From the NCBI RefSeq assembly GCF_000148385.1, contig NC_014537.1:930001-962000 (forward strand): a stretch of DNA of 32,000 bases. Direction: 5' to 3'. The position numbers and the translations under genes were made by a program. Positions 1 to 32,000 of the stretch are shown here, piece after piece. The stretch comes from Vulcanisaeta distributa DSM 14429. GTDB taxonomy: Archaea > Thermoproteota > Thermoprotei > Thermoproteales > Thermocladiaceae. Numbering within the stretch: position 1 is the first letter of the stretch; the number at the start of each line of letters is the position of its first letter. The notes under the pieces are model-generated. The model saw only the letters and a list, made by a program, of their open reading frames with translations, made no database searches and was not told the origin of the DNA.

Positions 1-489
1 AAATTAATGAGTGAGTTGCTTGATGATATTGTACTCGTCAATGACCTGGAGATTGCCAAGGCCATACTCACGATAGCCGAGAGTGTGAAGGTCATAGCCG
101 AGGGCGCGGGCGCTGCTAGCGTCGCCGCCTTAATTAGTGATAAGGTTAAGGTTAGTGGTAATGTGGTTGCCATTGTTAGTGGTGGTAATATTGATATGAA
201 TATGTTGTTCAGGGTGATTAGTAAGGCATTGGCCCTTGAGGGTAGGATTGTAAAGATAAGTGGCTTATTACCGGATAGGCCGGGCATGCTTGGCAGGGTT
301 ACCTCAATACTGGGTGAGTTGGGGGTTAATATACTCGATGTTTTCCATGAGAGGTTTGACCCAACAATAACGCCTGGCTATGCCGAGGTATCATTCATCG
401 TGGAATTACCACCTGAGGAGGACGCGGCGAAGAAGGTCATTAGCAGGCTTAGGGAGCTTGGCTTTAACTTCAGTATTGAGAAGCCGTAA
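1..489 (+). CDS. threonine ammonia-lyase (threonine dehydratase), C-terminal part; 5' end outside the window
   Basis: The frame is open to base 1, and the track ORF 7..489 starts at an internal Met. It has a PLP-fold tail (EGAGAASVAAL...VAIVSGGNID). This is followed by an ACT-like regulatory domain (GRIVKISGLLPDRPGMLGRVTSILGELGVNILDV). Confidence 0.8.
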   Translation, partial: KLMSELLDDIVLVNDLEIAKAILTIAESVKVIAEGAGAASVAALISDKVKVSGNVVAIVSGGNIDMNMLFRVISKALALEGRIVKISGLLPDRPGMLGRVTSILGELGVNILDVFHERFDPTITPGYAEVSFIVELPPEEDAAKKVISRLRELGFNFSIEKP

Positions 490-521
490 TGCTTTAAAGT
501 ACGTGGCTTTACTCCTTAGTA

Positions 522-905
522 ATGCCGAGGACAACGGTATTCACTGAAAAGGCTCCTAAACCAATAGGCCCATACTCACAGGCTGTGAATGTCGGTAATT
601 TCCTATTCGTCAGTGGTCAAATACCCATTGACCCATCCACAGGGCAGTTGGTTAAGGGTGGGATTAAGGAGCAGACTGAGAGGGTTCTTGAGAATATTAA
701 GGCAATCCTTGAGGCCGCTGGTTATTCATTAAGTAATGTGGCTTGGGTATTCGTGGCGCTTAAGGACTTGAGCAAATTCTCGGAGTTTAATGAGGTTTAT
801 TCGAGGTACTTTAGGGAGAATCCACCTGCACGCATTACTGTTGAGGTAAGCAACCTACCCGGTGGCGCCTTGGTGGAGATATCCGTTATTGCCGTTAAGG
901 ATTAG
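522..905 (+). CDS. ridA: RidA/YjgF-family reactive enamine/imine deaminase
   Basis: 127 aa with family hallmarks [19 protein letters not shown] and [19 protein letters not shown]. It sits directly after the threonine dehydratase, whose enamine product RidA proteins quench. Confidence 0.85.
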
Positions 906-974
906 GTGCACCTTAATTAAACAGTATAGTGTGCATTATTCTTATTAATGACCGAGTAATCAATTAACGCTGCC

Positions 975-1718
975 TTGATAAGCAATCCAATAATTAGATT
1001 TAATAGGGATTATGTAACAGTCTCTGAAATAGCCCAACAACTGTACTGCGAGTACAAGTTGCATTTATCAATAATTGAGGGCAGGATCCAAACGCCAGCC
1101 ATGGAGATGGGTATAATAATTCATGACGAGGTGTTTAAGGGACGGAGTGTTAATGAGGAGGAGTTCATGAATGCCGTTAGGAGTAATGAGCTTGTGGTTG
1201 CCACATTACCATTAATGATTAATATAAATGGGATTAACATAATTGGTATACCTGATGCCGTAGTATTTATGAAGGGTGTTGCCAAGGCAGTCATCGAGCT
1301 AAAGACAAGTAATAGGTGGTTGGATAGATTATTCGACAACGAGTATGTGCAGGCGCAATTATATGCGTACTTAATTAACAAGCTGGGCCTGGGCGCTGAT
1401 CCCTATGTCATGGTGGTAAAGGTGAAGCGTGATGTAAGTATTACGGAGAGGTTACGCCGGAGCATATTCTCCACAGCAATTAAGTACTTAACGAGTGCTG
1501 TGGAGTTACCTGCCAGGATTAGGTTTAGGGATTTCACGATATACATCAATGAGTTTGATAAATCAATAGAAGCGCATCTAAGGTGGGCTTTGGATTACTG
1601 GTTAATGCGTAGGGAGCCTAGGGCAATACCATCAGTTGGCAAGTGCGCAGTGTGTGAGTTTAATGATAAATGCCCATTCAGGGCCTACGGCCCCAACACC
1701 AATGTGGTAAATACGTAA
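975..1718 (+). CDS. Cas4-family (DUF83-like) PD-(D/E)xK nuclease with 4-Cys Fe-S motif, stand-alone
   Basis: It has an N-terminal Cys (QQLYCEYK) and a nuclease core IPDAVVF...AVIELKTS. It also has a QxxxY motif (QAQLYAYL) and a C-terminal CAVCEFNDKC. TTG start. No cas genes or repeats lie nearby. Confidence 0.7.
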   Translation: MISNPIIRFNRDYVTVSEIAQQLYCEYKLHLSIIEGRIQTPAMEMGIIIHDEVFKGRSVNEEEFMNAVRSNELVVATLPLMININGINIIGIPDAVVFMKGVAKAVIELKTSNRWLDRLFDNEYVQAQLYAYLINKLGLGADPYVMVVKVKRDVSITERLRRSIFSTAIKYLTSAVELPARIRFRDFTIYINEFDKSIEAHLRWALDYWLMRREPRAIPSVGKCAVCEFNDKCPFRAYGPNTNVVNT

Positions 1719-1728
1719 TTCATCACGC

Positions 1729-2193
1729 TCACTCCTCAACAACCTCATTGTACTTCTGGGCTCGTTTTAAGCTCATACGCCTTAGCATGGATAGTACCTG
1801 GTCAATGTACTTATTTACCTCATCCTCATTCAATCCTCTATCCTTAATTATCACCTCCATAACCTTAGCATAACTCTTATACTCCTCATTCAACCTCCTC
1901 CAGGGTATACCCTTCAATGACTGCATTAACCTCTCGTTAATTGGCAGCAATTTCTTAACCATTAAGAATGAAATTATTGGATAACCAACATAGCCCCTAT
2001 GCACGGTCCCATTATCCGTACTATCAACCTCCCTCCTGGAAACATCCACGTAGACCTTATACGTCCTCGTACCATCTGAGGACTTAACCAAGGCCTCCTT
2101 ATCGTTAATTACCTCAACCCTACCATCAGCAAGGGCTCCAAGGGCCTCAAGAACCTTAATCCTAGGCGGCACTCTTAAGTATGCGGAGCTCAC
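1729..2193 (-). CDS. hypothetical protein (154 aa), cytoplasmic
   Basis: Long ORF with normal K/E/V/L-rich composition, convergent with the Cas4-like gene across a 10-nt gap. The N-terminal pattern (GRVEVINDKEALVKSSDGTRTYKVYVDV...STDNG...GYPIISFLM) loosely recalls a cysteine-less SWIM-type layout. That resemblance is only a guess. Confidence 0.5.
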   Translation of the reverse strand: MSSAYLRVPPRIKVLEALGALADGRVEVINDKEALVKSSDGTRTYKVYVDVSRREVDSTDNGTVHRGYVGYPIISFLMVKKLLPINERLMQSLKGIPWRRLNEEYKSYAKVMEVIIKDRGLNEDEVNKYIDQVLSMLRRMSLKRAQKYNEVVEE

Positions 2194-2276
2194 GTAGTTA
2201 TTACATTGCCCTTATTTTTAAGCCATTTTAATAACCTGATTAAAGTTAAAATGGATAACAACACTAGGGCTTTAGC

Positions 2277-3539
2277 ATGGGATTTAAGGAAACAAAGACC
2301 GTCGATCAAGTACTCAGTGAGGCTATTAAGTACATTAAGCACGTACCTAGGATAATCGAGGTAACAATAAGTGAGGCGCTCAATAAGTACATTGCTGAGG
2401 ATGTAATGGCTAGGTTCGACGTACCTGGGTTCAATAGATCCGCAGTTGATGGATATGCTGTGAGGAGTATAGACACGTTTGGTGCCTCACCAACAAACCC
2501 AATAACACTTAGGGTCGTGGGGTTCATGGCCGTTGGCGACGACCCAGGTAAGTACTCACTAAATCCGGGTGAAGCCATTGAAATAAGTACGGGCGCCCCA
2601 CTACCCGTTAATGCCGACGCCGTGGTTATGTATGAGGACACACGCAGGTCTGGTGACTATATCGAGGTATTAAGGCCCGTACCACCCATGGGCAATGTAT
2701 CAAGGAGGGGTGAGGATGTAAGGGCCAATGAGGTCATGTATAGGAGGGGGATGAAGATACTTCCCTGGGACTTGGGCGTGTTGGCCTCGATGGGTATTTA
2801 CAGGATTAAGGTGTTTTCACCGAGGGTCGCAATAATAAGTACTGGTAATGAACTTGTGGAGGTGACGGACGTATCGAGTAATGGACCACCACCTGGTAAG
2901 GTAATCAATAGTTCAAGGTTCGTAATTGAGGGATTACTTAAATCCCTTGGTTGCGAACCGAATTACCTGGGTATCGTGGGTGATAATGAAGATGAGATTG
3001 CGAAGACCGTGAGTAATGCCCTTAAGGATTACGATGCAGTAATTACGACAGGCGGTGTGTCCGTAGGTAAGGTCGATTACACCATAAGGGCTGTGTCAAG
3101 GTTAAACCCTGAGTATTTGAACCATGGACTTTCAATTAGGCCTGGAAGACCAAATAGTATAGCGGTGGTTAATGGTAAGCCCGTCTTCATGCTTAGCGGT
3201 TTCCCTGTGGCTGCGGCGACGGGGTTTGATGTATTGGTAAGACCTATTTTACTGCACATGATGGGCGCTATTGATGATCCTAAACCAGTGATTAAGGGGG
3301 TCTTAACTAGGAGGGTTTCAACTCCAGTTAATACCAAGTCTTTCGTCAGGGTCAGGGCCTATTTGGGTAGGGATGGTAGGGTGTATGTTGAGCCGTTGGC
3401 ATTAACGGGTAGTGGCATACTCAGTACTTTGGTGAGGGGTAATGGTATCCTGGTTGTTCCAGAAAATAGGGAAGGTTTTGATGAGGGTGATGAGGTTGAG
3501 GTCACGTTAATAAGGCCCTTATTCATGGAGGGGTCCTAA
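2277..3539 (+). CDS. moeA: molybdopterin molybdenumtransferase MoeA
   Basis: 420 aa with the typical MoeA layout. The N-terminal region contains FNRSAVDGYAV. The MoCF-binding core contains VAIISTGNELV and AVITTGGVSVGKVDY. The C-terminal beta domain contains VEVTLI. Confidence 0.85.
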   Translation: MGFKETKTVDQVLSEAIKYIKHVPRIIEVTISEALNKYIAEDVMARFDVPGFNRSAVDGYAVRSIDTFGASPTNPITLRVVGFMAVGDDPGKYSLNPGEAIEISTGAPLPVNADAVVMYEDTRRSGDYIEVLRPVPPMGNVSRRGEDVRANEVMYRRGMKILPWDLGVLASMGIYRIKVFSPRVAIISTGNELVEVTDVSSNGPPPGKVINSSRFVIEGLLKSLGCEPNYLGIVGDNEDEIAKTVSNALKDYDAVITTGGVSVGKVDYTIRAVSRLNPEYLNHGLSIRPGRPNSIAVVNGKPVFMLSGFPVAAATGFDVLVRPILLHMMGAIDDPKPVIKGVLTRRVSTPVNTKSFVRVRAYLGRDGRVYVEPLALTGSGILSTLVRGNGILVVPENREGFDEGDEVEVTLIRPLFMEGS

Positions 3540-3578
3540 TAAAGATAACTTTTTAACCTACCTATCTAGCCCTTCCTC

Positions 3579-4049
3579 TTGGAGGCGATGTCATCTTCAA
3601 TTCCTGAATACCTGAGGCAGTCAGTTAAGGTTAAGGAGACTGTTGATGGTGTGGAGATCAATTCATTTAAGGTGCCTCCACATAAGTTCTTTGTTAATGA
3701 GGAGATAACGTACTTAACCCTACCCCTTAATGTTGATGAGAAGGTCCTCATAAATAAAATAAATGAGTTAAAGCTTGGGAGGAAAACAATCGAGAAATTA
3801 TACGCAATAAGGTTGGATGCGGAGCCATGGCAGTACAACGAGCTTGAGTTACCGGATCTACTTAACAATGAGGTTGATGGTACGTCAATGGAGGGTAAGG
3901 GTAACGTGGTATACTCAGCCTACATTCATGTAAATGGCATTAAGAACTTCCTCAAAATAATAGCATTCAAGTACGTGAGCTATGTGGAAGTGGATATAGT
4001 GAGGCTCGCCGGTTATAGGGGTATTGTTAGGTACCTAATACATTTCTAA
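3579..4049 (+). CDS. hypothetical protein (156 aa; start may be ATG at 3588)
   Basis: Coding-like composition. The opposite-strand ORF 3566..3868 is S/L-rich shadow. No family recognised. Confidence 0.45.
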   Translation: MEAMSSSIPEYLRQSVKVKETVDGVEINSFKVPPHKFFVNEEITYLTLPLNVDEKVLINKINELKLGRKTIEKLYAIRLDAEPWQYNELELPDLLNNEVDGTSMEGKGNVVYSAYIHVNGIKNFLKIIAFKYVSYVEVDIVRLAGYRGIVRYLIHF

Positions 4050-4063
4050 GCTAACGTATGAGG

Positions 4064-5479
4064 TTAGCCCTGGGCATCCTCAACCTGTGGATTTAAATCA
4101 ATGTTAAATGCCATGCCAAACCTCCTTTTCGTTTGAATCTTCAATTTATTTACCGCAGCCATCGCATACTCGAGGAATTGATCCTCACCAAAATTCGCAT
4201 ACTCATGGGCAAGCCAAAGCAATTTATTATAATGTATTGGGTCCCTATACATGCTCATTAGTAAATTTACATGATTATTAACGTCAATTTTATCATAAAA
4301 TAACTTCCAGGGAACCCCCTGGTTAAACATTGGCCAATCATAATACGGGATCTCGACTGCGAGTGGTGTATCGCTTTCGTGGAACTTAACATACATCATT
4401 ACTATCCTTGGGAAATTCGCCAATACTTTTCTAACCTTATTCAATTCCTCACGCGGATCTAAGCTTCCATAATCGTCAACGCTCCTTAAGCCCTCGCTAT
4501 CCTCAATTCTATCCTTAATAAACCTCAAGAGATTATCTAACTGGGTCAATGATTTATGGTTTAGGTATGCATCCATGGCCCCAATCAATAACTTCCTAGT
4601 CATACCAACCCTAATACCCTGCATCCTAGCCAATTCCTCCAGGAGCATTACATCGGATATTGACTGGCTAAGGGCGGTCCTAATGCCAACCCTTATTAAA
4701 TCCCTATGCGACCCATTGTAGTTCCTGGCTAGTTCTACTAACTTGCTTCTATAGTTCCTAATCCAGACAATGCTGTACCAATCAATACCCCTATTAAGTA
4801 TGTCCAGCAATTCCTTACTGACGTTAATGAATGGAGCATCACTAAGTATTATCTCCTTAAGCGCCTTAAACAGTATGTAATCCTTAAAGATCTTCAACTT
4901 AGAGTCCTTAGCCACAAACACCACGTTAACGCCAAGTTCCCTAGCCCTATCAAGCACGTTATATAGACTCTCCAGGGCCCTTATGACCTCGGGTACGTAA
5001 TAAAGGTCTAGGAACCCCTTCGTTAATATCAACTCATGAATTAATGCGGTGATCTTGGCGTATAAACTGCCATCTAACAATAGGAAGTCGTACTTACCCC
5101 CCTCTATCGTCCTTAATGCGACCTCACTCTCTATGTATGACAGCAACACCCATTTAATGGATGGTGCAAATACAGGTACCCAATTAACAATGACATCCCT
5201 TATTGGCTGCTCGCCAGTATTATTAACGGCAATGGCTCTCGCAATGATTATGGCGCTCCCATCCCTAAGCTCAAGCTCCCTTACACCACCATCAACGGCT
5301 GTCACCCTAATGCCAGTAGACTTACTAAGTATTGGGAGGGGTTTCCAGAGGTCCTTAGCGTCGCTGGCATCAATAATTTTGCTTAATGTACCATGCATTG
5401 CATTGGCTTTACCCAGCCTATGATCATTATTCAATTCCATTAACCGCCTATAGTAAATGTCATAAAATAAGTCGGCCAC
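4064..5479 (-). CDS. NurA-domain nuclease-like protein (471 aa), orphan
   Basis: It carries the ordered motif series seen in NurA 5'-3' nucleases: IRVTAVDGG, FLLLDGSLYAKI and NVVFVAKDSKLK. It is longer than classical NurA. No HerA/Mre11/Rad50 genes are adjacent. Confidence 0.55.
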   Translation of the reverse strand: MADLFYDIYYRRLMELNNDHRLGKANAMHGTLSKIIDASDAKDLWKPLPILSKSTGIRVTAVDGGVRELELRDGSAIIIARAIAVNNTGEQPIRDVIVNWVPVFAPSIKWVLLSYIESEVALRTIEGGKYDFLLLDGSLYAKITALIHELILTKGFLDLYYVPEVIRALESLYNVLDRARELGVNVVFVAKDSKLKIFKDYILFKALKEIILSDAPFINVSKELLDILNRGIDWYSIVWIRNYRSKLVELARNYNGSHRDLIRVGIRTALSQSISDVMLLEELARMQGIRVGMTRKLLIGAMDAYLNHKSLTQLDNLLRFIKDRIEDSEGLRSVDDYGSLDPREELNKVRKVLANFPRIVMMYVKFHESDTPLAVEIPYYDWPMFNQGVPWKLFYDKIDVNNHVNLLMSMYRDPIHYNKLLWLAHEYANFGEDQFLEYAMAAVNKLKIQTKRRFGMAFNIDLNPQVEDAQG

Positions 5480-5609
5480 TGAGCCATTAACGATACAACG
5501 TTATAATAGTTTTTGCTTACTCAAGTGCTACTGAGTTCAGTGTTAGTTTTAGTGCTGTGTAGGTAAACATTTATTAATAGAGCCTGTGCCTCAATGCCGG
5601 TAATGAATT

Positions 5610-6362
5610 ATGAATTTAAAGTACGTAATAATTACCGCTGTGATTGTAATAGCCGTAGCAGTAATAGGCGCTATCTTTGCGCTTCGCATACTCTACAAGC
5701 CAACTGGACCAACCTTTAATGAATTATTTACATACACAAGTAATAATACTTACACGGCTAATTACAATTATTACATTTACTCAAACATAGCCGGGCAGGT
5801 AAGTACTGAGGATTATCTCTTCACGTATAGCCAGAGGGGACTTACGGAGAGGTACATAGTTGTCACCACAACGAGCGCTCCACAAATGAGCCTATACATA
5901 GTGACTACGCAGTTGAGTAATGGTACCATGATACAGTGCATAGCAGAGCCATTATACGCGGGTTGCACCTCCACGAATCAAACATTCAATCTAATATACC
6001 TAGCACTCCCCATAGTTAATACATCATCATTCACACTAATTGGCAAACAAAAAATACTTGGCTACAACGCTTACTGCTACATGTCAAGAAACACGACAAT
6101 GTTAGGCAATGTAATGCCCAGCGCCGTTCAGGCTGGTCTTGGTTCAATCCCCGTGAATGTAACAAGTGAGGTCTGTATGACCCCGGACGGCGTACCACTC
6201 CTGATAAAGCTGAGCGTATTCACGACATTGAGTATAAGTGGGTATTCGGCGCCAATAAACATAACCCAGTCACTACAAGCCATTAATGTTCAGGATGGTA
6301 TTTACCTGAGTAATAACGCCACAGCCCTGCTCAAGTCCCTTGGCGTTAATGAGACAGGATGA
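5610..6362 (+). CDS. membrane-anchored secreted protein, sequon-rich, unknown family
   Basis: N-terminal hydrophobic anchor (YVIITAVIVIAVAVIGAIFAL). The rest is T/N/S/Y-rich with at least eight NxS/T sequons (NNT, NGT, NQT, NTS, NTT, NVT, NIT, NAT, NET). Confidence 0.6.
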   Translation: MNLKYVIITAVIVIAVAVIGAIFALRILYKPTGPTFNELFTYTSNNTYTANYNYYIYSNIAGQVSTEDYLFTYSQRGLTERYIVVTTTSAPQMSLYIVTTQLSNGTMIQCIAEPLYAGCTSTNQTFNLIYLALPIVNTSSFTLIGKQKILGYNAYCYMSRNTTMLGNVMPSAVQAGLGSIPVNVTSEVCMTPDGVPLLIKLSVFTTLSISGYSAPINITQSLQAINVQDGIYLSNNATALLKSLGVNETG

Positions 6363-6399
6363 AAAATTTAATGTGAGTCGCCATTAGTTTTAAAAGTAG

Positions 6400-7248
6400 G
6401 TGCTTGCTAATCGTGATGCCGTGAGTACCCCTAATGTAGAGATATTCATACACCCAACATGTAGCACATGCCATACACTAATTAGGTTATTGAAGCAGTG
6501 GGGTTACCTGGATAGGGTTAGGATAATAGATACGTCTAGGGACCCATACACGGCCATGGAGAGGGGCGTTAGGTCAGTGCCAAGCATCTTCATTAATGGC
6601 GAGCTAGTATTCGCTGGGATAGTTGATTTCAAGAGACTTAAGGCATTGCTGGATGGTGAGTATTTGGGTAATAGGTTTGAGGGCGACTTAAAGGAGCTTG
6701 AGGAGAGGTTTTTCAGGGGCGTCCTCGATAGTGTAGCGACGGCATTATGGCTATACGTTAATGAGGATTGTGATGCCTTTCTCAGGGATAAGGAATTCGT
6801 AATGGCGATAACGAACCTATCGGTGTATAGTGATCGTGAGGAGCTATACAATGAGCTACGTAAGTACCTAGGCAATGCCAATACGTGCAGGGAAGCCATA
6901 AGGAGTAGGGAGGATAGGTTCCTAACTGTGATAACCAAGAACTTCGCTAGGGAGATTTACTGGCTCCATAATAAGTTCCTGAGCTGGGGTGAAGTGTCGA
7001 AACTATATAGCAGGGAAGTTATTGCCCACTGGATGATTGTACGAAGCGCCCTTGGTAGGGTCGGCCTTAGGGCTTACCCAATCAGTAATGAGAGGTTTAG
7101 GGAGAAGGTTGAGAGGGTTTATGAATACATGAGCAAGACGTTTGATGATTACATGAGGCAGGTCATTAATGAGCAGACAAAGATATTCAGTGACTCGGAG
7201 TATATCGAGGTCATTGAAGGCTTCATGAAAAGTATAAAGGGTCCTTAG
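6400..7248 (+). CDS. thioredoxin/glutaredoxin-fold protein (CSTC active site) fused to an uncharacterised ~190-aa helical domain
   Basis: GTG start. The N-terminal ~85 aa read VEIFIHPTCSTCHTLIRLL...GVRSVPSIFINGELVFAG. This is a small redox-active thioredoxin-like fold with CxxC at 6460..6471 and a cis-Pro-type VP. The gene ends 18 nt before the radical-SAM gene. Confidence 0.65.
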   Translation: MLANRDAVSTPNVEIFIHPTCSTCHTLIRLLKQWGYLDRVRIIDTSRDPYTAMERGVRSVPSIFINGELVFAGIVDFKRLKALLDGEYLGNRFEGDLKELEERFFRGVLDSVATALWLYVNEDCDAFLRDKEFVMAITNLSVYSDREELYNELRKYLGNANTCREAIRSREDRFLTVITKNFAREIYWLHNKFLSWGEVSKLYSREVIAHWMIVRSALGRVGLRAYPISNERFREKVERVYEYMSKTFDDYMRQVINEQTKIFSDSEYIEVIEGFMKSIKGP

Positions 7249-7266
7249 GCAATTATTTGGTGAGGC

Positions 7267-8982
7267 ATGGATAGGGTAGTAATACTTGATGGGTATACAG
7301 ATGAGCCGGCGGGGCTTGGTGTACCGCCCTACTTAGACGTCTATCCACGCTATGTCGCTGGTGCCGTGTGGAGTGTGGATAAGTCAATTGACGTTAAGTA
7401 CTTCACGATTGACCAGGTCAGGAGTGATTGGGCGAGCTTTGTCAGGGTTGCCAATGAGGCCAGGGTACTCATTGTCATAGCGGGCATCGTAACGCCGGGT
7501 AAGTACCTCGGTGGTGAACCCATAAGGCTTGAGGAGATTGAAAGAATAGCCAACATAATTACTAAGCCCATAAAGATCCTCGGAGGCCCAGTGGCCAGGT
7601 TTGGCTATGGTTCAGCAGGTGGTACAATAGCAATACCAAGGAGTAGGTTTCAAAGGTACTATGATCTGGTGGTCACGGGTGACGTGGACCTAGTCACCTA
7701 CGAGTTACTGAGGAATAATTATCAATCATCAAAGGTCTCACCTGCACTTACGCATATTGACTATGGATTAATTAATAAATTCGCCGTGCTTGGCGCCCAC
7801 ATAGTCACTCAACACCCTAATTATGGCAGGAACCTGATCATCGAGCTTGAGACATATAAGTCCTGCCCAAGGTACATCAGTGGTGGATGTTCCTTCTGCG
7901 CCACCGTTAGGTACGGCCCAGTTAAATATAGGGATGCTAAGGCGATTGTTGAGGAGGTTAAGGCATTGTACAGCCTTGGCGTTAGGCATTTCAGGCTTGG
8001 TAGGCAGGCCGACTTCTACGCCTATATGGCCCACGACACCGGCAAACTGGACTTCCCAAGACCCAATCCAGAGGCCATTGAGAGCCTACTCGTCGGCATT
8101 AGAAATGCGGCGCCAGAGTTAGAAACCCTACACATCGATAATGTTAACCCGGGCACCATATACCACTGGCCTAGGGAGAGTGTGGAGGTTACGAAAACAC
8201 TGATGAAGTACCACACGCCAGGTGATGTTGCGGCAATGGGTATCGAGACTGCCGATCCAAGGGTTGTTAAGTTGAATAACCTCAAGGTGATGCCTGACGA
8301 GGCATACTTCGCGGTTAAGACGATAAGTGAATTGGGGAGGGTTAGGGGTTGGAACGGCATGCCCGAGTTATTGCCCGGTATAAACTTCGTCATTGGTTTA
8401 CCTGGTGAGACCAGAGAGACCTTCAGGTTGAATATTGAGTTCCTCAAGAAACTGCTGGATAACGATGTTTGGGTTAGGAGGGTCAACATCAGGCAGGTCC
8501 TCGTACTACCACCAACACCACTATGGAGCCAGGCCGACGACATTAAGCAACTGCTGAGGGAGCATAGGAGGTACTTCCTAGCCTTTAAGTATTGGGTTAG
8601 GAGGTACTTCGACCATGAGATGCTTAGGAAGGTTGTGCCGAAAAGTGTGGTATTGAGGAGGGTGTTTACGGAGGTTCATTATGGGGATGGGACGTATGCG
8701 AGGCAGGTTGGTTCATACCCACTATTGATCTACATACCCGCTAAGATAGAGCTTGGGAGGTGGATCGACGTTGTGGTGTCGGAGCATGGCTTTAGGTCCG
8801 TGATTGGTGTGCCATACCCAGTTAACGTTAATGAGGCGCCAAAGCGATTACTCAAGTACGTACCGAGCATGAGCAGAGACGTACTAAATAGGATAATTGC
8901 GGCAAGACCAATAAGAAGCTATGAGCAATTGAAAAGCATAATAGGTGGTAATCAGGAATTGATTAAGTACCTGGCATTATAA
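7267..8982 (+). CDS. radical-SAM family protein with flavodoxin/B12-binding-like N-domain and C-terminal helix-hairpin-helix-like tail
   Basis: Cys cluster SCPRYISGGCSFCA at 7864..7899. The downstream core has an Elp3/COG1032-like flavour (VRHFRLGRQADF, GIETADPRV, INFVIGLPGET). The last ~53 aa (8821..8979) read VNVNEAPKRLLKYVPSMSRDVLNRIIAARPIRSYEQLKSIIG. This resembles a ComEA-type HhH module. Confidence 0.65.
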   Translation: MDRVVILDGYTDEPAGLGVPPYLDVYPRYVAGAVWSVDKSIDVKYFTIDQVRSDWASFVRVANEARVLIVIAGIVTPGKYLGGEPIRLEEIERIANIITKPIKILGGPVARFGYGSAGGTIAIPRSRFQRYYDLVVTGDVDLVTYELLRNNYQSSKVSPALTHIDYGLINKFAVLGAHIVTQHPNYGRNLIIELETYKSCPRYISGGCSFCATVRYGPVKYRDAKAIVEEVKALYSLGVRHFRLGRQADFYAYMAHDTGKLDFPRPNPEAIESLLVGIRNAAPELETLHIDNVNPGTIYHWPRESVEVTKTLMKYHTPGDVAAMGIETADPRVVKLNNLKVMPDEAYFAVKTISELGRVRGWNGMPELLPGINFVIGLPGETRETFRLNIEFLKKLLDNDVWVRRVNIRQVLVLPPTPLWSQADDIKQLLREHRRYFLAFKYWVRRYFDHEMLRKVVPKSVVLRRVFTEVHYGDGTYARQVGSYPLLIYIPAKIELGRWIDVVVSEHGFRSVIGVPYPVNVNEAPKRLLKYVPSMSRDVLNRIIAARPIRSYEQLKSIIGGNQELIKYLAL

Positions 8983-9033
8983 GTCCTTACTAACAGTTAT
9001 AAAAAGTCTTTATTACTAAATAAAATTGAGGAA

Positions 9034-9429
9034 ATGCGTGAGGAGGCAGAGCAGTGGTTCAAGGAGGCTATCAGGGAGCTCGAGTTAGCACGGCACTTAC
9101 TTGAAATAGGCTACCTGAACTACGCGGCATTCCATTCGCATCAAGCTGCTGAGAAGGCATTGAAGGCGTTGATAATTGTAAGGCTTAGAATGTTACCGCC
9201 AAAGACCCATAACTTACTGGAACTAGCTGAGAAATTGAGGAATGGTGGTATTGCGATTGATGATGTACTTGATGATCTGAGGGATTTAAACCCGCATTAC
9301 CTAGTTGCTCGTTATCCAGATGCGGCTAATGGCGTACCCAGTGAGGTTTATTCAAGGAGGGAAGCTCAGCATTGTGTTGAGTCCGCATCTAAGGTGGTCG
9401 AATGGGTGAGGAGGTTATTCATGAGTTAA
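9034..9429 (+). CDS. HEPN-domain protein (putative toxin/RNase component)
   Basis: 131 aa with the typical archaeal HEPN pattern YLNYAAFHSHQAAEKALKALI, R-x6-H (RMLPPKTH) and ARYPD. Confidence 0.8.
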   Translation: MREEAEQWFKEAIRELELARHLLEIGYLNYAAFHSHQAAEKALKALIIVRLRMLPPKTHNLLELAEKLRNGGIAIDDVLDDLRDLNPHYLVARYPDAANGVPSEVYSRREAQHCVESASKVVEWVRRLFMS

Positions 9430-9830
9430 GGAGGTACATTCGATGCCTAATTGAACACGGCCATAGGATTAACTCAGCCGTACTCTTCGGTTCACGCGCA
9501 AGGGATGATTGGCTGATTAATAGCGACATTGATTTATTAATTATAATCCTGAACTCAGAAAAGAGCTTCCTAGAGAGGGTTCGCGAATTCACGACTTGTT
9601 GGAACTTGGGAATAGCCCTCGAGGTCTTCCCGTACACGGTCGATGAGATTAAGAGGTTAATGAATAAGGGATCTATTGCATTATACGATGCGTTGGACTA
9701 CGGTATCGTGATTTACGATGATGGAACCTTTGAGAAGCTGAGGGAAGTATTTAGGAAAGCCGTTAATGAGGGTATCATTAGGAGGATTGGTGGTTGGTGG
9801 ACAATACCTGAGAGGCCAATTATTGATTAA
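9402..9830 (+). CDS. minimal nucleotidyltransferase (MNT) partner of HEPN
   Basis: Pol-beta-type NTase signature LFGSRARDDWLINSDIDLLII. The gene overlaps the HEPN gene by 28 nt on the same strand. Confidence 0.8.
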   Translation: MGEEVIHELRRYIRCLIEHGHRINSAVLFGSRARDDWLINSDIDLLIIILNSEKSFLERVREFTTCWNLGIALEVFPYTVDEIKRLMNKGSIALYDALDYGIVIYDDGTFEKLREVFRKAVNEGIIRRIGGWWTIPERPIID

Positions 9831-9843
9831 TGGTAATGAGTAT

Positions 9844-9879
9844 TTTAAGTGAACAGCCGGAGTAAAAAAGATCCACAAT
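9844..9879 (+). promoter_or_regulatory. conserved upstream module, copy A (TTTAAGTGAACAGCCGGAGTAAAAAAGATCCACAAT)
   Basis: 26 nt (9844..9869) are identical to 12144..12169. The 15-nt core TGAACAGCCGGAGTA (9850..9864) is also identical at 23695..23709. An A-run follows the core about 20-30 nt before the ATG at 9891, which is TATA-box spacing for a leaderless mRNA. Confidence 0.7.
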
Positions 9880-9890
9880 GAAACTTAGTA

Positions 9891-10850
9891 ATGATGGGCA
9901 TGGACTTAAAATGGAAGAAGATAGGCATTATAACGATACCGGCGGTGCTCGCTATAGTAATGATTACAATACTGGCAGCATATACTATGAACCCAATGCA
10001 GGCATATAACTCCTTAACACCGGCATATGTATTTAACGTAGTCGCAAACTTCAGCGATGGAGGTATTAACCAGACAATGATGCAGGAAATGATTAGGAAC
10101 ACTGTCAATAGTGCACTACGTGGGTTCATTACCTTAAATAAGCCACCCTACCCAGTAGTTAATGTTAAGCTCTTCAAAAATACGTTGGTCACGTTCCAAC
10201 TACCCAGCAATTATAGGTATCGATATGCATCAATCGTGGTTCATAACGATACCTTATACGTGTACTTATGGAATAATGCGAATAATTATAAGTTATACGC
10301 TATTGTAAGACGCCCAATAGCCAGCGTGAAGATAGAAATTATTTACCCACGTGAGGGAAACTTCACACCCGTTGGCGTATTAGGGGTTGAGAAGTTCTCC
10401 GTCCCATTGCCTGGATTAAACAGTGCCGATGATCCGGAGGTGTATTTTGAATATTATGAGGCCTTATGGTACATTGGTAATCAGCTTGCTGCTAATACTA
10501 CGGCCGCTGGCTGGTTCTTCATAAACCTAGGAGTTTCCGTTGAGAGCATATTAGATGATGGTCATGCCCAGCCGGGATTTGGCTATGCACTATGTACGAC
10601 AAACGCGCCAGGGACTAATTATGGCGTTGGATCTATCGCTGCGCAAACGCAGACCGATGCAGGTTATGCGTTTTATGATTGCGGATTCACCGTTGTATTG
10701 AGTAACTGGCCTTGGGTTGGTATGGACGCTAACGGCAATGTTTACTACCCAACATCATTCCCAGGTGCTAAGTCCATACAAGCTGCATGCATATGCACTG
10801 GTGCATCATTTTACTTCCAAGCACCACCTCCTTTACCTGGTGAGGATTAA
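9891..10850 (+). CDS. membrane-anchored secreted protein P1 (319 aa), unknown family
   Basis: It starts MMGM, followed by the anchor IGIITIPAVLAIVMITILAAY. The ectodomain is rich in Y/N/G/T/A and carries several NxS/T sequons. Preceded by conserved module copy A. Confidence 0.7.
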   Translation: MMGMDLKWKKIGIITIPAVLAIVMITILAAYTMNPMQAYNSLTPAYVFNVVANFSDGGINQTMMQEMIRNTVNSALRGFITLNKPPYPVVNVKLFKNTLVTFQLPSNYRYRYASIVVHNDTLYVYLWNNANNYKLYAIVRRPIASVKIEIIYPREGNFTPVGVLGVEKFSVPLPGLNSADDPEVYFEYYEALWYIGNQLAANTTAAGWFFINLGVSVESILDDGHAQPGFGYALCTTNAPGTNYGVGSIAAQTQTDAGYAFYDCGFTVVLSNWPWVGMDANGNVYYPTSFPGAKSIQAACICTGASFYFQAPPPLPGED

Positions 10851-10889
10851 TTAGTTAATATTTAATAAAGCATTAAAAATATTAAAGTT

Positions 10890-11441
10890 TTAAGGGGCCT
10901 CAAACGTTATACTCTCGTAATTGCCAACTTTAAGGCCCTTCTTAACCGTTAACCTCAGTATATTCCCACTACCCAGTATGGAACCCTCTCCGGCGAATTC
11001 ATACTCAATGATCTTAAAGCCCGGTGGAAAGAGCCAAACGATCTCATAATCATACTCAGCAACCTCCTCCTCATAATAATCCTCATACCTATTAACACCA
11101 CGCCTCAAATTACCCTTGAAGTATATGTAAAACTCGAGGTAGGGCCTATCGAAGGAACCCCTGAAGCCGAGGCTTACATCAATAACCCTAGCCTTAACAA
11201 CCTCACCGTTAATCTTAATCGTCTCCTCATCTAGAAAACCCTGCATATTCTCCATGATGGTCCTCAACTCATTGAGTAAGCCCTCCCTATCCCTAAGCAG
11301 GTTCTTGTAATAACGATCTTTATCCAGGTACTCAAAGATTAAACTCTCCCAAACACCACCGTCAACCCCCATTGTGAATATTCCCTCAGCATGTATCGGC
11401 ACCGGCTCACTCATTGAAATTAGGTTCCTCAGCAAGTTCAA
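10890..11441 (-). CDS. hypothetical cytoplasmic protein (183 aa; start possibly at the internal Met 27 nt downstream)
   Basis: Coding-like, E/Y/K/G-rich, with no TM segment and no recognisable motif. Confidence 0.45.
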   Translation of the reverse strand: MNLLRNLISMSEPVPIHAEGIFTMGVDGGVWESLIFEYLDKDRYYKNLLRDREGLLNELRTIMENMQGFLDEETIKINGEVVKARVIDVSLGFRGSFDRPYLEFYIYFKGNLRRGVNRYEDYYEEEVAEYDYEIVWLFPPGFKIIEYEFAGEGSILGSGNILRLTVKKGLKVGNYESITFEAP

Positions 11442-11493
11442 AAGCCTTGTTATGGATTTGACAGGGCCTAAATAGGATTTATTAATGGCTTGA

Positions 11494-12096
11494 TTGCTAA
11501 TTACTTCTGTGGATGAGCTTATTTACGTGATTAGCCTATTGATTACGATAATAGCCTACCTGGCTGCACTCACGTATTGGTTAGGTAGGAGGTTTGAGGG
11601 TATTGATTGGAGGTTTAGGGATTTGGAGGAGAGATTGAGTAATAGGATTAGGGAGGTGGAGATTAAGCTGGAGGGGAGGATTAGTAATTTAGAAAATAGA
11701 ATTAATAATCTGGAGAATAGGATAGACGGCTTGGAAAATAAAATGAGAAGCTTAGAGAGTGGTCTTAAGTCAGCGCTTGTTAATGTTAACTCGCTCCTTA
11801 TTGAGTATATGGGGCTTAAGGGCTTGTTCTCCCCGGACGAGGTTAGGGTGTTGACTAATGAGGTGGGTAGGGTCGTTGACATGGTTAGGGCTAACCCAAT
11901 CAGTAAGGAGGAGCTCGAGTTCATAAAGTCCGTGTTCTCCAAGGACCCTGATCAAATGAGTATTGAGGAGCTTGAGAGGGTCATTGAGATCGCAAAGCGT
12001 TGGTGGGAGGACAATTCCGAAATAGCCTTCAAGGTCTTTCAAGTGGCCAGTATAGTAAGGGCGTATAAATTGTACGGAAAGAAGAAACAACAATGA
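11494..12096 (+). CDS. N-terminally anchored coiled-coil protein with heptad (LENRIxx) repeats
   Basis: TTG start, with GTG 11512 as an alternative. TM helix LIYVISLLITIIAYLAALTYWL. This is followed by about 50 aa of heptads (RFRDLEERLSNRIREVEIKLEGRISNLENRINNLENRIDGLENKMRSLESGLKS) and a helical C-terminal domain. Confidence 0.6.
   Translation: MLITSVDELIYVISLLITIIAYLAALTYWLGRRFEGIDWRFRDLEERLSNRIREVEIKLEGRISNLENRINNLENRIDGLENKMRSLESGLKSALVNVNSLLIEYMGLKGLFSPDEVRVLTNEVGRVVDMVRANPISKEELEFIKSVFSKDPDQMSIEELERVIEIAKRWWEDNSEIAFKVFQVASIVRAYKLYGKKKQQ
11686..11769 (+). repeat. four tandem 21-bp (7-codon) units inside the coiled-coil gene
   Basis: The four units are aatttagaaaatagaattaat, aatctggagaataggatagac, ggcttggaaaataaaatgaga and agcttagagagtggtcttaag. 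They encode NLENRIN, NLENRID, GLENKMR and SLESGLK. Confidence 0.7.
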
Positions 12097-12143
12097 ACGA
12101 ACTTAAATTAAGCATATTAATACACAGTTTATCACTCGGTCAA

Positions 12144-12178
12144 TTTAAGTGAACAGCCGGAGTAAAAAAATCCGCAAT
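12144..12178 (+). promoter_or_regulatory. conserved upstream module, copy B (TTTAAGTGAACAGCCGGAGTAAAAAAATCCGCAAT)
   Basis: Near-identical to copy A. The core starts 39 nt before the ATG at 12189. The start region AATGATGGGTATG matches AATGATGGGCATG of copy A. Confidence 0.7.
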
Positions 12179-12188
12179 AGGTTCAGCA

Positions 12189-13601
12189 ATGATGGGTATG
12201 TTTAGGGTCGGCTATGTGATTACGGCTATAATAATTGCCGCAATCCTCACAGCAATGGTAGTAACCCTCATAATGCACGGGATGACTCACCATAAGTTAT
12301 TAAATCAACAATATACGTACCTAACGGAGCTCCTTGAGGGGGTCCCAACACCGAGTGTATGCATTGTTAGTTATGGGGCAAGCCCATATATAGGCAACTT
12401 AACGGCAAATCTCGGTAAGTTAGGAGTGCCATATGTGGTAATGAATATCATAACCAACGAGTCAGTAAGTAAGTGCAACATGCTGGTTATGAGTACAGAA
12501 TGGCTCAATCAGTTCGGCAGTAACTACAAGCCAGTGATAATATATGCCCTGGAAAGCGGTATTCCGGTCGAGGCTGTGGGGCCAAATGCCGGTAACACAT
12601 TGCTTAACGTGATTGGTGATTTCATAAGTAAGAAGGCAGCTGTAATTGTCGGTGTACCGACAGGCCATGACAAGCAACTAAAGCCTGAAGTACCAAGTAG
12701 CGTCACCGCACTGGGCATAGTTATGATACCGCTCAAAAACGCTACTAGGTTACCCACCGGCTGGAGTATATACGAGGGTGTACCAGCGAGTAATGTAACG
12801 TACACCGTGTTAAAGACTTGGAGGGAATATAACGAGGCGCTCAGTAAGGTTAAGTCACCATTAGTGCTACCGTTCCCATTATTAACCACAGCATTACCTC
12901 CCAAGATCCTCTTCCAGACATCAGGGTATTCATTACAGGTAAATATACAGGGCTTTAATTATGTGGGTTACATAGGGCCTTATCAAACACAATACTACGA
13001 TTGGTTTGGAAATCTAGCCGGCGAACAGGAGCTTAGGGTTGATTTCTACTATACCACTGCGAACAACTATTATTTCTTCTTAAATTTAATTAAGCATGGC
13101 GTAATTGCTTTTAATCCTCCGGATCCATCGACATCGTTTATACCATGCTATGCAGGTGAAGGCGTTAACGCATATTCAACGGAATATCCTGGACGGGTAT
13201 GGTTCCAAGCAGCCCCCACAGGCTCTGCAACAAGCCAAAAAACAATATCTTACTCAATTGGAACTAATACAGCTAGTGTTACCGTTACTGAATACATTAC
13301 GTCAGGCGCAGTTGGTTGGAACTATCTCGGTCTATGGACTGAGGGACAGGATACGTGGAGATGGAATTTCCAGAACCCAAGTACCGAGACCACGTACGAG
13401 TTAGTACCCGGGGATATTTGGCAATTAGATCCATCAAAACCAGGCGGTTATCCGCCTCTTTATGAGACAATCAATGCCACGGCCGGTGTTGCTAATATTG
13501 AATGGTGGCCTGGTAATTACCTATGCAATTACATGTCTCCAATCAGCGTTACCGTCGATGTATATCCAACGTATGTCCATGTACTTCAGGTAAATACGTA
13601 A
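12189..13601 (+). CDS. membrane-anchored secreted protein P2 (470 aa), two-domain, unknown family
   Basis: It starts MMGM, followed by the anchor VGYVITAIIIAAILTAMVVTLIM. The N-domain is collinear by eye with that of P3. The C-terminal region is aromatic/Gly/Thr-rich, with sequons throughout. Preceded by module copy B. Confidence 0.7.
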   Translation: MMGMFRVGYVITAIIIAAILTAMVVTLIMHGMTHHKLLNQQYTYLTELLEGVPTPSVCIVSYGASPYIGNLTANLGKLGVPYVVMNIITNESVSKCNMLVMSTEWLNQFGSNYKPVIIYALESGIPVEAVGPNAGNTLLNVIGDFISKKAAVIVGVPTGHDKQLKPEVPSSVTALGIVMIPLKNATRLPTGWSIYEGVPASNVTYTVLKTWREYNEALSKVKSPLVLPFPLLTTALPPKILFQTSGYSLQVNIQGFNYVGYIGPYQTQYYDWFGNLAGEQELRVDFYYTTANNYYFFLNLIKHGVIAFNPPDPSTSFIPCYAGEGVNAYSTEYPGRVWFQAAPTGSATSQKTISYSIGTNTASVTVTEYITSGAVGWNYLGLWTEGQDTWRWNFQNPSTETTYELVPGDIWQLDPSKPGGYPPLYETINATAGVANIEWWPGNYLCNYMSPISVTVDVYPTYVHVLQVNT

Positions 13602-13652
13602 TTGTATAGGTTTGGCAGAATAAATAAAGTTAAATTATGTTTGGGTCTAATA

Positions 13653-14264
13653 TTAAGTAATACGTAGTGATTCTATGTAGTTTGTTACTCCGGTTAGTAT
13701 CATTCCTATGGCTAGTGCGGCTATTATTAGGCTCATGAACCTGCCCAGGACCTTAAGCGTGTTACTGCCCAGTCTCTTTAGTAGTGGTTGTGAGAACCTA
13801 ATCACTAGGTACGTGAAGGCTGAGCTCAGTAATGCCGCTATTATGACCTCGTAGATTGGGTATAGTGCCGAGAAGAGTATTAGCTCGGTTATTGTGCCTG
13901 GACCAACAAGTAGTGGCGTCACTATCGGCACTAACACGAATTCCTCAGGCTCCTTAACAGTGCCAACAGCCCTGGGTCCACCAGCCATGAGGGTCTCCAT
14001 GGCTATGCCCATGAGCAACACGCCACCCGCTATCCTAAATGCGTCGAGGTTTACGCCGAAGGCCTGCAGTATATACCTACCGCCGACGGCGAATATCACC
14101 ATTAGTAGCGGTACGCTGATACCAACCAGTTGGTAAACCCTCCTTAACTGTTCCGGTTCCATATTTATTATGTATATGGATAGTGTTGGTATTGCGCCTA
14201 TTGGGTTGAGTATTGCTATTAATTGCCCCGTCATGTTTAGAATATCTATTAGGGCTCCTGGCAC
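13653..14264 (-). CDS. MarC-family (UPF0056) integral membrane protein
   Basis: It has LNPIGAIP near the N-terminus, FRIAGGVLLMGIAMETL and LLVGPGTIT, with a six-TM layout. Confidence 0.75.
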   Translation of the reverse strand: MPGALIDILNMTGQLIAILNPIGAIPTLSIYIINMEPEQLRRVYQLVGISVPLLMVIFAVGGRYILQAFGVNLDAFRIAGGVLLMGIAMETLMAGGPRAVGTVKEPEEFVLVPIVTPLLVGPGTITELILFSALYPIYEVIIAALLSSAFTYLVIRFSQPLLKRLGSNTLKVLGRFMSLIIAALAIGMILTGVTNYIESLRIT

Positions 14265-14415
14265 GGATAATTAACGCCTAATCACTATAATAACCTTTCA
14301 CTGAGTCATTTCATCATCACGATGCTCAGTGGGGGGCAAGCGGCTCATTAATCACCAATGCAGTAATTAATGCGTAAAAACCCATTTATAGTCCTTACGG
14401 TATTGAGTGTTGACG

Positions 14416-14463
14416 GTGATGATGAGTTGGGAACCGACCAATGACGAGGGGTATCCTAACTGA
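14416..14463 (+). ncRNA. candidate archaeal C/D-box sRNA
   Basis: The box order and spacing match the compact archaeal architecture. C box GTGATGA is at 14416-22, followed by 11 nt. D' CCGA is at 14434-37, followed by 3 nt. C' ATGACGA is at 14441-47, followed by exactly 12 nt, then D CTGA at 14460-63. D' and C' each carry one mismatch, and there is no clear terminal stem. Confidence 0.3.
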
Positions 14464-14544
14464 TTTTGATGCTCATCACCTCAGCAAGGATAGCATTCTT
14501 CATTTTTATCGAGCCGGTCCGTACTCATCACTTAAAGAACTACC

Positions 14545-15744
14545 TTACTTCTCGCCGTACTTCCTCCTTAAAATCTTTGCCGCCTCGGTCATTGAACGTA
14601 CCTTGGAGAAGGCTATCCTCCTCTCAAACTTCCTATACATACCAGGTGCAAATCCACAGTCTGGGTTCAGCCATATCCTCCTTGGGTCAAGAACTCCCAC
14701 GACCCTCTCAACCCTCTGTACCACAGTTTGTGGATCCTCAACCTGTGGATTCCTAACGTCAATTACGCCGAGACCAAGCTCCTTATCGCTGGGCAAGTCC
14801 TTCGCAAAGACGGCTGGGTCACCACTACCTGGACTTGCATACTCAAGCACGTACTGCTTAACCTTTATGTCGTAGACCTCCGGGGCTAGTCTCTCAAAGC
14901 CGATTCCGTAAAATGGCGAGTCTGGGTTTGGCCACCTATCCATGTGCATCCCTATCCTAACACCATCAATTCCCTTTATCGCCTCATTTATTAAGTCCCT
15001 AGCCAGGTAAAGCTCGTTCTTGAACCCTCTATATTTCTGCCCATGTATTGCCTCAATGACCTTCCTATACCTATCAGGCTCGTTCTCCCTAGCCTCCACT
15101 AAGTCGCCAAGCATTGGTTCATCAAGTTGAATGAAGTCCACACCGGCATCCCTAAGCCTAATTATCTCCTGCCTAAGCACCTTAATGTAGTCCTGGGCGA
15201 GATCCTCGGGCTGTGGGTACACTTGCCTTGAGTACTTGGCATCCCAGGTCTCCCACATAATTAGGTACGGGCTTGGTAATGTGACCTTTATCCTCCTATC
15301 CGTGACAGACCTCGTGAATTTAAACTCATCAAGCGCTATCACGGAATCCCTAATCTGCTCAACAGCCACAGCCCTCCAGTAGGTTAACTGGGCCTTGTAC
15401 TGCTTCATTATTTCTATTGCCTTCGGGTTAATGTCCGTTACGTAGATCAACTTAAACCCAGGTATTTTCTGGCCGACAAATGCCACGAAGCTGGTCCTCC
15501 TCTGCTCCCCATCAGTTATGACGTCCAGGCCTGCAAGCTCCTCCTCCTTAACCGTCAACTTAACCGCATCGTCTAAGTACTCATCAAGCTCCTCCTTACT
15601 AATCTCGCCCTTATTATACCTATCAAAGGCCTCAATTAACCACTTAGGCCTTGGGAAGCTACCGACTACCGACGTCGTGAAGGTAAGCTCCTGCATTACC
15701 CAATACGGATTACTTAGTTTATAAAGTATTACGCCAAAACCCAA
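14545..15744 (-). CDS. cobalamin-independent methionine-synthase-like methyltransferase (MetE C-terminal-domain family)
   Basis: It has TTSVVGSFPRPKWL, DVITDGEQRR, IQLDEP and WLNPDCGFA, which are Zn/homocysteine-site style motifs. The TTG start at 15744 is uncertain, with an alternative ATG at 15696. Confidence 0.75.
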   Translation of the reverse strand: MGFGVILYKLSNPYWVMQELTFTTSVVGSFPRPKWLIEAFDRYNKGEISKEELDEYLDDAVKLTVKEEELAGLDVITDGEQRRTSFVAFVGQKIPGFKLIYVTDINPKAIEIMKQYKAQLTYWRAVAVEQIRDSVIALDEFKFTRSVTDRRIKVTLPSPYLIMWETWDAKYSRQVYPQPEDLAQDYIKVLRQEIIRLRDAGVDFIQLDEPMLGDLVEARENEPDRYRKVIEAIHGQKYRGFKNELYLARDLINEAIKGIDGVRIGMHMDRWPNPDSPFYGIGFERLAPEVYDIKVKQYVLEYASPGSGDPAVFAKDLPSDKELGLGVIDVRNPQVEDPQTVVQRVERVVGVLDPRRIWLNPDCGFAPGMYRKFERRIAFSKVRSMTEAAKILRRKYGEK

Positions 15745-15783
15745 CGTAGGAAAGTGTAATTATTTAGAGTCTATAAATTAAGC

Positions 15784-16881
15784 TTAAGGCGCCGGCCCAA
15801 TACCAGCAACCTTCGGGTATGGCCTGGCCTCCCAAACAGCCCTTAAACCGCACACGTACCTTGTCAACCTCTCCACACCAATGCCAAAGCCCGCGGTCTT
15901 CAGTGGGTATAATTCCCTAAGCATCTCCAGATACCACCTATACTTATTTGGGTCCTCACCACCCTCCCTCATCCTGGCAATGACCTTTATTGGTTCATAC
16001 TCACGCTCAGCGCCACTAATGGCCTCGCCAAAGCCCTCCGGGTATAGCATGTCGAAGTCCCTGAGTATGCCGGGCCTCTGTGGGTCCTCCCTGTCGTAGA
16101 ATCCCCTGGCACCCTTTGGGTAATCAATTATGAAGAACGGGTTCTCATGATAAGCAGAAAGAAGCTTCTCACACTCCCACCTAATTTCCGTGTTTGGTGG
16201 GTTCTTACAACCGAGTTCATTGACGAGTTCCACGGCCTCCTTATGCGTGTACCTCCTAAACGGCTTCTTAAAGTCTGGGAGTTGCCTGTTGAGCTTTGTC
16301 TCAAGCTCTTTACCGTAGTTATCCTTAACCCTCTTAATCACATATATTATCATGTCCTCAGCAAGGTCAATCACTTGATCGTAGGTCGCGCCATAAACCT
16401 CGAGGTCAAGTTGATAAAACTCAACGAGGTGCCTACCGGTGAAGACGCTGTCATTTGGTTCAAACCTAATGTTTGGGCTTAGGAAGTATATCTTACCAAG
16501 CGACGCTGCCATGTACTGTTTATAGAGTATGGCGCTAGACATTACCTTATACTCCATGCCATAGAAATCCACCGTGGCCTGCTTCGCACCCCTAATCCCT
16601 GGATCGGTCACTGGGCCGATTATTGGCGCCAAGACCTCAGTAAAACCTCTTGAATTGAGGAAATCCCTTAACGCATCTATTATCTCGGCCTGAACCTTAA
16701 AGACGAGCTTATACTTATCCTCCCTAGCCCACCTCCATGAATGGGCAAGCCACTCCTTAAGGAATTCCAAGTACTTACCCTGGTCACTCACCATTTTTTC
16801 AAACTCCAGAACAGCGGGATAAAAGTAGGGTTCCTTCCTCTCTGGCCACTTATCCATATGCAAAACCCCAAGCCGTATCAC
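15784..16881 (-). CDS. class-II aminoacyl-tRNA-synthetase-like catalytic core without anticodon-binding domain; probable archaeal asparagine synthetase A-type paralogue
   Basis: Motif-2-like RHLVEFYQLDLE and motif-3 AGFGIGVERLTRYVCG, with AsnRS/AspRS flavour. 365 aa with no N-terminal OB fold. Confidence 0.55.
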   Translation of the reverse strand: MIRLGVLHMDKWPERKEPYFYPAVLEFEKMVSDQGKYLEFLKEWLAHSWRWAREDKYKLVFKVQAEIIDALRDFLNSRGFTEVLAPIIGPVTDPGIRGAKQATVDFYGMEYKVMSSAILYKQYMAASLGKIYFLSPNIRFEPNDSVFTGRHLVEFYQLDLEVYGATYDQVIDLAEDMIIYVIKRVKDNYGKELETKLNRQLPDFKKPFRRYTHKEAVELVNELGCKNPPNTEIRWECEKLLSAYHENPFFIIDYPKGARGFYDREDPQRPGILRDFDMLYPEGFGEAISGAEREYEPIKVIARMREGGEDPNKYRWYLEMLRELYPLKTAGFGIGVERLTRYVCGLRAVWEARPYPKVAGIGPAP

Positions 16882-16934
16882 CTTTTAAGCATGCCTTAAA
16901 AAATAACAATAAGAATCGTATTATAATCGGCGTA

Positions 16935-18422
16935 TTATCTATCATTAATCATGAAATCTATATCCAGTCTTTCCTTAACTATTGATGAGAACTTGTCAAT
17001 ATGACTCATTAATAAGTCAATACTCGTTAGACCCTGTGAATTGCGCTTAGGTAATCCGGCGATTTCCCTTGCAATGTTGAGCACGAAACTCCTAAAGTTC
17101 GGGTCACCCAGTGAGTCGTGAAGTGTTATCCCAATTACTAAATCCTTCTCCCTAAATACGCCATCTACCTGCTGCACTGGCCTGCCATTTCTCTCCTTAA
17201 TCATTACCAGGGGTTCATCACCAATGTACTGAGGAATACCCCTATGTATTTCATAACCCTTAACCTCAACACCCTCCAGCTCATCCCTTAACCCAACAGC
17301 CTTTGACAGCGACACAATCTTTTTAACACCATACACGGTATTAACATTAACAAGACCAAGCCCATCATAATTACCTGGAACACCGGCCTCAAGACCATGC
17401 GGATCACTCAATACCTTACTCATTGCCTGGAAGCCACCGCATATACCTAATATGACGGTTGATCCCTTAATCCTCATCAATGCCTTGTCCAGCCCAACTC
17501 TCCTCATCCACTCAAGGCTCGCAACTACATTCTTAGAGCCAGGTAATATAACAAGGTGTGGTTCACCCAATTCCTTTGGACTCCTAACTATCCTGACCGT
17601 GACATCATCCTCAAGAATTAACGGATATACATCATTAAAGTTTGAAATGTATGGATACGCAATTAACGCAATATCCAGCGGTCCATTACCAATTGGCTTC
17701 AGGTCCATTGAATCCTCAGGCCATAGCCATAAATCATCAATATAGGGCAAAACGCCGAGGACGGGCTTACCCGTCCTCTCCTCAAGCCATTTTATGGCAG
17801 TATTGAGTAATTTCTCATCACCCCTAAACTTATTTATAATGAAGCCCTTAACCAGCCTTCTCCATCTCGGTGGTAAGGACCTCATTAAACCAAGCCCCTG
17901 AATAAATGAACCACCTCTATCAATGTCGAGAACCACAAAGACATTGGCATTAAGCCACTCGGCAGGTCTAAAATTAGCCAAGTCCCTACTGGCGAGGTTC
18001 GGTTCATACGCAGATCCCGCCCCCTCACCGATTACCATGTCGTATTCCATGGTTAATTTACGTATACTAGCCTTAACGGCATTCACCGCAAGTCGTCGGA
18101 TTAAGTTATTGTTTAGGTAATCATTGAAGGATAATTGAGCCCTTGGCTTGCCAAGTATTATGTATTCGGCTTTGTCACTTAGCATGGGTTTTATTAGGAT
18201 TGGATTATAGTAAATACTGGGCATTAAGCCTGCCACGTATGCCTGCATTGCCTGTGCCAGCGCTATTTCGCCACCCTCAATGGACGGGTAACTATTGAGT
18301 GACATGTTCTGTGCCTTGAATGGCGTTACGTGAAAGCCCCTGGTACTAAGGATCCTCAGTAATGCGCTGACTATCGCTGTTTTCCCTGAGTCGCTCATTG
18401 TCGATACTATGTATGTATTCAC
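16935..18422 (-). CDS. cobQ: cobyric acid synthase
   Basis: N-terminal STMSDSGKT with PFKAQNMSLNS. The C-terminal glutamine-amidotransferase part has ILGICGGFQAM and GYEIHRG. Confidence 0.85.
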   Translation of the reverse strand: MNTYIVSTMSDSGKTAIVSALLRILSTRGFHVTPFKAQNMSLNSYPSIEGGEIALAQAMQAYVAGLMPSIYYNPILIKPMLSDKAEYIILGKPRAQLSFNDYLNNNLIRRLAVNAVKASIRKLTMEYDMVIGEGAGSAYEPNLASRDLANFRPAEWLNANVFVVLDIDRGGSFIQGLGLMRSLPPRWRRLVKGFIINKFRGDEKLLNTAIKWLEERTGKPVLGVLPYIDDLWLWPEDSMDLKPIGNGPLDIALIAYPYISNFNDVYPLILEDDVTVRIVRSPKELGEPHLVILPGSKNVVASLEWMRRVGLDKALMRIKGSTVILGICGGFQAMSKVLSDPHGLEAGVPGNYDGLGLVNVNTVYGVKKIVSLSKAVGLRDELEGVEVKGYEIHRGIPQYIGDEPLVMIKERNGRPVQQVDGVFREKDLVIGITLHDSLGDPNFRSFVLNIAREIAGLPKRNSQGLTSIDLLMSHIDKFSSIVKERLDIDFMINDR

Positions 18423-18515
18423 TAAAAATGCTTCATAAAGATTGAGGGCAATAAGCCTTACCTAAGAAAGAAAATTTAAGTACTTTGATGTAAAAGATTA
18501 CCAAGTGATGTTTGT

Positions 18516-19106
18516 ATGACCGAGTGGGCTACGATGAGGAATTATAGGTTGTGGGTTGGCATGGCTCTCATGGCACTCTCGATATACTTAATCATCAAGC
18601 TTTATGACAACCTATTCCTAAGCCTTAGGGTACCTATAGTCGCTGTCGGTCCTGACGGTGTGTTAAAGGTCATAGGGTCAATAAGGCCGTTTACAAGCCC
18701 TGTCCTTGCCTACGACATCGTACTTAGCATGGTATTAACAGCAATCCTATCATCACTAGCCTCAGTACTCATTTACTCCTCAATAACGAGTGGTAGGTAT
18801 AGAAGTAATCCTGCTTATCAGGGTAGTTTAGTCGTAGGTATGGATGATCATGACAAGGCCATAACTGCTCTTACACTTTCAAACCTGGAGAAAAGGGCTT
18901 TACAGGTAATACGTAAGAGGGGTGGTATGATAACACAGGCTGAGCTGGGGCGCGAGCTAGGGTTGAGTAAGTACCAAGTGTCAAGGCTCGTAAAGAGGCT
19001 TGAGGCGAAGGGGATTATTGAGAGAAGGAGGGCTGGTGTTACGAATATTTTGATTTTACGTAACGGTCTTAACACTCTGGGAAATCTCAGTAAGAATAAG
19101 GACTAG
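18516..19106 (+). CDS. membrane-associated winged-helix (MarR/ArsR-like) DNA-binding protein
   Basis: Two predicted TM helices: LWVGMALMALSIYLIIKL and VLSMVLTAILSSLASVLIY. These are followed by LSNLEKRALQVIRKRGGMITQAELGRELGLSKYQVSRLVKRLEAKGIIERRR. Confidence 0.65.
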   Translation: MTEWATMRNYRLWVGMALMALSIYLIIKLYDNLFLSLRVPIVAVGPDGVLKVIGSIRPFTSPVLAYDIVLSMVLTAILSSLASVLIYSSITSGRYRSNPAYQGSLVVGMDDHDKAITALTLSNLEKRALQVIRKRGGMITQAELGRELGLSKYQVSRLVKRLEAKGIIERRRAGVTNILILRNGLNTLGNLSKNKD

Positions 19107-19376
19107 GTTATCTCTATTACTTTGTGCATTGATTAAAGTCTCTAAGCCCTTTCTCGTAAGGTAAACCCCTGAATATGGCTCCCACCTAATTAGGCCTAGA
19201 TTCTTTAATTCGTTTAGGTAGCGTATCAATCTATCATATGGTACACCAACCATCATTGCGAGCCTACTTAATTTATCGCAGCTCCCCATTTTATCCAGGG
19301 AGAGCAGTATGTCCGCGTATATCTCAACCCTAGTCCTTGGCTTCTTCCTGTACATCAAGAGGTATAGACTCTGCAA
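19056..19376 (-). CDS. small winged-helix transcriptional regulator-like protein (~100 aa)
   Basis: RTRVEIYADILLSL...LSRLAMMVGVPYDRLIRYLNELKNLGLI...YLTRKGLE, which is a wHTH pattern. Its 3' end overlaps the convergent gene 18516..19106 by 51 nt. Confidence 0.55.
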   Translation of the reverse strand: MQSLYLLMYRKKPRTRVEIYADILLSLDKMGSCDKLSRLAMMVGVPYDRLIRYLNELKNLGLIRWEPYSGVYLTRKGLETLINAQSNRDNLVLILTEISQSVKTVT

Positions 19377-19769
19377 CAGTCTTTAACCATATCGTAAAGG
19401 CGCACAGGCAACCAAACGGCAACCTTATTGCAACCAGTTCTTACTTCATGACCCAGCAGTTCTTTGTTCGTATTAACGCCCCAGACTTTATACGTAATAT
19501 ACCGGTCAGCGCATTACTGCTTCTGCAACAACTATTACTTTGTCATTCTCAACCTCGAATTTCACCTAATCATTGCTTTACTATTTGAGGTCTTAATACG
19601 CTATGTCTTTCTATTCATAGCGGACATTCATACATATAGTTATCTTTATTTTAATCCTTAGAAGGCATGAAGATCACGATGCAGAGAGTAGGTCGGTGAT
19701 ATCTTAAGGGATGTATTTCAAAATTTAATTATGATTTTAAGTCATTTTATTTTGAATTAAGTAGGTACT

Positions 19770-20390
19770 TTATGAGTGCCTCTTAACTGATGCATGTATT
19801 ACTGGTATTACCACGCACTTCCCATTACCTGTAATGATGACATTATTCACGGCACCGAAGTCCACATTAACGTCATAGCTAGTACCATTAACAACTATGG
19901 GGCTCTGTCCAAGGGGTATCTCAAACTTACCACTTGGTAATGTGCAATTATAGGTCTGTCCATTAACAACAGCCTGAACGTTAGAGACGTATAGCCTTAT
20001 TATGTTGTACGTGCCATTGGTTAAGGAGCACTGGGCAGCGAGTTGGCTGGTATTGACTAGTTGTGCTAGGTCAAAGGTGGTTTGTGTTAAGCTGCAGGTT
20101 ACCCAGGTGTTATTGCCGCTGCCCTCCCTATGGAAGGCAATCTCACTTATTGTTACGTATAAGTGATCAACTTTTACAGGCTTATCGCTTATGTATACAT
20201 ACACCTGACTTGTCGGTACCTGGCTCGTTAATCCGCTCGTTATGCCTACACCATGCCCACTAAGCATTAAGTAGGCAACTGCCCCTATTACTATTATCAC
20301 AACCACTACGGCACCTATGACCCAACCCTTCACCCTGACCACCCAGTGCCCTATGGTCACATTACTTAAAAGGTATGTCGAAGAAACCAC
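19770..20390 (-). CDS. membrane-anchored DUF4382-like beta-sandwich protein
   Basis: GTG start and a TM anchor. The ectodomain pattern is VYVYISDKPV...VTISEIAFH...W...FDLAQL...LTNGTYNIIRLYV...LPSGKFEI...VDFGA. This matches the DUF4382 layout as I remember it. Confidence 0.5.
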   Translation of the reverse strand: MVSSTYLLSNVTIGHWVVRVKGWVIGAVVVVIIVIGAVAYLMLSGHGVGITSGLTSQVPTSQVYVYISDKPVKVDHLYVTISEIAFHREGSGNNTWVTCSLTQTTFDLAQLVNTSQLAAQCSLTNGTYNIIRLYVSNVQAVVNGQTYNCTLPSGKFEIPLGQSPIVVNGTSYDVNVDFGAVNNVIITGNGKCVVIPVIHASVKRHS

Positions 20391-20443
20391 CGTGGAATTA
20401 CCGTGGAAGGGCCCATTAATTGCTTTTAAACCATTGAAACCTG

Positions 20444-21787
20444 TTGAATCAGCCCTTAATGACTGAAAGAATTACCTGGCTTAAGAGGGACCTGAGCACA
20501 CTGGAGTTGCTGGCCCTCGGGTACTCAGACGTATCATCAACCTACTACTTCACGCTAGGCATAGTCGCGCTCAATTCAGGATCCCTACTGCCAATAACGA
20601 TGCTCCTGGGATCCCTATCCCTATGGCTTGTTGGGCTGGCATACGCCGAGTTCGGGAGTGCAATACCGAGGACCGGCGGTGCGTATTATTACATCCGCCG
20701 TGAATTGGGCAACACCTGGGGCTTCATAGCAGGGTGGCTACTGAGTTTCGACCAAATACTAATGATAGCCTACGGTGCCCTGGGCGCCGTTAATTACCTC
20801 AATGTGATGATTCCCTTAGCCTCACGATGGCCCGTAAATTCAATACTCTCAATCTTAGTAATAATAATGATAATGACCATAAACATACTCGGAATAAAAG
20901 CCTCAGCGCGTTTCAACCTAACCTTACTAACCATTGACCTACTTGGAATATTAATACTGTTGATGTTTGGCTACTACCTGGTAGTTAGTCATGGAGCCGT
21001 AATGCCAAGATTAGTGTTTAACTATGATTATTTAATTCATGGGTTAACATACTCATTTAGGGGCTATACAGGTATTGACGTAATAGCACAGTCAACGGGG
21101 GAGGCCCTGACACCCTATATATCGGTCCCAAGGGCCATAATCGGCGTATCCTCATTATCAACGGCCGTGGCGCTACTATTATCGTTATTGACCATATTAT
21201 CAGGCGCCTTAACGGTTGTTTCAAACAATGTTGGTGATCCCATAGGTGCCCTGGCCAGGTACTTATTCCATAACATGTATTTGTCCGCCTATATCTCGAT
21301 GTCAATAGCAATAGTGCTCCTCATATCCGTCAATGCAGGCATTGTGGACTTCTCAAGGAGTATCTACGTAATGAGCGAGGATGGTTTGTTACCGGGTAGG
21401 TTAAGTAGTGTTCATGGTAGGTATAGGACGCCCCATTTAGCAATAATAATCTCATCACTAATAGCAATACTATTTGTGATTCCCGGCAGTGTTGAGCTCA
21501 TTGCAGACTCCTACGCAATAGCATCAACGATTGTGTATCTAATGACTATGATCGCACTGATAATATTTAGGAATAAGGAGTCCCACTTAGTGCGTTATTT
21601 CAGGATACCCGGCATAACAATAAAGCGAGTGGAGGTGCCTATTGTGTCGATTATTGGCACCATTATATATACATTTTCGATTATGCTCATAATCCTAATT
21701 AAGGCAATGTACATGTTGGTGGTGCTGTCATGGCTACTTATAGGCATGTTGCTGTACCTATTTAATAGATCTTCTCGACGCACTTAA
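20444..21787 (+). CDS. APC-superfamily amino-acid/polyamine permease
   Basis: About 12 TM segments with the signature AEFGSAIPRTGGAYYYI. TTG start, with an alternative ATG at 20459. Confidence 0.8.
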   Translation: MNQPLMTERITWLKRDLSTLELLALGYSDVSSTYYFTLGIVALNSGSLLPITMLLGSLSLWLVGLAYAEFGSAIPRTGGAYYYIRRELGNTWGFIAGWLLSFDQILMIAYGALGAVNYLNVMIPLASRWPVNSILSILVIIMIMTINILGIKASARFNLTLLTIDLLGILILLMFGYYLVVSHGAVMPRLVFNYDYLIHGLTYSFRGYTGIDVIAQSTGEALTPYISVPRAIIGVSSLSTAVALLLSLLTILSGALTVVSNNVGDPIGALARYLFHNMYLSAYISMSIAIVLLISVNAGIVDFSRSIYVMSEDGLLPGRLSSVHGRYRTPHLAIIISSLIAILFVIPGSVELIADSYAIASTIVYLMTMIALIIFRNKESHLVRYFRIPGITIKRVEVPIVSIIGTIIYTFSIMLIILIKAMYMLVVLSWLLIGMLLYLFNRSSRRT

Positions 21788-22409
21788 CCACGGAATCTGA
21801 GGCACCAACAATGAATAATTTATCCCCTGCCTCAATCCTAAGCTCCTCATTACTGATTATAATATCCTCACCCCTAATGATCAGTGGTATTGCCACACCA
21901 CACCTCCTGGCAACATCCCTAACCTCCTGGTTTATGTATGGCGACTCTGAGCTAATCACGACGTAGTACGCCTGCACCTTATCGTCAGAGTAAAGCAGTT
22001 GCTTAAATGACGGCTTTAGGTAATGGGCTATCTTCGACAATACGGCATCCACAATGGGTATTGCGTAGATACCGAGCTCGATGAATGCATCGAGGTACCT
22101 CTCCTTATTACTAATTAATGCTATTATCGTTGGCACACCCCTCGACTTAGCTATCCTGGCAACTTCCAGGTTGGTCTCGTCATCCATTGATAAGACCACG
22201 ACCTCACTCTCATCGATTCCACCACCTCTAAGTATTGATTCATTCTTTGGGTCACCGACATAGACATAGGCAGGAACGCCCCTGCCTAGCCTCGCCTCAT
22301 TTTCATTACTCGCTATCATGCTCACATCATAACCATTACTAACCAATAACCTGGCAATCACCACGCTAATATCGTTTATCCCAACAATCAACGCCTTACG
22401 CACACGCAT
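21762..22409 (-). CDS. RCK/TrkA-type regulatory protein (TrkA-N plus TrkA-C)
   Basis: The Rossmann-like N-domain (ALIVGINDISVVIARLL) has a degenerate Gly motif. The C-terminal TrkA-C-like part is GEDIIISNEELRIEAGDKLFIVG. The 3' end overlaps the permease gene by 26 nt. Confidence 0.6.
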   Translation of the reverse strand: MRVRKALIVGINDISVVIARLLVSNGYDVSMIASNENEARLGRGVPAYVYVGDPKNESILRGGGIDESEVVVLSMDDETNLEVARIAKSRGVPTIIALISNKERYLDAFIELGIYAIPIVDAVLSKIAHYLKPSFKQLLYSDDKVQAYYVVISSESPYINQEVRDVARRCGVAIPLIIRGEDIIISNEELRIEAGDKLFIVGASDSVVKCVEKIY

Positions 22410-22436
22410 TAAGTAGGGCTGTATTTAAAAACCGAT

Positions 22437-23420
22437 TTATCTAAGGTCAACCTGCCTACCATAACCCTCAAGAAACCTCCTCAAATCATCCTCCCTAGGC
22501 AGGTTCTCCTCATCACCCCTAACCATCACGACCATGGCAGCCGCCGCCGAGGCCCTCCTCATTGCACTCTCCACATCATGACCCCTAAGTATTGATGCCA
22601 GGAAGACCCCAGCATAGGCATCACCAGCGCCAATTGGATCCTTCACAGGAACCCTAAAGGCATCAACCTTAACGACCCTACCCTCCCAATACGCCATTGA
22701 ACCCTTAACACCGAGCTTAAGCACAATCTTATCAATCCCAAATCTAGAACGTAACTCCTTAAACACATCGTCAACCATGGACACACCAAGTAATAGACTG
22801 GCTTCATCCTCATCAAGGAATACGATATCCACGAAATTAAGCGCCCTAGACAGCACATTAACGGCGTCCTCCACCCGCGTCCATAGCTTTTTCCTATAAT
22901 TAACATCAAATGATGTGATGACACCCTTACCGCGGGCAATCTCCAAGCCCTTAAATGCCGCTGACCTGGCAGTATCGCTGATAGCCATCGTTATGCCCGT
23001 AGTGTGAAAAACCCTGGCGCCACCAACGTAGTCCGGGTCAACATCATCAGGGCTTAATGCCGAGGCTGCAGAACCCCTCCTGTAGTAGAGCACGTCGCTA
23101 ACACCTGGTATTGGATAATTCCTCTGCACGAAGTAAATACCCGTGGGCCTCTCAGGATCGAACCTAATATGACTAACGTCAACACCCTCACCCCTAAGCC
23201 AATTATAAATGAATAAACCAAACTCATCAGCACCAAGCCTTGTTATCAGCCCGCAACTAACGCCAAGCCTAACCAGGGCAACGCAGACATTTGCCTCGGT
23301 ACCCGTCGCGTGCTTCTCAAAGTATGTAACATGCCTAAGCGGCCCATCAGTAACCGCATTAAACTGAACCAGGGGCTCGCCCAAAGCCACAACCTCAGGC
23401 ATTAAGGCGCATATAACCAC
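22437..23420 (-). CDS. PfkB-family sugar kinase, probably 2-keto-3-deoxygluconate kinase
   Basis: N-terminal ALGEPLVQF, with the PfkB signature DPIGAGDAYAGVFL near the C-terminus. 327 aa. Confidence 0.65.
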   Translation of the reverse strand: MVICALMPEVVALGEPLVQFNAVTDGPLRHVTYFEKHATGTEANVCVALVRLGVSCGLITRLGADEFGLFIYNWLRGEGVDVSHIRFDPERPTGIYFVQRNYPIPGVSDVLYYRRGSAASALSPDDVDPDYVGGARVFHTTGITMAISDTARSAAFKGLEIARGKGVITSFDVNYRKKLWTRVEDAVNVLSRALNFVDIVFLDEDEASLLLGVSMVDDVFKELRSRFGIDKIVLKLGVKGSMAYWEGRVVKVDAFRVPVKDPIGAGDAYAGVFLASILRGHDVESAMRRASAAAAMVVMVRGDEENLPREDDLRRFLEGYGRQVDLR

Positions 23421-23466
23421 GGCATTATTAAGGAATTACTCTAACAAATTCAAGGAAACTAAAACC

Positions 23467-23474
23467 TTAAAAGG
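23467..23474 (+). promoter_or_regulatory. TATA-like box for the tRNA gene
   Basis: TTAAAAGG is centred about 26 nt upstream of tRNA position 1. Confidence 0.4.
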
Positions 23475-23495
23475 CAACACAATTAATGAATCAAC

Positions 23496-23593
23496 GGGCC
23501 CGTAGTCTAGCCTGGTAGGATGCCCAGGGGCCGATGCCCCGTACAAGCCTGACGCGCGGGAGATCCCGGGTTCAAGTCCCGGCGGGCCCACCA
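23496..23593 (+). tRNA. tRNA-Val(GAC) with a 21-nt intron (23526..23546) at non-canonical position 29/30; CCA encoded
   Basis: The 7-bp acceptor stem is perfect (GGGCCCG/CGGGCCC). The T arm is CCGGG-TTCAAGT-CCCGG and the D arm is GTCT-AGCCTGGTA-GGAT. Removing AGGGGCCGATGCCCCGTACAA restores the anticodon stem CCCGC/GCGGG with loop CTGACGC. An alternative pre-tRNA fold gives 3-nt bulges CC|A and AA|G around a short helix, plus the intron hairpin GGGGC-CGAT-GCCCC (BHB-like). Confidence 0.8.
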
Positions 23594-23688
23594 AGGCATC
23601 TTAAACATTAGATATTCTATGACTGCATTGACGTCACTCCTTACTCAGGATGCATGCCCGTAAACAAATTCAAACTCACTCGAATCAC

Positions 23689-23722
23689 TTTTACTGAACA
23701 GCCGGAGTATTAAAAAATCCGT
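23689..23722 (+). promoter_or_regulatory. conserved upstream module, copy C (TTTTACTGAACAGCCGGAGTATTAAAAAATCCGT)
   Basis: The core TGAACAGCCGGAGTA (23695..23709) is identical to copies A and B. It is followed by the A-run and TCC. The core starts 41 nt before TTG 23736 and 44 nt before ATG 23739. Confidence 0.65.
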
Positions 23723-23735
23723 TGTGCGATGCTAG

Positions 23736-25301
23736 TTGATGATTATGGGGATTAGGTTCAATAAATTGCTATTCACCGTACTGATCCTAGCAATCATAGC
23801 CGTGGCATCAATAATAGTCTTACCAACTTATAAGGCGTTCATTGGAATAAATCACGCAGGGGGCCTTACACGCGGTTACCCAGGGATGTCGCAGATGATC
23901 GAGCCCATACCCATACCTAGAGGTGTTGAAGTTTTTGCTGTTGGTCCTCCAGGGTTCATCCAGGGTATTGTCAACGCCGGCATTCCACAGGGCATCATAA
24001 CCCTCATAAACACTTCCAACATAATCAATGCGCCGTCTCAGTCGGTCATAGCCATTGACTGGACATACCTGTTTAATTACACGGGCAATAACATGACGAT
24101 TACCACTGGGATACTGAAGCACCTACTCATTAATAGGGATATCATAGTGATCGGCGTAAGTAATGTTAGCCAATTAATCACTGCGGAATTAATACTGGCC
24201 AAGGCATGGGCCAAGGCGTATAATGCGAGTGCCGTTGCCGTGCCCATGCCGAGGTACGGCATCAATAGTATGAGGTATGTATTAGCCGTGCCAATAGGCA
24301 GTAGGGCATTAATGATCGGGCCTGCCAACACTGCCGGCCTTAATGAGAGACTCATCACAGCATTGGAATTATTATATGGCGTAATTTCCACCATGCAGAA
24401 TCAGGTAGACCCAGACGATCCCTGCTACGCAATGGCTAGTTCCCTCTCAGCACCAACCCAACAAACAACCAATGTAAATAATGGCTACTTCTTCTGGTAT
24501 GGCCAGCAGACTTATAGTGATGGTTATGGCTATGAAACCGTTGATTTCTGCGTTGAAATTGGCCAAAACATTAATGAGGAGAATGGATATTACTACATCC
24601 CTGGGTATGAGTGGAACTTTATCGCATCAACACCAGCGCCTGGTGCGTATGTTAGTAGCCTATTATCGTTCACTGATCAGTATGCATCATACAAGTGCGC
24701 ACAAGGTGTCATGGAACCTGATGTATTTACGTGCTCGTATAGAAATACGCCGGTTGGTTGGTTCTCCTGGGCTGGCGATGACCCTGGCCCGATAAGTCCA
24801 TCAACATCGACAGGCGTGAGCTATCAAGTAAGTATTGCCCTTGGCTTCTCGGCCACCGGACCCACTGGTCAATTCGGTAACGCAATTACGGAAGGTTACA
24901 CAGTTACTGATCCACCGATTGAGATAAACTTAACGGCTCCTCAGTATACTAGTGCACCCAATGGAGGTCCTGTCCCCAATGAGACCTGGGTATTGGCACC
25001 AACAAACCCAACGGCCGCTGCCCAGCAGAATCAATTGGCTACTGAGATCCTTGGGCCTATGGTTATTTACCCATTCCTAACGACCCAGATCAACGTGCCT
25101 GCCGGCGTTCAAGCCGTGCTATATAGCGGTGGTGGTTCCTCATGTAATTATGAATCAGTCATATATGATATTCAATGGTTCATATTTTACCCATCACCAC
25201 CCAATACGCAGTTTCAAGTAATAAACATTGGAACCTCCGGACCAAGCATGTCGTCACCAAGTGGGTTCTATGTAACGGCGTACACGTCTAGTTGTCCCTA
25301 G
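23736..25301 (+). CDS. membrane-anchored secreted protein P3 (521 aa), two-domain, unknown family
   Basis: It starts (M)MIMG, followed by the anchor LLFTVLILAIIAVASIIVL. The N-domain is collinear with P2. The C-terminal region is Y/G/T/P/S-rich, with sequons (NTS, NYT, NMT, NVS, NAS, NLT, NET). Preceded by module copy C. Confidence 0.7.
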   Translation: MMIMGIRFNKLLFTVLILAIIAVASIIVLPTYKAFIGINHAGGLTRGYPGMSQMIEPIPIPRGVEVFAVGPPGFIQGIVNAGIPQGIITLINTSNIINAPSQSVIAIDWTYLFNYTGNNMTITTGILKHLLINRDIIVIGVSNVSQLITAELILAKAWAKAYNASAVAVPMPRYGINSMRYVLAVPIGSRALMIGPANTAGLNERLITALELLYGVISTMQNQVDPDDPCYAMASSLSAPTQQTTNVNNGYFFWYGQQTYSDGYGYETVDFCVEIGQNINEENGYYYIPGYEWNFIASTPAPGAYVSSLLSFTDQYASYKCAQGVMEPDVFTCSYRNTPVGWFSWAGDDPGPISPSTSTGVSYQVSIALGFSATGPTGQFGNAITEGYTVTDPPIEINLTAPQYTSAPNGGPVPNETWVLAPTNPTAAAQQNQLATEILGPMVIYPFLTTQINVPAGVQAVLYSGGGSSCNYESVIYDIQWFIFYPSPPNTQFQVINIGTSGPSMSSPSGFYVTAYTSSCP

Positions 25302-25673
25302 TAACGATATACGTAGTGCCACGCCGTATTAAGTCCACCTCATCCCCTTGAATTCATAGCATTTTTCCCATACTTAATTCTATTGTATTTTCTCCTTAGG
25401 GTTGTTGCTGGGTAGGTTTGTCATGGTATGGTATCATTAATTTAATTTCATCCCTAGCATAATCATATTAATCACGGTATTAAGGATTTGAAATGTATCG
25501 TAGAAGACCCACCTTTCGCCTTGCTTAAGTTATTATTCTTAAAGTGGCTGGGAATTCTTGTATGTTGACCATACCGTTTTACTTAAATTTAGATATTACT
25601 AATTCTTTTATATGCATATTATTCTATATGTAATATTCTATGTTAGGTTCAAAGATAAAGCTTATAAATTAAT

Positions 25674-27372
25674 ATGTGCTATAGTATTATGCGTTTTATC
25701 AAGGGCTTTCCATCAACCATGATGGATGACTACCCACTAAACGTTCATGCAATATTAAGGCATGCTGCGTTATATTTTGGTGAGGATGAGGTTGTGTCTA
25801 GGGATGTTGATGGTAGTATTGCAAGATTAACGTATCGAGATGTTTATGATAGGGTTCAGAGGATGGCCTCGATGCTTGAGAGCGAATTAGGTGTGGGACC
25901 CGGTGATAGGGTTGGCGCACTTGGTGTTAATACCCATAGGTATTACGAGCTTTACTTCGCCGTATCAGGTATTGGCGCTGTTTTTGTTGAGATGAACTTT
26001 AGGTTGTCGCCAGTCGAGATAACTCAATGTGGCTAATCATTCAAAGATTAAGGTTCTCTTCATAGATGCACCGCTCTTAACCCAGTTTTTAGGAATGTAA
26101 TTCCGCAATTTAAGCATGTAGAGAAGGTGGTGGTAATGGGTAGAACAAACGAATCGATAGGATTGAGTGGATTAAGGACTTATGATTATGAGGACCTAGT
26201 GAGGAGTGGTGGTAAGTATGATTTCCCATTCATCGATGAGAGGTCATCATGCTGTGCATGCTATACATCCGGAACCACAGGCATGCCTAAAGGGGTCTAC
26301 TATTCTCATAGATCCTTCGTATTGCATGCAATGGCAATTCACCAGGTATTTCCCATGAGCTCAAGCGATGCGCTTTTGCAGCTTGTTCCGTTATATCACG
26401 TGAATGGTTGGGGAATGCCGTTTGCAGCTACTATGGTCGGCGCAAAGCTTGTTTTTCCGGGTATATGGAGTATAAACGACTTGAAACCCATAATTGATTT
26501 AATGATAAACGAGAAGATAACGCGATCAAATGGCGTGCCTAGCATATGGATATCCATACTCAATTACTTAAGGTCAATGAGCCCTAGGCCGCACTTCAAC
26601 ATGAGGGTTGTAAGTGGTGGTTCAGAGCCGCCGGTGGCTATGATGCGGGGTTTAAGTGAATTTGGTATTGAGGTAGTACATGCGTATGGATCCACTGAGA
26701 CATCGCCGTTAAGCCATGTCTACGTACTTAAGCCTAAGGTGCTTGAGAAATTAAGGACAGAGGATGAGTATTGGGAACATAGGGCTAGGCAGGGCTTACC
26801 CATGTTTCCCATGGAGCGTAAGGTTATTGATGAGTATGGACGTGATGTGCCTTGGGATGGAAAAACACCCGGCGAGCTACTTGAAAGGGGTCCTTGGACA
26901 ATTAGAGAGTACTTCAATGATCAAAGGACATTTGATTCCTTCTATGGTGAAGGTATTGATATCTGGTGTAGGAGTGGTAATGCGGTTGTTATTGATGGAG
27001 ATGGGTATATGAAGATCGTGGATAGACTAAAGGATTTGATAAAGAGTGGTGGCGAGTGGATATCAAGCGTTGACATGGAAAACTACCTAATGGCGCATCC
27101 CGCGGTTTATGAAGCTACTGTGGTCGGAGTACCGCACCCAAAGTGGGGTGAGAGACCGTTAGCGTTCGTGGTCCTAAAGCCTGAGTATAAGAATAGAATA
27201 AAGATAAGAGGAATTAAAGAAAGAATTACTAAATCATTTATCGAGTAGGTTTGCGAAGTGGCAGTTACCGGAGATACTATTTGTTGATTCGATACCAAAG
27301 ACGAACACCGGAAAGTTCGATAAGAAGGTATTGAGGGAGCAGTATAAGGATTATTTTACCAAGGAAAAGTAG
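25674..27372 (+). pseudogene. AMP-dependent acyl-CoA synthetase/ligase gene interrupted by three frameshifts
   Basis: Family-like sequence runs through several frames in turn. Frame 0 covers 25674-26033 (MRFIKGFPSTMMDDYPLNV...NFRLSPVEIT). Frame +1 covers about 26023-26097 (ANHSKIKVLFIDAPLLTQFLG). Frame 0 resumes at about 26052-27248 and includes YTSGTTGMPKGVYYSHRS. Frame +1 covers 27208-27372 (EELKKELLNHLSSRFAKWQLPEILFVDSIPKTNTGKFDKKVLREQY...). In-frame stops lie at 26034, 26049 and 27246. Confidence 0.7.
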
Positions 27373-27432
27373 CGTCACAGCGCTAAAAAGATAGTTTAAT
27401 AAATCCAAGACCTTGTATAGTGCTGATCCATA

Positions 27433-28452
27433 ATGATCATTCCAATTACATTTTTAAAATTTTTAAGGAAAATTCGCAAAATCGCTCGAAGTACAATACT
27501 TTACTCACTAATTCTATTTTTAATTATTTTATTCGTTGGTGCCCTTGCGATGTACTTAATCGAGCATGGTAAGAACCCTGGGTTCAATAATTACTTCAAT
27601 GCTGTTTGGTTTGTGATGGAGACCATAACGACTGTTGGTTACGGCGACGTCGTGCCCAATACATACCTTGGCAAGTTGGTTGATATGATTATTATGCCTG
27701 TGGGTATTGCCACCATTAGTCTATTGACTGCATCGATAGCCACTGAATTAACTAATGTTGCAATAATGAGGAGTGTGGGTCATCACACAACCTCAAAGGG
27801 TAGGCACATCATTGTCATTGGGGATTCTGATAAGGCGCTGAAGGTTATTAGTATAATTGAGGAGTTAATGAATAGGAGGGGCAAGGTCATGGATATTCTC
27901 TATATAAGCAATGGTGATAAGCCACCGTCGTTACCTGCAGATATTGAGTTTATTCGTGGCGATCCATTCAATACCAATGACTTACTGAGGGCTGGTGCAG
28001 ATAGGGCTTCTACCGTGGTCATACTTCCGTTTAATGATGCTGATGTTAAGGCTGCGGATGCTAAGGTTATTCTATTAATCATGAGTATCAGGAAGCTGAA
28101 CCCTAACGCCTACATTATTGCTGAGGTTCTTAATGAGGCTGATAGGGACTATGCCCTGAGGGCTGGTGCTAATTCCGTGATTTCCCTGGGTTCCTTCACG
28201 ACGGTTATGATAGCCAATGAGGTCTTTGATCGTGGTTTATCCTCAGTGTTAATAAATATAGTTAATAGGGGTAACCTGGGCTTAATGGATGCTGATGAGT
28301 ATGTTGGGAGGCAGTTCATAGAGGTTATGCAATTGGTTAAGTCGAGACTGAATTATTTAGTTATTGGTGTGGTTAGGGGTGGTGAGGTCATTCTTAACCC
28401 AGGTAATGACTTGGTGATTCAGTCAGGTGATTCGTTACTTGTCATTAAGTGA
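27433..28452 (+). CDS. two-TM potassium channel with cytoplasmic RCK (TrkA-N/TrkA-C) domain
   Basis: Selectivity filter TTVGYGDV lies between two TM helices. This is followed by HIIVIGDSD... (RCK) and a C-terminal TrkA-C-like part, GNDLVIQSGDSLLVI. Confidence 0.85.
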   Translation: MIIPITFLKFLRKIRKIARSTILYSLILFLIILFVGALAMYLIEHGKNPGFNNYFNAVWFVMETITTVGYGDVVPNTYLGKLVDMIIMPVGIATISLLTASIATELTNVAIMRSVGHHTTSKGRHIIVIGDSDKALKVISIIEELMNRRGKVMDILYISNGDKPPSLPADIEFIRGDPFNTNDLLRAGADRASTVVILPFNDADVKAADAKVILLIMSIRKLNPNAYIIAEVLNEADRDYALRAGANSVISLGSFTTVMIANEVFDRGLSSVLINIVNRGNLGLMDADEYVGRQFIEVMQLVKSRLNYLVIGVVRGGEVILNPGNDLVIQSGDSLLVIK

Positions 28453-29135
28453 TTCATTAATAGCCTTAAAATGCCGTTTAGTGTGTACTCACTTGGAGTT
28501 AGGGGATTTACACCATCATCTCTTATGCGGCTTTCCGTAACCTTACCAATGGCTATCACGGACTTACCCCTAAGCGCATCCCTGGCGCAATCTCTTACTG
28601 CTTCATAGGTCATTGAGCTCATAAAGACGACATAGTCAACGTAATTAATGAGCCTACATGCGATCTCAACGCCTGCAGGATTCGGTCTCACGTCATAGAG
28701 CCTGTACTCAATTACATCATAATTTAATTTTTTAAGTTCGTTAATGATATAATCATTACCCCTTAATGACCTTAACACTACGACCTTACCACGTGGTAAA
28801 TCGCGCATCATATCTATTATACCGTAGCTCGAGAACTCCCTAGGCATTATACATGTAACATTCAGTTTTTCCACCTCACTGCATGTCTGTGGACCAACAC
28901 CAATGACCTTCACATCATTACTTAATTGCCGTAGTTTCTCGCTAACGTACTTCACCACAGTGGTGCTCATTATAATCACGTAATTAACACCGTTAAGTGA
29001 GACCCTGTCAATTGCATCCTCATTGGGCACAACGTCAATAACAGGTACCTGAATTATGTCAGCACCATTGAGGTGAATTGGCCTAATCTTTCCCGAGGCC
29101 CTAAGAATGAGCACCCTTATCATTATTAACACCAA
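28419..29135 (-). CDS. hemD: uroporphyrinogen-III synthase-like protein (HemD family)
   Basis: 238 aa with a two-lobe HemD-like pattern. Elements are VLILR..., YVIIMSTTVVKY, VIGVGPQTC, KVVVLRSLRGNDYIINELKKLNYDVIEYRLYDV, YVVFMSSMTYEAV and IAIGKVTE. This is a pattern-level call only. Confidence 0.55.
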   Translation of the reverse strand: MVLIMIRVLILRASGKIRPIHLNGADIIQVPVIDVVPNEDAIDRVSLNGVNYVIIMSTTVVKYVSEKLRQLSNDVKVIGVGPQTCSEVEKLNVTCIMPREFSSYGIIDMMRDLPRGKVVVLRSLRGNDYIINELKKLNYDVIEYRLYDVRPNPAGVEIACRLINYVDYVVFMSSMTYEAVRDCARDALRGKSVIAIGKVTESRIRDDGVNPLTPSEYTLNGILRLLMNHLMTSNESPD

Positions 29136-30075
29136 GTTCCTCAGCTAGCGACTTTGCTGTGAGTTCAATAGCCTCCCTACTGCTCATACTTGGTCTCCAG
29201 CCAACCTCCTTAACAATCCTCTCAATCGATAATAACATCCTCTTTACATCACCAGGCCAGCCCCTACCATCTGGTGTTGCTGGTTTATAGGTTACCCTTG
29301 GGTTCATGCCGGATACCTTAATCACTATATTCACTATGTCCCCAACACTTATTGAATCCCAGTTCCCAACGTTGTACGTGTAAGTACCACCGTTCTTCAT
29401 GGCGTATTCCCAAGCCTTTAATGTGGCATCTATAGTATCGGTTATGTATAGGTATGATTTTTCCTGTGTACCATCACCGAGGACCTCAAGCTCACTTGGA
29501 TTCCTCTTTAGCTTCATTAGTAAGTCGTAGATCACGCCATGCCTAAGCCTAGGCCCAACAATGTTAGCGTACCTAAGAGTTACGCAGTTAATTCCATAAA
29601 GTCTCGCGTAGGTTCCACACATAATCTCACCAGCCGCCTTAGCAGCGCCATAGACACTTATTGGCTGTATTGGGTGATCCTCAGGTGTTGGTATGGTCTT
29701 AGCATCACCGTACACGGTGCTCGACGATGCGTATACCACGGTTTTAACACCATATTTACGGGATAACTCAAGCACATTAAATGTGGCCAGTACATTCTCG
29801 TCAAAGTGAATCTTAGGTTCGGTCACTGATATCCTGACCTCGGGATTCGCCGCCAGGTGAAACACGGTATCAACGCCCTGAAACACGCCGGGATTACCTA
29901 AGCTCTTTAGGTCATCTCTAACGAACTTAACCCTATCAATTACCTCCTTAAGTCTATTTAAATCCCCTGAGCTTAGATTATCAATGACGATTACGTCAAA
30001 ACCTCTCTCCACAAGCTTCTCCGTTAGGAATGAGCCTATGAAGCCAGCACCGCCAGTTATCAATACTCTCATCAT
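29101..30075 (-). CDS. NAD-dependent nucleotide-sugar epimerase/dehydratase (GalE-like extended SDR)
   Basis: VLITGGAGFIGS, ASSSTVYG and the catalytic YGAAK. 324 aa. Confidence 0.8.
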   Translation of the reverse strand: MMRVLITGGAGFIGSFLTEKLVERGFDVIVIDNLSSGDLNRLKEVIDRVKFVRDDLKSLGNPGVFQGVDTVFHLAANPEVRISVTEPKIHFDENVLATFNVLELSRKYGVKTVVYASSSTVYGDAKTIPTPEDHPIQPISVYGAAKAAGEIMCGTYARLYGINCVTLRYANIVGPRLRHGVIYDLLMKLKRNPSELEVLGDGTQEKSYLYITDTIDATLKAWEYAMKNGGTYTYNVGNWDSISVGDIVNIVIKVSGMNPRVTYKPATPDGRGWPGDVKRMLLSIERIVKEVGWRPSMSSREAIELTAKSLAEELGVNNDKGAHS

Positions 30076-30078
30076 TAA

Positions 30079-30480
30079 TCACCTCATCAACGCTATACTG
30101 ACTAAGCCAATTATTAACCCGAGGAGGAGACCCGTATTTCCCAGGGCTATCTGTATTAAGAGCAGGACCAGCAATACTATTTTCATTAACCTACTTATCC
30201 CACGGGCTTGACTATATAATGCATTGGTTATTAGGTATGTCATTATTAATATTAGTATTATAGATATGGTACCAATTATTCCGATATAACCCATCTGTAG
30301 GACATTATTTATCTGCGATGTGTATATTGATGGGAATGCCGACATAATAGACTCTACAAAGCTTGAGTCTGTATAATACTCAAATTGAAGGTAAATGAGT
30401 ATTCCAGCATTAATTAAGTACAATAGTATGCTTATCCCATAGAGTATATGCCATGCCCTAATCCCCTGCGCCTTACTCAT
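30079..30480 (-). CDS. small integral membrane protein (133 aa, ~4 TM)
   Basis: Hydrophobic helices throughout. The stop lies 3 nt before the GalE-like start. Confidence 0.5.
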   Translation of the reverse strand: MSKAQGIRAWHILYGISILLYLINAGILIYLQFEYYTDSSFVESIMSAFPSIYTSQINNVLQMGYIGIIGTISIILILIMTYLITNALYSQARGISRLMKIVLLVLLLIQIALGNTGLLLGLIIGLVSIALMR

Positions 30481-30498
30481 TGGGTAAAGCCACTACCC

Positions 30499-31266
30499 TT
30501 AGGTTATAAATATTGCAATAATGACCCCAGCAAGCATGCTTATGAAGTGACCAAGCCTATTAATGCCGATGCCGTCTATCACGAGAACCGGTGGTATTGG
30601 TATTAATAGCCACAATGATTCATAAACCGTGTACAGTATTATTAGGAAGTTGAGCAAATGCATAGGTCTAACAGGCCCCTTCACAGTATTTATCAACGAG
30701 GCCGCTAGGACCGCCCCCATTAATCCCATGGTCATTGCTGATAAACCGTAAGTTGCGATAATCCTGTTATACATTAGGGATAGAATTACGGTAGAAACTC
30801 CAATACCAATTATACCCGTTAGAACACCTGCCAGTAAGTAATACCTTAGTCTAAGCTCTAGCACGGCGATAGCCGTCACGAACATGAAGATGGGCAATGT
30901 ACCAACTAGGTCAGTGACACTGTCCGGTAATAATGATATGAATAGGTAAATGATAACGTAGAGGAAGCCCCTAATTATACTCTGTCTCATCTCAGTAAGC
31001 GCCTCATTCAAAATTAATTCTGGTTTTATTAGAAAAATTGACGCGTAACTAATCAACACTATTAGCGTTATCACAGTTATATAGGAATAACCAATACCTA
31101 AGCCCTTACGTAACCTACTCAATATGTAAATAAACAGTATGAACAGTATGAACTCAGGAAGCAACGCGTAGTAACTCGGTATTAGTACTGCGACTAACGT
31201 ACTTATTGCCGCGATTATTAATACAGCTGGGTAATAAAGCACAAGGGCTGATGCCTTAATCCTCAT
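30499..31266 (-). CDS. polytopic membrane protein (255 aa, ~8 TM), unknown family
   Basis: Almost entirely hydrophobic. YGLSAMTMGLMGAVLA and RLGHFISMLAG faintly recall the rhomboid Ser/His helices, but the upstream H..N motif is missing. Confidence 0.5.
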   Translation of the reverse strand: MRIKASALVLYYPAVLIIAAISTLVAVLIPSYYALLPEFILFILFIYILSRLRKGLGIGYSYITVITLIVLISYASIFLIKPELILNEALTEMRQSIIRGFLYVIIYLFISLLPDSVTDLVGTLPIFMFVTAIAVLELRLRYYLLAGVLTGIIGIGVSTVILSLMYNRIIATYGLSAMTMGLMGAVLAASLINTVKGPVRPMHLLNFLIILYTVYESLWLLIPIPPVLVIDGIGINRLGHFISMLAGVIIAIFIT

Positions 31267-31331
31267 GGCTATTCCTGACCCATAGTATTAGGTTTTTAAT
31301 ATGCATTACATTATGTGATCAACGATACCTT

Positions 31332-31904
31332 GTGAGGATCGTTATCGTACTTCACGGATCGAGGGATCCCGATTATCTAAGTAGTGTGGAGAGCTTCGCA
31401 AAAAATGTTGGTGTTAGTTATGCATTTACTTCATACTCTGAACCATCAATAAATAATGTTATTGGCGACATATACATACCGTTATTCATTGGGTATGGTA
31501 AGGACTATGAGAGGGCAGTAGCTATAACGGGCTTTGAGACACCACCAATGCTTGAGTGGCCGTATGTGAGGGACTTCCTCCTAAGCCTCGGTCCTGGCCT
31601 ATACGTATTTCATGGAGAGAATGATCCGAGGTTCATTGATAGTGTAAGTAAATTGAGTATCCAGGACATTGTCTTTCTCAAAATTGAACCTATGCTAGAG
31701 GATTATTTAATTAATCATTGCCCAGGTAAGGTGATTCCTGTGGTCTTTACCCAAGGCGTGATCTATAAGGAGATTTCAACAGTGGTTAGGAAATCATGCT
31801 CTAACACCGAAGTTCTAAAACCCCTCTTTGAGCTTCAGGAGTTCATAACATACTTTAGGAATTTACTACCATGGCTATTACAAAATACCAGGCGGGTTAG
31901 ATAA
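31332..31904 (+). CDS. CbiX-type class-II chelatase-like protein (sirohydrochlorin cobaltochelatase family), two fused half-domains
   Basis: GTG start. Two repeats of the CbiX pattern are present. The first is IVIVLHGSRDP...IPLFIGYGKDY. The second is LYVFHGENDPRF...IPVVFTQGVIYKEI. The next gene is cbiB-like. Confidence 0.5.
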   Translation: MRIVIVLHGSRDPDYLSSVESFAKNVGVSYAFTSYSEPSINNVIGDIYIPLFIGYGKDYERAVAITGFETPPMLEWPYVRDFLLSLGPGLYVFHGENDPRFIDSVSKLSIQDIVFLKIEPMLEDYLINHCPGKVIPVVFTQGVIYKEISTVVRKSCSNTEVLKPLFELQEFITYFRNLLPWLLQNTRRVR

Positions 31905-31905
31905 T

Positions 31906-32000
31906 ATGAAGGCTATTTTTGAGACGGTAATGCTATATTACATCACGATTTTAATGACCTCAGTAATACTTGACTTAGTACTTGGTGAGCCTAAGGGTGT
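31906..32000 (+). CDS. cbiB: adenosylcobinamide-phosphate synthase CbiB/CobD, N-terminal fragment (runs off the window)
   Basis: MKAIFETVMLYYITILMTSVILDLVLGEPKG is a hydrophobic N-terminus with the LDxxxGEP motif typical of CbiB. Only 31 codons are visible. Confidence 0.5.
   Translation, partial: MKAIFETVMLYYITILMTSVILDLVLGEPKG

What the first reader, a model, noticed from the sequence alone, without database searches (positions are those of the whole stretch)
9844..12178. The same upstream DNA module sits in front of three secreted-protein genes
TTTAAGTGAACAGCCGGAGTAAAAAA is identical over 26 nt at 9844-9869 and 12144-12169. Its 15-nt core TGAACAGCCGGAGTA recurs a third time at 23695-23709. 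Each copy is on the + strand and is followed by an A-run plus TCC.

The core starts 39-44 nt upstream of the start of an anchored secreted protein (9891, 12189, 23736/23739). Conservation resumes at the start codon itself: AATGATGGGCATG, AATGATGGGTATG and TTGATGATTATGGGG give MMGM, MMGM and MMIMG.

The A-run lies about 20-30 nt before the first start codon. That is where an archaeal TATA box for a leaderless transcript would sit. The GC-rich invariant block therefore overlaps or lies upstream of the BRE position and is far more conserved than a generic BRE needs to be. It looks like a dedicated operator or activator site defining a small regulon of surface proteins. I know of no described motif of this kind.
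Basis: partly seen in the sequence, partly recalled or inferred. Interest (0 to 1): 0.7.

Follow-up and report, generated by a model that had tools for sequence, protein, structure and literature searches.

The report
Shared promoter cassette for surface proteins
Three genes for membrane-anchored surface proteins in the hot-spring archaeon Vulcanisaeta distributa sit behind the same undescribed ~60-bp promoter module, which recurs across the genus in front of otherwise unrelated, fast-evolving surface-protein genes. It probably acts as a shared on-switch and a swap point for those genes.

Summary
TGAACAGCCGGAGTA occurs exactly three times in the window, all on the + strand, 39-44 nt before ORFs that begin MxMG followed by one N-terminal TM helix.

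The window is Vulcanisaeta distributa. About 23 further distinct copies occur in Vulcanisaeta genomes and hot-spring metagenomes. All point at an ORF for an N-terminally anchored, Cys- and NxS/T-containing protein. These proteins fall into at least five sequence-unrelated groups.

The full module is about 60 bp: TTCAA..CTCGAATCAC, a T-box, the core, an A-run, then (G)TCC. The ATG lies 17-26 nt after the A-run. The window's tRNA-Ile TATA box sits at the same distance from its transcript, so the A-run is most likely the TATA box of a leaderless mRNA.

There is no RNA structure, no Rfam hit and no scattered copies.

Two caveats temper the regulon reading. Orthologous promoters found independently of the motif keep the architecture but vary the central core. 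Unrelated gene bodies sit behind identical module, spacer and first codons at one conserved locus, which indicates cassette exchange or gene conversion.

A dedicated regulator is plausible but unproven. Verdict: real and undescribed, a new member of a known kind. Interest is moderate.

The parts
9844..9874 (+). Module copy 1, truncated form. T-box TTTAAG 9844-9849, core TGAACAGCCGGAGTA 9850-9864, A-run 9864-9869, GATCC 9870-9874. The upstream half of the module is missing because the nucleotidyltransferase gene ends at 9830.
   Evidence: nhmmer match 9840-9869, E 6.5e-8
9891..10850 (+). ORF P1, 319 aa. It starts ATGATGGGCATG (MMGM) and has one N-terminal TM helix, 4 Cys and 5 NxS/T sequons. 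No Pfam or NCBIfam family, and no detectable homology to P2, P3 or family A.
12135..12173 (+). Module copy 2. CTCGGTCAA 12135-12143, T-box TTTAAG 12144-12149, core 12150-12164, A-run 12164-12170, TCC 12171-12173.
   Evidence: nhmmer 12136-12170, E 9.5e-10
12189..13601 (+). ORF P2, 470 aa. It starts ATGATGGGTATG (MMGM) and has an N-terminal TM helix. Thirty-five relatives were found; every one that carries an organism name is a Vulcanisaeta. No family assignment.
23650..23720 (+). Module copy 3, full form. Conserved upstream block from ~23650 including TTCAAACTCA, CTCGAATCAC 23679-23688, T-box TTTTAC 23689-23694, core 23695-23709, A/T-run 23708-23718, TCC 23718-23720.
   Evidence: nhmmer 23674-23715, E 2e-11; 95.6-100% identical to the JCM 14467 orthologous locus, while both flanking spacers are 73-75%
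23739..25301 (+). ORF P3, 520 aa from ATG 23739. A TTG lies at 23736, and NCBI starts the protein at 23745. It begins MIMG. It belongs to 'family A': TM helix, alpha/beta domain and beta-rich domain. The family has only 35 representative clusters among 1.84 billion proteins.

Best explanation
The repeated DNA is the promoter region of these genes, and it belongs to a ~60-bp module conserved across the genus Vulcanisaeta.

Proposed anatomy (inferred, except where the evidence is given below):
- The A-run (TAAAAAA) is the TATA box.
- The GGAG immediately upstream occupies the BRE position.
- Transcription starts at or within a few nt of the conserved ATGnnnATGGG, giving a leaderless mRNA.
- The ~45 bp upstream of the TATA box (TGAACAGCC of the core, the T-rich box, CTCGAATCAC, TTCAA) is an upstream control region. 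It is most likely bound by a lineage-specific transcription factor that helps recruit TBP/TFB. This would co-express a small set of N-terminally anchored, probably glycosylated surface proteins, one to three per searchable genome.

Two processes keep the copies alike:
- Selection on this control region.
- Recombination or gene conversion. The module plus the first few codons behaves as a portable 'express-and-export' cassette behind which unrelated gene bodies are exchanged.

What is shown: the sequence anatomy, the orientation and spacing, conservation across lineages, the absence of RNA structure, and the cassette exchange.
What is inferred: the TATA and TSS assignment, the existence and sign of a regulator, and co-expression.
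For: **Exact copies and gene linkage**
- There are three exact copies, all pointing at gene starts.
- A scan of 185,579 species genomes with core+WWAAA returned 7 hits. Four are in Vulcanisaeta and three are chance bacterial hits without the flanks.
- The metagenome scan returned about 20 hot-spring contigs with the same extended module.
- Every instance whose downstream sequence could be read is followed by an ORF with one N-terminal TM helix (KD19 >= 2.4), an even Cys count and 1-13 NxS/T sequons. Three instances run off their contig, and L007 is frameshifted.
- Those proteins form at least five groups with no detectable sequence homology beyond the anchor.

**Geometry**
- The end of the A/T-run lies 17-26 nt before the ATG in all readable copies, whatever the run length.
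- The tRNA-Ile TATA-like box ends 23 nt before the mature 5' end.
- Other genes in the window have TATA-like boxes ending 21-32 nt before their starts.
- There is no consistent Shine-Dalgarno-like motif in the spacer.

**Phylogenetic footprint** for P3 against its JCM 14467 orthologue:

| Region | Identity |
|---|---|
| tRNA-Ile | 96.9% |
| spacer after the tRNA | 75% |
| module -45..-1 | 95.6% |
| core | 100% |
| A-run to ATG | 73% |
| CDS start | 86% |

**No RNA role.** Fold z-scores are -0.12 to +1.15 and there is no Rfam family.

**Low copy number.** nhmmer finds no degenerate or orphan copies in about 300 kb of held Vulcanisaeta DNA.

**Cassette exchange**
- L035 (family A body) and L031/L032/L034/L028/L038 (family B body) share the upstream divergent gene, the module up to about 12-20 nt into the CDS, and a downstream flank. 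The gene bodies are unrelated.
- The L035 body is 82% identical to an L042 gene that has a different promoter and N-terminus.
Against: - No TSS, expression or binding data exist, and no regulator has been identified.
- The core has no dyad symmetry of the kind most archaeal regulators use.
- All canonical copies were found by searching for the exact core, so their 100% identity is partly ascertainment.
- Homologues retrieved without using the motif never had the exact core:

| Locus | Core sequence |
|---|---|
| L052 | TGAACAcCCaaAGTA |
| V. moutnovskia L053 | TGAAtAGgCGaAGTA |
| P2 orthologue L059 | TGAACAGCtGagGTA |
| P2 orthologue L058 | TGAAaAaCCGagtTA |
| P2 orthologue L060 | TGAACttCCaaGTtt |
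| P2 orthologue L062 | TGAACAcaCaAGTgA |
| L056 | degenerate |
| L054, L055 | no module |

- The central GC-rich hexamer therefore tolerates change. Only TGAA(C), AGT and the two AT boxes are general.
- A second TATA-like box (TTTAAG, TTTAAA or TTTTTA) lies directly upstream of the core. It could be the real TATA box, with a ~20-nt leader.
- The A-run length varies from 6 to 11 nt, and reaches 20 in L042. That would shift BRE-TATA-TSS spacing.
- Copy 1 and L007 lack the upstream half of the module.
Confidence: 0.55

Rival explanations
1. Same promoter, different geometry. The T-box (TTTAAG/TTTTTA) immediately upstream of the core is the TATA box. Transcription starts in the A-run/(G)TCC region, giving a ~20-nt leader. 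The GC-rich core then lies between TATA box and TSS and is an operator for a repressor that blocks RNA polymerase recruitment, with the A-run acting as an AT-rich proximal promoter element.
For: - The T-box is present in every copy, including the diverged orthologous promoters, and in those it is a canonical TTTAAA/TTTAAC.
- A TATA box centred about 3-4 nt before the core predicts a TSS roughly 25 nt downstream. That is exactly the conserved A-run/(G)TCC junction.
- The conserved (G)TCC after the run is otherwise unexplained.
- A-run length variation is harmless in this geometry.
- From established knowledge: many archaeal repressors bind between the TATA box and the TSS.
Against: - No Shine-Dalgarno-like motif appears at a fixed distance in the presumed leader.
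- The leader would be as unconstrained as neutral spacer, 73% identity against 75%.
- The distance from A-run to ATG matches the TATA-to-TSS distance of the tRNA-Ile gene and other genes in the window.
- The twin in-frame ATGs fit a leaderless start.
Confidence: 0.22
2. There is no dedicated regulator. The module is simply a strong generic promoter plus signal-anchor start. It has been copied between genes by promoter reuse or gene conversion and keeps being homogenised by recombination, so identity among copies reflects recent copying rather than a specific binding site.
For: - The unconstrained TATA-to-ATG spacer and the first codons are identical between genes with unrelated bodies (L035 vs L033/L031; L028 vs L030).
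- Gene-body replacement occurs behind the module at a conserved locus.
- The start-codon context is lineage-specific. It is ATGnnnATGGG in the V. distributa group and ATG[T/A]GGTCTGGG in another clade, across different protein families.
- The centre of the core drifts at P2 orthologues.
- Promoter reuse is documented in prokaryotes (PMC3575422, found; only its title and abstract were read).
Against: - The exact 15-mer and the ~45 bp upstream persist in lineages whose family-A proteins are only 22-35% identical. They are also more conserved than both neighbouring spacers in an orthologous pair. Copying alone does not explain that without selection.
- A generic promoter needs only BRE and TATA, and other promoters in the window share nothing with the block upstream of the TATA box.
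Confidence: 0.15
3. The conserved block acts at the RNA level (5'-UTR element or small RNA), or it is a target for site-specific recombination or inversion.
For: - Short inverted repeats flank both AT boxes: TCA..TGA around the T-box and GGA..TCC around the A-run.
- The module coincides with recombination breakpoints.
Against: - Fold energies are no better than shuffles, with z from -0.12 to +1.15.
- There is no Rfam match.
- All three forward frames are closed, and no covarying stem was seen.
- No recombinase gene lies near any copy in the window.
- Breakpoints lie inside the CDS start, not at the core.
- All copies in the window are in direct orientation.
Confidence: 0.05

Closest known systems
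Upstream activating sites of archaeal promoters (Ptr2 sites in Methanocaldococcus, the GvpE UAS in haloarchaea, ArnR/ArnR1 boxes at the Sulfolobus archaellin promoter, the Sulfolobus ARA-box); recalled from my own knowledge, not tested here
   Same: A conserved, gene-specific block lies directly upstream of BRE/TATA. It is shared by a few promoters and controls surface or appendage genes in the ArnR case. Its position is compatible with recruitment of TBP/TFB.
   Different: The sequence is unrelated. No regulator is known, no dyad or direct-repeat half-sites are evident, and a second AT-rich box lies inside the block. The module extends into the first codons and travels with them.
Mycoplasma hyorhinis vlp genes and related mycoplasma variable surface lipoprotein families
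   Same: Several genes share a near-identical promoter region containing a homopolymeric A tract. I recall that the vlp genes also share a conserved 5' coding region for the membrane-anchoring N-terminus while the surface-exposed bodies diverge strongly. Tract-length changes switch vlp transcription on and off (PMC2268961, citing Citti and Wise 1995). Here the A/T-run also varies in length, 6-11 nt and once 20.
   Different: This is an archaeal BRE/TATA promoter, not a bacterial -35/-10 promoter. The A tract is itself the putative TATA box rather than a spacer. The tracts are short, and no on/off switching has been shown. The anchors are TM helices, not lipoboxes.
Promoter reuse / putative mobile promoters in prokaryotes (PMC3575422)
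   Same: Highly similar upstream regions occur in front of non-homologous genes within and between related genomes. The promoter changes partners independently of the gene body.
   Different: Here the reused unit includes the start codon and part of the signal anchor. It is restricted to one functional class of genes and is conserved across a whole genus. No transposon or IS context was seen.

Membership tests
Archaeal BRE/TATA core promoter of a leaderless mRNA | An AT-rich 8-bp box whose 3' end lies about 22-25 bp upstream of the transcription start, which for a leaderless mRNA is the start codon | tested here: met
   The A/T-run end lies 17-26 nt before the ATG in all readable copies. Internal rulers are tRNA-Ile at 23 nt and other genes at 21-32 nt.
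Archaeal BRE/TATA core promoter of a leaderless mRNA | An experimentally mapped TSS at the start codon | not testable with these tools
   No Vulcanisaeta TSS or RNA-seq data were found.
Archaeal BRE/TATA core promoter of a leaderless mRNA | No Shine-Dalgarno motif or conserved leader between the TATA box and the ATG | tested here: met
   The spacers differ freely and show no fixed GGTG/GAGG motif. Spacer identity between orthologues is 73%.
Transcription-factor operator/UAS defining a regulon | The motif recurs at a fixed position and orientation in promoters of several non-homologous genes | tested here: met
   Three copies in the window and about 23 distinct copies elsewhere all point at ORFs, with the core start 39-48 nt (once 60 nt) before the ATG. 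The proteins fall into at least five unrelated groups.
Transcription-factor operator/UAS defining a regulon | The motif is conserved at orthologous promoters beyond the neutral background | tested here: inconclusive
   For P3 against JCM 14467 the module is 96-100% identical while the spacers are 73-75%. P2 orthologues and other homologues keep the architecture but change 3-6 of the 15 core bases.
Transcription-factor operator/UAS defining a regulon | A cognate DNA-binding protein and co-regulation of the targets | not testable with these tools
   There are only candidates by proximity: a membrane-anchored MarR-type wHTH at 18516-19106 and a DUF2250 wHTH near the V. moutnovskia copy.
MITE / dispersed repeat | Many copies scattered without relation to gene starts, with terminal inverted repeats and target-site duplications | tested here: not met
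   There are 1-3 exact copies per searchable genome or large contig. All are promoter-proximal and co-oriented with the downstream gene. No orphan or degenerate copies were found. Viral-contig hits are chance matches lacking the flanks.
Structured RNA / known RNA family | A stable fold better than shuffled controls, or a match to an Rfam model | tested here: not met
   z-scores are -0.12 to +1.15. Rfam gives only the tRNA.
Reused / mobile promoter (sensu PMC3575422) | Near-identical upstream sequence in front of non-homologous genes, with the promoter and gene body having separate histories | tested here: met
   Identical module, spacer and first codons precede unrelated bodies, and the same body occurs with a different promoter. 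The paper's formal similarity thresholds were not applied.
Phase-variable promoter with a homopolymeric tract (vlp-like) | A homopolymer tract in the promoter whose length varies between clones and switches expression | tested here: inconclusive
   Tract length differs between loci and strains: 6-11 nt, and 20 in L042 against 7 in the 99.6%-identical L044. Some assemblies are 454-type (the contig name JC3A454; that the JCM draft genomes are Ion-Torrent is my recollection), so homopolymer errors are possible. No within-population or expression data exist.

The most novel reading that the evidence does not exclude
The module is an archaeal 'expression-and-export cassette'. It combines a dedicated promoter, a leaderless start and the beginning of a signal anchor, and it serves as a fixed landing pad behind which hypervariable surface-protein bodies are swapped by recombination among Vulcanisaeta populations. 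Its homopolymeric A-tract, which is also the TATA box, would allow slippage-driven tuning or on/off switching. This would be an antigenic-variation-like system in a hyperthermophilic archaeon, presumably driven by viruses that use these proteins as receptors.
Probability: 0.15. Interest if true: 0.8.

Novelty: new member of a known kind. Interest (0 to 1): 0.45.

Why it matters
Cis-regulatory logic in Thermoproteales is almost unknown, and no regulon has been defined in Vulcanisaeta. This module gives a ready-made, sharply defined 60-bp bait for finding a crenarchaeal regulator of cell-surface proteins. It could also serve as a candidate strong or regulated promoter for genetic tools.

It also marks a small set of lineage-restricted, rapidly diverging surface proteins (35 representative clusters in 1.84 billion proteins for family A). 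These are likely to be at the interface with viruses or the environment.

The exchange of gene bodies behind a fixed promoter and signal-anchor start suggests how archaea diversify their surface without rewiring expression or export.

Tried and rejected
- **RNA element:** Rfam gathering scan of the window gave only the tRNA. Single-strand folds of four module copies were no better than shuffles.
- **Mobile element or virus:** the viral-contig scan with the core gave 19 hits, none with the A-run or the flanks, so these are chance matches.
- **Protein function:**
  - Pfam and NCBIfam gave nothing for P1, P2, P3 or the metagenomic family A/B/L030 proteins.
  - Foldseek of the P3 model against PDB gave no hit with E < 1e-3; the weak leukocidin-like beta matches have TM 0.14-0.3.
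  - The P2 model was too poor (pLDDT 40) to search.
- **Common ancestry of the three proteins:** BLASTP and hhalign show nothing for P1. P2 and P3 share only weak colinear similarity (E 0.003 and 0.037) and the same secondary-structure order after the TM helix.
- **Profile search:** the search with the family-A alignment returned only 4 proteins and was poor value.
- **Failed look-ups:** P0033 and P0064 were not on record.
- **Divergent 285-aa gene as regulator:** it has no Pfam domain and is absent from the window.
- **Bidirectional promoter:** no divergent gene exists at any window copy.
- **Literature:** no paper contains the motif string in an archaeal context, and none covers Vulcanisaeta promoters or leaderless transcripts.
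- **Own genome:** the window's genome could not be scanned. The genome collection returned none of the three window copies, so that region or genome is evidently masked.
Full report
**1. Observation**

The window contains TGAACAGCCGGAGTA exactly three times, at 9850, 12150 and 23695, all on the + strand. No further copy exists with up to three mismatches.

The 26-nt identity 9844-9869 = 12144-12169 is exact and ends on both sides at a mismatch. Each core is followed by an A-run and TCC.

The downstream ORFs are 9891-10850, 12189-13601 and 23736/23739-25301. They start 39-44 nt after the core start with MMGM, MMGM and (L)MIMG. All three forward frames are closed across the core, as read directly from the sequence, so it is non-coding on that strand.

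**2. Organism and gene context**

P3 is 100% identical to a Vulcanisaeta distributa protein on a 2,374,137-bp contig. P2 is likewise 100% identical to a V. distributa protein. GC content is 0.44.

The surrounding genes are housekeeping genes: MoeA, NurA, radical SAM, MetE-like, a class II aminoacyl-tRNA synthetase (tRNA-synt_2 domain), CobQ, an amino-acid permease, TrkA and PfkB.

- Copy 1 begins 20 nt after a HEPN/nucleotidyltransferase pair.
- Copy 2 begins 54 nt after a coiled-coil membrane protein gene.
- Copy 3 begins 100 nt after an intron-containing tRNA-Ile.

All three upstream neighbours are co-oriented with the module, so it is not a divergent promoter here.

**3. The three proteins**

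Each has one strong N-terminal hydrophobic helix and no other, an even number of cysteines, and 5-7 N-glycosylation sequons. None matches Pfam or NCBIfam.

- P1 shows no similarity to P2, P3 or a 16-member family-A profile.
- P2 and P3 share only weak colinear BLAST segments, E 0.003 and 0.037.
- P2 and P3 have the same beta-alpha order after the TM helix in AlphaFold models, with pLDDT 65 and 40.
- The P3 model consists of a TM helix, a linker, an alpha/beta domain and a beta-rich domain. It has no significant PDB neighbour.
- Family A is tiny and lineage-restricted: 35 representative clusters at E <= 1e-3 among 1.84 billion.

The 26-nt identity is therefore not leftover paralogue similarity.

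**4. The module elsewhere**

A scan of one genome per species (596 Gb) with core+WWAAA gave seven hits. Four are Vulcanisaeta: V. distributa JCM 11216 once and Vulcanisaeta sp. JCM 14467 three times. Three are bacterial and lack any flank similarity, close to the ~4 I estimate by chance for an 18-base + 2W pattern in 596 Gb.

The window's own copies were not returned, so its genome is evidently masked and could not be counted.

The metagenome scan gave 25 contigs. About 20 are from hot springs and carry the same extended module. The viral scan gave only chance hits.

Anchoring 23 distinct copies on the core gives this consensus:

tTCAAyCC..CTCGaaTCAC-TTTTnA-TGAACAGCCGGAGTA-A(5-10)-(G)TCC

Every copy points at an ORF. 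Wherever the ORF can be read, it begins with a basic residue cluster and a single TM helix.

The downstream proteins form at least five groups with no detectable homology beyond the anchor: family A, family B, P1, P2/L003-like singles, and the 213-aa L030 type.

An nhmmer profile of the 43-nt module finds no weak or orphan copies in the window or any held Vulcanisaeta locus. Copy number is one to three per searchable genome or large contig. This refutes a MITE or dispersed repeat.

**5. Geometry**

The distance from the end of the A/T-run to the first ATG of the long ORF is 17-26 nt in all readable copies. This holds although the run itself varies from 6 to 11 nt, and reaches 20 nt in L042.

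- In the same window the tRNA-Ile gene has TTAAAAGG ending 23 nt before the mature 5' end.
- Most protein genes in the window have a TTTAAA/TATAAA/TTAAAAA-type box ending 21-32 nt before the start codon.
- The spacer between A-run and ATG has no fixed Shine-Dalgarno-like motif.
- In the P3/JCM 14467 orthologous pair that spacer evolves as fast as the unconstrained spacer after the tRNA, 73% against 75%. The 60 nt upstream of the A-run are 96-100% identical.

This is the pattern expected if the A-run is the TATA box, GGAG sits at the BRE position, and the mRNA is leaderless from the conserved ATGnnnATGGG.

A caveat is the second AT-rich box directly upstream of the core. In diverged orthologous promoters it is a textbook TTTAAA. 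If it were the TATA box, transcription would start at the A-run/GTCC junction, and the core would be an operator between TATA box and TSS. I rate this rival at about 0.2.

**6. RNA-level and recombination-site readings**

Four module copies fold no better than shuffled controls, with z from -0.12 to +1.15. Rfam finds only the tRNA. No recombinase lies near the window copies.

**7. Unbiased test of conservation**

All canonical copies were found by exact match, so I also retrieved homologues by protein and looked upstream.

| Group | Locus | What lies upstream |
|---|---|---|
| Family A | L052 | Full module, core TGAACAcCCaaAGTA |
| Family A | V. moutnovskia L053 | Module with core TGAAtAGgCGaAGTA before a 285-aa MVMG+TM gene, followed 5 nt later by the family-A gene |
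| Family A | L056 | Degenerate |
| Family A | L054, L055 | No module |
| P2 orthologues (45-57% identity) | L059 | TGAACAGCtGagGTA |
| P2 orthologues | L058 | TGAAaAaCCGagtTA |
| P2 orthologues | L060 | TGAACttCCaaGTtt |
| P2 orthologues | L062 | TGAACAcaCaAGTgA |

The P2 orthologues all keep T-box, TGAAC, AGT, A-run, G(T/C)CC and an ATG about 20 nt later, but with altered centres. JCM 14467 has three canonical copies and this degenerate one in the same genome.

So the architecture is general, and the exact 15-mer is kept at a subset of promoters. That fits a specific site that some genes retain and others lose. It also shows that the central hexamer is not indispensable for a working promoter.

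**8. Cassette behaviour**

L035 and L031/L032/L034/L028/L038 are one orthologous locus.

- They share about 1.9 kb upstream (a divergent 285-aa gene) and the module up to roughly 12-20 nt into the CDS.
- They share a downstream flank: L035 4477-4732 matches L034 7918-8170.
- Yet L035 carries a family-A body and the others a family-B body.
- The L035 body is 82% identical to a gene in L042 that has a different promoter and a different N-terminus.

The unconstrained TATA-to-ATG spacer and the first codons are identical between unrelated genes (L035 vs L033; L028 vs L030). The start context is also clade-specific across families: ATGnnnATGGG in the V. distributa group and ATG[T/A]GGTCTGGG in another clade.

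Within the window, the 26-nt identity and the shared AATGATGGGyATG of copies 1 and 2, in front of non-homologous P1 and P2, fit the same process. The module plus the first codons is therefore exchanged or homogenised by recombination, in addition to being selected.

**9. Comparison with known systems**

- By position, the block resembles archaeal upstream activating sites (Ptr2, GvpE, ArnR, ARA-box; from my own knowledge). No defining protein partner can be tested here.
- By organisation, it resembles the Mycoplasma hyorhinis vlp genes: a conserved promoter with an A tract, which I recall is combined there with a conserved anchor-coding start and variable bodies. In vlp, tract length switches transcription (PMC2268961). 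Switching is untested here, and homopolymer sequencing error is possible.
- By history, it matches 'promoter reuse' (PMC3575422).
- No paper in the searchable library contains the motif or discusses Vulcanisaeta promoters.

**10. Verdict**

The finding is real, non-random and correctly localised. It is a genus-wide, undescribed promoter module for N-terminally anchored surface proteins, most likely TATA/BRE plus an upstream regulator site for leaderless mRNAs (confidence 0.55).

The 'dedicated regulon' claim is plausible but unproven, and it is weakened by core drift at orthologous promoters. The added finding that the module is a recombination-prone cassette is the more unusual aspect.

Novelty: new member of a known kind. 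Interest 0.45.

Noticed in passing
window 9034-9830: A HEPN-domain gene (9034-9429) and a minimal nucleotidyltransferase gene (9402-9830) overlap by 28 nt. This is a toxin-antitoxin-like pair, and it ends 20 nt before module copy 1, replacing the upstream half of the module.
   Followed up: partly
window 23496-23593 and 23467-23474: tRNA-Ile(GAT) is 98 nt long, longer than a standard tRNA, presumably because of an intron. Its TATA-like TTAAAAGG ends 23 nt before the mature 5' end. I used it as an internal ruler for promoter geometry.
   Followed up: yes
window 18516-19106: A 196-aa protein has two N-terminal hydrophobic helices and a C-terminal MarR-type winged helix. It looks like a membrane-anchored transcription factor and lies between module copies 2 and 3. 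It is a candidate regulator by proximity only.
   Followed up: partly
window 25674-26036 and 26127-27248: An AMP-binding (acyl-CoA synthetase-like) enzyme is split into two ORFs that match consecutive parts of the Pfam model. It is either a frameshifted pseudogene or a split gene.
   Followed up: no
L002 270-3143 (V. distributa JCM 11216, another strain): A type II/IV secretion-type ATPase (T2SSE) and a ParA/MinD-like ATPase lie directly upstream of a canonical module and a family-A gene. This hints at a link to a pilus-like or secretion machinery.
   Followed up: no
L042 ~6824-6865 vs L044 1638-1679: The A/T-run after the core is 20 nt in L042 (a 1.05-Mb contig) but 7 nt in the 99.6%-identical gene copy in L044. 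This is either tract-length polymorphism or an assembly artefact.
   Followed up: partly
L006 4091-5676 (Vulcanisaeta sp. JCM 14467): A frameshifted family-B gene without any module sits between pfkB and tRNA-Ile. The window has nothing at that position, so this is an insertion/deletion of a surface-protein gene between close relatives.
   Followed up: partly
L007 7220-7254 (Vulcanisaeta sp. JCM 14467): The canonical core lies inside the last codons (...YEQPE*) of an MBL-fold hydrolase gene. The downstream ORFs are broken (138 aa and 297 aa), and one carries an LVIRAYL motif like family B.
   Followed up: partly
L053 574-3075 / L057 8088-11575 (V. moutnovskia CP002529): A variant module drives a two-gene unit: a 285-aa MVMG+TM protein, then a family-A gene 5 nt later. 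A DUF2250 winged-helix gene lies 700 nt upstream.
   Followed up: partly
L031 2155-3012 and 6078-6299; L034 4475-5329 and 8395-8616: The divergent 285-aa gene next to the module has no Pfam match. A second, 50%-identical partial copy lies downstream of the surface-protein gene, which suggests repeated [divergent gene + module gene] units.
   Followed up: no
window 10890-11441 (-) and 11494-12096 (+): A divergent pair lies between module genes P1 and P2. One is a 183-aa protein with no family. The other is a 200-aa protein with an N-terminal hydrophobic segment and heptad-like NRI..LEN repeats, giving only weak coiled-coil matches.
   Followed up: no
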